A DNA stretch of 64,000 bases, taken from positions 1,946-65,945 of the forward strand of contig JANQQS010000005.1 of assembly GCA_028284955.1 (NCBI GenBank). Reading direction: 5' to 3'. A program made the translations under genes and the position numbers. This DNA comes from Myxococcota bacterium (lineage in GTDB: Bacteria > Myxococcota_A > Polyangia > Polyangiales > Houyiibacteriaceae). Under the pieces are notes generated by a model. It had not been told where the DNA came from and ran no database searches. It saw only the letters and a program-made list of their open reading frames with translations. How positions within the stretch are numbered: the stretch's first letter is position 1; each line of letters begins with the position of its first letter. Below, in pieces: positions 1-64,000 of this stretch.

Positions 1-460
1 AGCCGTCGGGACGGCCTTCCCGATCGCTGGGTTCTCCGTAGACTCGGTAGCGAACCCGGAGCCTCGGGTCGCCAGCCGCCGCGCCATCGATGGCGGAGCC
101 GTCGATCGAGCTACCCATGAGGCCAGTCGTGTTCGCGCGCTGGTAGAGAACCAGAGGCAGATCCAGGTCGATGGACGCCCGGCCACCGATGCCGAGCTGC
201 AAGACGAGGTTGGTGCCTATGCGTTCGCCGACCAAAGCTCGGTCGTCAAGCTCGAGCGGGTCTTTGGCGTACGACGTCCACCACGCCGCGCTCAGCCGCA
301 AATGACCCGGAGCGCGAGAGCTCGGCATCGAGAGCAGGCCATCAGCGTCGGGAGCGGGGCGAAATCGCTCAATATCGACGTTTCTCTGGGCTCGCGCGGC
401 GGTAGCGCCGCCAAGGAGCATGACCCCACAGAGAAGCATGACCCCACCAAGAAGCATCAT
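1..460 (-). CDS. Outer-membrane beta-barrel / OmpA-family-like protein, N-terminal part (3' end lies beyond the left edge)
   Basis: Absent from the ORF track because it has no in-window stop. My minus-strand translation from the ATG at 460 reads MMLLGGVMLLCGVMLLGGATAARAQRNVDIERFRPAPDADGLLSMPSS...GTNLVLQLGIGGRASIDLDLPLVLYQ... with no stop down to position 1. It shows a signal peptide followed by an FRPAPD..G-type start typical of deltaproteobacterial OmpA-like barrels. Confidence 0.45.
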   Translation of the reverse strand, partial: MMLLGGVMLLCGVMLLGGATAARAQRNVDIERFRPAPDADGLLSMPSSRAPGHLRLSAAWWTSYAKDPLELDDRALVGERIGTNLVLQLGIGGRASIDLDLPLVLYQRANTTGLMGSSIDGSAIDGAAAGDPRLRVRYRVYGEPSDREGRPDG

Positions 461-532
461 CCCGGTCGCGAAACCGGCCCTCAGCGACGTTCGCAATAAG
501 CCACCGAAACTCCGAGAGAGGGACGTCACAGA

Positions 533-907
533 TCAGTTGGTCTCCAAAATCCGCTGCACACCTTGCACTGAATGTGAAAGAAGCGCATCTCGAGCTGCGC
601 TTCCACCGGTGGTGGCGAGAAAGAGATCTTGGCCCCACAGCGACATCGGACGCACCGCCAAATCGCTGCCTTCAAGCAGAGGATGGAGGGGCAGCGGGAG
701 TCCGGTTCGGCTGTACAGCGGCGCGATCGCGCCGAGCTCGGCGCATACGTCGGGGTCGCCGGCTTCGGCGAGCACCAAACCTGCGTTGTCGGCCAGCACA
801 ACGGCCTCGAGGCGACCTCGGCGCTTGGTATGTTCCAGCTGGTGTTCCAGGGCGCGGGTCTTGTTGTCGCTGCGACGGTGCCGACGTTCTGGGGGGGACC
901 ATGTCAT
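533..907 (-). CDS. Roadblock/LC7 (MglB-like) domain protein, putative
   Basis: 124-aa ORF. LEAVVLADNAGLVLAEAGDPDVCAELGAIAP and the C-terminal LFLATTGGSAARDALLSHSVQGVQRIL fit the roadblock/LC7 pattern. It lies divergent from the ArsA-like ATPase gene. Confidence 0.5.
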   Translation of the reverse strand: MTWSPPERRHRRSDNKTRALEHQLEHTKRRGRLEAVVLADNAGLVLAEAGDPDVCAELGAIAPLYSRTGLPLPLHPLLEGSDLAVRPMSLWGQDLFLATTGGSAARDALLSHSVQGVQRILETN

Positions 908-1049
908 GTTGTGCTCCTTTGAAACTGCAAGGGTAGTCGAGTGGATTTGTGCGACGCCAAAAACCGAACGTCAGGCGGGCGTGCTCTTTGGGAGTTCTCG
1001 CGGTAGCCTCCGCATCGCGTTGGCGGCCTACGTCAGAAACCAGATTCGC

Positions 1050-2333
1050 ATGGAGCCCTCCCGCGACCCCGAACGCCCGATTGGCCTTGAGACGTCCCCG
1101 GCTGAACCCCAGATCGCCGAACAACCGATCGCGGAGCAACCGATCGCTGAGCGTTCGCTGGTGGAGCATCCGATCGTGGCGGCGCATCGCGTCGTGGTGA
1201 CACTCGGTGGCGGAGGCGTCGGCAAAACCACGACTGCGGCGGCGCTGTCGGTGCACGCGGCGTTGTGCGGGAAGCGTGTTCTGTGCCTGACCATTGATCC
1301 AGCGCGACGTTTGGCAAACAGCCTCGGTCTGACCGAAATGACGGTGAGCGAACAGGATGTTCCGGCGGAGCTATTTGCGTCTCATGGATTGACGCTGACG
1401 GGGCAGCTTTCCGCGATGATGCTCGACACCAAGCGCACCTTTGACGATCTGGTCGGTCAATACGCGTCGACGCCTGAAGCCAAAGACCGGATTCTCAACA
1501 ACGGCATGTACCAATATGTCTCGTCGTCCCTCGCGGGCACGCAGGAGTACATGGCGATGGAAAAGCTCTATGCCGTACGTAAGGACCCTCGCTGGGATCT
1601 GATAGTGCTCGACACGCCGCCGACCGCCAACGCGCTCGATTTCTTAGCGGCGCCCGAAAAGCTCATCGAAGCCATTGATTCTCCTGCGATGCGTTGGTTT
1701 GTGCAGGGGTTCGGAAGCGGAACGTTTTCCCTCAAGGCGCTCGGACGAGGTGCCGCGTTCTTGCTTCGTGGGCTTTCGAAGTTTACGGGCGCAGGGTTTT
1801 TGCAGGAAGTCGCCGCGTTCGTAACGGGCATCAACGATTTGTTTGGAGGGTTTCGCCAACGCGCGCACGTGGTGGCCGAAGCGCTGAGAAGCTCCGATGT
1901 CGCATTTATGGTCGTGACCCGACCTTCGGCGGCGGCAGTGGATGAAAGTTTGTTTTTGGCGCAGCGCTTGAACGAATCGGAAATCGATGTCGCCAGTGTG
2001 GTGATCAACAATGTCCATCCGATTCGCGACGACGGAGGCATATCCACCGCTGACCTGGTCGCGGAGGCTGAGCGGACGCATGCCGCTGAGGGATTCGCCG
2101 GGGGCGCCGAGAGGCTCGTAGAGCGAATGCGGCGGGCGTTTGATGATGAGCAAGCGTTGGCTCGCGCGGAGCGTGCCGAGATCGAAAGGCTTCGCGCGCA
2201 GATTGCCGATCGAGTATCGGTCGTGGAGGTTCCGGCGTTCGATGAAGATGTGCATGACTTGGGTGCGCTGGCGCGGCTGGCGGCGCACTTGAACAACCCA
2301 AAAATCTCGAATTCCCACGAAGGGAACCCATAG
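1050..2333 (+). CDS. ArsA/GET3-family P-loop ATPase (SIMIBI class)
   Basis: Deviant Walker A in VVVTLGGGGVGKTTTAAALSVHAALCGKRVLCLTIDPARRLANSLGL, followed by DLIVLDTPPT. The ORF-track start at 420 gives an implausible Arg/Ser-rich extension, so I use the in-frame ATG at 1050. The exact start is uncertain. Confidence 0.8.
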   Translation: MEPSRDPERPIGLETSPAEPQIAEQPIAEQPIAERSLVEHPIVAAHRVVVTLGGGGVGKTTTAAALSVHAALCGKRVLCLTIDPARRLANSLGLTEMTVSEQDVPAELFASHGLTLTGQLSAMMLDTKRTFDDLVGQYASTPEAKDRILNNGMYQYVSSSLAGTQEYMAMEKLYAVRKDPRWDLIVLDTPPTANALDFLAAPEKLIEAIDSPAMRWFVQGFGSGTFSLKALGRGAAFLLRGLSKFTGAGFLQEVAAFVTGINDLFGGFRQRAHVVAEALRSSDVAFMVVTRPSAAAVDESLFLAQRLNESEIDVASVVINNVHPIRDDGGISTADLVAEAERTHAAEGFAGGAERLVERMRRAFDDEQALARAERAEIERLRAQIADRVSVVEVPAFDEDVHDLGALARLAAHLNNPKISNSHEGNP

Positions 2334-2359
2334 CGCAGGCTTCTGAAGGGAGCAGAACG

Positions 2360-3784
2360 ATGGAGTCGACAAACGTCGTGGCGGTCATCCTGGCCGCGGG
2401 GCAAGGAACCCGCATGAAAAGCGATCGCCCCAAAGTGCTGCACGAGGTCGCGGGCCGAACGCTGATCGGATGGAGCGTCCGTGCGGCGTTCGAGGCAGGG
2501 GTCGATCGCTGCGTGGTGGTCGTCGGGCATGGCCGCGACCAGGTCGAAGCGGCGCTCAAAAACGAATTCGAGAGCGACGAATTCAAGAGCGACATGGGGG
2601 CGCGAGTTCAAACCGCTGTGCAGGAAGAGCAGCGGGGCACCGGGCATGCGGTGCGCTGCGCTCTGCCTCGGATCCCGGAGCAGGGCACGGTTGTGATCAC
2701 CTATGGCGACTGCCCTCTCATCCCGCCGTCTACGCTGCGCGCGCTCTGCGAGAGTCGGCGGTCTCGAGCTCTTGCGCTCGTGACCGCGCAGCTGGATCGT
2801 CCGACAGGCTATGGGCGCATTCTTCGAGGGCCAGGCGGCGAGGTGCGCGCGATTCGCGAAGAGAAAGACTGCAGCGACGCCGAGCGTGCGGTGCGCGAGG
2901 TGAATCCGGGAATCTACGCGATGGAAGCCGGGTTCTTGCGCGAAGCGATCGCTGAACTCTCTCCGGACAACGCCCAAGGCGAACTCTACCTCACCGACCT
3001 CGTCGAGATTGCCGCGCGGAGCGGCGAAGTGGGCGTCGTCGACGGGAATATCGAAGATCTACGCGGCGTCAACGATCCCTATGAGCTCGCGCTTTGCGAG
3101 CGCCGCATGCGGCACCGCATTGTGGAGCGACTGGCGCGATCTGGGGTACGCATAGCGGACCCGGCGAGTGTCCAGATCGATGCTGATGCATTGGTTCACC
3201 CCGGCGCTGAAATCGGGTTCGGAGTGCATATTCGCGGACACTCAGAGATCGCGGCAGGCGCAAGAATCGACGTGGGGTGCGTGCTCGAAAACGTCGTCGT
3301 GGAGTCAGGGGCTCGGTTGCTTCCGTATTGCGTGGCGACTGATTCGACGATCGGCCGCGATGCTCAAATCGGGCCTTTTGCGCATTTGCGGCCTGCTACC
3401 CGCGTGGGCGAACGCGCCAAGGTCGGGAACTTCTGCGAAACGAAGAAAACCCACATCGGCGTCGCATCCAAAGTCAATCACTTGGCTTATGTGGGGGATG
3501 GGCATATCGGCGAGAACGTGAACGTCGGCGCGGGGGTGATTTTCTGCAACTACGACGGGTACCGAAAGCACAAAGTAGAGCTCGAAGATGGAGTGTTTGT
3601 GGGCAGCGACTCGCAGCTGGTCGCTCCCGTCAAAGTGGGGCGAGGCGCCTACATCGCGAGCGGGACCACCGTGACCAAGGATGTTCCGGCAGATGCGCTC
3701 GCGATTGCGCGCGTGCCCCAGCAGCACAAGGAAGACTATGCGCGCATGCGCCGAGAGCGTGAGAAAAAGGGCAAGATGCGCTAA
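2360..3784 (+). CDS. glmU: Bifunctional UDP-N-acetylglucosamine diphosphorylase / glucosamine-1-phosphate N-acetyltransferase
   Basis: N-terminal AVILAAGQGTRMKSDRPKVLH nucleotidyltransferase motif and C-terminal left-handed beta-helix hexapeptide repeats (NHLAYVGDGHIGENVNVGAGVIFCNYDG). 474 aa. Confidence 0.95.
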   Translation: MESTNVVAVILAAGQGTRMKSDRPKVLHEVAGRTLIGWSVRAAFEAGVDRCVVVVGHGRDQVEAALKNEFESDEFKSDMGARVQTAVQEEQRGTGHAVRCALPRIPEQGTVVITYGDCPLIPPSTLRALCESRRSRALALVTAQLDRPTGYGRILRGPGGEVRAIREEKDCSDAERAVREVNPGIYAMEAGFLREAIAELSPDNAQGELYLTDLVEIAARSGEVGVVDGNIEDLRGVNDPYELALCERRMRHRIVERLARSGVRIADPASVQIDADALVHPGAEIGFGVHIRGHSEIAAGARIDVGCVLENVVVESGARLLPYCVATDSTIGRDAQIGPFAHLRPATRVGERAKVGNFCETKKTHIGVASKVNHLAYVGDGHIGENVNVGAGVIFCNYDGYRKHKVELEDGVFVGSDSQLVAPVKVGRGAYIASGTTVTKDVPADALAIARVPQQHKEDYARMRREREKKGKMR

Positions 3785-3793
3785 ATTGGGTGC

Positions 3794-5752
3794 ATGAACT
3801 TCGGGTCTAGGCCGTTGTGGGGATTTGTCGGATGCGTGATGCTGGTCGCATTCTCCATATACGCTCGCTCGGAGCCCGAAGCGCCGTCTGAATCCAGCGC
3901 CCAGCCTTCGCCCGCGTCGGTTCCGCCCGTTGATGAGAAAGCGGTTGATGAAAAGGCCGTCGACGAGGAAACGGGCGCATGGTTGGTCGACCTGGATGAC
4001 GATGTCGACGCCGCGGAGCTTCGCGACGTGGCGCGACAGGTGCGCGAAGCGGTGGCGCCGTACGACTGGCCTCGTGGCATCGCTGCTCTGGGGACGGTGG
4101 TTTCTCCTGCTGCCCGCATCTATCGCCTTCGTCCACCGGCCAGTGAGGTGAACGATATTCGTCGCGCGCTCGCGCGTAGCGGGCTCGCGGAAGGGGTGGA
4201 ACGAGAGAGGATATGGCGGCTGCCTCGAATCGATGGCGCTGCGCTCTCTTCATTGGCCACGAAGGCTCTATCGACAACGAACACGTGGCAACGACCCAAG
4301 CCGGCACGCAAAAAGCCGTTCGTGCCGAATGATCCCTACTACCGCCACCAATGGCATCTCGACCAGATTCAGATGCCCTTGGCATGGACGCGCTCGCAGG
4401 GCGAAGGCGCGACCGTGGCCGTGGTCGACACCGGGGTTTCCTATCGGGATCATGCGCCGTACAAGCGAGCTCCTGACCTCATCCGAACCAAGTTTGTTCC
4501 CGGCTATGACTTTGTGGATGGCGATGACCATCCCGACGATGCCCACGGCCACGGCACCCATGTCGCGGGAACGATCGCCCAGTCGACGCACAACGGAGTC
4601 GGGGTCGCGGGGGTCGCTCCGAAGGCCGCCATCATGCCCGTGCGCGTGCTCGACGCGCGGGGCGCTGGCTCCTGGGGAAGCGTTGCTGCGGGGATTCGTT
4701 TTGCCGCCGACCATGGCGCGCACGTGATCAATCTCTCTCTCGGTGGCGGCATGGCATCGGCGACCATTCGGCGCGCCATTCAGCGAGCTCGCCGCAAAGG
4801 CGTGGTGGTGATCGCGGCTGCGGGAAACACAGGGCGAGGCCGCGTACAATACCCCGCGGCGCATGCCGAAACGCTCGCTGTGGGAGCGGTGCGGTTCGAT
4901 GAGAAGCTGGCCTTTTATTCGTCGTTTGGTCGACATCTGGATGTCGTCGCCCCGGGCGGAGACCTGCGCGTAGACCAAAATCGCGACGGAATGCCCGACG
5001 GCGTGCTGCAAAATACGCTGGTTCGCGGGCAGCTCTCCCGGCACGACTACATTGCCTACCAAGGCACCTCCATGGCCGCACCTCACGTGGCCGGGATCGC
5101 GGCGCTGCTCGTGTCCCAAGGAATCGATCAGCCGAGCGCGATCGAAGGCATTCTTCGTCGCACCGCGAAGCCCAAGGGAAGCGAGTTTCGTTACGGTCAC
5201 GGATTGGTGCGCGCGGAAGCCGCGCTTTCGGCAGCGGGCGAAGAGCTCGCCGGGGCGCGCGGAGCAGCGGCGCTCGCTCTCTGCGGGCTGATGCTGCTGG
5301 GGCTTCACCGCCGCCGCCGCCTCGATGTTTCGTTCGCGCCGACATTGGCGGTTGGATTTGTGATCGCTGGCGGCCTGGCGGCGCTCCCCTGGCGCTGGTT
5401 GCTGTCCGCACAACCCATCGCTTGGATGACGCGCGCGCTCAGACTCCTCGGCGACACGGCGAGCACGGGAATCGGATTCGGCGATTCAGTATGGGGGCCG
5501 AGCCTATCGTTGCTCATCGGAGCGAGCGCCGCGGTCCCGATCGCGCTGACATTGCTGCTCCTAAGCGTACGACGGCTGCGACCCATCGTGATTGGCATCT
5601 CGTTTGGAACCGCTGCCTGGCTCGGCATCGAAGCCGCGATTCCCACGCTTCACTTCGGCAGCATTCCCGGCTTCGCGGTAGGTCCTTGGCTCGCGGCAAA
5701 CGCAGTGCTTTGCGCCTGGCTAGGATCCCTTGCGGCGACGAAAAACCGGTAG
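3794..5752 (+). CDS. Subtilisin-like (S8) serine peptidase with signal peptide and C-terminal polytopic membrane domain
   Basis: Asp/His/Ser triad motifs VAVVDTGV, HGHGTHVAGTIA and GTSMAAPHVAG. The last ~170 aa contain about 5-6 hydrophobic helices. Confidence 0.9.
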   Translation: MNFGSRPLWGFVGCVMLVAFSIYARSEPEAPSESSAQPSPASVPPVDEKAVDEKAVDEETGAWLVDLDDDVDAAELRDVARQVREAVAPYDWPRGIAALGTVVSPAARIYRLRPPASEVNDIRRALARSGLAEGVERERIWRLPRIDGAALSSLATKALSTTNTWQRPKPARKKPFVPNDPYYRHQWHLDQIQMPLAWTRSQGEGATVAVVDTGVSYRDHAPYKRAPDLIRTKFVPGYDFVDGDDHPDDAHGHGTHVAGTIAQSTHNGVGVAGVAPKAAIMPVRVLDARGAGSWGSVAAGIRFAADHGAHVINLSLGGGMASATIRRAIQRARRKGVVVIAAAGNTGRGRVQYPAAHAETLAVGAVRFDEKLAFYSSFGRHLDVVAPGGDLRVDQNRDGMPDGVLQNTLVRGQLSRHDYIAYQGTSMAAPHVAGIAALLVSQGIDQPSAIEGILRRTAKPKGSEFRYGHGLVRAEAALSAAGEELAGARGAAALALCGLMLLGLHRRRRLDVSFAPTLAVGFVIAGGLAALPWRWLLSAQPIAWMTRALRLLGDTASTGIGFGDSVWGPSLSLLIGASAAVPIALTLLLLSVRRLRPIVIGISFGTAAWLGIEAAIPTLHFGSIPGFAVGPWLAANAVLCAWLGSLAATKNR

Positions 5753-5923
5753 CGTAGTTCCGGCCGACGGTGTCCTGCGTGGGCCGAACCCCATCGCCCT
5801 GACATGAATGTCGTGGATTGGCCGCTGTTTGCGATGTGGGGTGTGGTGCGGGAGCGGCTCGCTCAGAGAAAATACGCAGTAGTTACAGCTTGTTGCAGTA
5901 CGTCGGGAGCAGCGGATTCGGGT

Positions 5924-5938
5924 TGGCACCGAAGTTGC
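5924..5938 (+). promoter_or_regulatory. Sigma-54 (RpoN) type promoter, -24/-12 elements
   Basis: TGGCACCGAAGTTGC matches TGGCAC-N5-TTGC exactly. It sits in a 720-bp non-coding gap and points toward 6475. Confidence 0.5.
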
Positions 5939-6054
5939 TTATCTAAAGAACATAGCTTGCTTGAACGATTTATCTTGTGTCACAGGCAGGGTTTGAGTCT
6001 GGCATGACGGGCCCGGCTTGTTGATGTGACGCTTCGCTTGGTGCTGCTTGGCTT

Positions 6055-6084
6055 GAACTTTTTATCGTCGAACTTTCTATCGTC
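6055..6084. repeat. 15-bp tandem duplication (GAACTTTTTATCGTC / GAACTTTCTATCGTC)
   Basis: Read directly; two adjacent units with one mismatch, in a non-coding T-rich tract. Confidence 0.9.
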
Positions 6085-6152
6085 GCGTTCTTAGAAGCCT
6101 TTCTTATTTATTTTCCTATCTCTCAGGACGCTTGGCTTCGCCTTAGTGCTTT

Positions 6153-6182
6153 CTTAACCTACTTTTCCTTAACCTACTTTTC
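6153..6182. repeat. 15-bp perfect tandem duplication (CTTAACCTACTTTTC x2)
   Basis: Read directly; non-coding. Confidence 0.95.
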
Positions 6183-6372
6183 GTTGTGCCCGCGGTACCA
6201 GTTCCCTCGTGAACTTGTCCTTTGCGAATGATGAGCGTGCCGTAATCTCCCCGCCTCCTCGGGAGGCACGTCGCACCAAACAACTCCGCAAACATCGATC
6301 GTAGCACATTCTTCATCGTCCCGCTGGAGGCTAACGTCTGGGTCGAGCTTCCCCGACGCGTCTGACTTCTAG

Positions 6373-6421
6373 GAGGCTGGCGTCAAACGCTCCCGTCGGC
6401 TCTGCGTTTGACACCAGCCTC
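6373..6421 (+). other. Long imperfect hairpin (17-18 bp stem, 13-nt loop) upstream of the 6475 gene
   Basis: GAGGCTGGCGTCAAACGC ... GCGTTTGACACCAGCCTC with one C/A mismatch. No U-tract follows, so it is not a canonical terminator. Confidence 0.5.
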
Positions 6422-6474
6422 TTAGCTCTGGAACAACGAGAGCTCGTGTTTTATGCTCCCGCGGAGGCAAGAAG

Positions 6475-6858
6475 TTGGAACGAAGGAGTTCGATACGGGC
6501 ATACTTGGCTGCTGCGGCGATGACGGCCGTGGCGATGACGACCCTTGTTGGTTGTGTCACGACCCAGCAAGAACTTCGGCGCGCGGAAGCGCACCTTGGT
6601 ACCCGGAGTTACGAAGAAGCCTTGGTGTGGCTCGAACACCTACACACTGACCTGCCAGACATGTCGCAGTCTGAGCGAGCGCGGTACTATTACCTTCGCG
6701 GCATGGCGTCCTTTGAGCTAGGCGCGCGCCGGGATGCACGACACTACTTGGCCCTCGCCCGCGAGAGCGACCCAGGGCGGCGAATGCTCCCCGAGCGGTG
6801 GCTCGAACACATGGACCGCGCGCTCGGCGATCTAGGAACGCATCCAGTCGCGGACTAG
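6475..6858 (+). CDS. Small lipoprotein with TPR-like helical repeat
   Basis: TTG start 7 nt after GGAGG. Lipobox TLVGC. YEEALVWLEHL...ARYYYLRGMASFELGARRDARHYLALA looks TPR-like. Confidence 0.6.
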   Translation: MERRSSIRAYLAAAAMTAVAMTTLVGCVTTQQELRRAEAHLGTRSYEEALVWLEHLHTDLPDMSQSERARYYYLRGMASFELGARRDARHYLALARESDPGRRMLPERWLEHMDRALGDLGTHPVAD

Positions 6859-7088
6859 TGTCCCCCAACCACGAGGGAGCGCTCGGCGATGATGAGCGCA
6901 TCTTTGGTGGCCAGCTTCTTTTTCTTGAGCATGCGGCAAGAGAGCGCTTCTTCGGAAGTTAGATGAACCCGACTTTCGAGCTCTGCGATCTGGGCTTTCA
7001 GTGCCTCGTGGCGCTTTTTGAGTCGTTCTAGGTGTCGGTCTTGGGTCGCGGGTCGGGTTTGGGTTGCGAATTGCTGCGCAGCGAACAT
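6855..7088 (-). CDS. DUF465 (YdcH-like) small coiled-coil protein
   Basis: HLERLKKRHEALKAQIAELE...LSCRMLKKKKLATKDALI fits the DUF465 pattern. ATG at 7088 is preceded by GGAGG. The ORF-track start at 7118 is a TTG without a Shine-Dalgarno sequence. Confidence 0.6.
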   Translation of the reverse strand: MFAAQQFATQTRPATQDRHLERLKKRHEALKAQIAELESRVHLTSEEALSCRMLKKKKLATKDALIIAERSLVVGGH

Positions 7089-7441
7089 GGCACCTCCGGA
7101 CGTAACGGGGAACGACAAACGATGGCTAAGCTCGGCAAAGCTGTGCGCGACGCGCGTTCATGAGCGCGTTCTACCCACCTGCAATACTGTTCAAGGTACG
7201 CAAAGATCGCACAGTCTTCAATAGCGCTGCTTGTGGACGGGATATTCCCTCAGGTCTTGCGAGTTCGACGGGTCGGTGAATACTGCGGCGGGCCGCACGT
7301 TCCACCAGGTAGGGACCAAACATGCCAATAAACCTCCGAACTCGCGGATATGATTGCTCAATTTCATCGAGAGAGACAGCTCCAGGGAAAGCTGTGAGAG
7401 GAACGACAGTCAGGAGCGGTCCTCGATCCAGACGGGTGGCC

Positions 7442-8134
7442 ATGTTGGCAGCGCTGCTCGCATTCGCGAGCGTCTTTCAGCCGAGTGGATGGAGCCGAGC
7501 GGACGCCGGCAAGCAGTCCAAGGCCAGCGAGGTCGCCTCGCTGGTCCAGTCGTTTTACGACCAAACCAAGACGTTTCAGGCGAAGTTTCGCCAAACGCAA
7601 TTCACTAAGATCTACAATCGCTACGAACGCGCCCAGGGCCGCGTGGTGTTCAAGAAGCCCGGTAAAATGAGGTGGGACTACCGGAGCCCCAACGGCCAGG
7701 TGTTCGTGAGCGATGGCCGTAAGCTCGTCGTGTACCAGCCTCCTGAGGAAGGCGAGCGCCACGGGCAGCTGTTTGAGCGCGCGATGAACGCAGACCAGCT
7801 TCCGGAGGCGTTTTCGTTTCTTACCGGCACCGGCCGTCTCGACACCGACTTCACGATTCGTTTGCTCGACTCTCGTCGATACCGATTTCGTTCGGGCCAC
7901 GTGCTCGAGCTACGGCCCCGCGAGCCGAGTCCGAACTACGATCGAGTTCTTTTTTTCGTGCAGATTGTCAACTCGGGTTCCCGCCGCGCGGGTGTGATCA
8001 AGCGCGTGATGATCATCGATTCGCTCGGCAATCGAAACCGGTTTGATTTTCGCGACCTTCAGTTCAATCGAAAGGTTTCTGAGAAGCGATTCTCGTTCCG
8101 GCCGCCGGCCGGCACCCGCCGTATCCAGCCCTAG
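7442..8134 (+). CDS. lolA: Outer-membrane lipoprotein carrier protein LolA
   Basis: Signal peptide MLAALLAFASVF, then FQAKFRQTQ...GRVVFKKPGKMRWDYRSPNGQVFVSDGRKLVVYQP, typical of LolA. Start taken at the in-frame ATG 7442. Confidence 0.85.
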   Translation: MLAALLAFASVFQPSGWSRADAGKQSKASEVASLVQSFYDQTKTFQAKFRQTQFTKIYNRYERAQGRVVFKKPGKMRWDYRSPNGQVFVSDGRKLVVYQPPEEGERHGQLFERAMNADQLPEAFSFLTGTGRLDTDFTIRLLDSRRYRFRSGHVLELRPREPSPNYDRVLFFVQIVNSGSRRAGVIKRVMIIDSLGNRNRFDFRDLQFNRKVSEKRFSFRPPAGTRRIQP

Positions 8135-8218
8135 TCACATCGTTGCGCGGCGGGTGAGGCGCGAGTGAGGGGGCCGTGCTGAGAGCCGGCCCGACTCTTG
8201 CTAGACAGGCCAGCCCAT

Positions 8219-9190
8219 ATGCAGACTTCCGCAAAACTACCCCCGTTCCGGTCACTGCTAAAATCTACTGAGGTTGAAGATCCCGTCAACCTACTCGTGC
8301 ATCGACCACTCGCGTACGGCTTCGTGCGTTCGATTTTTCGCACGCGGATGACGCCCAACATGGTCACCTTTCTGGCCATGGTGGTCGGGATAGTAGCCGG
8401 TTGCATGTTTCTCTGGGGAACCCGCACTGCGATGATCGTCGGCGGCGCGCTGCTCTGGACCTCGGCGATTCTCGACGGAGCGGACGGACTGCTCGCCCGG
8501 GCCAAGAATATGCACTCGGACTTCGGGCGCGCGCTGGACGGTTCGGCGGACATGGTGGTCGCGATTTGCACGGTGTTTCCAGCGTTTGCGCACCTTTGGA
8601 TCACCCATCGAGACCCTGGTCAGTTGTGGATGATGACGCTTGCCGTCCCGCTTACTTTGGTCCACCTGTGGACCTACGATTTCTACAAGGAAAGTTACCT
8701 TCGAATGACGCGTCTCGACCGCGGTGGCGAAGGTCAGGATTTGGCTGCGGTGTCGCGCATGCTGGACGACGCCCGCCGGCGGGGCGCGATCACCTATTTC
8801 GCGGTGCGATGGGTGCTGATACCGTTTCTCGAAGCCCAGCATACCGTCGTAAAGCACATGGATTCTATGGCGTTGCGTGAGCGACGAACCATCGCGCGAA
8901 ACCCTCGAAGCGCTGCGATTTATCGCAAATACAACCAAGGGCCGATGCGCATCTGGGCGATCGTATCGCTCGCTCCACATAGCTATTTGATGGCGATATG
9001 CGCCATGGCGGACCGCTTGGACGTGTACTTGTGGATTCGTGTGGTGGCCATGAACGTAGTGTACCTGGTGGGCGCGATTTGGCAGCGCCGGGCCACGACG
9101 AAAACAAACGAAGAGCTCGCCGCGTTGGGCGCGATTACGTGGTCTGTGCCTTCCGTGCCTCACCGTGACGTTCTTGCCACGGATGTGTGA
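8219..9190 (+). CDS. CDP-alcohol phosphatidyltransferase family membrane protein
   Basis: DGADGLLARAKNMHSDFGRALDGSADMVV matches DG(x2)AR(x8)G(x3)D(x3)D. Multiple TM helices. ATG at 8219 chosen; an upstream TTG at 8198 is possible. Confidence 0.8.
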   Translation: MQTSAKLPPFRSLLKSTEVEDPVNLLVHRPLAYGFVRSIFRTRMTPNMVTFLAMVVGIVAGCMFLWGTRTAMIVGGALLWTSAILDGADGLLARAKNMHSDFGRALDGSADMVVAICTVFPAFAHLWITHRDPGQLWMMTLAVPLTLVHLWTYDFYKESYLRMTRLDRGGEGQDLAAVSRMLDDARRRGAITYFAVRWVLIPFLEAQHTVVKHMDSMALRERRTIARNPRSAAIYRKYNQGPMRIWAIVSLAPHSYLMAICAMADRLDVYLWIRVVAMNVVYLVGAIWQRRATTKTNEELAALGAITWSVPSVPHRDVLATDV

Positions 9191-9284
9191 GTCTATGTCA
9201 CACAAGTTCCTTCATCAGGGGTGACCGCTCGCTCGCCGTGATTGCGGTTCAGAGGTATCCGTTCACCCAACCCTCCTCTGTTCA

Positions 9285-9345
9285 GGGGGTCTTCCGAGAC
9301 CCCCTCGATTGGTGAACTCGGTCCACCAATCTTCACCCCTACCGT
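9285..9345 (+). repeat. Double-hairpin + TTCACCC-box element (solo copy)
   Basis: HP1 GGGGGTCT-TCCG-AGACCCCC (9285-9304), HP2 ATTGGTG-N9-CACCAAT (9308-9330), box CTTCACCCCTACCGT (9331-9345). A second TTCACCCAA lies at 9262-9270. Same architecture as at 10912, 12618, 36171-36222(-) and 36343-36394(-). Confidence 0.8.
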
Positions 9346-9424
9346 GGTAAGAATCGCTTAGCTCAAGCGGATCGAGCTGCCGCGACTTTGCACAAAAACG
9401 TTCCTAGTGAGGCTCCGGATACGC

Positions 9425-10684
9425 TCAGAGGAGCAAACCGGCGACCGCACCGGTCATGCACGTTGCGAGCGCGCCCCCGATCATGGCGCGAAAGGCAAGG
9501 TCTGCGAGGTCGGTTCGCCGAGACGGGACGATGGCGCCGATCCCGCCGAGCTGAATGCCAATCGACCCGAAGTTTGCGAACCCGCAGAGAGCGTAGGAAG
9601 CAATGGTGACGCTTCTGGGGGCGAGGCTCTCTCCGTTCTCGAGCATCTCGCTCAGATGGACGTAGGATACGAACTCCGTCAGCACGATTTTTTCGCCAAG
9701 CAGCTGAGCAACTTGACTACAGTCCTGGGGGTCGACGCCCATGAGGAAGGCAAGCGGCCACATGACGGTGCCGAGCATCTCCTCGAGCGTCCAAGGCTCG
9801 AGATCGCTGCTTGTGAGGTGGTTGTAGGCTTCGACCGGCCACCCGAGCATGTAGTTGAGGAGCGCGAGCAGCGCGAGGAATGCGAGGAGCATGGCGGCGA
9901 CGTTGAGCGCGAGCGTGAGCCCTTCGGAGGCGCCCCGGGCCGCGGCATCAAGTATATTCCGATCGACCCGTTCCGTGCCCAGACGTGCGCCCTTGGCCGT
10001 TTCGCTATCGGCAAGCTCTGGCAGCATGACTTTGGCGATCACGAGCGCCGCCGGCGCGCTCATCACGCTGGCCGCAATGAGGTGGCCCGCGATGTCGGGG
10101 AAATGGTCCTTAAGCATGCCTACGTAGGCCGCGAGGACGCCTCCCGCGACGGTTGAAAACCCGGCCACCATCACGGCGTTCAACTCCGATCGCGTCATGC
10201 GTTCGAGGTAGGGCTTGATCATCAGCGGCGCTTCGGTTTGTCCGATGAAGACGTTGGCCGCGGCCGACAGTGTTTCTGCTCCGGACGTGCCCAGCGTGCG
10301 CCGCATCACGTAGGCAAGCGCTTCGACCACGCGTTGCATGACGCCGAGGTGGTAGAACACCGTCATGAGCGAGGAGAAAAAGATGATGGTCGGAAGAACG
10401 TGCAGCGCGAGCGTGAACTTATCGTCGAGGTAGTCGCCGAAGATGAAGCGCGAGCCTTCTTTGGTGAAATCGAGCAGGCGTACGGTGACGTCGTTCAGCC
10501 ACGAGAACGTGATTCGGCCAATCGGCGTCTTCAGGACGAAGAGGCCAAACGTAAGCTGTAGGGCGACACCCCAGAGCACGATGTTCCAAGGCGTTTGGCG
10601 TCGATGTCGGGAGAGGAGCCATGCGATGCCTACGAACGCGAAGATGCCGACTAGCGAAATGACGCGGAGGGTAAGGTGGCTCAT
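9425..10684 (-). CDS. nupC: Concentrative nucleoside transporter (NupC/CNT family)
   Basis: 419 aa, polytopic. N-terminus ...GIFAFVGIAWLLSRHRRQTPWNIVLWGVALQLTFGLFVLKT and FANFGSIGIQLGGIGAI near the C-terminus are typical of NupC-family permeases. Confidence 0.85.
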   Translation of the reverse strand: MSHLTLRVISLVGIFAFVGIAWLLSRHRRQTPWNIVLWGVALQLTFGLFVLKTPIGRITFSWLNDVTVRLLDFTKEGSRFIFGDYLDDKFTLALHVLPTIIFFSSLMTVFYHLGVMQRVVEALAYVMRRTLGTSGAETLSAAANVFIGQTEAPLMIKPYLERMTRSELNAVMVAGFSTVAGGVLAAYVGMLKDHFPDIAGHLIAASVMSAPAALVIAKVMLPELADSETAKGARLGTERVDRNILDAAARGASEGLTLALNVAAMLLAFLALLALLNYMLGWPVEAYNHLTSSDLEPWTLEEMLGTVMWPLAFLMGVDPQDCSQVAQLLGEKIVLTEFVSYVHLSEMLENGESLAPRSVTIASYALCGFANFGSIGIQLGGIGAIVPSRRTDLADLAFRAMIGGALATCMTGAVAGLLL

Positions 10685-10814
10685 GCGGTTCGCGAATATA
10701 CTCGTTCGCGCCGAAACTCACATGTCGTAAGGCTGATTGGCTAAGGATTTTGATGTCCGAAGGGGGCATGCTAAACCGCACCGCCCGCGGCGGGAGGCGA
10801 AAACCTCTCCAATC

Positions 10815-10901
10815 GGAGAAGTGGCCGAGTGGTCGAAGGCGGCGGTCTTGAAAACCGCTGAGCCCGCAAGGGTTCCGGGGGTTCGAATCCCTCCTTCTCC
10901 G
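10815..10901 (+). tRNA. tRNA-Ser (anticodon UGA)
   Basis: GGAGAAG acceptor pairs with CTTCTCC. Anticodon loop CTTGAAA, long variable arm, T-loop GTTCGAATC. No encoded CCA. Confidence 0.9.
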
Positions 10902-10911
10902 CTGGTTTTTT

Positions 10912-11203
10912 GAGGGGGTCTTCCGAGACCCCCTCTCGTCGGGGATACGATCCCCGCCGATTCACCCCTACCGTTTGGCTCGCGTTCGCTCGCGTTTGGT
11001 GCTGCCGCGGGCGTTGGGTGGTGGGGTGTTTGGTGGTTGGTGGCCGTCGGGGATGTGATTCCCGCCGATTCACCCTACCGTTTGGCTCGCGTTCGCTCGC
11101 GTTTGGTGCTGCCGCGGGCGTTGTGTGGTGGGGTGTTTGGTGGTTGGTAGTTGGTGGCCGTCGGGGATGTGATTCCCGCCGATTCACCCCTATCGTTTGG
11201 CTC
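10912..11203 (+). repeat. tRNA-linked repeat block: HP1 hairpin followed by ~2.4 tandem units of 108-114 bp
   Basis: HP1 GAGGGGGTCT-TCCG-AGACCCCCTC (10912-10935). Units start at 10937, 11045 and 11159. Each begins CGTCGGGGAT(ACG/GTG)AT(C/T)CCCGCCGATTCACCC(C)TA(C/T)CGTTTGGCTC and ends in a G/T-rich tract GGTGTTTGGTGGTTGGTGG. Confidence 0.9.
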
Positions 11204-11292
11204 TTGGTTGAGGTGTGTTTGCGGGTTTGTTGCGCTCGGCTATAAGGAGCCGCGGACAATCTATCGTTGGCTCTTTTCACGGAGACGCTCCC

Positions 11293-12201
11293 ATGAGCGA
11301 TAAAGTCGAACAAATTCTCGCGAACTATGCCGGGGAAACTCCTGGTGTGATTGGCAATCTTCGTCGCATGCTGAATCACGGTCGGCTGGGCGGGACCGGG
11401 AAGCTGGTGATTCTTCCAGTGGACCAGGGGTTTGAACACGGTCCGGCCCGAACGTTTGCGCCGAATCCTGCCGGATATGATCCGGCGTACCATCCTAAGC
11501 TCGCGGTGGAGTCTAGATGCAGCGCCTATGCCGCTCCGCTCGGGTTTCTCGAGGCGATCGCTCATCGTTACGCAGGCGATTTGCCGCTCGTTCTTAAGGT
11601 CAACAACAGCGATACGCTGGGCGGTTCGGGGGCGCCGTGCTCCGCGCTGACGTCATCGGTGGAAGATGCGCTGCGACTCGGTTGTGCGGCGATTGGGTTT
11701 ACGATTTATCCCGGCAGCGAGCTGCGAAACGAAATGTACAAGCAAATTCGCGATCTGATTCGCGATGCGCGATCGGTCGGGTTGCCGACCATCATCTGGT
11801 CGTACGCGCGCGGCAACTTGAGCAAGGAAGGCGAGACGGGCATCGATGTCATCGCGTACGCCGCACAGATCGCATGTCAGCTCGGAGCGCACATCGTAAA
11901 GGTCAAACCTCCAACCGAGTTTATCGAGCAAGATGCGGCGCGTAAGGCATACGAGAATATCCCCGTGTCCACGCTGACCGACCGCATCCGTCATGTCGTG
12001 CAGTCGTGTTTCAACGGAAAGCGCATCGTGATCTTCTCGGGCGGCGCGTCGAAGGGCACTGAGGCTGTGCTCGACGATATTCGCGCCATCGCCGCAGGAG
12101 GGGGCTTTGGTTCGATCGTCGGCCGCAATGCGTTCCAGCGTTCCCATGCGGATTCGCTGAAGCTGCTTGACGACATCATGGCTATCTACGAGAAGGCCTA
12201 G
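11293..12201 (+). CDS. fbaB: Class I fructose-bisphosphate aldolase (FbaB/DhnA type)
   Basis: RRMLNHGRLGGTGKLVILPVDQGFEHGPARTFAPNPAGYDP and IVKVKPP align by eye with E. coli FbaB ([21 protein letters not shown]...). ATG at 11293. Confidence 0.85.
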   Translation: MSDKVEQILANYAGETPGVIGNLRRMLNHGRLGGTGKLVILPVDQGFEHGPARTFAPNPAGYDPAYHPKLAVESRCSAYAAPLGFLEAIAHRYAGDLPLVLKVNNSDTLGGSGAPCSALTSSVEDALRLGCAAIGFTIYPGSELRNEMYKQIRDLIRDARSVGLPTIIWSYARGNLSKEGETGIDVIAYAAQIACQLGAHIVKVKPPTEFIEQDAARKAYENIPVSTLTDRIRHVVQSCFNGKRIVIFSGGASKGTEAVLDDIRAIAAGGGFGSIVGRNAFQRSHADSLKLLDDIMAIYEKA

Positions 12202-12379
12202 CTCGTTGCGGCTACGCCCTTGACGCTTGCCGACATCGACGGCTAGGTCAAAGGTCCGCAAGAGTTCAACGAACGGAATAGGAGAGAACGCTAAGTTTGG
12301 GGCTGTGTGTCAGGTCGGTTTCGTTTGAGGCAGGCCGAGATGCATCCCATGACGTGCCGAGTTTGATTGAAAGTTAGAG

Positions 12380-12517
12380 GAGCGTCCCATAGAGCAGTGG
12401 AATTTTGGTCTGAGCGCGAGCGCCCCGGCAGCGCAGCCCGGATGACGCACGAATAGTGCTTCGTCCGGGCGAGCAGGGGAGGAAAGCCGTGGTCAGACCA
12501 AAAGGCCGCTGCTCTAG
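12380..12517 (+). ncRNA. Candidate structured RNA, copy 1 (unclassified; ends 1 nt before tRNA-Ser-GCU)
   Basis: Nested helices GAGCAGTGG/CCGCTGCTC and TTTTGGTCTGA/TCAGACCAAAA, plus an apical hairpin. The paralogue at 15994-16129 shows compensatory substitutions, and the mismatches are G.U only when read on the + strand. Conserved TTGATTG at 12363-12369. Confidence 0.5.
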
Positions 12518-12518
12518 A

Positions 12519-12609
<91 letters not shown>

Positions 12610-12617
12610 TGTTTTTT

Positions 12618-12935
12618 GAGGGGGTCTTCCGAGACCCCCTCTCGGCGGGGATACGATCCCCGCCGATTCACCCCTACCGTTTTGCTCGCGTTCGCTCGCG
12701 TTTGGTGCTGGCGCGGGCGTTGTGTGGTTTGGTGTTTGGTGTTTGGTGGCCGTCGGGGATGTGTTCCCGCCGATTCACCCCTACCGTTTTGCTCGCGTTC
12801 GCTCGCGTTTGGTGCTGCCGCGGGCGTCGTGTGGTTTGGTGTTTGGTGTTTGGTGGCCGTCGGGGATGTGTTCCCACCGATTCACCCCTACCGTTTTGCT
12901 CGCGTTCGCTCGCGTTTTGGTGCTGGCGCGGGTTT
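12618..12935 (+). repeat. tRNA-linked repeat block: HP1 hairpin followed by ~2.8 tandem units of ~108 bp
   Basis: HP1 at 12618-12641 is identical to 10912-10935. Units start at 12643, 12751 and 12858, with the same unit architecture as the block behind tRNA-Ser(UGA). Confidence 0.9.
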
Positions 12936-12997
12936 GATGATTCTTTTGGGCGACTGAGGTGAGATTCTTTTGGGTCTTCACTCAAGGCAAGTGCATC

Positions 12998-13025
12998 TTG
13001 ACTCGGTGGTTTGGGAGACTAAGCT
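12998..13025 (+). promoter_or_regulatory. Sigma-70-like promoter for tRNA-Arg / tadA (putative)
   Basis: TTGACT (12998-13003), 16-nt spacer, TAAGCT (13020-13025). The tRNA 5' end lies 14 nt downstream. Confidence 0.35.
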
Positions 13026-13038
13026 CCGCGTTCTTTCT

Positions 13039-13115
13039 GGACCCATGGCTCAACTGGATAGAGCACCGGCCTACGGAGCCGGGGGTTGGAGGTTCGAATC
13101 CTCCTGGGTCCGCCA
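13039..13115 (+). tRNA. tRNA-Arg (anticodon ACG), CCA encoded
   Basis: GGACCCA/TGGGTCC acceptor, anticodon loop CTACGGA, T-loop GTTCGAATC, 3' GCCA. Confidence 0.92.
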
Positions 13116-13175
13116 AGCTCGCAGTCGCCCGAAGCCGTCAACGACCCGCAGCTTCTTCGTAGTCAGAGGGGTAAG

Positions 13176-13634
13176 TTGACAGCCCAGGAGGAAGACGCGC
13201 GGTTCATGCGGGGTGCGCTTGATGAAGCCTGTCGGGCGGCCGCTCGCGGCGAAGTGCCGGTTGGGGCTCTCGCGGTTGTGAACGGCACGATTATCGCTCG
13301 GGCCCACAATCTACGGGAGGTAAGCGGCGATCCCACCAGCCACGCAGAGCTCATCGTGATTCGGAAAGCTGCAGCGCGCCTTCAGTCCTGGCGATTGGAT
13401 GCGGTAACGATCTACGTCACGTTGGAGCCCTGCGCCATGTGCGCTGGCGCGTTGGTGAACAGCCGTGTGCGTCGTGTAGTTTGGGGCTGCGATGATCCGA
13501 AAGCCGGCGCGGTGCGCACGCTATTCAATATCGGAAACGACTCCCGTCTCAATCATCGCTTCGAATGCACATCAGGGGTTTTGGCCGACGAATCGGCGGC
13601 GCTACTCCGGGCGTTTTTCAAGCGGTTGCGCTGA
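13176..13634 (+). CDS. tadA: tRNA-specific adenosine-34 deaminase
   Basis: HAELIVIRKAA and TLEPCAMCAGAL (HAE / PCxxC zinc motifs). FMRGALDEA...GEVPVGA aligns with the E. coli TadA N-terminus. A TTG at 13176 with GAGGGG 6 nt upstream is the proposed start; the ATG at 13206 is the alternative. The ORF-track start at 13086 lies inside the tRNA. Confidence 0.9.
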   Translation: MTAQEEDARFMRGALDEACRAAARGEVPVGALAVVNGTIIARAHNLREVSGDPTSHAELIVIRKAAARLQSWRLDAVTIYVTLEPCAMCAGALVNSRVRRVVWGCDDPKAGAVRTLFNIGNDSRLNHRFECTSGVLADESAALLRAFFKRLR

Positions 13635-13739
13635 TTTCTGGATCGAAACGACTCGTGATTGCCCTCAAATGGGGGTTCTCGGTTTGAACATTTCAGAAAT
13701 TTTTCTTAGGTAAGGGCCTTCGTGAATGCGTGCGGCTGA

Positions 13740-14198
13740 TTAAGCGACGTCGTCGCTATCCGTAGGTGGCGAGAGGCGGCGCAACAAATCGGCGAGCGCC
13801 TCGCACGCGTCCATCGCGGTCAGGATGCCGACAAGCTTGTCGTTGCGGGTGATCAACGCCGAGCCAACGTGACGAGCTACCATCTCCGAGAGCACATAGT
13901 CGAGGCGCTCTTGATGGTCCACGACGAAGGGTGGTCGGGCACATACGTCTCCGACGAATCTCTTATGTTCCACACGATCGCCCTCGGCTGGAGCATCCCG
14001 GTTGAGGTCTCCCGCGAGCGCGATGTCTCGAGCGGAGAGCAAGCCAAACAGCGCGCGCTGACGAATCACCGGAAGATGTCGGATTTGATGCTCCTCCATC
14101 ATTTCGCGGGCGGCGCTGAGCGGAGCGCTGTGTTCGATCGAGTATGGGAACGGAGTCATCACCGTCATCAGCGAAGGAAGAGATTTGACTCGATTCAT
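13740..14198 (-). CDS. CBS domain pair protein
   Basis: Two CBS-like modules: MTPFPYSIEHSAPLSAAREMMEEHQIRHLPV and VARHVGSALITRNDKLVGILTAMD. Confidence 0.8.
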   Translation of the reverse strand: MNRVKSLPSLMTVMTPFPYSIEHSAPLSAAREMMEEHQIRHLPVIRQRALFGLLSARDIALAGDLNRDAPAEGDRVEHKRFVGDVCARPPFVVDHQERLDYVLSEMVARHVGSALITRNDKLVGILTAMDACEALADLLRRLSPPTDSDDVA

Positions 14199-14245
14199 AC
14201 GCGTTTGCCGGATGCGTCGGGTGGTCAGGGTGCGAACAGAAAGCG

Positions 14246-14731
14246 CTAGGCTGTAAGCGCAGCTTCGATTTCGTCTTCCACGCGTTGTTCTTTGCAGCTC
14301 CGCGCGAGGGCTAGTTCAGTTACGAGTAGACCTCGAGCTTGCTCGAGGAGCCTCCGCTCGCCGAAGCTAAGTTCTTTGTCGCCTTTCAGGCGATGCAAGT
14401 CCCGCAGTACTTTCGCTACCTCAAACAGCGAACCGCTGTTGAGCATTTCCATATACTCGCGATAGCGCCGATTCCACGGCTGCGACGTCACCGCAACCTC
14501 GTCCAGCTCAAGAATTTCGAGAACCTTCTTAGCCTCGTTCTTTGAGATCAATGAACGAAGTCCCAGCCGCTTCACGCCATCCACGGGCACCATGACCGTC
14601 ATTTGGCTGTCGAGGATCTTCAAGATGTAAAAACGCTTTGCTTTTCCCGCGATGTCTCGGTTTTCGATGCTGGTGATTTCTCCCACGCCATGCGCGGGAT
14701 GTACGGCTTTGTCTCCGATACTGAAGTTCAT
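14246..14731 (-). CDS. cdnL: CarD/CdnL-family RNA-polymerase-binding transcription factor
   Basis: MNFSIGDKAVHPAHGVGEITSIE...FYILKILDSQMTVMVPV...WNRRYREYMEMLNSGSLFEVAKVLRDL is the canonical CarD_CdnL_TRCF N-terminal domain plus helical C-domain. Confidence 0.9.
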   Translation of the reverse strand: MNFSIGDKAVHPAHGVGEITSIENRDIAGKAKRFYILKILDSQMTVMVPVDGVKRLGLRSLISKNEAKKVLEILELDEVAVTSQPWNRRYREYMEMLNSGSLFEVAKVLRDLHRLKGDKELSFGERRLLEQARGLLVTELALARSCKEQRVEDEIEAALTA

Positions 14732-14899
14732 TGCGCGGCAACCTTCATGTTCGGGGAATAAAGCGGGAAGCTGATTTTTGGAGCCCCGGTGATGTGCTTA
14801 GCCACGTTTACAGTGTACCAGTGACGGCGCGCTGCGTCAATCGCCTTGGCGGTGTAATTGTTGTGCGATTTCAAGTGGTTATCTTGGAGATCGAGCGCT

Positions 14900-15913
14900 T
14901 CAGGAAGGCTCGAGAAGTGTCTCGATTTCCTTGGCAAAAAGCGCACGAACGGCGCCCACGAGAACATCTAGATCGAGCGACAGTCGAACTTCGATAGCGT
15001 TCGGCTTCCTATCGATAGACAACGTCTTGAGGTGTTTGTTCATTCCCAGGAACTGCCCGAGGTCGCTCGTACCGATGCTATGGGCGAGTTCTCGAAAATT
15101 TTCGGTGGCGCCTCGCGGAAACTCGCCGATGACTGTGATCTTTAGCTGTATTTCTCGGTCGTAGATGCGGGCAGACGCGATGACCGCCTTGTGGCGCGCC
15201 ATGAGCATGGACGTCTCAAAGCCGTCTGGGAACGGTATAGGGATGGGACGAAATACCCAGAGCACCGCTTCTCGATGGGCCTCGAGCCACGAGCGCGCGG
15301 CGAATGCACTCTTCGTGCTTGCTCGGAGCTTCGATGTTCCAGTACTCCGAAACAAATGGGGCTGGGCTCGTGACAAAAGACTCGAGAGCTCCGCCTCGCC
15401 TCCAAGGGCGCCGAGCGCGACGGTCACGTCGTCGAGCGCTGCCCCGTTGTAGTATTGCGTCCCCAAAAAGCCAGCGCGTCGAGCTGTCGGAGTGTCGCTG
15501 TTCTCACGAACGTGATGCATGCGATGACCCATGTCGCGAACAACCTGACGAGCATCGATATCGCCTCGCGCGATGACCAGCGGTCGGTTCGAATAGGTTG
15601 CGATGAGTAGCTCATGGATACGCTCCATCCGAATCCCAAAACGCTGCTCCAGTCGCTCCGACCACCCGTCGGCCAGAATCTCCCGACCCAATGCACGACC
15701 CCACTCGCTATGAAGAATTCGTTGTGGCGCCATCCCCACGAGCAGCTCAGCCCCTTCAGGAACGACTCGAGTCAGCGTTCCAACGCGACGAAGACGCGGA
15801 GGCTCCGGAGCGACAGCCGACGACCCACCACAGGCAGCCACCATCAACATCCCCGGCACCAACAACTCACGCACCTCGACCCCAAACCTGCTCAGTCGAA
15901 ATAGCCACTGCAT
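14900..15913 (-). CDS. Hypothetical lipoprotein
   Basis: 337-aa ORF with lipobox LMVAACGG. No recognisable domain. Confidence 0.55.
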   Translation of the reverse strand: MQWLFRLSRFGVEVRELLVPGMLMVAACGGSSAVAPEPPRLRRVGTLTRVVPEGAELLVGMAPQRILHSEWGRALGREILADGWSERLEQRFGIRMERIHELLIATYSNRPLVIARGDIDARQVVRDMGHRMHHVRENSDTPTARRAGFLGTQYYNGAALDDVTVALGALGGEAELSSLLSRAQPHLFRSTGTSKLRASTKSAFAARSWLEAHREAVLWVFRPIPIPFPDGFETSMLMARHKAVIASARIYDREIQLKITVIGEFPRGATENFRELAHSIGTSDLGQFLGMNKHLKTLSIDRKPNAIEVRLSLDLDVLVGAVRALFAKEIETLLEPS

Positions 15914-15993
15914 TCGATTACGGATTGTTAGCTGATGAAATAGCCAAGCAGCGTGTCACAAAATAGCAGAATTGCGGTTGATTGTAGGTCAAT

Positions 15994-16129
15994 GAGCGTC
16001 CCATAGAGTGGCGGATTTTTGACCGGAGCTCGAGCGCCCCGGCAGCGCAGGCCCGCCGACGTAGTCGGCTACTTCAAGGGCCGAGCAGGGGAGGAAAGCC
16101 GAGCTCCGGTCAAAAGGCCGCCGCTCTAG
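15994..16129 (+). ncRNA. Candidate structured RNA, copy 2 (convergent with recA; 3' end overlaps the recA stop codon)
   Basis: Shares the blocks GAGCGTCCCATAGAG, GAGCGCCCCGGCAGCGCAG, CGAGCAGGGGAGGAAAGCC and AAAAGGCCGC.GCTCTAG with copy 1. Helices GAGTGGCGG/CCGCCGCTC and TTTTGACCGGAGCTCG/CGAGCTCCGGTCAAAA. TTGATTG at 15978-15984. Confidence 0.45.
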
Positions 16130-17238
16130 CTTGGGCGGGGGCGGCGATCCTTACCATTCGCCTTCTTGGAAGACTCGTTTTGCCGAGTTGAGTTCGCCGT
16201 TGTTTTGGATGATGGGCCTTTCGCCTGAGATTCGGCTGGAGGTCCCGATTTTAGCCCATGGAGTTCGAGCAGGCGCTGCTCGATGTCTCGTAGCATTTCT
16301 GGATGTTCCTCGAGAAACGCCCTCGTATTGTCTCGGCCCTGTCCGAGGCGGTCGCCTTTATAGCTGTACCAGGCGCCCGACTTCTCCACGATATTGGCTT
16401 GCACTCCCAGGTCGAGCACGTCGCCGCTTCGGCTCACGCCTTTGCCGAAAAGAATGTCGAACTCGCAGTTTTGGAACGGAGGCGCTAGCTTGTTCTTGAC
16501 GACCTTGACGCGAGCGCGATTTCCGATGGCTTTGTCGCCTACTTTGATGGTGCCAATGCGCCGGATGTCGAGTCGCTGCGATGCATAGAACTTGAGCGCA
16601 TTGCCGCCCGTGGTGGTTTCTGGGCTGCCAAACATCACACCGATTTTCATGCGGATCTGGTTGATGAAGAAAAGCGTCGTGCTGCTTTTCTGCACCGTAC
16701 CCGTGAGCTTGCGCAGCGCTTGGCTCATCAGTCGAGCCTGCAATCCGACGTGCGTGTCACCCATCTCGCCTTCGATTTCTGCCTTGGGGACGAGCGCAGC
16801 CACTGAGTCGACTACGATCGCATCCACCGCTCCCGACCGCACCAGTGTGTCTGCGATTTCAAGCGCTTGCTCACCATGGTCAGGTTGGCTGACCAGGAGC
16901 TCATCGACATTGACGCCAAGTTTGCGGGCATAGGTCGGGTCAAGCGCGTGCTCCGCATCGATAAACGCGGCGACGCCGCCTTGGCGCTGACACTCGGCGA
17001 TCGCATGCAACGTGAGGGTGGTTTTGCCGCTCGATTCTGGCCCGTAGATTTCAACAATTCGGCCTCGTGGGTATCCGCCGATACCGAGTGCGAGGTCGAG
17101 GGAAATGGATCCACTCGAAATCACGGGGACTTCGATTTTTGCGTTGGCGTCCCCGAGGCGCATGATAGCGCCTTTTCCGTAAGCTTTTTCGATCGTTCCG
17201 AGCGCTAGCGACAGCGCTTTGTCGCGGTTCGAATCCAT
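16126..17238 (-). CDS. recA: Recombinase RecA (with a ~35-aa basic/Ser-rich C-terminal tail)
   Basis: [20 protein letters not shown] Walker A and [11 protein letters not shown] at 17238 is preceded by AGGAGG. The upstream in-frame start at 17286 lacks a Shine-Dalgarno sequence. Confidence 0.97.
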
Positions 17239-17247
17239 GACAGGCCT

Positions 17248-17264
17248 CCTGAACGCATGTGTAG
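17248..17264 (-). promoter_or_regulatory. LexA (SOS) box of the Myxococcus type
   Basis: The minus strand reads CTACACATGCGTTCAGG, matching every position of CTRHAMRYBYGTTCAGS (the M. xanthus LexA box as I recall it). It overlaps the recA Shine-Dalgarno sequence. Confidence 0.6.
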
Positions 17265-17304
17265 TTGATTCGTATACGGCCCGCAAGTCATTGCGCGGCC
17301 TTTA

Positions 17305-18537
17305 TCACTGTGCTGCTCTCATGACGTCGCGAAGCGCTAGGTAGGACGCCATGATTCGGATGCGCTCTCGATCCCATTTGAGACGATGCCGCTTCGCGGT
17401 GGTTTCACGATTTCGTTGGGCGAGCGCAATCCATACCGTGCCAACCGGCTTGGTATCGGTTCCGCCTCCCGGTCCTGCGATTCCCGTGGTCGCCACAGCA
17501 AGATCCGAGCGCGCAAGGCGCAACGCTCCTTCCGCCATCTCCATCGCAGTTTCCTCACTGACCGCGCCGTGGCAGCGCAGCGTATCAGGGCTCACGCCGA
17601 GGATTTCTGTCTTTGCAGCGTTGGCGTACGTCACAGCGTCCAAAATTAAGTAGTCCGAGCTGCCTGGGGCGCTCGTGATCATCGAACCGATCATGCCTCC
17701 AGTGCACGATTCGGCTACTGCGAGAGTCAGGCCTTTGTTGCGAAGCATTCGACCGACCGCGCGCGCGAATGTGTCTTCTCCGTCCCCGTACACGACGTCG
17801 CCCAGGCGACGCTTGATTTGCTCGGCGGTTTGTTTGGCTTTTTGTTCTGCGTCGCGCGCATTCTCCGAGCGCGCTAAGACTTTAACTTCGATTTCGGGAA
17901 AATGTGCGCGGTAACCGAGCGTGATCCCCAGATGAGCGGCATCGAGGTCTTCAATGCGTTCGGCCAATGAAGACTCGCCGAGGCCAAACGCCCGCATGCT
18001 GATTTGGTGCGTTGTGCGTGACGCCAGCGGAGCCACCTCGGGAATCACCGATCGTTCGAACATCGGCTTCATTTCGCCCGGCACTCCGGGCAGGCAGAAT
18101 AGACGCGCCCCGTCGAGCTCGAGCCCGAAACCTGGCGCGGTTCCGGTTTGGTTGGGCAGGATGGTCGCTCCTTCCGGAATGTCAGCCTGTTTCGCGTTGA
18201 CGGCCGGCATGTCCAGACCTCGATCGGCGAATAACTGACGGATTCGCTCGAGGGACTCCTGGTCGCGACGAAGCGCAACCTTTGCCGCACGGGCCATCGC
18301 TTCGGCGGTTCGGTCGTCCGAAGTCGGGCCCAGCCCACCGGTGCACACCACGACTTTCGCACGGGCCATCGCGCGCCGGGTGCAGTCGACAATGCGCGCG
18401 TCGTCGTCGTCCACCGTGATGTGTTCGATGACTTCGAAGCCGAGGCCCGTCAGCTGCTCCCCGATCCACGCCGCGTTGGAGTTGATCAGTTCGCCGCGGG
18501 TCAGCTCCGTTCCGATAGAGAGGACGATAGCGAACAT
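17305..18537 (-). CDS. cinA: Competence/damage-inducible protein CinA (MoCF-binding domain + nicotinamide-nucleotide amidase domain)
   Basis: MFAIVLSIGTELTRGELINSNAAWIGEQL is the canonical CinA N-terminus. The C-terminal CESCTGG and ATTGIAGPGGG motifs are present. Immediately upstream of recA on the same strand. Confidence 0.9.
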   Translation of the reverse strand: MFAIVLSIGTELTRGELINSNAAWIGEQLTGLGFEVIEHITVDDDDARIVDCTRRAMARAKVVVCTGGLGPTSDDRTAEAMARAAKVALRRDQESLERIRQLFADRGLDMPAVNAKQADIPEGATILPNQTGTAPGFGLELDGARLFCLPGVPGEMKPMFERSVIPEVAPLASRTTHQISMRAFGLGESSLAERIEDLDAAHLGITLGYRAHFPEIEVKVLARSENARDAEQKAKQTAEQIKRRLGDVVYGDGEDTFARAVGRMLRNKGLTLAVAESCTGGMIGSMITSAPGSSDYLILDAVTYANAAKTEILGVSPDTLRCHGAVSEETAMEMAEGALRLARSDLAVATTGIAGPGGGTDTKPVGTVWIALAQRNRETTAKRHRLKWDRERIRIMASYLALRDVMRAAQ

Positions 18538-18699
18538 ACTGGACGAAGGAGCATGCCCGTGTCGCTCGACGACGTCAACGGGCGGCTGAATCTGCTCAGC
18601 TCGATCGCGACGGCCAAATCCAAACCTTGCAGAGCTTGCTCGGGTTGGCCGCGGTCGGGTCGTCATGTTATCGGAGCGTTGAACAACGGCTGGGAAACG

Positions 18700-20232
18700 A
18701 TGGGGAAGCTGATGCCGATGAGATATGAGTCGTCGATCTGCCTTGCGTGGTCTCTCGTGGTGGCCGCTGCGCTACTTGCAACCACGACGTACGCTCAAAA
18801 AGCTGAATCGCCGAAGTCTCCCGCCGCGAGTCAATCCGCCTCGGGCCAAACCACCACCGGCCAAACCGCCACCCGCCAAACCGCCACCCGCCAAACCTCG
18901 GGAAGCGAGTCTGCTGAGAGCGACGCGAAGAAGGCGGAGGAAAGCCCGCTCGCAAGCCTGCCGATCAAGCGGATGACGCTCGACAACGGGCTCCGTGTCG
19001 TGCTCAGCCCAGACCGAACCGTGCCTACCGTCGCGATCTCGATTTACTATGACGTGGGCTCTCGAAACGAAGAACGCGGGCGCTCGGGGTTCGCTCATTT
19101 GTTCGAGCACATGATGTTTCAAGGATCTGAAAACGTGGGCAAGGGCGAGCACTTTTCGCTCATCATGAATCGCGGTGGAACTATGAACGGCACCACCAGC
19201 GGAGATCGCACCAACTACTTCGAAACCCTGCCCTCAAACGAGCTGGAGCTGGGTCTGTGGCTTGAGGCCGACCGGCTTCGCTCGCTCGCGGTGACGCAAG
19301 AGAACTTTGAAAACCAGCGACAAACCGTGATGGAAGAGCGGCGTCAACGAGTGGACAATCAGCCTTACGTGCCGAGCATGCTTCGCATCAACGAGCTCGC
19401 CTACGGCGACTACTGGCCGTATGCGCATTCGACCATTGGGGACATGCAAGACCTGCAAAACGCGCCTCTCTCCGCCGTGCAGGAGTTTTTTCAACGGCAC
19501 TACGCGCCCAACAACGCGGTGCTGAGCATCGCGGGAGATTTCGATCCGTCTGAGGCGTTGGCGTTGGTAGGTCGTTATTTCGGCAACATTCCCCGTCGGG
19601 AGGTCAAACCTTACCGGGAGCCAAAGCGCAAACCGCAGACCGCCGAGCGCACCGACGTGATCATGGATGCGAACGCCCAGCTGCCGGCGTTTCATATCGC
19701 CTACCCTATCCCTAAGAGCCGAGAGCCCGACCACTACCCGCTCGAGCTACTGGGCTTGATTCTTGGTGATGGTGAGTCGTCGCGGCTCTATCAAAAGCTC
19801 GTGAAAGAGCGTGAGATTTGCCAGTCGATCAGCGTGGGCACCGACGACCGTCGCGGGCCGGATTTGTTTTCGTTTTGGGCTGTGCTGTCTCGCGGAAAGA
19901 AGGCCGAGGACGCACGCAAAGTCATCTACAACGAGCTCACGCAGATCGCGCGTCGGGGGATTTCTGCCAAAGAGATGGAGAAGGCGAGAAATCGAGTGCG
20001 CGCCTACTTCGTGTTTGGGTTGCAATCGAATCTGTCCCGATCTCAGCAGCTCGCCGAGTATGAATTGTACTGGGGCGATGCCACCTTGATTCGCGCTGAG
20101 ATGGACCGGTATCTCGCGGTCACCGCCGATGACATCAAGCGGGTCGCGGGCAACTATTTCGACCCCACCAACCGGACAGTTTTGGATGTGGTTCCCGCCA
20201 CCGCCGATGCCGGGGAGAATGACGCAACATGA
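18700..20232 (+). CDS. M16-family zinc peptidase (catalytic subunit type)
   Basis: HLFEHMMFQGS is the inverted zinc motif HxxEH. Signal peptide present. The start (18700, 18712 or 18718) is uncertain. Confidence 0.85.
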   Translation: MGKLMPMRYESSICLAWSLVVAAALLATTTYAQKAESPKSPAASQSASGQTTTGQTATRQTATRQTSGSESAESDAKKAEESPLASLPIKRMTLDNGLRVVLSPDRTVPTVAISIYYDVGSRNEERGRSGFAHLFEHMMFQGSENVGKGEHFSLIMNRGGTMNGTTSGDRTNYFETLPSNELELGLWLEADRLRSLAVTQENFENQRQTVMEERRQRVDNQPYVPSMLRINELAYGDYWPYAHSTIGDMQDLQNAPLSAVQEFFQRHYAPNNAVLSIAGDFDPSEALALVGRYFGNIPRREVKPYREPKRKPQTAERTDVIMDANAQLPAFHIAYPIPKSREPDHYPLELLGLILGDGESSRLYQKLVKEREICQSISVGTDDRRGPDLFSFWAVLSRGKKAEDARKVIYNELTQIARRGISAKEMEKARNRVRAYFVFGLQSNLSRSQQLAEYELYWGDATLIRAEMDRYLAVTADDIKRVAGNYFDPTNRTVLDVVPATADAGENDAT

Positions 20233-21773
20233 TGGCACGTGACCAGATGGCTGCCGGGTTTTGGGTGAGCATGTTGATGGCGATGGGAGTTGCCTGTGGT
20301 GGCGCTGAGCGACCACAAACGTTGGCTCCCGCGAGGCCGCCGGCGAGCGCCTCAGACGCCGCCCAAAACGTGGGTCAGAAACAGGCGCCACCCGCTTCCG
20401 GCCCCGCACGAGACATATCGTTTCCTCCCATCGTTCGGTCGGAGACACCGTCGGGGCTCGAAGTCAACGTCGTGGAGTGGCGGCAGCTGCCTGTCGTCTA
20501 TCTTCGATTGGTTGTGCGCTCGGGTTCGGAAACCGACCCAGCGGAGCTGCCCGGGCTTTCGGGTTTGGTGTCGGCGATGTTGAAGGAAGGCACTCGCCGC
20601 CGGAGCAGTAGCCGTTTGGCGGAAGATGTAGAGTTCCTTGGCGCGGATTTGTCGGCCGGCGCAGACGAAGAAAACGTCTATGTCACGATTCGCGCGCTGT
20701 CTGAGCACGTGGACGAAGCACTCGATATCTTGGCCGATGTCGTGACGCAGCCGGCGTTTCGGCAGGACGAGTTGAGAAAGCTGCGCGCGCGCGAACTCGA
20801 TCGGCTTTCGCTGATGACGCAACGCCCGGAGTATCTGGCCGAGCAAGCGTTTCATCGAACGCTTTACGGCGACCATCCCTACGCGCAAATCGACGCCACG
20901 GTGGACAGCGTCAAGCGAGTGAAGCGAGGGGACCTCGCAAAATGGCACCGCAAGCACTTCGTTCCGAGCAATTCGTTCTTGGTGGTGGTGGGGAACGTAG
21001 ACGCGAGCAAGATGCAAAGCGTTGCCGCCTCGGCGTTTTCAAAATGGAAGGGCAAAGCGCCAGAGGTGCCTGAGTTTCCTGCGCCGCCCGTACGCACCAA
21101 GCGCACTATCGTGGTGGTGGACCGTCCTGGGTCGGTGCAATCGGTGATTCGCGTGGGCAATCTTGCGGTGCCCCGAGACGACGACGACTGGATTCCGCTC
21201 CAAGTCTCAAACCAGGTGCTGGGCGGGTCGGCGGCGTCGCGTCTGTTCATGGATTTGCGGGAGCGGAGAAGCCTTACCTACGGAGCCTACAGCCGCGTAG
21301 ACGATCGCGTGCAGGTCGGTCCGTTCGTTGCCAAGGCATCGGTGCGGACCGAGGTCACGGAAGAGGCGGTGGGCGCGTTCTTCGAGCATTTTGAGCGCAT
21401 CGTCAAAGAGGAAGCGCCGGCTGAAGAGTTGCGTAATGCGCAGCGTTTTCTGAGTGACTCGTTCCCCTTGCGCATCGATACGCCTGGCAAAATCGCCTCG
21501 CTCGTCGCCGACTTGCGCATCTTCGGTCTCGCCGACGACTACTGGGATTCATTCCGCAGCAAAATCCGCGACGTAAACTCGGCACAGGCGCTCGCCGCCA
21601 TTCGTACCCACGTACATCCCGACCGCGCGTTGCTCGTGGTGGTAGGAGAAGCAGCCAAGATCGCGGAGGGGCTTAAACGCTATGGCGAGGTTTTGGTGGT
21701 GGACGCCGAAGGCAAAACCAAATCATCTTCGGAGGGTCAGCGGACGGACGCGTCGAAGAAGCCAGCGGAGTAG
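20229..21773 (+). CDS. M16-family peptidase-like protein (no HxxEH; non-catalytic partner type)
   Basis: ATGA overlap with the upstream M16 gene. M16 fold-like sequence (LPVVYLRLVVRSGSETDP...) without the zinc motif. Confidence 0.8.
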   Translation: MMARDQMAAGFWVSMLMAMGVACGGAERPQTLAPARPPASASDAAQNVGQKQAPPASGPARDISFPPIVRSETPSGLEVNVVEWRQLPVVYLRLVVRSGSETDPAELPGLSGLVSAMLKEGTRRRSSSRLAEDVEFLGADLSAGADEENVYVTIRALSEHVDEALDILADVVTQPAFRQDELRKLRARELDRLSLMTQRPEYLAEQAFHRTLYGDHPYAQIDATVDSVKRVKRGDLAKWHRKHFVPSNSFLVVVGNVDASKMQSVAASAFSKWKGKAPEVPEFPAPPVRTKRTIVVVDRPGSVQSVIRVGNLAVPRDDDDWIPLQVSNQVLGGSAASRLFMDLRERRSLTYGAYSRVDDRVQVGPFVAKASVRTEVTEEAVGAFFEHFERIVKEEAPAEELRNAQRFLSDSFPLRIDTPGKIASLVADLRIFGLADDYWDSFRSKIRDVNSAQALAAIRTHVHPDRALLVVVGEAAKIAEGLKRYGEVLVVDAEGKTKSSSEGQRTDASKKPAE

Positions 21774-21967
21774 CTACCGGCCGGAGTAACTACCGCGCTG
21801 ATTATTGTGGCAACGAGCGCGAGGTATCGTCTGTGAGAGCGCTGCGTACACATTTCTGCTAGGGTCTCCGCCTCAAATATTCGTTCGACGGTCCGAAAGA
21901 ACGTCGAGCCAACCGAGGCAGCAAGGTGCATGCAGTTCAGAGCCACCTTCGTGTGTTGACGCCAACG

Positions 21968-23248
21968 ATGTTGGGCATTCACTTCTGTGCCGCTCCCGCC
22001 TGCGGGTGGGTCGTTCTGGTTCTTTTCGTCGCGGCCGCGTTCGAGGGTTGTTCTCCGCCCTTTTCGGGAGCTCCCGATCAGGTGAAGAAATCGGGGGCGT
22101 GCGGGTCGATCGAGCTGGCTAGTCCGCTCGAAGTACGGCGACGAAAGAGCACAAATCAAAGCGACAAAGACACTTGGGACCTCTATCGACTTGCGAACTC
22201 CTTGCGGAATGTGCCTAGTACGCATGAAATCGCGACCCGAGTACGAAATGAATCGTCGACCCAACTAGGCTACTACGCAGAGCTTTCCTTCTCAGGTGCA
22301 CAACAGGGTGCGGACTATCGTCCGCAGTGTTTTCAGCTCGCGTCCAAGGTTTCGACGCCGACTGGCGGAACCTCTTGCTCGTCGACAGAGCTAATCTTTC
22401 GTCAGTACGACCCGACCGGTCGCTCCCATCCGCTACCGCTCTATCTCGATGGAAGGTATCGCCTGCGCATCTCGCAGAGATGCAGTGGAACGCCCATCGA
22501 AAAAGATGAGCGCGTCTCCTGCGATAGCTTGAACAGCGTGAATGGTGAGCTTCCAGCGGGAACAGTCGGCCTCTCGAATAACGATGCGCAATGGCAGATC
22601 GACCAGACCATCACCGTCAACTACCTGCGCTTTTGTCGTGGCGAGTCCGGTGGGGTACTCGACAACCCAAACGCGTCTATGCGGCATCTAGCCGCGAAAT
22701 TCAAGGCTGGAGGAGTCGGGGTCGCAAAGCTTTCCGCGCAACTTGCGACGACGCGAAACCAGAACTCGCTCGCGCAGGCTTTGTTCCGAGCAGAGGGTTT
22801 GTCCACTACTTCACCCGGAGAAAAACTGGAGATCGATCACGTTCGGCAGTGCCTCGCTTCAACCTACAACCAATCGCTGGTTCGTGTACGAGCCGGTAGT
22901 TTTTTCGCCGTCATTCCAAGTAGCTATTCGTTCGAAACGATCACCGCAAAGCGTTATCACGTCGATGAGGTACCCTACTTGTTTGGCGTGTGGGCGAAAC
23001 ATGGCGGTACCGAACTTTGTGATGGACCATCCAAACACCTCGGGAACGGTAGCTACGAGTGCCTCGCTGAAAGAAGCATAGTCACTGAACGCGGTGAAAT
23101 TGCGTTGATTGGCGGTGGAAAAAACAAGATAAGCCGAGGGGTCCATCGCACTGCAGAACGCGGGCGCAATGATCGGACGCGAGGATACCTGAGGCTCCGG
23201 TTTTCGCTGATTCACTGGCCCGAAGGATGGCTGGGGGCGCTTCCCTAA
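21968..23248 (+). CDS. Hypothetical lipoprotein (orphan)
   Basis: MLGIHFCAAPACGWVVLVLFVAAAFEGCS signal/lipobox. No recognisable domain. The 5' ~250 nt plus its upstream region are duplicated at 23358-23750. Confidence 0.55.
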   Translation: MLGIHFCAAPACGWVVLVLFVAAAFEGCSPPFSGAPDQVKKSGACGSIELASPLEVRRRKSTNQSDKDTWDLYRLANSLRNVPSTHEIATRVRNESSTQLGYYAELSFSGAQQGADYRPQCFQLASKVSTPTGGTSCSSTELIFRQYDPTGRSHPLPLYLDGRYRLRISQRCSGTPIEKDERVSCDSLNSVNGELPAGTVGLSNNDAQWQIDQTITVNYLRFCRGESGGVLDNPNASMRHLAAKFKAGGVGVAKLSAQLATTRNQNSLAQALFRAEGLSTTSPGEKLEIDHVRQCLASTYNQSLVRVRAGSFFAVIPSSYSFETITAKRYHVDEVPYLFGVWAKHGGTELCDGPSKHLGNGSYECLAERSIVTERGEIALIGGGKNKISRGVHRTAERGRNDRTRGYLRLRFSLIHWPEGWLGALP

Positions 23249-23459
23249 CCGCGCATCCGTTCCTCATGCCGTTCCGGATGCGCGCGAGAGGCTCAAGATC
23301 AGGCCAACGGCGATTGAAGCAGCCGCGGGGGTTCATCGTTGCGGGTTGCGGGTAGTGTATCGGCTGTGAGAGCGCTGCTCGCGCGCTTCTGCTAGAACGT
23401 GCGCCTGATATACGGGTTCGATCCTTCGAAAAGAGCGTCGGGCCGCGCGAGGCAACAAG

Positions 23460-23786
23460 GTGCAGGCAGTTCAGGTTCACCTTCGTTCATTGACGCCAAC
23501 TACGTCGGGCATTCGCCGCCGCGTCGCTCCCGCCCACGGGTGGGTCGTCCTTATTTTTTTCGTCACTGTGGCGTCAGGTGCTTGCTCTCCGCCCTTTTCG
23601 GAAGCGCCGGGTCAAGTGGAGAAATCGGGGACGTGCGGGTCGATCGAGCTGGCTAGCCCGCTTGAAGTGCGGCGTCGAAAAGACACGCGTCCGAGTAGGG
23701 AGGACAGTGACGCTCTGGTACGAATTTCGGCGTCCTTGCGGCGCGTGCCGAGCGCGCGCAGCACAATACGTCTCGGGGCTATTTGA
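23460..23786 (+). pseudogene. Truncated paralogue of the 21968-23248 lipoprotein gene (first ~95 codons only)
   Basis: The translation (GACSPPFSEAPGQVEKSGTCGSIELASPLEVRRRK) parallels GCSPPFSGAPDQVKKSGACGSIELASPLEVRRRK. The ORF stops after 108 codons and 170 bp of non-coding DNA follow. Confidence 0.5.
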
Positions 23787-23968
23787 AGATGATGTTTTCC
23801 CAAGTTCATTGGCTTCAGGGATCGATCGGTGCGAGCCCGTAGGAGTGACGCTGAGCAGATGAAAAGATGAGCATGTCCCCGCTTGCGGTATGGCTGCTAG
23901 CTCGTTTGAGCCAACCCGTTTGCTCGACAAGCGCATCCGAATCTCGGATATAAGGCTTGAGTCATCGT

Positions 23969-25102
23969 ATGCCTACACGTCGACAAGCTCTGGCGCTCCG
24001 TGCGATCGCCGGTTTCGCGTGGTTGCTGTCCGGATGTTCGGAAGACGCCGGGCTTCCACAACAAGAGGGGTGCGACGGTTCGCGTTTTTTGGTGCGACCG
24101 GAAGATCCGGCGGCGCGAGGTCCGTGGGCGGTCGGCGCGCGCACAGTGATGGTTGGTGGCTTGACGGTCGAGCTTTGGTATCCGGCGGAGCCGGGTAGCG
24201 AGGTCGATCAAACGGCGGCGACGTACGACCTTCGGCCAGCGTTGCCGTCCTCAGAGCAATCCAAAGTGCCCGATGAACGCAATCCGATCCAGACCTGCGA
24301 TTGCTTTCGCGACCTTCCCATCGACGCTGCGCGCGGCCCGTTTCCCGTAGTGTTTTTCATGCACGGCACGGGATCGTTTCGAACCCAGTCGGCGTCGTTG
24401 ACGACGGCGTGGGCGAGTCGCGGTTTTGTGGTGGCGGCGGCCGATCATCCCGGGCTCGGGCTGGCCGACAGTCTTACGCGGGTCGGGTGCCCGGGCTCGC
24501 CGCCAGAGCGCGACCTTAAATCCGATGTCGAAACGGTGCGTGCCGCGATCGAATCTGCGGAAGGTGACCTATCGTTTCTCGCCGAGCGCGTGGACCTTTC
24601 GCGCATTGGGCTTGCGGGTCATAGCGCCGGAGGGGCAGCCGTGGCTTCGCTGAGCGACCTTCCCGGCGCACAGGTTGGCCTCGCGCTCGCCGCGAGGGAG
24701 CCGATCATGGGTCTTCACACGGTCTTTCTGGCGGGCGGTTCGGATCGCGTCGTGTCTTCAGAAGACGTATCGAGCGCGTACGAGGCCTCCCCGGCCCCGA
24801 AGCACTTCGTGCAACTTGATGGCGCGACCCATCTTTCGTTTTCGGATATCTGCGACGTCGTCAACGACGCGGGTGAGAATATTCTCGAAGTAGCCATCGA
24901 TGTGGGCGTGTGCGGCGTCGCGTTCGCCGCGTCGCTCTTCGATTGCGACGCGAGCCTGCCAACCTCCGAAGCGCGCGCGATCAATCAATACGCGACGACG
25001 TCGGTGCTCGAAGAGGTTCTGCAGTGCCGCGGCAGCGAAGACCCGCTCGCGATGCTGCAGAGCCGTTTTGAAGGCGTGGCCGTGTTCGAGAGTGCCCGGT
25101 AG
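23969..25102 (+). CDS. Secreted alpha/beta-hydrolase (PAF-acetylhydrolase / dienelactone-hydrolase-like), lipoprotein
   Basis: RRQALALRAIAGFAWLLSGCS signal/lipobox. Nucleophile elbow GHSAGG. PVVFFMHGTGS oxyanion region. Confidence 0.7.
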   Translation: MPTRRQALALRAIAGFAWLLSGCSEDAGLPQQEGCDGSRFLVRPEDPAARGPWAVGARTVMVGGLTVELWYPAEPGSEVDQTAATYDLRPALPSSEQSKVPDERNPIQTCDCFRDLPIDAARGPFPVVFFMHGTGSFRTQSASLTTAWASRGFVVAAADHPGLGLADSLTRVGCPGSPPERDLKSDVETVRAAIESAEGDLSFLAERVDLSRIGLAGHSAGGAAVASLSDLPGAQVGLALAAREPIMGLHTVFLAGGSDRVVSSEDVSSAYEASPAPKHFVQLDGATHLSFSDICDVVNDAGENILEVAIDVGVCGVAFAASLFDCDASLPTSEARAINQYATTSVLEEVLQCRGSEDPLAMLQSRFEGVAVFESAR

Positions 25103-25191
25103 GCGCTAACTCTTCCGATAGATTTCTCGTCGATGTCCTTTGATGACCACGACGACGATGGTGTTCCTGTCGATTTCATTGTTCTCGAGTT

Positions 25192-26037
25192 CTACTTGGC
25201 GAGCGCCAGGTGTCGTTTGCCGCCAGAGCGCATCAGTTTCATGCGCCAATCGACGCCGATGAGTTCGCCATCCTCCATGGGCAGCCAGACGTTTTCTCCC
25301 TGGATCGTTTCGCTCGAAAAGATCAGGTGATTGACGTGTCCCGTGGTGGTGGGCGCTTCGCATTCGGGAGACAAGCTGGGGCAGGTGTCGCGGTCACCGC
25401 AGCGACTCTTGTAGGTCGACCAATAGAGTTCTTTGCCGCCTTCGGCGGCGACCATGGTGGTGCCGTCGGTCACGATCACCGTCAGCAACGCGCGCTCGGT
25501 TCCGTGATCACACACCGAGCGAACATCTTCGAGCGCACGCTGCAGCGCGGATGCGGTTTCCTCGACACCGATCGGGTTTGAGAGCGGGCCGTATTGCGAA
25601 AGGTGGGTCAGAAAGAGAAAGAAGATCGCTTCGCTGTCGGTATCGCCGAGCACGTAGCGACGCAGGCGAGGCGCGATGCGCTTCAGGACGGCGTCGCGAT
25701 GGCGGTCGAACTCGGGAATGTCGCCATTGTGGGCCATCACCCATTTGCCGTGTTGAAATGGATGGCAGTTCAGCACCGAGAGCTGGCCTTGGGTGGCCTT
25801 GCGGACATGCGCGAGCACGGTTTCGGACGCCACCACTCCGCTTACTCTCCGAAACAGCGCGCAGTTCAGCGCGGTGGTTGGGCTGCGGGTGATGTGCGGC
25901 GCGCCGTCGACATAAAACGCCACCCCCCAGCCGTCTGGGTGCTGGTTGCTTTGAATGCCGAGCGCATTGTCCGCATCCATGAGCGAACGGTGCACCTGGC
26001 TTTGAATCACGCTGCGGAAGCCGAAGAGACGGCACAT
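25192..26037 (-). CDS. Class II (Ntn) glutamine amidotransferase, YafJ-like
   Basis: MCRLFGF N-terminal nucleophile Cys. HPDGWGVAF and NCHPFQHGKWVMAHNGDI motifs. Confidence 0.85.
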   Translation of the reverse strand: MCRLFGFRSVIQSQVHRSLMDADNALGIQSNQHPDGWGVAFYVDGAPHITRSPTTALNCALFRRVSGVVASETVLAHVRKATQGQLSVLNCHPFQHGKWVMAHNGDIPEFDRHRDAVLKRIAPRLRRYVLGDTDSEAIFFLFLTHLSQYGPLSNPIGVEETASALQRALEDVRSVCDHGTERALLTVIVTDGTTMVAAEGGKELYWSTYKSRCGDRDTCPSLSPECEAPTTTGHVNHLIFSSETIQGENVWLPMEDGELIGVDWRMKLMRSGGKRHLALAK

Positions 26038-26066
26038 AGTTGATCAGTGTGGCACGATTTTCCCGG

Positions 26067-29000
26067 CTAGCGAATCGGCCGCGCCCGCTTGCGAAACCAA
26101 TCGCGGTATCGCGCCATGCGCGCGCGGTGGGCTTTGGGGGCATGGCGCTGGCAGGTAGCGTGTTCTTTGGTTCCGGGGCGCGCGCCCCAGCGCAGTTCGA
26201 CGCAGTCGCCGGGGTGATAGGCCATCTCCATGGCTTGTTGTCGGCCGACAAGCTCTTTGAGCGACAGCGTCTGTTGGCTTCCGTCAGAGCGCGTATACGC
26301 GAACGTCCGCGCGAGAAGCGCGCGGGAAAGCTCCGATTCGAGGCGCTTTTTGACGCGAGAGCGCTCTTTGGGGGGCACGTCGAAGCGCTGTGGGTGGCGG
26401 GCGACGTAGTCGGCGAATCGGGTGACCGCGTCCATGCTGATGAGCAATCGCATATCGCGCGACGGGGTCGAGTAATCTTCCCAAGGCCCGCTGGTTTGAA
26501 AGATGCCCGCGCCCTCTGGCATCTCGATCGGCTGGTAGTTGCGTGCGCGCATGAACGCCTCGCCGTTATCGACCGAGACCACGCGTCGCGCCACGTTTTC
26601 TTCGAGCGCATCCACGAGAGATCGCTGGCGAGCTTCCGGATCGAGCGGTCGAAGATTGATCAAACCTTCCATCGATTCGTAGAAATCGTCCGCGCTTCCT
26701 CGGTATTGCTGGCGCGACCAGGGTGAGAGCGCGGCTGAGCGCCTGAGCTCGGCATTGTCGGCTACGGAGATCGTTTGTTGCTTCCGGTCGTAGACAGCTG
26801 GTCGCCATGCCTTAAAACCCGCACCCACGTTGGCCGTCTCGGGAGTAAAGAGAAACGAGCCGCGCCAAAATCGTCGGCGCCCCACGGTTCCGTCGGGCTG
26901 CGCATCAGCGCCCATCAGTACGCCTGCGGCAATTCCCTGAGGTCGCCAGCGCGCGAGGATAAGCAAATGACCGTACGGATCGGCGAATACAGTGCCCGGC
27001 CGCAGCGCCGCGCGCGTGAGGGCCACGGGATACAAGTCGGTCTGCTCGTCGCTCGGGTGCGTCCGGCCGCTCGCCGAATGCACCGCGCTTTTGACGTCGC
27101 GAATAAACGCACGGAACGCGGCTACGTCATCGCTTGCATCATAGGGGTCGAGATTGGTATGCGGCGCGCCGCAGGATGGCGGGTCGCCGGGGCCGCCGCG
27201 CCCGCAGTTTCGATAAGCGAACGGCAATCGCAATTTCCATGCGACGTAGGCGCGCAAAAAGTACGGCAGGTCGGCGCAATCTGGTTTGAGGCGCAGCTCG
27301 CGGTCTTCGTTGAGGCCCAAATGATTGTGGAGCAGGTTGCGCTGCGGGTCGCGCAGCAGCGTTTGCAAATCGGGCCACGTTTCGTCGCCCTCTTCGGGAG
27401 CGAGGAAAAGCTGTTCGACAAATGTCGCGTAGAGGTTTTCGGTATCCCGCTCCCATGCCCACGTCGGCACCCACGCCGGGCCTGCTTCGGCGCGCGTGCC
27501 CTCCGCTTTGTAGGCGCGGCGTACCGCAAATCGTTCGCACGCGATCACGCGGGACCCTTCGCCCCACACCGCTGTCCAGATGCCATGTTTCTTCGGCCGA
27601 AAACGTGTCACCCGACCAAATGGAAGCGGGCCGAGATGCGTCTCGGGCAGCTGCCGCAGGGTGCCGTCTGGAGCGATCAGAGTGAGCACGCTCGCTTGGG
27701 GATCCTGTTCTGAAAGCGCGATGACGCGAACTGGCTGTCCTTTTACGGGGCGTCGCGGGGAATGAAAAATCGCTGCGTCCGTGGAGTCATCGCAGGCTAG
27801 CTTCGTTCGTCTCCGTTTGTTCGGCACAGATGATACAACCTCGGCCGACCAAGGAGCCGGCGGTCGCACCCTGCTGACCCCGCGAAGCTCATCGCCGACC
27901 GGACCTCCGAACACCGCGAGTTTGGTGATGCGCGCGAGAAAGCTTCCTCGAGATGAGCCTTCGCCCAACGTCAGATCACTCACCGCGACGCGATCGACGC
28001 GATGAAGCGTTTCAAACGCAGTGGGCGAATCGCTATGTTCGGAGTCATTTTGATCTACGGTGCTGGCCTGCTTTTTTGAAGCTTGAGGTTGCGACGCGCG
28101 GCTCTGGCATGGCGTCACGTATTCGCTAAACGAATGAATCGCCATCGGCGTTCCCTCGAGGGTGCGCCCCAAATACAGCATGATGTGGCCCGGAAAATGC
28201 AGTAGGACAATGCCGCGGCGCGCGGCAGCTTCGATGAGCGCGGCCTTTTCTAAATCGCTCTTGGCTTCTGAAACGTTCACGGTGAAGCTGCCGGCCTCGG
28301 CTTGGCGGCTGCTATGGCGAGGCGCGCGGATCGCGAACTTCGAGAGCACGTCGAGCAGGTACCGCGAACAGTCTCGGCCGCCTTCGTGACCGCCCCAACC
28401 GTAGGGCTCGTCGAGCAAACGAAATGCTTCTTTGAGGAGTGCTCGTCGAGTCAGCGGTCGATCAGCTCGCGGCACGCTTCGTTCGATTTCTTCGGTCGAC
28501 AAAGGATCGGATAGCTCGCTGTCGGCATCGATCCAGCCGAGCGCATACGGCGTGCGCACGAGTAGGAGGTCGTCGGTCCAGCGGCTGAGCACCTGCAGAG
28601 GTTCTTGTGCGCGAATGGTGCTGCAGTTATTGCGATCGAACGCGAGGTCGATCGGTTGCTTGTAGAGCCCTTCGAGTCGCGGCCCGCAGCGCAGGCGAAT
28701 CGGCTTCTGCGCTCGCTTGATCTCAGGACGAAGTGAGGGAAACGGTTTGCGCGCCGAAAGCGCCACGATGGCGTCGCGGTCGAGTTTGTCGCCGTCTTCG
28801 TCGACGTACGCGCCGCTACGTGCGTGCTGATTGATGAACGACAAGCGTCGCGTGACTTGCGCGCGGATGTCGTCCGGTCGAATCTCGTCACGAAAGTCGA
28901 TTTGTCCGCGAACGCGAGCGGGGCCACGCGGCGCGCGCTCTGGTTGAGCGAGTGCGGCGTTGTGGTCGTCGATGTCTTGGGGCGAGAGCAAAACCTCGTC

Positions 29001-29264
29001 GAGCGTTCCATATTGCTTTTGCTGCTTGAGCCAATAGGCGAGGGTGCGATGTTCCGCGCGCACGCCGGGCAAAGGGCGCGGCGCCTTCGCTTGCGCGGGG
29101 CAACTGTCTGGTCGTTCCTCGGAGGCTCCTTCGGCCGCGTGGTCGCGTTCGCTGGACGACGCGCCGCACGCCATCAGAGAAAGCGCCGCGACGCCGAAAA
29201 CGAGACCGATCGCATTGCCATCCTTGACGGGGAATACCCATGGCCACAGAGAGGTTCGCGACAT
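26067..29264 (-). CDS. Large secreted lipoprotein with an NlpC/P60 cysteine peptidase domain and a ~600-aa uncharacterised C-terminal region
   Basis: Lipobox LSLMACG. NlpC/P60 core YGWGGHEGGRDCSRYL ... HFPGHIMLYLG ... AIHS. Start taken at ATG 29264 (MSRTSLWPW...). Confidence 0.75.
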   Translation of the reverse strand: MSRTSLWPWVFPVKDGNAIGLVFGVAALSLMACGASSSERDHAAEGASEERPDSCPAQAKAPRPLPGVRAEHRTLAYWLKQQKQYGTLDEVLLSPQDIDDHNAALAQPERAPRGPARVRGQIDFRDEIRPDDIRAQVTRRLSFINQHARSGAYVDEDGDKLDRDAIVALSARKPFPSLRPEIKRAQKPIRLRCGPRLEGLYKQPIDLAFDRNNCSTIRAQEPLQVLSRWTDDLLLVRTPYALGWIDADSELSDPLSTEEIERSVPRADRPLTRRALLKEAFRLLDEPYGWGGHEGGRDCSRYLLDVLSKFAIRAPRHSSRQAEAGSFTVNVSEAKSDLEKAALIEAAARRGIVLLHFPGHIMLYLGRTLEGTPMAIHSFSEYVTPCQSRASQPQASKKQASTVDQNDSEHSDSPTAFETLHRVDRVAVSDLTLGEGSSRGSFLARITKLAVFGGPVGDELRGVSRVRPPAPWSAEVVSSVPNKRRRTKLACDDSTDAAIFHSPRRPVKGQPVRVIALSEQDPQASVLTLIAPDGTLRQLPETHLGPLPFGRVTRFRPKKHGIWTAVWGEGSRVIACERFAVRRAYKAEGTRAEAGPAWVPTWAWERDTENLYATFVEQLFLAPEEGDETWPDLQTLLRDPQRNLLHNHLGLNEDRELRLKPDCADLPYFLRAYVAWKLRLPFAYRNCGRGGPGDPPSCGAPHTNLDPYDASDDVAAFRAFIRDVKSAVHSASGRTHPSDEQTDLYPVALTRAALRPGTVFADPYGHLLILARWRPQGIAAGVLMGADAQPDGTVGRRRFWRGSFLFTPETANVGAGFKAWRPAVYDRKQQTISVADNAELRRSAALSPWSRQQYRGSADDFYESMEGLINLRPLDPEARQRSLVDALEENVARRVVSVDNGEAFMRARNYQPIEMPEGAGIFQTSGPWEDYSTPSRDMRLLISMDAVTRFADYVARHPQRFDVPPKERSRVKKRLESELSRALLARTFAYTRSDGSQQTLSLKELVGRQQAMEMAYHPGDCVELRWGARPGTKEHATCQRHAPKAHRARMARYRDWFRKRARPIR

Positions 29265-29361
29265 CCACTGATAATTTAGCCGGAAACTAGGCCTTCCGGG
29301 GACGCAAAAACGCCCCCGAAACTTACCCAACCGAGCGCTTCGGTGTTATGACGGTGCAGCC

Positions 29362-30060
29362 ATGCAAAAAGCGCTGACCTTGTATCAGACGTCCATCGGC
29401 AAAAAAGCCGTGATGGCCGCCTCGGGCGTCATTCTTCTCGGCTTCACGCTCGGGCATCTTTCGGGAAACCTCAAAGCCTATCAGGGGCCCCAAGCGCTCA
29501 ACGAATATGCGGCCTGGCTGCGATCTATGCCGTCGTTGCTCTGGGGAACGCGCGCCGCGCTCGTGTTCGCATTTGGCGCCCATGTCTTCTCGGCGTTTCA
29601 GCTGTGGTCACAGAATCGCGGCGCGCGGCCGGTGGGTTATCGCCGAAAGAAGAGCCTCGCGACCGATTACGCCGCGCGCACGATGTACTGGTCGGGGCCG
29701 ATCTTGTTGCTCTACGTGCTCTTTCATTTGGCGCATCTCACGTTTGGGCAGACGTTTGGGTTTTATGAGTTCGACAAAATGAACCCGTACAACAACATGG
29801 TGTACGGATTTCAGATCCCCGCGGTGCTGGTGCCCTATCTCCTCGGCAATATCGCCCTCGGTGTGCACCTATTCCACGGCATCTGGAGCATGTTTCAGTC
29901 GATCGGGATCAATCATCCGAAGTACAACATCTTTCGGCGCGACTTGGCGATTGGCCTCGCCACCTTGCTGACGCTTGGCAATCTATCGTTCCCAATCGCC
30001 GTGATGCTCGGTTACCTCGAACCCACCACCCAAACGTTCTACTTCCCAGAGCTTGAGTAG
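29362..30060 (+). CDS. sdhC: Succinate dehydrogenase/fumarate reductase cytochrome b subunit (b558 family)
   Basis: [37 protein letters not shown]. Five TM helices with conserved His residues. Sits upstream of sdhA and sdhB. Confidence 0.9.
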
Positions 30061-30065
30061 CCCTT

Positions 30066-32000
30066 ATGAACCTCGACGCCCGAGAACCTTCCGGTCCGAT
30101 CGAAGACCGATGGACGCAGCACAAAGCAAGCAGCAAACTCGTCGCGCCCGCGAACCGGCGCAAATATAAAGTGATCGTTGTCGGCACGGGCTTGGCCGGC
30201 GGCGCAGCGGCCGCGACGCTCGGCGAGCTCGGCTACAAAGTACAGTGCTTCTGCTTTCAAGACAGCCCTCGCCGCGCGCATAGCATCGCTGCACAGGGGG
30301 GAATCAACGCTGCCAAGAACTACCAGAACGATGGCGACAGCGTGTACCGCCTGTTTTACGACACCGTCAAAGGCGGGGATTTTCGTTCGCGCGAATCCAA
30401 TGTGTATCGACTTTCGGAGCTGAGCGTCAGCATCATCGACCAAGCGGTGGCGCAGGGCGTGCCGTTTGCGCGGGAGTACGGCGGATTGCTCGCCAATCGT
30501 TCGTTCGGCGGCGCGCAGGTTTCTCGAACTTTCTACGCCCGCGGACAAACCGGTCAGCAGCTATTGCTCGGAGCCTACTCGGCGCTCGCGCGGCAAATCG
30601 AAGCGGGCACCGTCGACATGCATCCGCGCACCGAAATGCTTGATCTGATCGTCGTAGACGGAAAAGCGCGCGGCATCGTCACCCGTCATTTGGTGACCGG
30701 CAAAGTGGAAGCGCACGTGGCCGACGTCGTGATCTTGTGCACGGGCGGATACGGGAACGTCTTTTTCCTTTCGACCAACGCGCAAGGCAGCAACTGCACG
30801 GCGGCGTGGCGGGCGCATCGTCGGGGCGCGCTCTTCGCCAACCCTTGCTACACCCAGATTCATCCGACCTGCATTCCCCAATCGGGCAGCTATCAAAGCA
30901 AGCTCACCCTGATGAGCGAATCGCTTCGCAACGACGGTCGAGTGTGGGTGCCGCGCAATGAAGAAGACGTCGGCAAAGACCCCACCAAGATTCCCGAGCA
31001 AGACCGCTACTACTATCTCGAAGAACGGTATCCTGCGTTCGGCAACTTGGTGCCTCGCGATGTGGCGTCGCGAAACGCCCTCTACGTGACCAACGACGGT
31101 CTCGGCATCGGGCCCGAGGTCGATGGTGAGCGGCGCGGCGTATACCTGGATTTCGCCGACGCGATCAATCGCCTGGGTGAGCAGACCATTCGCGAGCGCT
31201 ATGGCAACCTCTTCGAAATGTACGAACGAATCACCGGCGACAGCCCCTACCAAACCCCGATGCGTATTTACCCTGCGACGCACTACACCATGGGCGGGCT
31301 CTGGGTGGACTACAATCTGATGAGCACCATCGACGGGCTGTTCGTGGGCGGCGAGGCCAACTTTTCAGACCACGGCGCCAATCGACTCGGGGCTTCGGCG
31401 CTGATGCAGGGCTTGGCGGATGGCTACTTCGTATTGCCGTTCACGATCGGAAACTATCTTGGCACCGAACGCAATTTTGACGGTGTCAGCGAAGACCACC
31501 CCGACGTGCGCGCCGCCGTCGACGACGTCAACAGCCGGATTTCGTCGCTGCTTTCTGCGCCGAAGGCCAAACACGCGCCGCAATGGTTTCATCGCAAGCT
31601 CGGCTCGATTATCTGGCATCAATGCGGCATGTCGCGAAACGGGGAAGGGCTTTCCCAGGCCATCGACGACATTCGCGAGCTTCGCGAACAGTTTCATCGT
31701 GAGGTAAAAGTCACGGGTGGCGAGGGCGAGTTTAATCAAACGCTCGAGCGCGCTGGGCGGGTGGCTGATTTTATGGAGCTCGGCGAGCTGATGTGTCGCG
31801 ACGCGCTTGATCGAGCGGAAAGCTGCGGCGGCCACTTCCGCGAAGAACATCAAACCGAAGACGGCGAAGCCGCACGCCGCGACGACGAGTTTTCCTACGT
31901 TGCGGCCTGGGAGTTCAGCGGAGATCCCGCGCAGCCTACGCTCCACAAAGAGCCTCTCACTTTTGAATACGTCAAACCTGTTCAGCGAAGCTACAAATAA
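30066..32000 (+). CDS. sdhA: Succinate dehydrogenase flavoprotein subunit
   Basis: [17 protein letters not shown]-binding motif, [17 protein letters not shown]. Confidence 0.97.
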
Positions 32001-32041
32001 TCAGATTGCGACCGACTCCAAGACTCGGCGAGAATCACATC

Positions 32042-32815
32042 ATGTACCTCATCCTGCATATCTGGCGTCAACAAGGGCCTCGCGACAAAGGTCACTTCGA
32101 ACGGCACGAAGCGCGCGACGTGAGCGAGCATATGTCGTTTCTAGAAATGCTCGACGTGATCAACGAGCAACTGATCGAAGCAGGAAAAGACCCCATCGCA
32201 TTCGACCATGACTGTCGTGAGGGCATCTGCGGCATGTGCGGCATGGTCGTCAACGGGGAGGCCCACGGCCCGCAGCGGCAGACCACGACGTGCCAGCTTC
32301 ATATGCGCCAGTTTCAAAACGGCGACGAACTGTGGATCGAGCCTTGGCGCGCATCGGGCTTTCCCATCATCAAAGACCTCTCGGTCGACCGAAGCGCCTT
32401 CGATCGCATCATCCAAGCTGGAGGCTACGTCTCCATCCGTACCGGAAGCGCCCCCGACGCCAACGAAATCCCCATCCCCAAAGGCGTATCCGACCACGCG
32501 ATGGATGCCGCGGCGTGCATCGGCTGCGGCGCGTGCGTTGCCGCCTGTCCCAACGCTTCCGCGAGCCTCTTCGTGGCGGCCAAAGTTTCTCACCTCGGGC
32601 TCTTGCCCCAAGGCCAAGCCGAGCGCCCCGACCGAGTGCGCAAAATGGTCGCGCAGATGGACGCCGAGCAGTTCGGCGCGTGCACCAATCACGCCGAATG
32701 CGAAGCCGCCTGCCCCAAGGGCATCAGCATCAGCTTCATCGCCCGCATGAACCGCGACCATCTCAAATCGATGATTGCGTCGTCCGACGACGTCGAAGCG
32801 CGACCGGCCAAGTAG
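32042..32815 (+). CDS. sdhB: Succinate dehydrogenase iron-sulfur subunit
   Basis: [10 protein letters not shown] (2Fe-2S), [13 protein letters not shown] and [14 protein letters not shown] cluster motifs. ATG at 32042. Confidence 0.95.
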
Positions 32816-33020
32816 CGCGGTCGCTTAGGCTCGCTGGGCAGGCCTTGTGCTGGGCAGGCCTTATGCGGAAGCAGATCGCATGAGATGCGCATTTTTCTTA
32901 TGAACGGGTCATTTTTCGTGTGGAGATGTGCAGCTGAACGTCGATGGAAGTCGCGACGAGTACTTTCGCGTCGAAGCACGAAGCCTCTCGTTCAGCGCAA
33001 GTGTTCACTGCTGTCGCGGT

Positions 33021-34085
33021 ATGCTAGGGCGTTCATCCTCTGATGGTGTGTTTGTGCAGAGGCCGGCTGTTTTCAACCTTTGTATTGTTTTTTTGTGTGT
33101 GTCCTGCACTCCCGATACGGGTGCGCGCGTTGAACCGCAAAACGAACTTAAACAAACCTCGATAAGCTGGCGTATCCCTCCCCCCCGCGAACAATGGGAG
33201 GCCTTGTTTACGGGTTACGATCTGAAGGCGCTTCGCGGTTCCTTGGCTCTAACCGAAATACCAGAGTTGCAGAAGAGCTACCTCCACGTCTCTCAAGAAC
33301 ACCAGCTGGGTGTTTCAACACGCAGTATCGGGAAATGGGAGAAAACGCGCGACCAACCCATCTCCGGCGCTTATGGGTGCAATCTTAGCGGACACAAACA
33401 AGTCTATAACCGCCTCGTGCAAGCTCAGATTTCGAACAAGGCTACCGAAATTCTGCTCGACATCCCCTTTCGTGCCTCCTCAGGCCGCCGGCGAAGAACG
33501 TTTTCCCCAGAGGATATCAACGACCTTCGACTCTTTTTTGAGAGCCAGGATTGCGAGGGGCAGCGACCTGATCACCGCATTCGCCATCGTCTGAGTGGCC
33601 CCGCGACCGCAATTAATCTCGGAAAGCTTCTCGCTTCGGTGGACTATGACACGGCCCAAGCCGAGCGATTCACCTACGTCGATGTGCCGAAACGAGTAGT
33701 CGGGAAGTGGTTTGAGCGTTCTCCCACGTTTCGCGCCAGCTACATTCAAGCCATCGCGCGCGCACATTTGATTCGTCGGACACTTCTCGAATCCATCGCA
33801 GAAAGCGCACCAGAAGACCGCGACGAGGCAAAAGAAACTGCTCGAACCACGATGTCGATCATCATGTGGGATGTCGCGTGTACCTCGGATAGCTACCGGG
33901 AGAATCCCGAGCGAATCCTCCTAGATGTTCAGCAGGCGTATCCGAAAATGCTTCGTTACGCTGCGAAGTGGCACATAGCGGATCGCGAGTCAAAAGCCGA
34001 CGATCCTTCCCACTATCTCAATCGTTTTCGTGGCTGGCAATGGGATGATGATGAGTGGGACTATACGAAATGGGCTTCGAAGTAG
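33021..34085 (+). CDS. Hypothetical protein (orphan; possible lipoprotein) containing an XRE-HTH-like segment
   Basis: N-terminus ...AVFNLCIVFLCVSCT. The internal LGVSTRSIGKWEKTRDQP resembles an XRE helix-turn-helix. Otherwise no recognisable domain. Confidence 0.5.
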   Translation: MLGRSSSDGVFVQRPAVFNLCIVFLCVSCTPDTGARVEPQNELKQTSISWRIPPPREQWEALFTGYDLKALRGSLALTEIPELQKSYLHVSQEHQLGVSTRSIGKWEKTRDQPISGAYGCNLSGHKQVYNRLVQAQISNKATEILLDIPFRASSGRRRRTFSPEDINDLRLFFESQDCEGQRPDHRIRHRLSGPATAINLGKLLASVDYDTAQAERFTYVDVPKRVVGKWFERSPTFRASYIQAIARAHLIRRTLLESIAESAPEDRDEAKETARTTMSIIMWDVACTSDSYRENPERILLDVQQAYPKMLRYAAKWHIADRESKADDPSHYLNRFRGWQWDDDEWDYTKWASK

Positions 34086-34123
34086 CGTTTATTTCCTCGT
34101 TCTGATCCATGAACCTTGCCGAT

Positions 34124-34501
34124 TTAGATCTCGATTGATCGCAATCGCGGGTCAAGGCGGGCGAGGTCGTTTGGGTCGCTGGTGATGACGCTGGCGCCGA
34201 GCGAGCGTGCGAGGAGGGCGACGTGGGCGTCGACGACATCCGTCGTTTTTGATGCCGCGAGAAGCGATCCGACGGAGTAAGCGAGCCGTTCGGTCAGAGG
34301 ATGCACGCGTGCCGCGCGTGTTTTGACGAGCCGCGCGATCGGGTGTTGTTTGCTTGTTCCTCGCCACACTTGCGCGAGCACTCCTGCCGGGACGTGTGCC
34401 GCAGAGCGACCGTGAACCAATGCCTCCAACAATGCGAGCATTCTGCGGTTGCGTTTTTCGAGAACAATAAGCGCTCCTGCATCAAGCGCCTCAGGCCTCA
34501 T
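34124..34501 (-). CDS. vapC: PIN-domain toxin (VapC family)
   Basis: Acidic PIN residues in LDAGALIVLE, DVVDAHVALLA and ITSDPNDL. 4-bp ATGA overlap with the upstream antitoxin gene. Confidence 0.8.
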   Translation of the reverse strand: MRPEALDAGALIVLEKRNRRMLALLEALVHGRSAAHVPAGVLAQVWRGTSKQHPIARLVKTRAARVHPLTERLAYSVGSLLAASKTTDVVDAHVALLARSLGASVITSDPNDLARLDPRLRSIEI

Positions 34502-34743
34502 GCGGCGTCGATATCCGGGTCGCTTTCGAGCATTGAGTGCGCCCAGGCCCGGTCTGCATCCGTTCGACCACCTGCCTCGTCAATCAAATCGTCGATGATC
34601 TGTTTCGCATCCGCCCAATCGGGCTCCCGGACGGCGAGTTGAGCGAAGTATGCCGACACCGACTCCGCGTGCCCCGCGTGGGTCGCTTTCAAGGCCTTCT
34701 CTGCAATTTCCTCGGGCACGCTGATGGTGATTCGCTTCAGCAT
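34498..34743 (-). CDS. vapB: Ribbon-helix-helix antitoxin (VapB/CopG-like)
   Basis: MLKRITISVPEEIAEKALKA is an RHH N-terminus; acidic C-terminal tail. Translationally coupled to vapC. Confidence 0.7.
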   Translation of the reverse strand: MLKRITISVPEEIAEKALKATHAGHAESVSAYFAQLAVREPDWADAKQIIDDLIDEAGGRTDADRAWAHSMLESDPDIDAA

Positions 34744-34810
34744 CTCTACTTCATATTACGCGCATAAAAAATGTGCGAGCGGCTCGGCAAATCAGATTTG
34801 TCCTTGGTGG

Positions 34811-34886
34811 GCGAGGCGTCTCGCCGAAGTTTGCGTTGGTGCTTGAGCGAGTACTCGGAACGACAGCTGAGACGTGGGTACGGATG
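34811..34886 (+). pseudogene. Isolated higA-like (XRE antitoxin) 3' fragment
   Basis: 76 bp, about 89% identical (8 mismatches by my count) to 35848-35923. It encodes RGVSPKFALVLERVLGTTAETWVRM with no upstream HTH helices. Confidence 0.55.
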
Positions 34887-34976
34887 CTCCGATTGCTTTC
34901 CGCTGTTTTCGCTCATGCAATCGCTCGTTTTGGCGCGTTGTTTTATCCCTTGTCCATCTTCTGCCAGATAACCCGG

Positions 34977-35717
34977 ATGGTGGTGCGCGGGTTGATTTGT
35001 AACCTCATCTTTCCCTCTGTTGCGACGCTGGCAGCGGGCCAAGCAGAGAATCAGCCGACGTCTGGCTCGCAGGGAAACAAATCGCTCGATCTATCTACGT
35101 ACCGAACGTACTCTTGCGACCAAGTTTTCGAAAATGGGCTAGACGCGGCGGTAAAAGAGCTAAAGGTCGCATTGCGACCGGAGCCGGGCAGCCCGGGCTA
35201 CGCGGATATAAACACAAGCAAGTTTCTCCAGCGCTGGCTGGACGAGATCCCGCAACCTCAAGGCAAAGTGGAAGCCCGACAAGCGCAGTCGGAGCTCGAG
35301 CAATGGAGCGGATGCACAGTGTTGGCGGTTTCGGAGGCAATGCAAGAATACCCATGGAAACCGAGTAGTTTGTCTGTACCTGTTTGGTTTGAAACCTATG
35401 ACGCTTCAGGACTGCACGATGATGATCCTGGAAGTTTTCTTATTTTTGCTGCGTTGAAGGGTTACGGACCCGGCATCCCGAGGAGTCGCAACGACGTCAA
35501 GTGGCCGATCGAAGGGCGGACTAGCGTGATGAGCGGAGAGAATCGCGTTCCACTACCTCCCAAGGGGAACCCTGCCGGAAACGCGTATCGACCGGGTCCA
35601 ACCGAGCACTTAGGTAGAGCGTCGATGTATTTCGGCAAGAGTTGGGCGCTCCCTTGTGAACCACGGTTGGGGGTTCGCATCATATTGTGGGCGGAGAGAG
35701 ATCGCAGCGGCTTCTGA
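34977..35717 (+). CDS. Hypothetical secreted protein (orphan)
   Basis: MVVRGLICNLIFPSVATLAAGQAE signal-like N-terminus. No recognisable domain. Bracketed by the two higA-like fragments. Confidence 0.45.
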   Translation: MVVRGLICNLIFPSVATLAAGQAENQPTSGSQGNKSLDLSTYRTYSCDQVFENGLDAAVKELKVALRPEPGSPGYADINTSKFLQRWLDEIPQPQGKVEARQAQSELEQWSGCTVLAVSEAMQEYPWKPSSLSVPVWFETYDASGLHDDDPGSFLIFAALKGYGPGIPRSRNDVKWPIEGRTSVMSGENRVPLPPKGNPAGNAYRPGPTEHLGRASMYFGKSWALPCEPRLGVRIILWAERDRSGF

Positions 35718-36022
35718 CACGGAGTGAGGTCTCCGCTGCGTTCGGTTGGAACGAGGAGCGTCACCATCGAGTTGCCGTGGTGCACTACGTTTTGGCTAGC
35801 CTGTGCAAGCGATCGCCAAGAAAGATCAACGAGATCGTCAACGGTACGCGAGGCGTCTCGCTGGAGTTTGCGTTGGTGCTTGAGCGAATGCTTGGAACGA
35901 CGGCAGAGATGTGGGTACGGATGAAGGTGGAGTACGACCCGTGGGCTGCGCGACAGAAAGCGGCGCAGCGCGCCGGGATTTCTCTCAAACGCGCAAGCCG
36001 CAACGCCGCGGAGGTTGGGTAA
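35687..36022 (+). CDS. HigA/XRE-like antitoxin-related ORF with atypical (possibly decayed) N-terminus
   Basis: LASLCKRSPRKINEIVNGTRGVSLEFALVLERMLGTTAEMWVRMKVEYDPWAA matches the HigA C-terminal two-thirds. The expected HPGE...L N-terminal helix is not recognisable, and no higB-like toxin gene is adjacent. Confidence 0.4.
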   Translation: MGGERSQRLLTRSEVSAAFGWNEERHHRVAVVHYVLASLCKRSPRKINEIVNGTRGVSLEFALVLERMLGTTAEMWVRMKVEYDPWAARQKAAQRAGISLKRASRNAAEVG

Positions 36023-36068
36023 ATTTCTTTCCCCGTCCCCGATCTTTCAGTGACAACTACAGTTAGAC

Positions 36069-36396
36069 TAGGAGCAGTGCGTGCTTGCGTTGATCGAGAA
36101 TCTCGCAGAATGAAGACATCCCGCGAACTCTCCGGCAACCATGTCACGTGCCTCCTGGCAGGGGAGTTTGGGTGAATCGACGGGATCGTATCCCGGCGAG
36201 AGGGTCTGGGTGCCAGACCCTCAGGTAGACTGACCACTGCTCTAGAGCAAAGCCTGCTTGTGTTGATCGAACTCTCTCAGCAGGAAGATATTCCGCGAAC
36301 TCCCCGGCAACCAGGTTACGTGCCTCCTGGCGGGGGAGTTTGGGTGAATCGACGGGATCGTACCCCGACGAGAGGGTCTGGGTGCCAGACCCTCAG
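36069..36396 (-). repeat. Tandem direct repeat, two units of ~172-173 bp, each ending (minus orientation: beginning) with a double-hairpin + TTCACCC element
   Basis: GTTGATCGA at 36089 and 36262; CCAGACCCTCAG at 36213 and 36385. Embedded minus-strand elements: GAGGGTCTGG-loop-CCAGACCCTC, CGGGAT-ACG-ATCCCG, GATTCACCCAAAC. Confidence 0.85.
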
Positions 36397-37340
36397 ATAA
36401 AACGGCGCGGACGCCGCCGTACTCTGGCGACCACGGTGCCGAGTAGTGCGAGCCAGGCGAGTAGGGGGGCTTCGGAGCGGCGTCCCGGGGAGACGGAGCA
36501 GTCACTGCTGACGCTTCCCGAGGCCTCTGCGGAGCAGCTTCCTCCGCCACACGCGGCGCTGCTGCTGGCATCGACCTCGACGTTGAGGCGCGCGTTGAGC
36601 GCACGAATACAGTCTTCAAGATTGTTGTCGTGGTCAATGTATTGGCTGTCGCAAAACAAAGCGCCTTCCGGAGTTTGGCATTCCGCCATGCATCCGCCGA
36701 CACACTCCGCAGTGAGCCCGGCCTGGCAATCGATCTGGCAGTCGAAGTTTGCGTCGGCGCGACACCGGCCCTCCACCGTCGCTTCGCAGCGGGCTTCACA
36801 GCTCGCTTCGGGCGGTTCTACGTCGCAGCGCGCGCTGCACTCTCCCGAACACGTCGCATTGCACGATGCCTGACATTCCCCCATGCATGACGCTTGGTCA
36901 GAGTTCGCTTCGCAGCGCGCCTCGCAGCTCGCTCCGCAATCCACCTCGCAGCCCGCGGAGCAGCTCGCAGAGCAATCGAACCGTCCCGGATCGACTTCGC
37001 ATTGGGCCATGCACTCCGCCACATCAATGCGCGCCTCGCATTCTGCAGATACGCTCGCCTGACAGCCTCCCTGACAATCTGCAAAGGCCGTCACCGAGCA
37101 GTTAATCGGTGTGCACTGGGCCTCGCATCCACCTTCAACCGACACCTGGCACATGGCGCTTGCCTGAACGTTGATGTTTCCGCACGCGGCAAGCCCCGTT
37201 TCTTGCGCTGCGGCCACATCGGGCAACAAAGCCGCTCCCGTGCCCAAGACGAGCATCGAACAAACCCACGCCTTTTTGGACATCCATCGCGAAGAAAAAG
37301 CAGATTTTGAGAAGGTGGATAAAGCTCGGCTCGCTTGCAT
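36393..37340 (-). CDS. Cysteine-rich (CxxxC-periodic) secreted protein with MYXO-CTERM-like sorting tail
   Basis: About 50 Cys in runs such as CSAGCEVDCGASCEARCEANSDQASCMGECQASCNATCSGECSARC. C-terminus DCSVSPG..APLLAWLALLGTVVARVRRRPRR. ATG at 37340 has AGGAG 6 nt upstream; an internal ATG at 37283 is possible. Confidence 0.7.
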   Translation of the reverse strand: MQASRALSTFSKSAFSSRWMSKKAWVCSMLVLGTGAALLPDVAAAQETGLAACGNINVQASAMCQVSVEGGCEAQCTPINCSVTAFADCQGGCQASVSAECEARIDVAECMAQCEVDPGRFDCSASCSAGCEVDCGASCEARCEANSDQASCMGECQASCNATCSGECSARCDVEPPEASCEARCEATVEGRCRADANFDCQIDCQAGLTAECVGGCMAECQTPEGALFCDSQYIDHDNNLEDCIRALNARLNVEVDASSSAACGGGSCSAEASGSVSSDCSVSPGRRSEAPLLAWLALLGTVVARVRRRPRRFI

Positions 37341-37441
37341 ATGTCACTCCTAGTTTGTGTGCCCGACGATTCATCTACCCGGTGATTTGTGTATCCAGCG
37401 ATTTGTGTACCGAGCCACTCGTCGACGCGGCCGGGCCAGTC

Positions 37442-38449
37442 TTAAGCACCAACGGTTCCGTTGTTCAAATAACCCTGCTCGCGAAAGTAGTCGAGCGCAT
37501 CTCCCAGCGTGTCGTCGATCGAACGGTACGTCACGCCCAACTCTTTGCGACTTTTTGTATTGTCGAAATACGAAGGTCGAAGACCGTATTCGAAGAAGCT
37601 CTTAGGTATCTGCGGAGGTCGCTGACGCTTTTCTGCCACCACGTTCATCGCGGTGACCATGCTGCGGGCCACCGGAACCGGAAGCTTAGCGAGCACGCGC
37701 TTGCGTTTTGCAGCTCGGTTGATCGACATGAGCAGTTCCTTGTTCGACAAGTTGTGCCCGGTCGCTAAGTAACGCTCGCCGGCCCGCCCGCGTTCCGCGG
37801 CCTTGACGTGCACATTCGCGGCATCTCGCACATCCACGTAGGCCGCGCCTCCATCCATATAGAAAGGCAACCCGCCGCGAACCGTTTCGATCACGAGCTG
37901 GCCCGAAGGCGTCGGCGCCACGTCACCGGGCCCCAGCACCATGCCCGGGCATACGATGCGGACGTCGAGCCCCCAGGCGGCAAAATCTTCGGCAATGACC
38001 CGGCTATGATATTTCGAACGGCTGTAGGCAAAATCGATATCCCATGCGTCGTAGCGGGTGTCTTCATTGCCAATGGTGCCCGCGGGCGGCCTTCCGAGAG
38101 CCACCATGCTCGCGGTGTATACGACTTTCCCCACGCCAGCACGACGACACGCTTCCAGCATATTGAATGTGCCGCGGTGGTTGACCTCGTACATCGGCGT
38201 AGGGTCTGGCATGTGCGACTGATAGACCGCAGCGGCATGGAACACGGCATCCACATCGCGCGTCACCCGCTGGCAATCCGCGATCGACAGCACGTTCCCT
38301 CGCTCGAGCTCTACGTCCAACCCATCGAGATTTTGAATCGGCTCACCGGGGAGCGCGAGCACGCGAACAGTCACTCCCTGTTCAAGCAACTGACGCACGA
38401 TCGCGCTGCCCAAAAAGCCGCATCCACCGGTTACCAGGACGTGTTTCAT
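37442..38449 (-). CDS. NAD-dependent epimerase/dehydratase (SDR, dihydroflavonol-reductase / HpnA-like)
   Basis: VLVTGGCGFLGSAIVRQL Rossmann motif and YSRSK catalytic motif. Confidence 0.85.
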   Translation of the reverse strand: MKHVLVTGGCGFLGSAIVRQLLEQGVTVRVLALPGEPIQNLDGLDVELERGNVLSIADCQRVTRDVDAVFHAAAVYQSHMPDPTPMYEVNHRGTFNMLEACRRAGVGKVVYTASMVALGRPPAGTIGNEDTRYDAWDIDFAYSRSKYHSRVIAEDFAAWGLDVRIVCPGMVLGPGDVAPTPSGQLVIETVRGGLPFYMDGGAAYVDVRDAANVHVKAAERGRAGERYLATGHNLSNKELLMSINRAAKRKRVLAKLPVPVARSMVTAMNVVAEKRQRPPQIPKSFFEYGLRPSYFDNTKSRKELGVTYRSIDDTLGDALDYFREQGYLNNGTVGA

Positions 38450-38543
38450 GAGCGACGTGTACCACGCGCCGGTCGTGTTGCGCCAACCTTCCCGTCGCCC
38501 CTTCGCGCACCTGTCGCTTCAGCGATATGATGATGTCCATCCC

Positions 38544-39128
38544 ATGCAGACGACCGATCTGGCCACTGTCCGACGCGCGCTCGGGACTTCCGATCCCCTC
38601 CCACGAAACCCGCTCTCACCCGACCGCGCAGCGGTAGCAGGCATTTTCCATCATACCCGTGGTGCCGGAACACTGGAGATTTTGCTTATCCGGCGCGCCG
38701 AGCGCAAAGGGGATCCTTGGTCCGGGCACATGGCATTTCCCGGCGGCCGATGGACCCCTGGCGATGGAGACCTTCTCGCTACCGCTCGGCGCGAAACTTG
38801 GGAGGAGGTCGGCATCGCGCTCGAACAAGCCGAGCTCCTTGGACACGTCGCCGACGTTCGGGCGCATCTTGTGGGTACGGTCGTGCGCCCATTCTTCTTC
38901 GCAGTCCCTGAGCTGCCCTCATTGAACCTCAACCACGAAGTCGCGGAAACTATCTGGACACCGCTCGACGAGCTGCGCGCGGGAGCGCGCGATGTCCGCA
39001 TGCCCTATCCACCGCACGCACCCAATGTCCGACTGCCTGCCTACGACGTGGAAGGACACTTCGTATGGGGCCTCACCTACAAGATGCTGCAGGCGCTCTT
39101 TGCGGCACTCGACTCCGTCGAGGATTGA
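38544..39128 (+). CDS. NUDIX hydrolase (CoA-pyrophosphatase-like)
   Basis: Nudix box GHMAFPGGRWTPGDGDLLATARRETWEEVGI. ATG at 38544 chosen; the ORF-track start at 38448 would overlap the divergent gene. Confidence 0.8.
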   Translation: MQTTDLATVRRALGTSDPLPRNPLSPDRAAVAGIFHHTRGAGTLEILLIRRAERKGDPWSGHMAFPGGRWTPGDGDLLATARRETWEEVGIALEQAELLGHVADVRAHLVGTVVRPFFFAVPELPSLNLNHEVAETIWTPLDELRAGARDVRMPYPPHAPNVRLPAYDVEGHFVWGLTYKMLQALFAALDSVED

Positions 39129-39144
39129 TGGAACAACTGGGCCC

Positions 39145-39447
39145 ATGCCCGAGGCTGACCTGACCCGTATGGTTCATTGCATCAAGCTCAACAAAGAGCT
39201 TCCGGGGCTCACCCGCGCCCCGTTCCCCACCGAGTTTGGGACCTTTATCTACGAAAAGGTGTCCAAGGAAGCATGGGATATGTGGCTCGCAGAAAGCGTG
39301 CGCTACATCAACACGTATCGAGTCGACCTGTCGAGCAAAGACGGCACTGAATTCATGCTCCGACAGCTAAAAATCTGGTTGGGACTTGAGGACGGCGAGA
39401 TGGCCCAAACAGCCTGGGTCCCCGACACCTCGCCCGATTCCGAATGA
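39145..39447 (+). CDS. yggX: Fe(2+)-trafficking / oxidative-damage protection protein YggX
   Basis: VHCIKLNKELPGLTRAPFPTEFGTFIYEKVSKEAWDMWL parallels E. coli YggX ([38 protein letters not shown]). Confidence 0.8.
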   Translation: MPEADLTRMVHCIKLNKELPGLTRAPFPTEFGTFIYEKVSKEAWDMWLAESVRYINTYRVDLSSKDGTEFMLRQLKIWLGLEDGEMAQTAWVPDTSPDSE

Positions 39448-39573
39448 CGCCTCGGTAGTTTTTCGCGCCAAGCTACGCTAAAAATCAATAAATCTCCCGA
39501 CAACGCTCGTCTTTCTCGACGCCAGTGCCCGATGTGTGCGGAAATAGGGTGGGAATAGGGTGATTGTTCAGCC

Positions 39574-41133
39574 GTGACCCGGAAACCACGCACAAGTTCG
39601 TCACGCGCGCTGGCTGCACTGGCCGCGACGACCCTGGCCGTATCGGCTCCGGCGGGATTGACGCTCGCCGCACTCACGCTGACGAGCTGCGACGGCTGTG
39701 GTTCAACGGCGATCGCGCAGCTATCCAGGCACCGTGGGCCGGTCCAGCGCGATCTCGCGGAGCAGGTCGGCCATTGGCAGAAAGCCAAGCCTGGCGCCGA
39801 GTTTCGACTGGGCGACGGCTTTCGCACCACCGAAACCGCGCAAGCATGGCTTACGTTCTCCGCGGGAGGCGGAATTCGCGTTGCGCCCGCGACTACGATT
39901 CGGTTTTCGCAGACGCGGCCTGATTCCCGCGGTATCGGCATCGACGTGCTCGCCGGAACGGCCGAAATCGAGGCCAAAAACGCCATTCTCCTCGACACGC
40001 GGATTGGCCTCGCCCGGCTCGAAGATGGGGGACGGATACGGCTCAGCGCTTCAGAGGAGGAAGGCAGCCGCATCGATATCCTGGTGGGCCAAGCGCGCCT
40101 CGAAACTCGCGACGGGGTGCTGACGTTGAATGAGAATGACGGCGTGTTCATCAAGGTCGGGAGCGCCACCATCGAACGCGTGGGCGGCAAAGACGTAGCC
40201 CCGCCGAAAGAAGAAACTGGCGAGACCATTACAGAAACCGCAGTTGAGGAAAAAATCGACGCAGGCGCCCCCGAAACCGACGACTCAACGGTTCAACCAT
40301 CGCCCGCGCGGGTCGATTTCGCTATGAACGGCGGCGAATCGATCACCGTGCACGATTCTCGTGCGCCGACGAATATCGGCGTCCGCACCAGCGAATGCCC
40401 GGGCGAGGTCATGCTCCAGCTGGCCCGTGGTCGATCCTTTCGTCGACCGAAAGCGACGTTCCGGGGCCGAGGTCGTATCGACATTACGGTGACCCCGGGT
40501 ACGCATCGCTACCGAATCGTGTGCGCAGACGACGACGCGAAAGCAGTCTCCTCGGGAACGATCCGAGTACGCCGCGACTCGGGCCGCGCTCCCCTTCCCA
40601 GAGGAGCTCCGCGAACCACCGTAGACGCAGACGGTAGGCGATATACCGTGCTCTACCAAAATCGCCTGCCTACCATCACCATGCGTTGGACGAATGCTCC
40701 CCCAGGCCCCTACTCTCTAAGAGTGAACACCCGCGGCCGTCAACGTACCGAACAGCTCACCACCGCGCGACATCAGTTTGCGTCCGGCGAAATCCTCGAA
40801 GGAACGACGCGCTACAAGTTTGAAACCGCAAATGGCCTGAGCTCTCCCGACAGCGTGCTCCAAATCTCGTTCGACAACGCCGCACAGGCCGCATCGTTAC
40901 GCACACCCGCCGACGGCGTTGCCGCGGCCGGGGAAAAAGTTCAGGTCGGAGGGACCGTACAGCGCGGCTCTTCTGTTCAGGTCAACGGAAAAAAGGCAAC
41001 TCTGGATCGGCAACATCGATTCAAAGCAGAAATCGTCGCGCCTTCCGACACCGATGCGATCAGCATTCGGGTAGTCCAACCCAACGGCGGCGTGCACTAC
41101 TATCTTCGGCACGTCCGTGGTGCGGGGCAGTGA
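39574..41133 (+). CDS. FecR-domain lipoprotein
   Basis: Lipobox LTLTSCDGC. The FecR-like segment GDGFRTTETAQAWLTFSAGGGIRVAPATTIRF is followed by beta-rich repeats. GTG start. Confidence 0.6.
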   Translation: MTRKPRTSSSRALAALAATTLAVSAPAGLTLAALTLTSCDGCGSTAIAQLSRHRGPVQRDLAEQVGHWQKAKPGAEFRLGDGFRTTETAQAWLTFSAGGGIRVAPATTIRFSQTRPDSRGIGIDVLAGTAEIEAKNAILLDTRIGLARLEDGGRIRLSASEEEGSRIDILVGQARLETRDGVLTLNENDGVFIKVGSATIERVGGKDVAPPKEETGETITETAVEEKIDAGAPETDDSTVQPSPARVDFAMNGGESITVHDSRAPTNIGVRTSECPGEVMLQLARGRSFRRPKATFRGRGRIDITVTPGTHRYRIVCADDDAKAVSSGTIRVRRDSGRAPLPRGAPRTTVDADGRRYTVLYQNRLPTITMRWTNAPPGPYSLRVNTRGRQRTEQLTTARHQFASGEILEGTTRYKFETANGLSSPDSVLQISFDNAAQAASLRTPADGVAAAGEKVQVGGTVQRGSSVQVNGKKATLDRQHRFKAEIVAPSDTDAISIRVVQPNGGVHYYLRHVRGAGQ

Positions 41134-42797
41134 GCGCAGACGGACTCGACATCGGGTCGGTGCTCCTCGGGCGCTATCAGATTGTCCACCCCCTCGCCAA
41201 AGGGGGGCAAGGGGAAGTCTATCTGGCGAGAAACGAAGGCGCGGCCGGGTTCATCAAGCCAGTGGTAGTCAAGCGAACGCTGCCTCATCTCGCAACCGAC
41301 GCCGAACAGAAGCGCATGATGGCCCGCGAGGCACGTATTCTATCGAGCTTGCGCCACCCCGGCATCGTCAACATCATCGATTTCGCAGAAGACGTCGACG
41401 GGGCCTACATCACGATTCTCGACTATGTGCACGGCTACCACCTCGGAAAGTGGTATCGCTACGTCCGCAAAACCCAAGGCCCATTCTCGCAAGAAATCGC
41501 GCTGCACATCATGCTCGAAACTCTTGCCGCTTTGCACTACGCGCACACCCACCGCGGACCCGGCGGCCAGCCGCAGAATATCGTGCACCGCGATGTCACG
41601 CCGGCCAACGTGCTCATCGACGTCGACGGACACGTCAAACTTGCCGACTTTGGAATCGCACGCACCAGCGTCGACATGACCGATGTGACCAGCGAAGGTT
41701 TGGTCAAAGGGAATTTTCCGTACGTCGCGCCCGAACTCTTCGCGAGCGCGCAGCCGACGCCAGCGTGCGATATCTACTCTTCAGGAATCGTTCTCTACGA
41801 AGTACTCAGCGGCAACAACCCGATGCGAGGTCAAGACCTGCGTGAGACCGTAGCCAAAGCTCTCTCGACGACACCGCCCCCTCTCGACGCCATCCGGCCC
41901 GATATCTCGAGCGCGCTCGCGTCGGTGGTGCAGCGCGCGATATCCAAAGATCCGGCAGACCGGTTCCCAACCGCCAGCGCCTTCGCCGAAGCGCTCCGAA
42001 CGACTCGACAAGCATCCGAGGAGCGCGCCGCGTGGATGCTCGCCACGCAGGCTTCGACCGACTTTCGTAGCCCTGAGATGTCCCAGATCATGAATGTGAC
42101 CCCGCTTCATGAACTGGAACGCCTCTGGAACGAGCGGGACACCGAAAAAGCCGTCTCGCTCAGCGACCCGCCACCTACCGCCACCGTCGAGATACTCGGC
42201 GAAACGCAACCAAGCGCATCAAAACCCCCGACGCTGTCTCGCGTGCGCAACGTGACTGTGATTGTCTTCCTGCTCGCGCTGATGGGCGCCGGAGGTTTTT
42301 TTGCGTGGCGCTATGCGAGCGAAAACCCACCCGCGCCGCGCCAAGAAGACCCTCCATTCGTCGTGGTTTCGGCGAACGAGCGCGCAGACGAACCGACGAC
42401 TCCCATCGAAAACGTCCCCGACGCAAACCCGCCCGAAGCAGACGCGGCACCGACCGCGGTCAAGACGAAGACCAAACAACCTATCAAGCGACGAAATCCA
42501 CCCGTGAAACGGCAAGTAAACCGCGCGGTGTTGCTCACTCGTTTGTTCGCGAAGCAACAACGTCGCATCACGGCCTGCTTCCAAAAGCATCCGATTCGCC
42601 AGGCTCTACCGAGAGTTTCGGTTCGCATCACCATCAACACCGCGGGGGTGGTTCAACGGGCTGAGGTGCTGCCCCCTGCAGTAGGCTCCACTCCACTCGG
42701 ATCGTGCATCGCGAAAGTGGCGCAAACGACATCTTTTGGACCGCAGCCAGACGTCACTACGTTTCGAATTCCAATCACCACTCGCGTATCCCAATAG
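41130..42797 (+). CDS. Ser/Thr protein kinase with TM segment and C-terminal TonB-C/AgmX-like domain
   Basis: GGQGEVYLA...VVVKR, HRDVTPANVLI, DFGIAR and APE motifs. TM VTVIVFLLALMGAGGFFAW. C-terminus VSVRITINTAGVVQRAEV. GTGA start/stop overlap with the FecR gene. Confidence 0.9.
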   Translation: MSADGLDIGSVLLGRYQIVHPLAKGGQGEVYLARNEGAAGFIKPVVVKRTLPHLATDAEQKRMMAREARILSSLRHPGIVNIIDFAEDVDGAYITILDYVHGYHLGKWYRYVRKTQGPFSQEIALHIMLETLAALHYAHTHRGPGGQPQNIVHRDVTPANVLIDVDGHVKLADFGIARTSVDMTDVTSEGLVKGNFPYVAPELFASAQPTPACDIYSSGIVLYEVLSGNNPMRGQDLRETVAKALSTTPPPLDAIRPDISSALASVVQRAISKDPADRFPTASAFAEALRTTRQASEERAAWMLATQASTDFRSPEMSQIMNVTPLHELERLWNERDTEKAVSLSDPPPTATVEILGETQPSASKPPTLSRVRNVTVIVFLLALMGAGGFFAWRYASENPPAPRQEDPPFVVVSANERADEPTTPIENVPDANPPEADAAPTAVKTKTKQPIKRRNPPVKRQVNRAVLLTRLFAKQQRRITACFQKHPIRQALPRVSVRITINTAGVVQRAEVLPPAVGSTPLGSCIAKVAQTTSFGPQPDVTTFRIPITTRVSQ

Positions 42798-42904
42798 GTT
42801 CATCGCTGACTACGTCGCAGATGTAAGCGCGCTTACGACATGTCGATAATTCGACGCCTGAGTCAACGGGTGACCACTTCGATTTCGATGCGTACACTCT
42901 AAGG

Positions 42905-43936
42905 GTGGCTGGTTCGCCATCCCCACCGCGAAAACCGATCTCGACCGCTGCGCTCGTGGCAAGCGTGGTCGCGGCACTGGCGGCCAGTGAACTCCCGATT
43001 CGGCTCAACGCGCGCGCAGATATGGGAAGCCCCCCTGGCCTGTCGACGCACCTCTCATGGAGAACAGGAGACGAAGCACTGACCGGGCGCACATGGATGC
43101 AAGCTCAACAGCGCGCGGTGGACCACGCGATCGTGGTTTCGATAGATGGGCTGCGTCCCGACGCGATCAAGCGCTGGGCCGGCATGCTCGACCAGATGGG
43201 TCAAGAAGGTGTCCGGGCTGTGTTTGCAGAAACGCTTGCTCGCTCTCTGACGCTTCCTTCTCATGCCTCAATGCTAACGGGGGTCGGCACGAAACGACAC
43301 GGCATGCGGTTCAACTCGCATCGCCCTGGCCGCGGCCAGGTTCAGTTCCCGACGATCCTCAGAGTTGCGCGCGCCGCCCGCCTCCACGCGGCAGCGTTTG
43401 TGGGAAAGCGAAAACTCAACCACCTCGTGCATCGGGACGGCACACGTTTCACCGTGGGCGGTCCGTTTTGCACTCAGGTTAACCGCTATCTGCTGCCTTA
43501 CCTTTCGCGACCGCGACGCGGCGTGACGTTCGTACACTACGCCGACCCCGATGGCGCGGGGCATCGCGATGGGTGGATGACTTCAGGCTACGAACGGGCG
43601 GTGAAGCGAGTCGACCGCTGCCTCAGCCAAGTCATCGAAGCGGTAAGCGCGCCGGGGCGAGAGCGCACTCTCTTTCTTGTGACCTCTGACCACGGGGGGC
43701 ATGACCGCACGCATGGTTCGGCGCGCACCGAAGACGTACGTATCCCGTGGATCGTATGGGCGCGCGGCACCCTCCCACTCGAAATCCATCGACCGGTTCA
43801 TACCACCGATACCGCCCCCACAATACTCCGTGCGCTCGGGCTCCCGCTTCCTCACGATGTCGAAGGGCAGATGGTCCCCGAGGCAGTGCTGAAGCGCCTC
43901 CCGCGTCAACTCGTGAGCACGCTCCGCCCTCTTTGA
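42905..43936 (+). CDS. Alkaline-phosphatase-superfamily nucleotide pyrophosphatase/phosphodiesterase (NPP-like)
   Basis: VVSIDGLRPD, TLPSHASMLTG (nucleophile region), YADPDGAGH and TSDHGGHD metal-site motifs. GTG start with signal-like N-terminus. Confidence 0.8.
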   Translation: MAGSPSPPRKPISTAALVASVVAALAASELPIRLNARADMGSPPGLSTHLSWRTGDEALTGRTWMQAQQRAVDHAIVVSIDGLRPDAIKRWAGMLDQMGQEGVRAVFAETLARSLTLPSHASMLTGVGTKRHGMRFNSHRPGRGQVQFPTILRVARAARLHAAAFVGKRKLNHLVHRDGTRFTVGGPFCTQVNRYLLPYLSRPRRGVTFVHYADPDGAGHRDGWMTSGYERAVKRVDRCLSQVIEAVSAPGRERTLFLVTSDHGGHDRTHGSARTEDVRIPWIVWARGTLPLEIHRPVHTTDTAPTILRALGLPLPHDVEGQMVPEAVLKRLPRQLVSTLRPL

Positions 43937-44745
43937 GAGAGGTCATTTGCGCAGCTTCGAAACGAGCCGTGGTTGTCTGCGGCACGTTGAGATGGCGGAA
44001 GCGCACTGGCGATCGAGCTTCTCACATCTGAAATCAGCCGCTCGGTCCCTTTTGCACGATAGTCTCTGGTGTCGAGCACAGGATGGAACGTCACTGTGAC
44101 GCGCTTCCCAGGTCGCACGCAGGGACTGCCCGCAGGCTGCACCGCGTACGTACCGTCAAGAGTAACTGGAAGAATCTTGGCCCGCGCGCGAAGCGCAAGC
44201 ATGAAGCCACCTTTTTTGAACGGCAGGAGTTCTCCGCTCGCGCTTCGCGTGCCCTCCGGAGCGATCCATACATGAATCCCCGTTTCCAGGAGCGCGCGAG
44301 CCTGCCGAAGCGCCTGACGAGCTTTTTCGGGATCGGCCCGATCCATCTCGATGAACTCGGAGGCGCGCAATGCAGAACCAAGCAGCGGCACACGAAATAG
44401 TTCTTTCTTCGCAACCATGCGCATCACTCCGGGAAACGCATGGAACAACACAAAGATGTCGTAGTTCGATTGGTGGTTGGACATCACCACATACGTGTCG
44501 TCCGGTTGAATGTGCTCGCCGCCACGCACATCGAGGTCGATCGCGGCCTCTTCCACTGCGATTTTTGACCACTCTTCGAGACGGCGAGAGCATTTCTCGC
44601 GCGTCACCCGACCGAAAAGATCTTCGAGCACCGTGGGGGCGCATACCCGCGCGGTATTCGCCCAGGTGGAGAGGTAAATGCGGAGTCCTTCGCCAATCAC
44701 GAGGCGGCAGTATGAAGGAAAGCCGCGCAGAGTGCGAGCCGCCAC
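43906..44745 (-). CDS. plsC: 1-acyl-sn-glycerol-3-phosphate acyltransferase
   Basis: NHQSNYD (HX4D) and APEGTRS motifs. The 3' end overlaps the convergent NPP gene by 31 nt. Confidence 0.85.
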   Translation of the reverse strand: MAARTLRGFPSYCRLVIGEGLRIYLSTWANTARVCAPTVLEDLFGRVTREKCSRRLEEWSKIAVEEAAIDLDVRGGEHIQPDDTYVVMSNHQSNYDIFVLFHAFPGVMRMVAKKELFRVPLLGSALRASEFIEMDRADPEKARQALRQARALLETGIHVWIAPEGTRSASGELLPFKKGGFMLALRARAKILPVTLDGTYAVQPAGSPCVRPGKRVTVTFHPVLDTRDYRAKGTERLISDVRSSIASALPPSQRAADNHGSFRSCANDLSQRGRSVLTS

Positions 44746-44755
44746 GCACGCCGCG

Positions 44756-47201
<2,446 letters not shown>

Positions 47202-47285
47202 CATCCGCTGAGCACCGACGCTGCCGCCAAACATAATTTTGGGCATTTGAGGCAACCCGCCGGCTGCGGGGCCGATAAGTTGGCG

Positions 47286-48191
47286 ATGGCCCAACACTAC
47301 GATTCCCGAATCATCGGCTTCTGGTTCGCGATCGCGTCCGCCTTCGTTTCGTCTCCTGCGGCAGCCGACAAACTAGCCATTCTGCCTCCCGGGGGCGACG
47401 CACCCCGTATTCCACACGCAAGCGCGCTCACCATCGAAGCGGCAACCAAGGCGCTCGAAGCACGAGGCCATTTGGTGGTTACCCCCGAACTCATCCGGGC
47501 CAAACTCCCCGACAGAGCGCTGCACGCCTGTCGGAGGGCGCGCTGTGTGCGCCAGCTAATTCGATCTCTAGAGATCGATCAGGTCGTTATTCTGAATATT
47601 TGGACGGCACAAGGAAATCGTTCTCCGAGCGTGATGGCATCTGTCGTGGGCCTCCACACCGAAAGCCGAGCACAAATCGACCTTATGGAAAACGCAGGGC
47701 TCAAAGCGACGGTGCGCGCGGTGCTCCGTCGTGCCCTGGACGAGCACGCAAGAAACATGCGTGAACCTCAGATCGACGGCCATTCCCACGTGAACGTCGA
47801 TCTCGCCCGGAACTCAACCCCCCGGAACTCAACCCGCCGGAACTCAATCCCCCGGAACTCAATCCTTGGTCCGCCAGCATCGCCGACTTCGTCTCTCCTC
47901 CCCCCTGCTAGATCTTCTGCTTGGAATCACGTACTCGGCAGCACGTTGGCCCTGGTATCGGTCATTCCTTTTGCGTTTTCTCTCCGCGCTGCCGCACGGA
48001 CCGGCGATTGTGTTTCGGGGTGCGTCGCTGACGAGGAAGCCAGCCGTTTTGAACGCCGTCGTTTTGGTGCTGGCGGGAGCGTCGCACTGATCTCGACACT
48101 CGTCCTCGGAGCCGGCGCGGCTTTCTTTTTTGCCCGACGCCCGATACGAATTCCCCCTCCGGAGGTTGAGCGCGCCCTGCTGCGTGAATAG
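47286..48191 (+). CDS. Hypothetical exported, membrane-anchored protein (N-domain paralogous to the 48217-49317 product)
   Basis: Signal peptide, then DKLAILPPGG...HACRRARCVRQL...VVILNIW. Internal 15-bp x4 repeat (NSTPRNSTRRNSIPRNS). C-terminal TM helices. Confidence 0.6.
   Translation: MAQHYDSRIIGFWFAIASAFVSSPAAADKLAILPPGGDAPRIPHASALTIEAATKALEARGHLVVTPELIRAKLPDRALHACRRARCVRQLIRSLEIDQVVILNIWTAQGNRSPSVMASVVGLHTESRAQIDLMENAGLKATVRAVLRRALDEHARNMREPQIDGHSHVNVDLARNSTPRNSTRRNSIPRNSILGPPASPTSSLLPPARSSAWNHVLGSTLALVSVIPFAFSLRAAARTGDCVSGCVADEEASRFERRRFGAGGSVALISTLVLGAGAAFFFARRPIRIPPPEVERALLRE
47808..47865 (+). repeat. 15-bp tandem repeat x ~3.9 inside a CDS (CGGAACTCAA(C/T)CC(C/G)C)
   Basis: Read directly; in-frame. 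Confidence 0.95.
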
Positions 48192-48220
48192 CCCTGCCGC
48201 GTGAATAGCCCTGCTGCTAG
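48175..48220. repeat. 17-bp tandem repeat x ~2.7 filling the gap between two convergent genes and containing both stop codons
   Basis: CCCTGCTGCGTGAATAG / CCCTGCCGCGTGAATAG / CCCTGCTGCTAG. TAG at 48189-48191 ends the + gene; CTA at 48217-48219 is the minus-gene stop. Confidence 0.9.
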
Positions 48221-49317
48221 AAGTCGATTCGTATCGACGCTGGTCCAATAATTGGCGCTGGTCTATTGATTGATGCTGGAGCGGCGGTTGACGAACGAGT
48301 GGACGCTCCGCGTGATGACTTTCCCCTCCGAGCCCGACCCAGCACGCCCCAGAGGACCGCAGCGACCGCGGCCGCTGCGCCAACCGCAGCGTAGGCCGCG
48401 AATGCTCCATCTCGTAGCTCATCACACTCGGTTCCCGGAACACCCCCATCGCAACCGCGACGAACCAATGCCACCGCGTCGGTCACCAAGAAGCCAGCGC
48501 TCACGAGAGACAACGCGATCGGCCCGACCACCCAATGCCGCCGCCACCATGCCGGAGGCGCGCCCGCGCTCGTCTCCGAAGCCACACGTTGCACATCGGC
48601 GCGGCGTAGGTTGGCTTCCTCGAGGTTGACCTCCACATCGACCGGCTTTGGGGCCCACACGGGAAGATCCACCTCTCGTCGAAATGATGCGAGACCTTTC
48701 GATTCGACAACCACGACATGACGACCCGCCGGAACAGCCCACGTATTCGGAAGGGTGCCGAGCACTCGCCCATCCACTTTCACCTGCGCGCCGAGTGGCT
48801 CTCCAGACACCCGAATCCAAGGCCCGGGCCCGAGCCGGAGGAGCTGGCGAGCATCACCGAGTGCGCCTACGAGCAACTGATAGAGCTCCAGATTCGGCGC
48901 ATCGGCCACACCAGGAAAACGCCCAGACGCATGATAAAGGTCCACCGCAACTCGACGTGCAGTGCTCACTCCGTCTTCCTGCCAAAGCGCGACAACCAGC
49001 GCGAAATCGGCGCGAGCCTCCCGGCGAATTTTCTGAACGCATTCTTCCTGGCTGCAGGCATCTTTGGGCCGCTTGATGACTTCAAACCCTTCTCGTTCCA
49101 AAACCCCCGCCACCTTCTCGTACATCGCCGGCTCGTTGACGCCTGACGCTTGGCCCTGAAGCGGAAGCAGCACCATGCTATCGGCTCGCGCAGGCGTTGC
49201 CGTAAGCGCTCCCCACCCCACAAGCAGCAGACCAGACACCACCGCAGCGAGCCCATGCTTTGACCTTGCGACCGACGTACGCCGTCTTGGTTGATGTTCG
49301 CGACCGATTTGTAGCAT
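48217..49317 (-). CDS. PEGA-domain exported protein with C-terminal TM anchor
   Basis: DSMVLLPLQG...ACSQEECVQKI...ALVVALW N-domain. PEGA-like IRVSGEPLGAQVKVDGRVLGTLPNTWAVPAGRHVVVVESKG. ATGA overlap with the upstream gene. Confidence 0.7.
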   Translation of the reverse strand: MLQIGREHQPRRRTSVARSKHGLAAVVSGLLLVGWGALTATPARADSMVLLPLQGQASGVNEPAMYEKVAGVLEREGFEVIKRPKDACSQEECVQKIRREARADFALVVALWQEDGVSTARRVAVDLYHASGRFPGVADAPNLELYQLLVGALGDARQLLRLGPGPWIRVSGEPLGAQVKVDGRVLGTLPNTWAVPAGRHVVVVESKGLASFRREVDLPVWAPKPVDVEVNLEEANLRRADVQRVASETSAGAPPAWWRRHWVVGPIALSLVSAGFLVTDAVALVRRGCDGGVPGTECDELRDGAFAAYAAVGAAAAVAAVLWGVLGRARRGKSSRGASTRSSTAAPASINRPAPIIGPASIRIDF

Positions 49318-51068
49318 CAGAAATTCCCCCGTATGCCGATGGTGGCGTGATGAACACTCCAATCGACCATGGCTTCAGCCGTTCTTGTAGCGGAGCGCTT
49401 CTTCATCAACGCACGCATCGCATACGTGCACGGCACTGCGAACAACGGCGCCGCGCTCGACAGGAGAAGCGCCGTGTGCACGCGAGTGTCGTAACGGTCC
49501 GAATCGGGAACGCTCCCATCTAGATTCCGCACCGCACCAGGTTGATCGTTGCCGTCTAAGATCGCGGTAACGACACCCGCACTGGCGGTCGCAACGCCCA
49601 GTCCGCCCATCACCCACGCCCACCACGGAATGCCGGATCGCTCCGGCAAGACGAGGGATAGCCCGGCAGCAGACAACGTGCCTCCGGCGGGAGCCAAACC
49701 ATAGATCAGACGGCGCGCCTGATTGCGTTCCCCGCGCAGTGACGCGAACCCCACATCGCTGGGCGAGCCTCGCTCGACGGCACGGTTTCGACGAGACCAG
49801 CGCCCGAGCAATCCCCACGCGGTCGCCAGCGCACCAACCCCGGCCGCGCCGACGGAGTAAGCCAACGCTCGCTTCACTCGAAGCGGGCGTTGGCCTACTC
49901 CATCACGGCGGGATGCGCTGACTTGGGGGGCAGCGCCTGGGGGCGACCATGGCGTAGCCGCGCGCTCTGTGCCGCTCTCCAGCGACAGCGACTTGTTGGC
50001 GTGAAGCGCCCGGACCGCACGCATGACCATTTGTCCGGTGGAGGAATCGTCGCGAGACACAGGTAAGGATACCGACGCGGTGACCCGAAGCGGTCGAAGA
50101 GAAACGCGATCGAGTCGAATCGTGTCCGAATCTGCGTGCACCAAAATCAGTTCGGTCGCGCCCACCGCCCGCGCTACGCGAGCGCCATCGATCACGCGGA
50201 AACGGTCTCTTTCTTGCGCGCTGGGATAGTCCAACCAGATGGAGCGGCCCGTTCGCACCGTGGAATCAAACCGAGCGTCCACCATGAGCGACGCAGAAGA
50301 TCGACCAATCGTGATCCGATGAATGCGGCCAGGGCGATTCTCTGTGCAATCGACCCGAACCGCGTATTCTCCTGGTCCGAGTTTCACCGTCACGGGGGCA
50401 GTGTCGACCCGATGCCCGTTGAGGAACACCTGCCCGGCGCAACCAGGAGAACGACTTTCGATATGAACATCGCTCGCGATTTGCTGACGTTTGGCGTCAA
50501 CCTCCGCGACCAAGCCAACGACGTCGGGAGGAAACTCGGTGACCCGCACCTTCCCGAGCGGAACGACTTGACGGCACTCTCCCACGAGCTCTCTTGCGCG
50601 TTCTCTATCGTTTTGCTGAAGCGCCCCCTGAACCCGATAGAGACAACCGCGAAAGAGTGCATCACCAATCGCTGGATCCCGCTCGAGTCGTTCGCGTACG
50701 TTCCGCGCTCGTTCCATCAAGCGGCCTGCGACATCGCGCGCTTTTTTGTATCGCGCGGTTGCCACCATGAGCTGAAGCTCGCGAGCATCGGCGAGCAATC
50801 CATCAACGTCGCTGCTTGAGGTTTCGAGCGGCTGCGCGGACACTCGACGAGAGAAGCGCCGAGACGCCTCAGCCGAACGTACAACCTGGACCGATAGACG
50901 CGAGAGCGATTGCTCGATCGACAACACGCGAGACCTGGTCGCTTCTCGATACGCGCGGGCTGCTGGGTCGTCTCCCGCAACCACGAGCCACGCTGTTTCC
51001 TTCGCCTGCGCGCGAGCCATCGCAACCGTCTGGGTCGCCGCCATCAACATGCACACTGCGAGACGCAT
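49317..51068 (-). CDS. Hypothetical exported protein with PEGA-like segment and C-terminal TM helices
   Basis: Signal MRLAVCMLMAATQTVAMARA. VFLNGHRVDTAPVTVKLGPGEYAVRVDC is PEGA-like. Several C-terminal hydrophobic helices. Start at ATG 51068 chosen. Confidence 0.6.
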   Translation of the reverse strand: MRLAVCMLMAATQTVAMARAQAKETAWLVVAGDDPAARAYREATRSRVLSIEQSLSRLSVQVVRSAEASRRFSRRVSAQPLETSSSDVDGLLADARELQLMVATARYKKARDVAGRLMERARNVRERLERDPAIGDALFRGCLYRVQGALQQNDRERARELVGECRQVVPLGKVRVTEFPPDVVGLVAEVDAKRQQIASDVHIESRSPGCAGQVFLNGHRVDTAPVTVKLGPGEYAVRVDCTENRPGRIHRITIGRSSASLMVDARFDSTVRTGRSIWLDYPSAQERDRFRVIDGARVARAVGATELILVHADSDTIRLDRVSLRPLRVTASVSLPVSRDDSSTGQMVMRAVRALHANKSLSLESGTERAATPWSPPGAAPQVSASRRDGVGQRPLRVKRALAYSVGAAGVGALATAWGLLGRWSRRNRAVERGSPSDVGFASLRGERNQARRLIYGLAPAGGTLSAAGLSLVLPERSGIPWWAWVMGGLGVATASAGVVTAILDGNDQPGAVRNLDGSVPDSDRYDTRVHTALLLSSAAPLFAVPCTYAMRALMKKRSATRTAEAMVDWSVHHATIGIRGNF

Positions 51069-51474
51069 GAGCGCGCACCATGCCGTTCGGCAACGGCTCT
51101 GGCAAGACACCTTTGCGAGCGATTGGCCTTTCATGGACGACTTATCGGCCCGCGGCCGCGACGGTTGCGAGAAATAGCACCGAGTGGGGGCATCCGTGCG
51201 ACAAAAACTGTTTCTCACAAATGATTGTCAGATCTAGTTCGCGTCCACGTCCCTAAGCAGTGACAAGCAAAGAAACACGTCGTATTTCCTCAAAAATTTC
51301 TTAGAAAATAAGAAAAGACACTGAATCTCATGTGATTCATGCGCTTTTCGGCGGTATTTCTGAAATGTATCCAACTCGTTAATGACGCGAATATATGTCT
51401 AACAAATAAGTAAGCATAACCGATGACTGTATCCGTATTTCTGCTTTACAGCGTCAAACTTTTGCGTTTCAGAT

Positions 51475-53688
51475 TTGTTTCGCACGTATGTCGAGGTCGA
51501 TTTGAAATCAAGGTGGCGTTGTCACCGAATCTACACCGCCCTGTTGTCCATGGGCGCGGCCTTTCCCCAGATCATCGAAGCACAACCGTCCCTCTCAACC
51601 TCAACGTCACCCACGGAGGAGGACTCATCTCCAAAGTGGTACGAACAGGTCAAACCGACTTCCGTTCCGTCAACAAAGCGAGCGCCAGCGGGCATACCAG
51701 AACCTGAACTCGAACAAACGGCATTCGGATCGGCCGCAACGGAAACCAACGATCTTCTCGAAGATGCGTCAGAGGATGCGCTGCCGCCTCCTCCCGAATG
51801 GAAATGGCGCCAAATGCTAATTCCGGTTCGGGTGGCTGGACAAATCTCTGAGTTCGACATCCATCCCACCGATCCTGATCTCATGATCGTCGGAACCCAG
51901 GAGGGCACCATCCTGCGCACCGATGACGGAGGAATCACGTGGCGCGAGATCGAGCTCGATCCCTACGTGATCGAAAAACGAATCACTATTCCCCGACCTC
52001 CTGGGTTGCCGGATCTGGGAGAGGTCTTGCCTCCGGGCCTGCAGATGTACCAAGACCCACCGTTCGCACCTGAGCCGGTGCAGCGTGTTTCGGCGCCCTT
52101 TCGTACGCTATTTTTCTCCTTCGGACCCGAGTTCATGTCGGTCCGTGCAGCCAACAACTCGGCCATCGGGTTCAAAGAAACGATTCTCCGAGACGCGCTC
52201 AGCCTGCAGCCGGCTCGACCTGTGCGACGGGTCGTGTTTTGTCCAGGAGGCGACTTCGAAGTGCTCGTGGCCACCGACGACGAACTGCTCGGCTCTACCG
52301 ATCGCGGAATGACTTTCGTGCGGCTCCTTCGTATTCCAGGACAAGTGCGTATGTACCACGTGATTTGTTCGGAAAGGAACCCCAAGTATATCTACGTGAC
52401 CACAACGTTTGGTCCTTTTCTTTCCCGCGACGGCGGCATCACATTCGATCAGGATCTGAGTGGTTGGCCAGGTCGACTTTCGAACGGTGCTGCGTTTGAT
52501 CCGAATAACGATGGCCCTGTGTTCGTCGCGACCGACCATCTTCTGTTTCGAGGCAATCCACTCACCGGCAGGGGCCTCGAAATGTGTTACCCGGACTTCA
52601 ACAACGCTTCGACCGCGCCGTGGACGCAAGTGAACTGGGTAGAAATCAGCGATGGGCAGCTGTGGCTTGCCACCGACGACGGCGTCCGCCGCTCGAAGGA
52701 CGGAGGCACAAGCTGGGAAAACGTGGGCGTTGATATTTTCAGCCGACACACCATTCGGCAGGTTGCTATCGGCCAAAACGAATCCGGCGGCAAGCGCATC
52801 GTGGTCGCGGCGCGCAACAGCAAGCCTTTTGCGCTTTCGACCACCTACATCCCGATGGCCGAAAGCCCTATGGTCGCCAGCATGGACATGAGCAACATGG
52901 TGAAAAAGCTCATCAAACCCACCACGCTAGTTTACTCATCGGACGACAACGGCGAAACCTGGGAACCGTTCTTTGTGGGCATGACACGCCGACTGATTTC
53001 GCGCATCAAAGCCACGCGGCCTGAATCGGGACAACCGCCGAAATGGTGGATCTTGGATGGCGGCGCCATTTGGACAACCGCTCCTCTCCCCGCGCAGGAT
53101 GCAGAACTCGACCGCGACAGCCAACGGTGGGCGCGCATCCGCATGCGCGACAACCCACCTCTTCGCAACGTAGTGGAGCGATTGCTTTATGAAAACGACC
53201 TCCACGACGCATTCTTGCAAAAGGATTGGAAGCTTCAGTACCGCAGCTATCGTCTCCCTTCCATTCAATTTCGATTCAATATGCGAACGCCGGGTGTACA
53301 ACGGAATGAAGATATCGCGATCTTTGCGCCCGCCAATATCTTAGAAAACGACCGACGTACGGCCTACTCGGCGTCGCTCTATCTGTGGTGGGATCTTCCC
53401 AACACGCTCAACGTGCGTGACATGCCGGGACGAGTTGACGTTGCGCACAAAAGCGCACGTGGACAGCTGTTCGAACTCAAGCGCATCATCATTCTCATGG
53501 TCGAAGACTTGTGGCACGAACGCCTGATGCACCTGCAAACCCTGGCTCGGGGACTCTCTGATCGCCTCAAAACCGAAATTCTCCGCGAACGCATTGTCGC
53601 TCTAGAAGCGATTTTGGAAACCTGGCTGCGCCAGCCGCTTAGCCCCGATATCAAACCCGTCGGAGAAGAGGAATGGGCATGGCAATAG
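51475..53688 (+). CDS. BNR/Asp-box repeat protein (sialidase-fold / Ycf48-like beta-propeller)
   Basis: Asp-boxes TDDGGITW, STDRGMTF, SRDGGITF, SKDGGTSW and SDDNGETW. The start is uncertain (TTG at 51475). Confidence 0.7.
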   Translation: MFRTYVEVDLKSRWRCHRIYTALLSMGAAFPQIIEAQPSLSTSTSPTEEDSSPKWYEQVKPTSVPSTKRAPAGIPEPELEQTAFGSAATETNDLLEDASEDALPPPPEWKWRQMLIPVRVAGQISEFDIHPTDPDLMIVGTQEGTILRTDDGGITWREIELDPYVIEKRITIPRPPGLPDLGEVLPPGLQMYQDPPFAPEPVQRVSAPFRTLFFSFGPEFMSVRAANNSAIGFKETILRDALSLQPARPVRRVVFCPGGDFEVLVATDDELLGSTDRGMTFVRLLRIPGQVRMYHVICSERNPKYIYVTTTFGPFLSRDGGITFDQDLSGWPGRLSNGAAFDPNNDGPVFVATDHLLFRGNPLTGRGLEMCYPDFNNASTAPWTQVNWVEISDGQLWLATDDGVRRSKDGGTSWENVGVDIFSRHTIRQVAIGQNESGGKRIVVAARNSKPFALSTTYIPMAESPMVASMDMSNMVKKLIKPTTLVYSSDDNGETWEPFFVGMTRRLISRIKATRPESGQPPKWWILDGGAIWTTAPLPAQDAELDRDSQRWARIRMRDNPPLRNVVERLLYENDLHDAFLQKDWKLQYRSYRLPSIQFRFNMRTPGVQRNEDIAIFAPANILENDRRTAYSASLYLWWDLPNTLNVRDMPGRVDVAHKSARGQLFELKRIIILMVEDLWHERLMHLQTLARGLSDRLKTEILRERIVALEAILETWLRQPLSPDIKPVGEEEWAWQ

Positions 53689-53735
53689 CGAACGCCAGGT
53701 CGACGAAACCTTGATTCGCGCTTAAGTCTCGCGAC

Positions 53736-55127
53736 ATGAACCTCGGGCTCCTTCTGGTCGCGGCGGTGCTGGCCATCGTGTTTGGAACCACACGATTGCG
53801 CATGCACCCGTTTCTTGTGCTTTTGGCCGTCGGATATTCATTCGGTCTTTCCGCAGGACTTTCTGTCCCGCAAGTCCTCGCCTCCATCAAGGACGGTTTC
53901 GGCGGCACGCTCGGCCATATCGGAATCGTCATCGCGGCAGGCTCAGTCATTGGGTTTGTCCTCGAGCAAAGCGGCGGAGCATGGGTCATGGCCAAATCCG
54001 TCATCCGCGTGCTGGGGACCAAACGCGCAACGCTGTCGATGAGCATCACTGGGGCATTGGTATCCATTCCCGTATTTTGTGATTCCGGATTCGTCGTGCT
54101 GTCGTCGCTCGCTCGGTCGCTCGCCCAAACGACGAAACAACCATTCGCGCCATTCGCCATCGCGCTAAGCCTCGGCCTCTATACCACCCATGTGTTCGTT
54201 CCACCGACGCCCGGTCCCATGGCCGCGGCGGGAGCACTTCACGCCGACGTGACCACGGTGATGGCGCTTGGACTTGCCGCAACGGTACCAGTGCTGATTT
54301 CGACCTACTTCTTCGCACAGTGGATGGGCCGCCGTGTGGCCATGACGTCACGCAACACCGAAGAGATGAAAGAAGATGGAATTCCGCAACAACGCAGCGA
54401 TATTTCATTTCCCGATGACACACAGAAACCGTCCGTATGGGTATCGTTTGCCCCCATCGTCGTTCCTCTCGTACTGATCGGGATGAATTCCCTGGCGAAT
54501 CTCCCTCGGCAGCCGCTAGGCGATGGAAGTCTCGCGAACGGCTTTACTTTTTTGGGCAACCCTTCGGTCGCCTTGCTCGTGGGTGTCGCGATCGTGCTTT
54601 GGGGCACACGAGCCTACGGAACGAAAGCCCAAGCGTCATGGATTGCGTCCGGGCTCTCCGGCGCAGGTTCGATACTGCTCACTACAGGCGCCGGTGGCGC
54701 ATTCGGCGCTGTGCTCAAAGCGACCTCAATCGGAGACTCCCTCGGCGATTTGCTGATCGGTGATTCGCCGGGCACTTCCCCTGTAGATGCTTCGCACCTG
54801 GGTCTCCTGATTCCTTTCGTGCTCGCGGCGGCGCTCAAGACGGCGCAAGGTTCGTCGACTGTCGCCATCATCACCAGCGCGTCAATTGTCGCTCCGCTCT
54901 CCGCCACACTGGGACTGTCATCCGGTTTCGGTCCCGCCCTCACAACACTGGCCATCGGAGCTGGCGCAATGACCGTGAGCCACGCGAACGACAGCTACTT
55001 TTGGGTGGTAAGTCAGTTTTCAAAGATGAGCGTATCGGAAGCCTATCGACTGCATACTACCGGCACGGCGGTAGCGGGAGTTACGGGTATCGCTTGTGTC
55101 TATGTGCTCAGCCTCATCTTCTTATGA
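53736..55127 (+). CDS. GntP-family (gluconate:H+ symporter-like) permease
   Basis: 463 aa, polytopic. FGGTLGHIGIVIAAGSVIG and AALKTAQGSSTVAIITSASIVAPL are typical GntP motifs. Confidence 0.85.
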   Translation: MNLGLLLVAAVLAIVFGTTRLRMHPFLVLLAVGYSFGLSAGLSVPQVLASIKDGFGGTLGHIGIVIAAGSVIGFVLEQSGGAWVMAKSVIRVLGTKRATLSMSITGALVSIPVFCDSGFVVLSSLARSLAQTTKQPFAPFAIALSLGLYTTHVFVPPTPGPMAAAGALHADVTTVMALGLAATVPVLISTYFFAQWMGRRVAMTSRNTEEMKEDGIPQQRSDISFPDDTQKPSVWVSFAPIVVPLVLIGMNSLANLPRQPLGDGSLANGFTFLGNPSVALLVGVAIVLWGTRAYGTKAQASWIASGLSGAGSILLTTGAGGAFGAVLKATSIGDSLGDLLIGDSPGTSPVDASHLGLLIPFVLAAALKTAQGSSTVAIITSASIVAPLSATLGLSSGFGPALTTLAIGAGAMTVSHANDSYFWVVSQFSKMSVSEAYRLHTTGTAVAGVTGIACVYVLSLIFL

Positions 55128-55176
55128 TTGGGTTTACTTATGATTGGGTTCGACCATTGGCGACGATCGATATGGC

Positions 55177-56709
55177 CTACTCAGGCAGTCGCGTTCGTAA
55201 CGCAGAGAGGGTTTCCACCTGGTTCACCTCGATGTCTTCTCGATAGCCTCGAACGCGCGCAAAACGGAGCGCAACGCCACCGGGATAGCGCGGGCTTTTT
55301 TGCACGCCATCAAATGCTATCTCTACCACCAGTTCCGGACGAACATGAACCACGTGCCCTTCGGTATGCACGCTTCGTTTGAGCAGCTGATCCGTCTGCC
55401 ATTGCAGGAGTTCATCGGACAAGCCTTTGAACGTCTTGCCCACGATCGCGAAACGATCTCCGTCTCGCGCGCCTAAATGCAAATTGCTGAGGCGTCCTTT
55501 GCGTCGACCGCTGCCCCATTCCGCGGCGAGCACCACCAGCTCAATGGTATGCACTGGCTTCCATTTCCGCCATGCGCCGCCGCGATTCCCGAGCTCATAG
55601 CTCGAAGAAAGGCTCTTCAGCATCACCCCTTCATGGCCGCGCGCGGTGACTTCATCGAAAAATGCCTGCGCTTCTTCCACACTGCGCACCACCGTGCTCT
55701 CCACCATGAGCTCCTCGGGTACAACCCGGGTGAGCAAATCGATTCGGTGCTCCAAAGGCAAGTCAATCGCATCCACCACCTCATCGGCACCCGCCTGCAG
55801 CACGTCAAAAAACCGAATGGTGGTGGGCTGCTCGTTGGCCGCCTGTACCACCTGTTGTCGCCGTCCGACGCGACGCATCGTGGTTTGAAAAGGAAGCGGG
55901 CGACCGCGATCGTCGAGCGACAGCGCTTCGCCATCGAGAACCGCCGACGACACTTCGAGGCGAGCGATGGCGTCGACTACGTCGGGCAAAGACGCCGTCA
56001 TGTCGCGTCCAGAACGACTAAAGAGCCACACTCGCCCCTTCTCTTTGTGTGCTTGAATACGCACACCATCGAGTTTCGCTTCAGCCCGCCACGCGCTTTC
56101 TTCCTCGAATAGGGCACGAAGTTCAGAAGCTGGCTGCGCCAACATGGGTCGGAGCGCACGTCCCACGCGAATCGTAAACGCTTCCAAGGCACTTGCCCCT
56201 TCCCTAAAGGCAGCGTCGGCAACCGCCGAGAGATCGCCACTAAGCATCCATGCGCGCCGCACCTTCTGAATCGAGACACCGGTCGCGTGCGCGACCGCGT
56301 CGACCATGATTCCGTCCAGCGCTCCCTGGCGAAGTTCTCCCACCAAAAGACGAGATAAAAAAAATTGCTCGCGTTTCGTGGCTCGACCGAAGAGCTCTTC
56401 GAGGCGTCGCCGTCGCTGAGCCGCCGACCCCTTCCCGGTTATCGCGGTCAGCCGCTGAAGAGTACTATCAACATCCGAAAGCGTCAGCGTGGCTTCCTCT
56501 GCCGCAGCAATATCCATCTCCTGCAAGAGTCTGAAGCCAATGCCAACCTTACCCTGCGGAAGTGTTCCCGTGAGATAGTGAAGGATTAGAGGTCGCTCAT
56601 CTCGTGAACACGTGTCGAGCAACTCCGCGAGCGCGCCTACTTTCTTCTTCTTGGAACGTGTGCGCGCCAGATCTTCAGAGCACACGGCCAAAGCTTCAAA
56701 CGTAATCAC
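55177..56709 (-). CDS. ATP-dependent DNA ligase (three-domain LigB/Lig1-like)
   Basis: Adenylation motif I AEAKLDGVRIQAH, and EGVMLK (motif IV/V region). The 510-aa length is consistent with DBD + AdD + OB. Confidence 0.9.
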   Translation of the reverse strand: MITFEALAVCSEDLARTRSKKKKVGALAELLDTCSRDERPLILHYLTGTLPQGKVGIGFRLLQEMDIAAAEEATLTLSDVDSTLQRLTAITGKGSAAQRRRRLEELFGRATKREQFFLSRLLVGELRQGALDGIMVDAVAHATGVSIQKVRRAWMLSGDLSAVADAAFREGASALEAFTIRVGRALRPMLAQPASELRALFEEESAWRAEAKLDGVRIQAHKEKGRVWLFSRSGRDMTASLPDVVDAIARLEVSSAVLDGEALSLDDRGRPLPFQTTMRRVGRRQQVVQAANEQPTTIRFFDVLQAGADEVVDAIDLPLEHRIDLLTRVVPEELMVESTVVRSVEEAQAFFDEVTARGHEGVMLKSLSSSYELGNRGGAWRKWKPVHTIELVVLAAEWGSGRRKGRLSNLHLGARDGDRFAIVGKTFKGLSDELLQWQTDQLLKRSVHTEGHVVHVRPELVVEIAFDGVQKSPRYPGGVALRFARVRGYREDIEVNQVETLSALRTRLPE

Positions 56710-56873
56710 TCGGGCGGCTTACTCGAAGCTTGCACTGTGCACCAGCCGCACAACCAGTCACGCCGACCGAGTTGCCCTGCCCAAACGCGCGCGCGCGTGC
56801 GCGGGGACAGCGTGCGCGCGCGCCGCACGAACGAAAGCAACCGTCTAAGACGGATACTTTTGCCTTTTTTGCC

Positions 56874-56888
56874 GGTACGCGCGTTGCA
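56874..56888 (+). promoter_or_regulatory. Possible sigma-54 promoter upstream of the trypsin-like protease gene
   Basis: GGTACGCGCGTTGCA has GG-N10-GC spacing and TTGCA at -12. The -24 element is GGTAC rather than GGCAC. It lies 65 nt upstream of the ATG at 56953. Confidence 0.3.
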
Positions 56889-56952
56889 GTGTGGGCTCGC
56901 GGCGTCGACTTTCGCCGTAGTCGATCCGCCGCAAACCCCGAATCCAAAGGAA

Positions 56953-58239
56953 ATGGCTATGCTACGCAAATCGACAACGCCAAGCCCGATCAGACAATGC
57001 CGCTCACTCACACTCATCGCACTTCATTGCTCGTGGCTCGCTGCTTGCGTCAATGATGTCGGCTCAGGTCGTGATCTTGAAGGTCAGAGCTCTGAAACCG
57101 ATTCTACTGACTCCACGTTGGTCGCCAGCGACCCCTCATCTTCTACCGTCGCCCCCTCCGCACATCCATCCTCAGCAAACGCATCCTCAGCAAACGCGTC
57201 CTCACCGAACACGTCATCCGCAACCCACCTTGCCTCAAGCACCGCTCCTCCGACGACGCATATCGTCGACCCGACACCAGTTCCCGCAAATCAGTACCTG
57301 GGCATGGTGCAAGTACGATCTCGAAGTGGCGGGTTGTGTTCGGGTATGTTGATCGCCAACGATCGCGTCATCACCGCTGCACATTGTGTATGCACAGAAA
57401 ACTATGTGGGGGGCAACGTATGCACCACATCCACCACCGTGACATTCAGACGCAACCCGGCCACTGGACGCCGACCCGCACCCATGTCCGGGTCGGTTAC
57501 TTGGCATCCCGACTACAACCCATCGTGGGTTGACCGCGAAATCGAAAACGACCTCGCGATCATCGATCTCGACGGCACCGCCCCCTCGTACGCCGCCCCC
57601 TTCGACGTAAGCTCATCGCAAGTTCCAAGTCGTTCGACGGTTACCATCGTCGGTTTTGGCAGAACCGGCAACGGATGCGACATGTCCGCGGGCACACTCA
57701 ACTCAGATGTGGTGCGCATTAGCCAGTTCGTAGATGGAGTAAAAATCATGCAATTCAATGACCCCGTGTTCTGCCCCGGAGACTCCGGCGGCGCGATCTT
57801 TTACCGAGGCAAACTGGTGGGCGTTCACTCTGGTCGATTTCCCACCATTCGTCACGGTTGGGTATCCAAGTCGATCGCCCTCAAGCCGTATTTTAGCTGG
57901 GTCAAAAACCTCACGTGCAGCTCCGACCTATGGAACCGATGCAGCCGCAAAGGCCCGATCTGCACCTGTGGCGCAGGAATTGGCGACTGCGATGATAACG
58001 CCGACTGCAAGGCACCGAACGTATGTCGTCAAAATGTCGGCGCAACGTTCGGCTACAGCTCGAGCGTCGATGTCTGCGCGCCAAACGGCCCTCTCGAGGG
58101 CACATGCAGCTGCCGTAATAGCGGTTTCGCGAACGTTTGCACTCCCGCCATCAACAATTGCAGCGCGAGTTTCTCGCCCGTCTGCTCCCCTCGAATGGGG
58201 TCTGGCGGAACTGGCTGTGGCGGCTGTTCGTGTCAGTAG
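56953..58239 (+). CDS. Trypsin-like (S1) serine protease lipoprotein with Cys-rich C-terminal domain
   Basis: Lipobox WLAACV. TAAHC (His), NDLAIIDL (Asp), GDSGGA (Ser). The C-terminal ~110 aa contain about 16 Cys. Confidence 0.85.
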   Translation: MAMLRKSTTPSPIRQCRSLTLIALHCSWLAACVNDVGSGRDLEGQSSETDSTDSTLVASDPSSSTVAPSAHPSSANASSANASSPNTSSATHLASSTAPPTTHIVDPTPVPANQYLGMVQVRSRSGGLCSGMLIANDRVITAAHCVCTENYVGGNVCTTSTTVTFRRNPATGRRPAPMSGSVTWHPDYNPSWVDREIENDLAIIDLDGTAPSYAAPFDVSSSQVPSRSTVTIVGFGRTGNGCDMSAGTLNSDVVRISQFVDGVKIMQFNDPVFCPGDSGGAIFYRGKLVGVHSGRFPTIRHGWVSKSIALKPYFSWVKNLTCSSDLWNRCSRKGPICTCGAGIGDCDDNADCKAPNVCRQNVGATFGYSSSVDVCAPNGPLEGTCSCRNSGFANVCTPAINNCSASFSPVCSPRMGSGGTGCGGCSCQ

Positions 58240-58293
58240 CGTAACGTTCTGCGGCGCCGATCCGTACATCGGCGCCGCGGAACACCTCATGCG

Positions 58294-59571
58294 CTAACTC
58301 CAACCAAATGCTCCATTGCTCAAACTCAGATTGTAGGCGATGTGCACGACCACCGGAACAAGCGTGGAACCTGTTCGTGCACGCAACAGCGTGAGCATCA
58401 CTCCGGTAATCGTAATGGCTACAAACGCTCCCCAGTTACCCCACACCTGATGCGCATGAAACACAACGAAGAGGGAAGAGCTCAACAAAAAAGCCACCAC
58501 TTTGCTCCGCTGTTCTAGAGCGCCATACACCAGTCCACGAAAAAACAACTCTTCACCCACTGGCAGCAACGCTCCCAACGCAGCAAAAGAAAGTGTCCCG
58601 CTCGGCCAAGCCACAAACGATTGAATCGGAGCGTCTGCGGTCGCGGGTATCAAGTTGAGGGCCACGCGGGCGACCTGCGACAACACGAACCCTGTAGTGA
58701 TCGACAACGGCAACATCCACAGCGCACTTCGCAACCACCTTTGCCGAGGCAAAGCGAGTGCGAGCATCGAACGGACACCTCCGCCGCTTGTCCGCCGAAC
58801 AATCCACGCGGCACACACAAACGCCGCGCCTCCTTCCACCAACATGAGCGCGACACCCTTGATAAACCCCGCGGTTGGACCGTGAAAAGGAGCGAAACGA
58901 CTCGCCAGCCAAGCGATGCCCAACGTTACCACCGCCATCAGCAGCGCGCCGTATGCCGGATTTGCGCGCCCTGGTCGATCGGATGTGGTGTGGACGCCAA
59001 CCCGATAGAGAGCAAATACGCCGAGCAATACGCCCAGCGCAACCAACCATACCGGCACCTGGTCACGCCACGTCAAAAGCCTTCGCGCCAGAACGCGCGG
59101 CGTCCACGCGACTCTCATCAGTGCAAGAGGCGGCCGCTTCGACGCCCACACGGCTTCAATGGCATATGCTCCATCGGCGGGAATAACTCCACCCCCGAGC
59201 GGCAAGCACGCTCGATCGCCTCGGCGCTTGACCGCCATCAAATGAGCCTGGTCGAGAGGCACCCGAACCATGAGTTCACGCGTTTTTGGTCGCCACACCA
59301 TGAACTGCAGCGCGTTCTCCCAGCGCTTCGGTTCAAGCGCATCGCTCGCGCATACCTCAAAAAACGCGGACTCGCCGCGCCGTAGCCGAACGCTCCCAAC
59401 GCGTGCACTGATCCGCGTCGCATGAGGGTCGCCCAAGCGCGACAGCAGACTACGCGACGGACCTTCCCACTCGAGCTCGGAGCGCTCTCTCCGCAAGATC
59501 GACGATCCGCTCCACACGCTGCCTGCGAGCACACACACAGCAGCGAACGAGGCCAGCAACCTTGAAAACAC
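58294..59571 (-). CDS. CPBP-family (CAAX/Abi) intramembrane glutamic endopeptidase with ~190-aa N-terminal extracytoplasmic domain
   Basis: EELFFRGLVYG, FVVFHAHQ and VVHIAYN motifs in the C-terminal TM bundle. Confidence 0.8.
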   Translation of the reverse strand: MFSRLLASFAAVCVLAGSVWSGSSILRRERSELEWEGPSRSLLSRLGDPHATRISARVGSVRLRRGESAFFEVCASDALEPKRWENALQFMVWRPKTRELMVRVPLDQAHLMAVKRRGDRACLPLGGGVIPADGAYAIEAVWASKRPPLALMRVAWTPRVLARRLLTWRDQVPVWLVALGVLLGVFALYRVGVHTTSDRPGRANPAYGALLMAVVTLGIAWLASRFAPFHGPTAGFIKGVALMLVEGGAAFVCAAWIVRRTSGGGVRSMLALALPRQRWLRSALWMLPLSITTGFVLSQVARVALNLIPATADAPIQSFVAWPSGTLSFAALGALLPVGEELFFRGLVYGALEQRSKVVAFLLSSSLFVVFHAHQVWGNWGAFVAITITGVMLTLLRARTGSTLVPVVVHIAYNLSLSNGAFGWS

Positions 59572-59713
59572 TCATCTACTATAGTCGATCACTGGTTGTA
59601 GCACGCAGACCAAAACTCCACTGCTCTATGAGACGCGACTTGCGCGGCAATCACCCCTTTGATCTCTGCGATAGAACGACAGTGAGTATGGTCGATCGAA
59701 ATCTCGCAGCTGT

Positions 59714-61663
59714 TCATCGAAGGCTGCTACCAAACAACAGCACTAAATTTCCTGGGCTTGAAAGCTCCACCACGGGTTCCGTTTCGACTTCGCCAGCGGT
59801 GCCTCGAAACACATGCACCAAACCTTCCCCGTGCCTGGGTTCACCCACCGCGATGTCGAACACACCATCTCCTTGAGCGTCCAGAGCAGACGAAACGGAA
59901 AACCCAAACTCCGAATCGTTGTCGACATCCGGATCAGGAAGAGACATCGCGACTGAGCCCTGAAGTCCATCTTTGGAACCAGGAAAGACGTACGCCGCTC
60001 CCGCACGCTCAAGTAGCTCGTCGCGATGCATCCCGTTCGTCGCGTATGCGCCAACCACCACATCCAGAAAACCATCTCCATGTACATCTTGACCACCCGA
60101 CAATGCCGAACCGAAACGAGCGCCAAGCTCTCCCAGTGGATGCTCTAGCCGAACGTCTGGCATCTCAGAAACCGGCAGACCGCTAGACTCTCCCGAACGT
60201 CGCCCCGAGTATGCAAAGACGACCCCAGTCGAACTCCGCGAATTCAACTCATCGGGCGCTCCGACGAGAAGGTCGCCGAGGCCATCGCCGTTGAGATCTC
60301 CGCCTCCGGCCACAACACCGAACATCGCCAAGTTGGATGGGTCAGGATTAGTAAGCGTCGCGCTTGGATCTGTCGCCGGCCCATCCGTGCTCCCCAAATA
60401 GAGATACGCTCGCCCTTCTCGACGAGAAGTATCCGTCAACTTCACTGCTCCGACCGCGATATCGGCAAACCCATCGCCATTGATGTCCCCCGCACCCGCG
60501 ATGTGCCCAAACCCGGCGCCTACTCGATTCTCAGGGCTGTCGAACGTGATGTTCGGAGCTGCGCCGAGTCCGCTCGGCGAACCGAAATACACAAACGCAT
60601 TTCCTTCTTCTTGAGCACCCTCATCGAACTTCGGAGCGCTCACCAATACGTCGGCGTAGCCATCGCCGTTGACATCGCCCGCATGTGCGACGGTACCAAA
60701 CTCGCTTCCCGTTTGGCCGGCTGGATTCGTCAGCGTTTGCGAAGGCTGTTCGGAGATGCCTGATGCTGAGCCCCAAAACACAAAAACCGCGCCTTCATCG
60801 ACCGATTGGCCGTCTTGGTGTGGCGCGCCTACAATCGCATCTGCGTAGCCATCACCATTGATGTCTCCTGCCTCCGACACCGAAGCCCCGAACATCGCAC
60901 CTTCTTGTAGAGTGGGGTTGTCAACTGTTTGCGACGGCTCTTCTGGCACCCCAACCCGCCGGCTGCCGTAGTAGAGTACAGCGCGCCCTCCTTGGGGAAT
61001 GAAACCCGCGTCGTAGGGTTCTGGCGCGCCAACCATCAAGTCCCCGAAACCATCTCCGTTGTAGTCGTTATTCAAACGACCCACGTCGAGATACCGAACC
61101 CTGCTCCATGCTGAACAATCATCTTCCGCCACGCAGACGCGCACCCGCCAAAAGTATCGCGAACCGACGGGCGCAGAAGTCGAAACCGGGAGATCCGAAT
61201 CAGACACAAACGCCACTACGTCGTCAGGAACACCGCGCTCGCTCGCTTCGGCAAACGAATCCATCACCTGCGTATCGAGCTCCGGGCTTTCAAACGCACA
61301 TTCGGCAAAGCTTTCGAGCTCACACGAGTCGTCAGCTTGAAGCTGGTAGAACGCGGCGTCGGCCATACGCTCCCACATAAACTTCGGTCGCATCGGATTC
61401 GTACCCGGCGCACCGTTTCCTGTTGCATGCACACTCCCGGTCGCAAACCCGTTCCACGGATAGCGAAGAAGGACTTGGTTCATTGCGGTGTCTTCCTCGG
61501 CAACGCATTGTCCTTCCTGTTCCACGAAGCCGTCCGCGCACTCGCACGTTCCATCCACCAACGTGCGACTCTCAGGACAGCTCGCTCCTCCTCCGCAGCC
61601 TCCAACCAGTCCCCACACCCAGCACAGCAACCCGCCAAACATCAGCCTTCTCGCGCTATCCAT
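59714..61663 (-). CDS. FG-GAP (integrin-alpha-like) repeat lipoprotein
   Basis: Lipobox LVGGCGG. Seven or more repeats of FG...GD(I/V/L)NGDG(Y/F)AD..VGAP. ATG at 61663. Confidence 0.85.
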   Translation of the reverse strand: MDSARRLMFGGLLCWVWGLVGGCGGGASCPESRTLVDGTCECADGFVEQEGQCVAEEDTAMNQVLLRYPWNGFATGSVHATGNGAPGTNPMRPKFMWERMADAAFYQLQADDSCELESFAECAFESPELDTQVMDSFAEASERGVPDDVVAFVSDSDLPVSTSAPVGSRYFWRVRVCVAEDDCSAWSRVRYLDVGRLNNDYNGDGFGDLMVGAPEPYDAGFIPQGGRAVLYYGSRRVGVPEEPSQTVDNPTLQEGAMFGASVSEAGDINGDGYADAIVGAPHQDGQSVDEGAVFVFWGSASGISEQPSQTLTNPAGQTGSEFGTVAHAGDVNGDGYADVLVSAPKFDEGAQEEGNAFVYFGSPSGLGAAPNITFDSPENRVGAGFGHIAGAGDINGDGFADIAVGAVKLTDTSRREGRAYLYLGSTDGPATDPSATLTNPDPSNLAMFGVVAGGGDLNGDGLGDLLVGAPDELNSRSSTGVVFAYSGRRSGESSGLPVSEMPDVRLEHPLGELGARFGSALSGGQDVHGDGFLDVVVGAYATNGMHRDELLERAGAAYVFPGSKDGLQGSVAMSLPDPDVDNDSEFGFSVSSALDAQGDGVFDIAVGEPRHGEGLVHVFRGTAGEVETEPVVELSSPGNLVLLFGSSLR

Positions 61664-61999
61664 ATCTACCTCCACGGGCCACAAGACGAGACCAAACACC
61701 CAGGACACCCCAAAAGGTGACCGACTAGACAGTGCTTTCCTTATCGACGTATGTCGACGCAAGTTGCGAAAAAGATCCGAACTTCGCGCTCCGGCGTGAC
61801 TGCCGTCGGCACCACCCAGAGACAGTTCCAACTATTTCCAAGATTCCCGGGTTTGTGTGTGGCCCACGAGAGCGTTCGTACACCGACGATCTCACGCTAC
61901 GACCCAAGGCTTGCGCCTTGCTTACCCCAGTGTTGCGGAGCTCCCGCACGGAATCGATATCGACCCCATCGAGCGCACCAGCGAAGTTGCGAAAAAGAA

Positions 62000-63286
62000 C
62001 TACGGACCGCGAGCGATGCACGTCGCCGGGTCGCTGCACACCACGGCTGATGACGGTTTCGTGGATCGCTGCCTGTCCACAATATTCACCGTGTCCACGT
62101 CGTAGGTGTACGTCTCCGTGCTGACCTGGATCTTGTGTTGCGGTTCGTTCGGCATCGGTGGGGCTAGTTCGAGGTTTGTTGCTACGGACTCGGTCGAACG
62201 AACGCGACCTTTTTCGTCAAAGCGCACGGTCTTTTCAATATCCACGACCCCATCGCTATTTCGGTCGATGGCTAGGGTTGCTACCTGGCCTTCGTAGGAG
62301 ATGGTGAACGAGCCATGGCCCATGGCGCTCACCGGGGGAGAACGGCGCAACTTGCTCAACCCACGTGTCAGTCGCCCGTTCGCGTCGTACGTATAGTCGG
62401 TCTGAAAATCATCGGTGACGACTGACGAAAGCCGCCGCGGGCCATCTGGCCCATTCTCATACACGAGCTTGGTTTCACGCGCCCAGGCGCCTGACGTACA
62501 TGCACCGGGCACACCGCGCACAGTCACCACGAGCGGGATGTTCTTTCGGTCGAATCGAATCTCGTCGCACGACTTTTGCTCGGCGCCGTTGACCTTAGTC
62601 GTCCATTCGTGCCAACGCCTGGTGAGGGTTTGCTCCGGTGTCCCAGGGCCCGAGTACTCAAACTCGGCGTTCGCCGTCCCCATCGCGACGCCGATTGCGT
62701 TCTGGTTTTGTCTCTCGAATCGACCTTCTCCATCGTAGAAAAACTGCACGTTCCAACCACGGAAACTCGACTCCACCCCCACCGTCGTGTGGCTCTTCAG
62801 CACCGCGCGAACAAGCTGGCTTTCTTGAATCTCGGCGTCGTACTCAGCCCTCAAAGAAAGACAGCGCGTGTTTCCAAACGTTCTCTGCGACTTGATATGG
62901 GAGCCATATCGAACGGTGGATTGCTTGAATACACACTCGTCCGCAGCGCCATCAATACCTCGGTAGCGAATGTAATCTTTCGATTCGTCGGGATCGGGAA
63001 CTCCCGAAGCGACCAGCGACAAGTGCCACGAAAAAAAACTGCGAGGGTCAACGTGCTGGTTGACGTTTGCCACCGTAGGAGTGCCCGGGGCTCCCGTAAG
63101 CTCTCCAAAAAAACTGCGCCCGACCCCGGAGGCGGATTTGACGACACCTGGTTCGGTAGAGTCGACTGCGGGTACGCATGCGCCACTTGTTGCAGCCGCC
63201 ACCCACACACCAACGGATATCAACGTTCGTAACCTACGGCCGGCGCTCTCTCGGATCGGGGTCAAGCGCCCTGTACGACGATACAT
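62000..63286 (-). CDS. Hypothetical lipoprotein with one YD-repeat-like segment
   Basis: Lipobox AATSGAC. YTYDANGRLT resembles a YD/RHS repeat. Otherwise unassigned. Confidence 0.55.
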   Translation of the reverse strand: MYRRTGRLTPIRESAGRRLRTLISVGVWVAAATSGACVPAVDSTEPGVVKSASGVGRSFFGELTGAPGTPTVANVNQHVDPRSFFSWHLSLVASGVPDPDESKDYIRYRGIDGAADECVFKQSTVRYGSHIKSQRTFGNTRCLSLRAEYDAEIQESQLVRAVLKSHTTVGVESSFRGWNVQFFYDGEGRFERQNQNAIGVAMGTANAEFEYSGPGTPEQTLTRRWHEWTTKVNGAEQKSCDEIRFDRKNIPLVVTVRGVPGACTSGAWARETKLVYENGPDGPRRLSSVVTDDFQTDYTYDANGRLTRGLSKLRRSPPVSAMGHGSFTISYEGQVATLAIDRNSDGVVDIEKTVRFDEKGRVRSTESVATNLELAPPMPNEPQHKIQVSTETYTYDVDTVNIVDRQRSTKPSSAVVCSDPATCIARGP

Positions 63287-63467
63287 CTCGGTCTTTGCTC
63301 TTTCTGCGGCGAGCCCCTAATCCGGTGTGGTTCCAGGGTGGGCTCACAGGCATGTTCCTGCGAAGGATAGGCCCTAGCAGAGTTGTGGATTGAGCGCACG
63401 ACGACGCACGCTCAACCCATAACGAGTTCGCACTCGGCTAAACGGCATAAGACATTCCGAGCTCGCG

Positions 63468-63538
63468 CGAACTAACCGCACGATCGAACTACGGCACGAT
63501 CGCGAACTACGGCACGATCGCGAACTACGGCACGATCG
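63468..63538. repeat. 18-bp tandem repeat (three perfect units + one degenerate) spanning the stop codon of the 63525-64000 gene
   Basis: CGAACTACGGCACGATCG at 63485, 63503 and 63521; a degenerate 17-nt copy at 63468. On the minus strand each unit reads TTCGCGATCGTGCCGTAG, that is, an in-frame stop in every unit. Confidence 0.9.
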
Positions 63539-64000
63539 GCAGTTCGCAATCTCCCGGACAAATATCCAGATTTTCGTCGGCCTGGCATATCGCGTCGCCG
63601 CAGTTGGGCGTGCAGTCATTCGGACAGGACACGCTGTCCTCGCCTTGGCTCGGAATGCATACGTCGTCGCCGCAGGTCGGCTCCGGCAACGGTGGAGAGT
63701 TCGGCCAGATTGCGGCGTCGCCGCTGTCTCCCACGCCGTAGGGCAGCCAAATGTTCATCACCAGGGAGCTCCGGTCGAAGACTGGCGTCATCCCCAAGTC
63801 GCTCGCCAGGCTGCCGCTGAGCGTGGGGTCGCCCGCAATCGAGGTGAGCGCGCCCACATCGGGAGCGGTTGGCGACGGGGGGTCCACCCGGCTAATGAAG
63901 TACACGATTTGAAACTTGTGCTCGAGCAGGTTTTGTACGAAGTGAACCTCGGCGTAACCACGTGATTCCGCCTCAGCAAGAATCCCGCCAATCCGCGCGA
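63525..64000 (-). CDS. Secreted protein, C-terminal part (5' end beyond the right edge) with two CGD..C...CP.DC Cys-rich motifs
   Basis: The frame stays open from 64000 (my translation ARIGGILAEAESRGYAEVHFVQNLLEHKFQIVYFISRVD...). It ends ...TCGDDVCIPSQGEDSVSCPNDCTPNCGDAICQADENLDICPGDCELPIVP. The ORF track shows only the part from GTG at 63905. Confidence 0.6.
   Translation of the reverse strand, partial: ARIGGILAEAESRGYAEVHFVQNLLEHKFQIVYFISRVDPPSPTAPDVGALTSIAGDPTLSGSLASDLGMTPVFDRSSLVMNIWLPYGVGDSGDAAIWPNSPPLPEPTCGDDVCIPSQGEDSVSCPNDCTPNCGDAICQADENLDICPGDCELPIVP

Follow-up and report, generated by a model that had tools for sequence, protein, structure and literature searches.

A dispersed family of insertion-derived double-hairpin repeats at gene ends in a Myxococcota genome and in distant carriers

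The stretch of Myxococcota DNA considered here, referred to throughout as the window, is 64 kb long and contains five full copies of a short repeat composed of two hairpins followed by a box. A sequence-only reading had placed five such copies at these loci, and both direct reading and a regular-expression search bore this out. The order of the modules is the same in all five: a first hairpin (HP1), a second hairpin (HP2) that abuts it, and the box (GA)TTCACCC. A covariance model, R1, built from 16 metagenome copies with none from the window, recovered all five when run with its filters off (E = 7e-12 to 3e-6), and gave no further strong match in the 64 kb. The string GATTCACCC occurs eight times in the window as against 0.49 expected, and 0 of 100 shuffles reached eight. 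The observation is confirmed as real and far from chance.

Copy 1 (9283..9342, + strand; core 9284-9339) was found by reading, by regular expression and by the covariance model (E = 3e-6). It lies between the convergent genes for a CDP-alcohol transferase and a nucleoside transporter, and lies 93 nt past the stop codon of the transferase gene. Its HP1 (9284-9305, + strand) has the arms AGGGGGTCT/AGACCCCCT, its HP2 (9307-9331, + strand) the arms GATTGGTG/CACCAATC, and its box, TTCACCCC, occupies 9332-9339 on the same strand. A repeat search of the window returned exactly the HP1 and HP2 arms that had been described; what had been called a TCG-type spacer is instead the conserved base, or foot, of the HP2 stem, TCG...CGA. 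A lone TTCACCC box, located by regular expression, stands upstream of this copy at 9262..9268 (+ strand), and a weak covariance-model match (9217-9272, E = 5.7) extends over it. This lone box is possibly the remnant of a decayed tandem copy.

Copies 2 and 3 lie directly 3′ of two tRNA-Ser genes, as had been noted, and the identity of both genes was borne out by ARAGORN and Rfam. The tRNA-Ser(TGA) gene (10815..10902, + strand) is followed by a run of six T, then by HP1 (10912-10935), HP2 (10936-10960) and the box of copy 2 (10911..10971, + strand; core 10912-10967; covariance-model E = 7e-11). The tRNA-Ser(GCT) gene (12519..12609, + strand) is followed by copy 3 (12617..12677, + strand; core 12618-12673; covariance-model E = 7e-12), the first 110 nt of which are 95.5% identical to copy 2. 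Both tRNA genes are taken here as insertion targets, and neither encodes CCA. Behind them lie tandem arrays of a 107-bp unit, with 2.4 units at 10937..11203 (+ strand) and 2.6 units at 12642..12935 (+ strand); copy 3 and its array together take up the spacer between the tRNA-Ser and tRNA-Arg genes. Each 107-bp unit has an HP2-like hairpin at its head and also contains the box, a third, GC-rich stem and a spacer rich in G and T. Four partial copies, consisting of HP2 and box, are thereby added to the five full ones, at 11046-11079, 11160-11193, 12752-12784 and 12850-12891 (all + strand; covariance model R1, E = 0.07-0.35). They had been overlooked earlier because they lie inside the arrays.

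The 107-bp units are 81-94% identical over their full length, the parts between the hairpins included, and a CRISPR array was rejected since these parts are conserved rather than being unique spacers. The G/T-rich spacers, which include (GTTTGGT)x3, lie at 11009-11045, 12727-12748 and 12834-12855 and might form G-quadruplex-like structures. In the predicted fold of the window arrays the G/T-rich spacer can pair with the C-rich box, and the single-stranded tail that follows HP2 can pair with a downstream GGGGUG, the latter not being general in the family. The only other assembly that holds the window's aldolase gene, a Logan contig of 1253 nt (L132), ends on both sides where the 107-bp arrays start, which indicates that the arrays break short-read assemblies.

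The remaining two copies, near 36 kb, belong to one tandem duplication of 172 bp whose units (36225-36396 and 36053-36224) are 83% identical. Copy 4 (36338..36395, − strand; core 36394-36342; covariance-model E = 6e-7) has the HP1 arms GAGGGTCTGG/CCAGACCCTC, and copy 5 (36166..36223, − strand; core 36222-36170; covariance-model E = 2e-7) lies in the second unit. Each unit also has a third hairpin, AACTCCCC...GGGGAGTT. A small ORF following the box in these copies was considered and rejected, as a frame-shifting indel separates the two units. The TGA of a Cys-rich ORF (36393..37340, − strand) overlaps the first two bases of HP1 in copy 4, just as had been read. The 315-aa protein it encodes has a signal-peptide-like N-terminus, many C-x3-C/CEARC-type repeats with a 12-/24-nt periodicity in the DNA, a hydrophobic C-terminus and an RRRPRR tail, and matches no Pfam family. 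A toxin-antitoxin-like cluster of small genes (34124-36022) adjoins the 36-kb copies. On the − strand it includes two overlapping ORFs of 125 and 81 aa, and two ORFs (34773.. and 35687..36022, the second with no Pfam match) have the motif FALVLER(V/M)LGTTAE(T/M)WVRM in common and look like a partly duplicated HTH antitoxin. The GC skew of the window is positive to about 35 kb and negative thereafter, with a cumulative peak at 34-36 kb, which suggests a replication terminus or origin near 34000-36000. The three element loci on the + strand lie to the left of this switch and the two − strand copies just to its right.

Beyond the window, a pattern scan of genome contigs found the same architecture in a Myxococcota MAG (L006), in a Planctomycetota-labelled MAG (L002), where it forms a tandem array, and in a MAG labelled Acidobacteria (L001); the HP2 sequences of the three are entirely different. 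A stricter pattern returned at least 120 metagenome loci and four viral contigs. Many pattern matches lie at contig ends, as is expected of repeats that break assemblies. In 0.69 Mb of loci, R1 gave 136 matches at E<0.01, with the best E-values reaching 1e-20. The carriers are environmental contigs, Myxococcota- and Planctomycetota-labelled MAGs, a Bdellovibrionota-like contig and phage contigs. The AT-rich carrier L114 is Bdellovibrionota-like by its LepA. The record of L001 bears the label 'Acidobacteria', and the nearest named homologues of a protein adjacent to its element are from 'Deltaproteobacteria' MAGs; since the label is doubtful, L001 is not counted as a separate phylum. The aldolase of the window has its nearest named relatives, at about 80% identity, in Myxococcota, Polyangiales and Sandaracinus MAGs. 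Around the orthologous aldolase gene in related Polyangiales genomes (L133-L138), R1 found 0 matches in about 100 kb, as against five in the 64 kb of the window, and the family is therefore patchy even among relatives.

The core of the element is about 55 nt long. HP1 is GC-rich and its base is always (A)GGGG/CCCC(U), and HP2, which abuts it, has the base UCG/CGA and an upper stem that varies freely yet stays paired. After HP2 comes an invariant single-stranded tail of 8-11 nt, UUCACCCC. Among 94 distinct copies, in an alignment fitted to the model, a procedure that favours pairing, 96.5% of cells are paired, and this exceeds by a large margin the 40-60% obtained when the 3′ partner is slid by 1-3 columns. 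Double-sided changes are seen at 12 of the 16 pairs. Eight of the nine HP2 pairs are among those with such changes in the 94 copies, in keeping with the claim that HP2 conserves its fold and not its sequence. Natural variants of the HP2 foot replace TCG/CGA with TTG/CAA or TGT/ACA, and a C.U mismatch is common at the fourth pair of HP2. The predicted fold is very stable, −46 kcal/mol for 108 nt. With Rfam 15 only tRNAs reached threshold in the window and 13 loci, and nothing relevant appeared even at E<=10. Literature searches, both for sequence strings and for related topics, brought up no account of such a family, and BLAST of annotated plasmids and phages with one subfamily consensus gave 0 matches.

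It is clear from comparison with relatives, in which the element is missing at orthologous sites, that it arrived by insertion. The spacer between tRNA-Ser(GCT) and tRNA-Arg(ACG) is 430 nt long in the window versus 53-57 nt in the related genomes L133 and L134. In the window it starts ...CTCCGC|TGTTTTTTGAGGGGG, holds the full copy and the array, and ends at the conserved tRNA-Arg promoter, CTTGAC-N17-TAAGCT, which has been retained on the far side. The tRNA-Ser(TGA) site has nearly the same insert at nearly the same junction. The two tRNA-Ser genes of the window are without an encoded CCA (…CCGCTG(G)TTTTTT; 10902-10910 and 12609-12617), whereas the element-free orthologues of tRNA-Ser(GCT) in L133 and L134 encode it (…CCGCCAG; L133 14888-14895). 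With the loss of CCA at the filled genes, the insertion altered the maturation that these tRNAs require.

Two further sites were found in both states. In L139 and L141 a dehydratase gene and the convergent ABC-3 gene overlap at TTAG and are element-free. In L001 and L140 about 165 nt with the element part the two genes; both C-termini are remodelled, and the dehydratase has a new stop, TAA, inside the base of HP1. The 3′ end of lepA is filled in L114 and L142, where the element is antisense to lepA, and empty in L143. In L114 and L142 the final 45 nt of lepA are present twice, once on each side of the insert. The distal, dead end has synonymous codons as in the element-free orthologue, whereas the proximal, functional end has different codons; it thus seems that the insert came with a gene end of its own, in the manner of att-type integrations. 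Simple transposition does not appear to explain the lepA case, which looks att-type. No target-site duplication was found at the tRNA-Ser or the dehydratase/ABC-3 junctions, and an imperfect 100-nt duplication surrounds the phage copy. Taken with the searches described above, these comparisons identify a large, previously uncatalogued family of insertion-derived repeat DNA.

One copy in L001 (2810-2872), located 3′ of an NtrC-like gene, has been retained at the orthologous site in L139 (395-459). The stem sequences of the two differ, yet full pairing is kept, and the tail and the next hairpin are unchanged. The keeping of fold and box at this orthologous copy could mean that the element is selected for some function in the host and does not simply persist as selfish DNA. 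The two copies in L001 have one HP2 variant in common, which suggests either homogenisation within the genome or repeated insertion at a favoured site.

Tandem duplications that include the flanks are frequent in the family, and extend over 101 nt in L031, 86 nt in L091, and 107 and 172 nt in the window. Other repeats are found next to the core. A second family, of 40-nt palindromes bounded by CTAG, CTAGAACACCGAACGGGTT-GAAA-AACCCGTTCGATGTTCTAG, lies on either side of it in L045 (3390-3640) and also in L049, L062, L080, L096 and L120; in this one subfamily the CTAG-bounded palindromes are separate nested modules and not the ends of the element. Another hairpin repeat, GGCGGGGTGAAG...CTTCACCCCGCC followed by TCCCAGCCTCGGGTGCC, is present on both sides of the core in L139 (300-560) and L001 (2720-2960), and its 3′ arm contains TTCACCCC, as does the box. 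A hairpin module, GGCTCCGGCGGTACTCCGCCGGTGCC, recurs upstream of cores in L075 (250-300, 380-420 and 730-770) and L012 (about 3890-3930), in a subfamily that resembles the Planctomycetota-labelled L002. The BOX, RUP and SPRITE repeats of pneumococci are similarly reported to cluster with other repeat families and to nest beside them (PMC10969869).

For the position of the element relative to genes, gene calls in the metagenome loci were made with a rule on GC1/GC2/GC3 that rejects antisense shadow ORFs; this caller is crude, and the orientation counts therefore carry error. Over about 140 independent loci, the upstream neighbour within 300 nt was co-oriented with the element in 34-35 cases and opposite in 18-19, and the downstream neighbour within 300 nt was convergent in 32 and co-oriented in 15, so that both ends of the element face gene 3′ ends at about 2:1. 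Where both neighbours were called, 11 of 19 pairs are convergent. Of the 35 upstream genes that are co-oriented, twelve have their stop codon no more than 5 nt from HP1, and in 39 of 85 copies the HP1 foot shares bases with a TAG, TGA or TAA. With all neighbours counted, 49 are co-oriented and 50 anti-oriented, which leaves no net orientation, and the element in the phage contig, as in L114 and L142, runs antisense to the preceding gene. Set against local GC skew as a proxy for the replication strand, orientation is 49:42, and a replication-strand bias was rejected.

These counts bear on what the sequence-only reading had proposed of the element's orientation. That every copy lies 3′ of a gene in the element's own orientation is true of the window, where all informative copies are co-oriented, and not of the family, since the tabulation over about 140 loci revealed no net bias relative to genes. 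That G.T pairs occur only in this orientation is likewise true of the window variants and fails for the family, in which G.U pairs (11) and A.C mismatches (12) are about equal. With no net orientation and with G.U equal to A.C, a function as RNA in 3′ trailers finds no support beyond the window.

Nor is there an obvious source of mobility nearby. No transposase, RAYT or integrase is found among the strong Pfam matches of the window, and ORFs with a Y1/HUH transposase motif number 0 in 0.69-0.75 Mb of loci. RAYT/TnpA(REP) genes, which had been suggested as something to look for, were thus found neither in the window (Pfam) nor in 0.69 Mb of loci (motif scan). All-versus-all clustering of ORFs at the element-bearing loci gave no recurrent neighbour family; the clusters are only of kinases, NtrC-type regulators and histidine kinases. 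By window Pfam matches and locus ORF clustering, no integrase lies near any bacterial copy.

Membership in several known classes was considered. Terminal inverted repeats were sought round four window loci and only internal hairpins were found; a MITE was rejected on this ground and for the lack of a short target duplication, lepA having a 45-nt gene-end duplication instead. The earlier description as BIME/REP-like holds insofar as the element is a dispersed modular hairpin repeat. Short extragenic palindromes are indeed present in many copies, five full and four partial in 64 kb, but membership in REP/BIME proper is not supported. There are no inverted doublets or alternating orientation, all neighbouring copies being direct or tandem; no RAYT was found in the window or in 0.69 Mb of loci; and the family is not lineage-restricted, as its core is present in Myxococcota and Planctomycetota-labelled MAGs, a Bdellovibrionota-like contig and viral contigs. 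An integron attC site was rejected because aligned copies show AGGGG...CCCCU, UCG...CGA and UUCACCCC and not RYYYAAC...GTTRRRY. It had also been stated that no U-tract follows either hairpin and that these are not canonical intrinsic terminators. Both statements are correct; CUCUCG rather than a U-tract comes after the hairpin, and with orientation unbiased an intrinsic terminator was rejected. HDV-like, hammerhead, twister and pistol ribozymes and tRNA-like folds were set aside on what we take to be the absence of their required cores or loops. The box is complementary to GGGGUGAAGUCG of 16S rRNA, a match that was set aside because this stretch of the rRNA is paired in h44.

The element is probably a small, non-coding, insertion-derived mosaic hairpin repeat, similar to BIME, BOX, RUP and SPRITE in kind, that inserts at gene ends and is amplified locally. 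It settles mainly at gene 3′ ends, among them those directly after tRNA-Ser genes and at the overlaps of convergent genes, and at some sites its 5′ edge supplies a new stop codon. TTAG or CTAG at stop codons is suspected as a target motif. Local expansion by tandem duplication after insertion has given rise to the 107-bp and 172-bp arrays. Its spread may depend on a trans-acting factor that reads folded single-stranded nucleic acid, with the geometry of the hairpins, the conserved stem bases and the tail as likely recognition marks; the analogy is with the RAYT/IS200-type HUH enzymes that read REP hairpins and the integron integrases that read attC. A transcript entering a copy would gain two very stable 3′ hairpins, which could be expected to block exonucleases or to hinder read-through, presumably as a side effect and not as the raison d'être of the element.

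A more specific version of this explanation is that of an ssDNA element of the REP/REPIN or PATE type moved by a RAYT or an IS200/IS605-type Y1 HUH transposase, for which the hairpins would be the recognition signal and the conserved tail the site of cleavage. The extragenic hairpins, with their conserved stem foot and unpaired flank, recall the GTAG plus palindrome of REPs; terminal inverted repeats and target duplications are lacking; with respect to the GC-skew switch, it is the same strand of the element that is on the G-rich side in each of the five copies of the window; and copies within a genome are more alike than orthologous copies. The version is nevertheless rather unlikely, given that the Y1 motif was found in 0 of the searched sequences, that copies are direct or tandem and never inverted doublets, and that the 49:42 count shows no bias with local GC skew. 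In addition, the core is common to distant lineages and phage contigs, whereas REPIN-RAYT pairs are described as vertically inherited. The absence of net orientation weighs against a cis-acting RNA of 3′ untranslated regions, which might serve as a non-canonical terminator, as an exonuclease block or as the dock of a factor that reads UUCACCCC, and would owe its many copies to use by many genes. Strong covariation of HP1 and of HP2, box and fold conserved at the orthologous copy with diverged stems, the very low folding energy given above, a stop codon within the base of HP1 at about 12 loci, including that of the Cys-rich gene in the window, and the 2:1 preference for gene 3′ ends are all as such an RNA would have them, as is the co-orientation of all informative window copies with the upstream gene or tRNA. 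This reading is unlikely, for the phage and Bdellovibrionota-like copies are antisense to the preceding gene, G.U and A.C mismatches are equally frequent, orthologous sites, like some 100 kb from related genomes, are without the element, and there is no U-tract.

Tyrosine recombinases, which would make of these repeats recombination-site relics or miniature integrative elements at gene 3′ ends such as those of tRNA-Ser, and of the arrays the outcome of repeated integration beside an existing site, would account for several of the junctions. Both tRNA-Ser 3′ ends are occupied at nearly the same junction with loss of the encoded CCA, the insert in L114 and L142 seems to have introduced a 45-nt lepA 3′ end in place of the ancestral one, which it displaced, and the phage copy has the 100-nt duplication around it. 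A conserved block of 250 nt located immediately 3′ of a tyrosine integrase has the core at its end in five archaeal-virus-like contigs, which cease to be similar directly beyond the box; these contigs were selected by pattern, their model scores are weak (E = 5e-5 to 1e-3), and the association may be a coincidence. No integrase was found near the bacterial copies by Pfam in the window or by ORF clustering at the loci, the window arrays are not followed by a displaced 3′ fragment of a tRNA gene, and freely varying stems are unfit for sequence-specific core sites, which makes this origin quite improbable. As for unrelated GC-rich, terminator-like look-alikes, GC-rich genomes do have many hairpins near gene ends. 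The same module order in every copy, the invariance of the 8-11-nt tail, the model E-values and the excess of boxes in the window refute this idea, the probability of which is close to nil.

The presence of the same 55-nt folded core in distant hosts and phage contigs points to a conserved partner, an enzyme or other factor. As a speculative and rather doubtful extension, the core could be the recognition module of an undescribed structure-guided insertion system distinct from RAYT/REP, IS200/IS605 and attC, or alternatively represent a new class of conserved structured RNA. Were the former true, distant lineages and phages would have in common an insertion system that targets, replaces or extends gene 3′ ends, supplies stop codons and sometimes brings its own copy of a gene end. 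Small structured repeats shape bacterial genomes in that they break assemblies, remodel gene ends and alter transcripts. Those repeat families that are well studied belong to a small number of model groups and are lineage-bound. The present one abounds in bacteria of soil and sediment that have received little study, including Myxococcota, and is absent from Rfam. The covariance model and three pairs of filled and empty sites open to experiment the questions of what mobilises the element, what its tail does and how it affects the 3′ ends of tRNAs and mRNAs.

With respect to known systems, intrinsic terminators have in common with the element a stable GC-rich hairpin just past stop codons and tRNA genes. 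The element differs in having no U-tract, the T-run in the window preceding HP1, and in its second hairpin and C-rich tail; its orientation, in contrast to that of a terminator, is not tied to the upstream gene. A further likeness is to the REP/BIME elements of Enterobacteria and to REPIN-RAYT systems, which are also short, extragenic, GC-rich palindromes present in many copies and concentrated behind genes. Like the element, REP/BIME sequences form mosaics with linker modules that are open to tandem amplification, conserve both the foot of the stem and an unpaired flank, and lack terminal inverted repeats and target duplications. The element has two different hairpins in a fixed order and an invariant 3′ tail, whereas REPs are single and alternating or inverted. 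Its core is spread over Myxococcota, a Planctomycetota-labelled MAG, a Bdellovibrionota-like contig and phage contigs; REPINs are lineage-bound.

The BOX, RUP and SPRITE repeats of pneumococci resemble the element in being modular with variable internal units, in their stable predicted structures and in nesting (PMC10969869). SPRITE is terminator-like with a U-tract, which the element lacks, and BOX and RUP, unlike the element, end in inverted repeats and do not extend beyond a single genus. The likeness is one of build, and no relation in sequence is expected. Integron attC sites also conserve a fold while the sequence varies, with a few fixed bases at the stem foot, and stand directly behind ORFs, often over the stop codon, in tandem arrays. 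They are read as a folded single strand, a point on which the element may be likened to them by analogy. An attC site is one long bulged hairpin, while the element consists of two short hairpins without the RYYYAAC/GTTRRRY core; and attC sites lie in cassette arrays beside an integrase, whereas the element is dispersed among housekeeping genes.

Follow-up and report, generated by a model that had tools for sequence, protein, structure and literature searches.

A small, previously undescribed hairpin-forming intergenic repeat in a few rare Myxococcota genomes

Using a 64,000-nucleotide stretch of DNA from a Myxococcota bacterium (the window), we identify a small, previously undescribed repeat that forms a hairpin, lies between genes, and occurs in a small number of rare Myxococcota genomes. 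The structured element is genuine and unclassified, and its family behaves like a dispersed intergenic repeat, i.e., it occurs in truncated, remnant and tandem forms and is absent at the orthologous sites of relatives. The reading we favor, and to which we give somewhat less than an even chance (roughly 45%), is that of a new mobile palindromic repeat of the ERIC/Correia kind that is co-transcribed and under structural selection as a single strand.

The window contains, in 64 kb, two full copies, one truncated copy (c3) and one remnant (c4). An earlier, sequence-only reading of this DNA had proposed the two full copies and a set of blocks shared by them; both copies were confirmed in position, and the blocks are exact in each. 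The features, in window coordinates, are as follows.

12390..12516, + strand: copy 1, TA-to-TA hairpin of 127 nt, delimited by its fold, its covariance-model score and the limits of homology
12390-12417, 12418-12436 and 12437-12469, + strand: 5′ arm, core strand B and apical hairpin of copy 1
12470-12488 and 12489-12516, + strand: core strand C and 3′ arm of copy 1
12363..12389, + strand: 5′ accessory module belonging to copy 1, in which TTGATTG is separated by a variable spacer of 10 nt from the following GAGCGTCCCA
16004..16128, + strand: copy 2, TA-to-TA hairpin of 125 nt, with core strand B at 16032-16050 and core strand C at 16082-16100
15978..16003, + strand: 5′ accessory module belonging to copy 2, in which TTGATTG is separated by a spacer of 9 nt from the following GAGCGTCCCA
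59606..59653, − strand: truncated copy c3, a TGATTG-N17-CATAGAG module followed by the first 23 nt of the 5′ arm (TAGAGCAGTGGAGTTTTGGTCTG)
36230..36244, − strand: remnant c4 (TAGAGCAGTGGTCAG), in which 11 nt from the beginning of the element are joined to GTGGTCAG, with which the 3′ arm of copy 1 begins
12519..12609, + strand: tRNA-Ser(GCU), predicted by ARAGORN and matching the Rfam tRNA model at 61.1 bits, a neighbor outside the repeat family

The core strands (searched as 18- and 19-nt words) occur in the window solely at copies 1 and 2, with 0.05 and 0.09 occurrences expected by chance, and these copies score 105.6 and 86.8 bits, respectively, against a covariance model. Covariance model R1 found no further diverged copies, whether applied to the window (filters off) or to 24 loci. 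The truncated copy c3, which was detected by blastn (31/31-nt stretch, 93.5%), by sequence inspection and by motif search, runs beyond its piece of 5′ arm into unrelated sequence, with neither core nor 3′ arm, and does not fold stably (z +0.9). Its neighbors are an FG-GAP gene on one side and, downstream, a CAAX-protease-like gene, both of which point in the same direction as c3. Remnant c4 is 15 nt long and amounts to a 12-nt indel at a TA within one unit of a ~177-nt tandem repeat; the two units, A and B, share 90% identity and are distinguished by this indel, with unit B presenting the empty site CTCC-TA-GTCTAAC, i.e., reading CC-TA-GT at the junction.

Folding demonstrated that both full copies are far more stable than expected (copy 1, −84.9 kcal/mol, z −9.8; copy 2, −82.0 kcal/mol, z −7.1), and none of 200 shuffles folds as well. 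The predicted structure is a rod without branches, in which every full copy has 28-nt arms, a variable tip and, between them, a 19+19-nt asymmetric core (GAGCGCCCCGGCAGCGCAG / CGAGCAGGGGAGGAAAGCC) that forms an asymmetric internal-loop region. The core is identical in every full copy, the arms are 28 nt long in both of the subtypes found (window type and Polyangia-MAG type), and the stability of the + strand rod ranges from −82 to −92 kcal/mol across copies. Units are 125–128 bp long, with tips that differ by 1–3 nt among copies and no conserved ORF; the element is thus of MITE-type size, non-coding, and bounded by 28-nt inverted arms.

Comparison of copy 1 with copy 2 showed that 0 of 38 core bases differ as against 14 of 56 arm bases (P ~2e-5 under a uniform rate), and that five arm pairs are double-compensatory. 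Between window-type and Polyangia-MAG-type arms there is no common sequence and pairing is nevertheless kept, with 19–21 of the 28 pairs changed on both sides. With the extra copies included, 13 of 33 pairs of the consensus structure show double changes and 0 of 500 shuffles equal the observed covariation, a value drawn from only 4–5 semi-independent sequences and weak by R-scape standards; sliding the register reduces pairing from 91% to 34–43%. The compensatory changes that had been claimed from two copies are real.

A bias toward the + strand, also claimed previously, is supported by two lines of evidence. The − strand folds are weaker (−68 kcal/mol for copy 1 and −77 kcal/mol for copy 2), giving the + strand an advantage of 5–17 kcal/mol in the three window-type copies (copies 1 and 2 and the copy on a 1,011-bp contig described below), and the transition-type mismatches in the arms comprise six G.T and no A.C on the + strand. 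The stricter statement that T opposite G is the only mismatch holds for these six of six transition-type mismatches and fails for the remaining irregularities, among them a 2×2 A/G loop within the arms, G opposite G in copy 1, and a C.U mismatch that is conserved in the tip. The apical hairpins, which had been described as unrelated in sequence, in fact all have a common GAC-(4-bp stem)-loop-(4-bp stem)-UUC frame in which the 4-bp stem co-varies.

Outside the window we identified three further full copies. Two are in tandem in a Polyangia MAG (JAUICN010000005), between a hexapeptide-transferase gene and a convergent lepA, and are the two copies present in the 20 kb of this locus that we examined; the third lies on a 1,011-bp MAG contig, after a frameshifted 23S_rRNA_IVP (23S-IVS-protein) gene. 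An exact 18-mer scan of 185,579 species genomes returned 26 loci, approximately the number expected by chance, and only the Polyangia MAG and the 1,011-bp contig are genuine. The two-block core pattern gave 56 matches in 241 million metagenome records, all of them due to chance (one is a genuine RNase P RNA and one lies in coding sequence) and none with the full core, and gave 0 matches in IMG/VR; blastn against 72,556 plasmids and 50,697 phages found no match. Judged from these exact-core scans, from which variants with even one core substitution would escape, the family is lineage-restricted and its distribution extremely narrow. A search of the literature for the core sequence strings and for structured repeats in Myxococcota found nothing relevant.

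The contexts of the copies are mutually unrelated: a tRNA-Ser gene, the 3′ end of recA, a CAAX-protease-like gene, the 3′ end of lepA and a 23S-IVS-protein gene. All neighbors of the element in the window are housekeeping genes, and at four of five loci the upstream gene is co-directional with the element. This bears directly on the proposal that the element is fused to tRNA-Ser(GCU) as a leader or a tRNA-linked sRNA. Copy 1 does abut the tRNA, as previously noted, its last paired base being 12516 and the tRNA starting at 12519. The proposed fusion, however, is not supported: further copies lie at the recA, CAAX-protease-like, lepA and 23S-IVS-protein loci, so that the tRNA is one insertion site among several and its association with the element is incidental. 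When a 250-nt precursor containing copy 1 and the tRNA is folded, the hairpin and the cloverleaf form independently in the centroid structure, and we suggest that the element be kept out of the tRNA-Ser gene annotation.

Our search of Rfam 15 likewise agrees with the previous failure to match the element to a known RNA family, as does the lack of a match in the phage and plasmid collections. No family reaches its gathering score on the element, with only the three tRNAs of the window passing. At E<=10, using the 4 kb, 159-nt and Polyangia MAG copy queries, only generic hairpin models (miRNA-precursor, snoRNA) overlap it, at 10–29 bits against thresholds of 37–137, and no RNase P, SRP, 6S, tmRNA, riboswitch or ribozyme model matches. 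A supposed resemblance to the RNase P P4 strand extends over ~11 nt only and finds no backing in the covariance models.

Examination of the ends of each copy demonstrated that copy 1, copy 2 and the 1,011-bp-contig copy read TA|GAG...CTC|TA, and that the Polyangia MAG copy reads AA|GCG...CGC|TA, the ends being TAGAGCRGYGG... or AGCGTTCGG...; the AA at the 5′ end of the Polyangia MAG copy is a counterpoint to the repeat reading. The 1,011-bp-contig copy and copy 1 are homologous (92%) precisely from one TA end of the hairpin to the other. The 3′ end of the element is flush with the natural stops of two convergent genes, recA in the window and lepA in the Polyangia MAG. For recA (ORF 16126-17286, − strand), the last 3 nt of copy 2 (CTA) are the complement of the TAG stop, and the C-terminus (...RRPRPS*) is a natural end when compared with relatives (...RPRPN*); LepA likewise ends ...ILKID* vs ...ILKVD* in a relative. 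Both TAG stops overlap the end of the hairpin, where relatives have TGA.

Both of these sites are also occupied in one lineage and empty in another. In relatives with RecA 83–85% identical (89% over the aligned part), the locus reads cinA-recA-239 nt-carD and the element is absent (three loci), whereas the window has at this position the element and a 337-aa orphan lipoprotein gene, for whose product a homologue search found none. The element is also absent downstream of lepA in a relative with 80% LepA identity. The 12-nt indel of c4 is a further presence/absence difference, in this case between sister tandem units. The relatives compared are distant (80–89% protein identity), and their stop codons are TGA rather than TA-containing. 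In addition, TA is self-complementary and extends the hairpin, so that a target-site duplication is indistinguishable from terminal base pairs.

The element shares features with several known systems, the nearest of which are miniature repeats of the ERIC or Correia (NEMIS) type. ERIC measures ~127 bp and Correia 104–157 bp, and the ERIC-type repeats of Photorhabdus and Xenorhabdus carry TIRs and, at each terminus, a TA motif; bacterial MITEs in general form long RNA stem-loops, can carry promoters, are often located at gene 3′ ends, and are co-transcribed, with some regulating mRNA stability (PMC3184786). ERIC (also IRU) resembles the element in its ~127 bp, its imperfect palindrome, its strictly intergenic location in or next to transcription units, and its long RNA stem-loop. 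The center of ERIC is reportedly more conserved than its periphery, with the sequence kept across species at differing locations. Unlike ERIC, to which it has no sequence similarity, the element is hosted by Myxococcota, has arms that are fully replaced between subtypes around a 38-nt asymmetric core that is 100% identical, has an apparently low copy number and a very narrow distribution, and carries a 5′ accessory module on some copies.

The Correia elements of Neisseria (NEMIS, CREE), which are of the MITE class and similar in length, may supply functional promoters, and many of them are found 5′ of genes (PMC3184786). Correia conserves 26-bp terminal repeats and has a center with an IHF site, whereas in our element the ends vary and the center is fixed. 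Correia repeats also have TA-flanked inverted repeats and are co-transcribed into an RNA hairpin that is a substrate of RNase III, and they include truncated and internally deleted variants. MITEs conserve their terminal inverted repeats; arms that differ wholly between subtypes around an invariant center, as here, are the pattern of a functional RNA and run counter to the repeat reading. The rod-shaped ncRNAs (4.5S/SRP RNA, 6S, bacterial Y RNA) are alike in being unbranched rods of ~100–180 nt with co-varying helices, and their conserved internal loops bind protein. They differ in being single-copy genes that keep a fixed synteny, have promoters and terminators and are broadly distributed, and in that their covariance models do not match the element, which is multi-copy, has truncated and tandem forms, and lies flush on neighboring genes.

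A number of other identities were considered for the element and rejected. A coding peptide is broken in frame by the tip indels; the two core strands are poor inverted repeats for a dsDNA operator; the G.A/A.G positions required of a K-turn are not present; and an SD sequence plus start codon would have a GUG in copy 1 only. Window-type arms travel with the element to unrelated loci, which is not the behavior of target-derived arms. As for a retron msr-msd ncRNA, the closing duplex holds 69–72 nt (130 nt or more are needed), and the neighboring ORFs contain no RT domain at any locus.

Three rival explanations deserve to be weighed against a mobile repeat. The one with the best case, which we nonetheless regard as rather unlikely, is a family of stand-alone sRNA genes, each with its own promoter (TTGATTG ... 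CGTCCCATAGAG, possibly for an alternative sigma factor) and a start close to where the hairpin begins. Such a gene would yield a rod-shaped RNA of ~127 nt that binds a cellular protein through its invariant internal-loop core and serves as a sponge or scaffold in the manner of 6S, Y RNA or SRP RNA; at copy 1, one transcript would carry both the sRNA and tRNA-Ser, and RNase P would part them. An invariant core with fully co-varying stems is a classic signature of functional RNA, the G.U pairs occur on the + strand only, and the 28-nt arm length is kept in both subtypes. Three window loci are, moreover, preceded by a conserved module with a variable spacer, and one of them, copy 2, has no gene upstream in the same direction. 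The motif TGATTG-N17/18-YCATAG is found three times in the window vs 0.04 expected, the third time at c3, and the CGTC of the module presumably resembles the −10 of ECF-type promoters. This ~27-nt 5′ flank, which lies outside the hairpin and is common to copies 1, 2 and c3 only, is also left unexplained by a simple TA-to-TA unit. As a promoter, however, the module fares less well. It is missing upstream of the Polyangia MAG copies, the 1,011-bp-contig copy and remnant c4. No sigma-70-like promoter or intrinsic terminator was detected at copy 1 or copy 2, neither of which has a U-tract after the hairpin, whereas other promoters of the window (carD, tRNA-Arg) are canonical (TTGACx-N17-TAxxxT), and CATAGA as a −10 would place the start inside the 5′ arm. 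The −35-like TTGATTG of the sequence-only reading is conserved at the three window copies and, with no counterpart in the other genomes and no sigma-70 −10 partner, is doubtful as a promoter element. Truncated, remnant and tandem copies and ends flush with stop codons are typical of a selfish repeat more than of an sRNA gene, and the distribution is extremely narrow (2 of 185,579 species genomes and 0 in 241 million metagenome records in the exact-core scans). We consider it still less probable that the element is a cis-acting RNA device for the adjacent gene, i.e., a tRNA-Ser leader or processing signal, a riboswitch or attenuator, an RNase P-like or self-cleaving ribozyme, or a dedicated bidirectional terminator, and would hold this to be very improbable. 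Its appeal lies in copy 1 abutting the tRNA 5′ end, in two copies lying between convergent genes, where bidirectional terminators are common, in GGGGAGGAAAG and CCCAUAGAGCAG, which resemble short stretches of bacterial RNase P RNA (E. coli M1), and in the similarity of block A (GAGCGUCCC) to core strand B (GAGCGCCCC), which makes alternative pairing conceivable. The downstream contexts, however, differ (tRNA, antisense recA, antisense lepA, a lipoprotein-like gene), which makes regulation specific to one ligand or gene unlikely; on the 159-nt query, the ribozyme, riboswitch and RNase P models give no match even at E<=10; and the hairpin has no U-tract, the rod is unbranched, and block A is absent outside the window genome.

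The remaining rival, which we regard as improbable, places the fold in DNA rather than RNA: the + strand would fold during replication or transfer, and an HUH/RAYT transposase or a tyrosine recombinase would read the core bulges, as with integron attC or CTX attP. Strand-specific G.T bias and conserved asymmetric bulges suit ssDNA as well as RNA, and three loci (the 1,011-bp contig, the Polyangia MAG and the orphan gene beside copy 2) have the look of an ORF followed by a folded site. RAYT-mobilized REPs and REPINs are alike in being intergenic hairpins with compensatory stem changes and strand-specific mismatches. They also carry a GTAG-type tag at the hairpin foot, and the 1,011-bp-contig copy is bounded by GTAG...CTAC, the tag of one REP superfamily. 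REPs occur as dimers and clusters, some of them embedded within longer palindromes (PMC3733652). Against this, a REP is a 20–40-nt palindrome tagged with GTAG or CGTC and a REPIN is two inverted REPs with a variable spacer, whereas the arms of the element contain no internal palindrome, which excludes a REP doublet, and its center is invariant. The GTAG/CTAC tag is found in the 1,011-bp-contig copy only, the window copies having ATAG/CTAG and the Polyangia MAG copy AGCG. An attC identity was also rejected, in that the hairpin bases read TAGAGC...GCTCTA or AGCGTT...AACGCT, with no R″/R′ boxes (RYYYAAC / GTTRRRY; AAC/GTT). Both attC and REPIN conserve their basal parts and vary the center, the opposite of what we observe; copy 2 lies 5′ of the orphan ORF, whereas an integron cassette has its site 3′; and no RAYT, IntI or Xer-like gene was seen nearby.

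Under the mobile palindromic repeat reading, the unit would be copied or moved as DNA into TA sites by a factor that acts in trans and was not found in the window. No transposase, RT or integrase was found among the ~45 window ORFs scanned, and it speaks against this reading that the window yielded neither an autonomous parent element nor a transposase whose ends match. Insertion into a TAA or TAG stop would regenerate TAG, with both ends reading TA|G, and this would explain the undamaged recA and lepA stops flush with the element. Judging from orientation, the element would be transcribed with its neighbors, most copies lying inside or at the ends of transcription units, and the + strand is predicted to fold into a very stable rod. 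Selection would then act on the single-stranded form, with the arms drifting through compensatory and G.U steps around a fixed core; the unchanging core would imply sequence-specific recognition by a protein, either the mobilizing enzyme or a host RNA-binding or processing factor. Copy 1 would have landed 2 nt upstream of tRNA-Ser(GCU) and become part of the pre-tRNA leader, from which RNase P would free a stable hairpin, a role that follows from position and would be a by-product, not a purpose.

A broader interpretation, which we put forward tentatively and think unlikely on present evidence, is that the invariant 19+19-nt core closed by a 28-bp helix represents a candidate new class of structured RNA or folded ssDNA ligand for a protein. 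Such a ligand could be a selfish element at the RNA level that spreads via recognition of its core, or an amplified host rod RNA like SRP, Y or 6S RNA, and the MITE-like traits would then be secondary. If the core is a protein-binding RNA module, it would constitute a new class of ncRNA. A mobile palindromic repeat, if that is what the element is, would carry the ERIC/Correia kind into the deep-branching Myxococcota, and would show unusually clean selection on the folded strand, a fixed center with co-varying ends being the reverse of terminal-repeat recognition by a transposase. A related point is that the termini could be built to regenerate TAG, which would let the repeat insert right at the ends of essential genes; its position flush with the recA and lepA stops suggests a rule for harmless insertion in GC-rich genomes, i.e., a TA target plus a G-starting end gives TAG. 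Finally, one Logan contig terminates within the element, which is the behavior expected of a repeat, and the element offers an explanation for MAG contig breaks in these lineages.

Our analysis confirms that the structured element proposed from the sequence alone is real: it is an unclassified, structurally constrained element, as supported by its fold statistics and by the lack of an Rfam match at gathering score. Both copies lie where they had been placed and align with each other at 78% over about 155 nt. Two partial copies are also present in the window, the larger of which was found by blastn of the element against the window.

12390-12516, + strand, copy 1, hairpin proper: 28-nt arms, core strands B and C, tip
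16004-16128, + strand, copy 2, hairpin proper: 28-nt arms, core strands B and C, tip
59653-59606, - strand, truncated copy (c3)
36244-36230, - strand, 15-nt remnant (c4), reading TAGAGCAGTGGTCAG

Copy 1 folds as a single unbranched hairpin of -84.9 kcal/mol (z -9.8) and copy 2 as one of -82.0 kcal/mol (z -7.1), in each case equalled by 0 of 200 shuffles, and the complementary strands fold more weakly (-68 and -77 kcal/mol, respectively). The window-type arms (2 x 28 nt) form helices of 11 and 15 bp on either side of a 2x2 loop. The core, consisting of strand B (GAGCGCCCCGGCAGCGCAG) and strand C (CGAGCAGGGGAGGAAAGCC), pairs only partially, with a predicted layout of three short G-C helices parted by a bulged A, a 1x3 loop, a second bulged A, a 4x3 loop and a 3x2 loop; these 18- and 19-nt strands occur in the window only at copies 1 and 2 (expected 0.05 and 0.09). 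The tips, 31-34 nt long, had been described as unrelated, and this did not hold: all copies read GAC-(4-bp stem)-loop-(4-bp stem)-UUC, with a stem that co-varies across copies (GCAC/GUGC, GUAG/CUAC, GUAC/GUAC).

No Rfam family reached the gathering score for the element, and at E<=10 (4 kb, the 159-nt query and homologues) the overlapping matches were generic hairpins only, far under threshold. The plasmid and phage collections held no match to the element, and IMG/VR none to the two-block core pattern. The same pattern gave no real family member among 241 million metagenome records; one of its chance matches (L080 661-730, - strand) is a genuine bacterial RNase P RNA (GGGGAGGAAAGTCCGGGCT), which shows that the suspected resemblance to RNase P P4 amounts to about 11 shared bases and nothing beyond those.

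Conservation is concentrated in the core. Of the 56 arm positions, 14 differ between copies 1 and 2, and of the 38 core positions none does; five arm pairs are altered on both sides, in agreement with the compensatory changes noted earlier. Between the window type and the type at L011, a locus in another genome, the arms have no shared sequence, with 19-21 of 28 pairs altered on both sides, and arm length is equal and the core identical; the arms of the second L011 copy form 28 perfect pairs. A 92-column alignment has double changes at 13 of its 33 pairs, pairing in 91% of cells and a level of covariation that 0 of 500 shuffles reach; sliding the register by 1-3 columns lowers pairing to 34-43%. 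The G.T strand bias was also borne out: read on the + strand, each of the six arm mismatches of transition type is G.T, with no A.C among them. The bias suggests that the + strand is selected in its folded form, whether RNA or single-stranded DNA, with biased mutation an alternative at n = 6, because copies 1 and 2 lie 3.6 kb apart on the same strand in a region of positive GC skew. The invariant, asymmetric core is most simply a candidate protein-recognition site.

When 185,579 species genomes were scanned for exact matches to the strand C 18-mer, 26 loci came up, near the chance number, of which two are real. L011, in the Polyangia MAG JAUICN010000005, carries two copies in tandem at 2571-2853 on the - strand (10571-10853 in the L087 extract). 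Here the 9-10-nt direct repeat CCCCTAAAC occurs once overlapping the stop codon of a hexapeptide-transferase gene and once in the 3′ arm, and duplication between these repeats would account for both the tandem pair and the truncated 3′ arm of the first copy. L015, a contig of 1,011 bp, was assigned to a 'Zixibacteriota' MAG, probably wrongly, since its single copy is 92% identical to copy 1. A covariance model built from the five full copies yielded no further diverged copy in the window (filters off) or at the other loci. The family is real and very narrowly distributed, at least judged by its exact core. An independent assembly of the L011 organism (Logan ERR3428547) has a contig end at L088 10500-10529, inside the element and 46 nt past lepA, consistent with a repeat that breaks assemblies.

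The neighbours at all loci are ordinary chromosomal genes, and the element is co-directional with the upstream gene at four of five loci, from which orientation it would be co-transcribed with its neighbours.

Copy 1: DeoC-family aldolase, copy 1, tRNA-Ser, tRNA-Arg, tadA
Copy 2: carD/cdnL, 337-aa orphan lipoprotein, copy 2, recA (first-start ORF 16126-17286, - strand), cinA
c3: FG-GAP protein, c3, CAAX-protease-like protein (same direction as c3)
L011: MiaB-like protein, hexapeptide transferase, two copies, convergent lepA
L015: frameshifted 23S_rRNA_IVP four-helix-bundle gene, then the copy

The proposed link to tRNA-Ser was not upheld: with copies at several unrelated loci, the element is not tRNA-specific, and copy 1 would belong to the pre-tRNA-Ser leader because it happened to insert there. 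Cleavage by RNase P would release it, and in the centroid fold of the precursor hairpin and cloverleaf are separate. In relatives sharing 83-85% overall RecA identity (89% across the aligned portion), the order is cinA-recA-(239 nt)-carD with no element, and none follows lepA in a relative whose LepA is 80% identical. By RecA similarity the window organism belongs to Myxococcota; its best named matches are Polyangiales and Myxococcales MAGs, and it has no close sequenced relative. The space between recA and carD, genes that neighbour each other in relatives, is taken up by copy 2 and the orphan lipoprotein-type ORF (14900-15913, - strand; signal ..MLMVAACGG..), which has no Pfam domain and no homologue except itself among 5.8 billion proteins. 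The recA ORF opens at a TTG that precedes the conserved start by 16 codons, and the identical database protein starts MDSNRDKAL (370 aa). At L015, the Avd-like 23S_rRNA_IVP gene (347-937, - strand) has its apparent frameshift at a (GAAGT)4 microsatellite.

The homology between L015 and copy 1 starts and stops exactly at the hairpin ends, which read TA|GAG...CTC|TA in the three window-type copies and AA|GCG...CGC|TA at L011. At three loci (tRNA-Ser, recA, lepA) the 3′ end falls flush on a functional boundary: the mature 5′ end of tRNA-Ser(GCU), which starts at 12519 (ARAGORN and Rfam), is 2 nt away, and the stop codons of recA and lepA are overlapped by 3 and 2 nt, respectively. The C-termini of the two proteins are the natural ones (RecA ...RRPRPS* vs ...RPRPN* in relatives; LepA ...ILKID* vs ...ILKVD*), and each gene ends in a TAG whose TA is the flanking dinucleotide and whose G is the first base of the inverted repeat, where relatives have TGA. 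An economical explanation would be that the element inserts at TA and has a G as the first base on both strands, so that a landing in TAA or TAG restores a stop codon. The remnant c4 is a 12-nt indel at TA inside one unit of a 177-nt tandem repeat, whose 90% identical sister unit has the site unbroken (CTCC-TA-GTCTAAC).

The element is most likely a new variant among small palindromic repeats, and the best-supported reading, to which we assign a probability of roughly 0.45, makes it a new family of palindromic intergenic repeats of the ERIC/Correia kind. In favour are its size, the TA-flanked inverted repeats (window type), the gene-end position and the co-transcription predicted from orientation, together with the truncated, remnant and tandem variants, the absence from relatives' orthologous sites and the contigs that break inside the element. 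Its features match bacterial MITEs as described in PMC3184786.

Several observations do not fit a simple mobile repeat, among them the L011 tandem pair that the direct repeats would account for. Terminal repeats are what transposases read, and here the termini vary around a fixed centre. In addition, copies 1, 2 and c3 have a common 5′ flank of about 27 nt (TGATTG, a variable 9-11-nt spacer, G(A/T)(G/C)CGTC(C/T)CA), which is absent at L015 and c4; in c3 the upstream TGATTG-N17-CATAGAG module is joined to the initial 23 nt of the 5′ arm, beyond which the sequence is unrelated, and c3 has no stable fold. With two conserved blocks and a variable spacer, this flank looks promoter- or operator-like, as would suit an amplified family of sRNA genes driven by a promoter of their own. 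The -35-like TTGATTG is indeed conserved in copies 1, 2 and c3, but no sigma-70 -10 stands at the correct spacing, and the carD and tRNA-Arg promoters in the window are canonical. The CGTC, which we take to be reminiscent of ECF-type -10 boxes, lies only 12-13 nt from TGATTG, and we regard the sRNA family as unlikely. A hairpin site in single-stranded DNA, recognised by an enzyme of the HUH or tyrosine recombinase type, would also suit the strand bias; about 45 window ORFs include no transposase, integrase or reverse transcriptase, and this is less probable still. A gene-specific cis device or ribozyme is the least credible given the unrelated loci. The inverse conservation pattern and the stop-codon placement are the points that most deserve attention, and the element appears unusual in that selection is visibly acting on a folded single strand and an invariant asymmetric core.

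A second, unrelated repeat family consists of two adjacent hairpins, GAGGG(G)TCT..AGACCC(C)TC and CGGGGATACGATCCCCG, then GATTCACCC.

10910-10960 and 12617-12668, + strand, two-hairpin motif
36397-36340 and 36224-36170, - strand, two-hairpin motif

It lies directly after both tRNA-Ser genes, and at 36397 its start is flush with the TGA stop codon of a gene for a Cys-rich secreted protein. Tandem arrays start within it at 10937-11203 and 12659-12932 (+) and at 36050-36397 (-). Those after the tRNA-Ser genes have 107-bp units (x2.4 and x2.6, 91-97% matches), so that the two 3′ flanks are paralogous modules; the third has units of about 177 bp (x1.9, 90% identical). The window also encodes an NAD-dependent LigA and an ATP-dependent DNA ligase (DNA_ligase_A_N/M/C domains), at 44756-46915 (-) and 55177-56709 (-), within 10 kb of each other.
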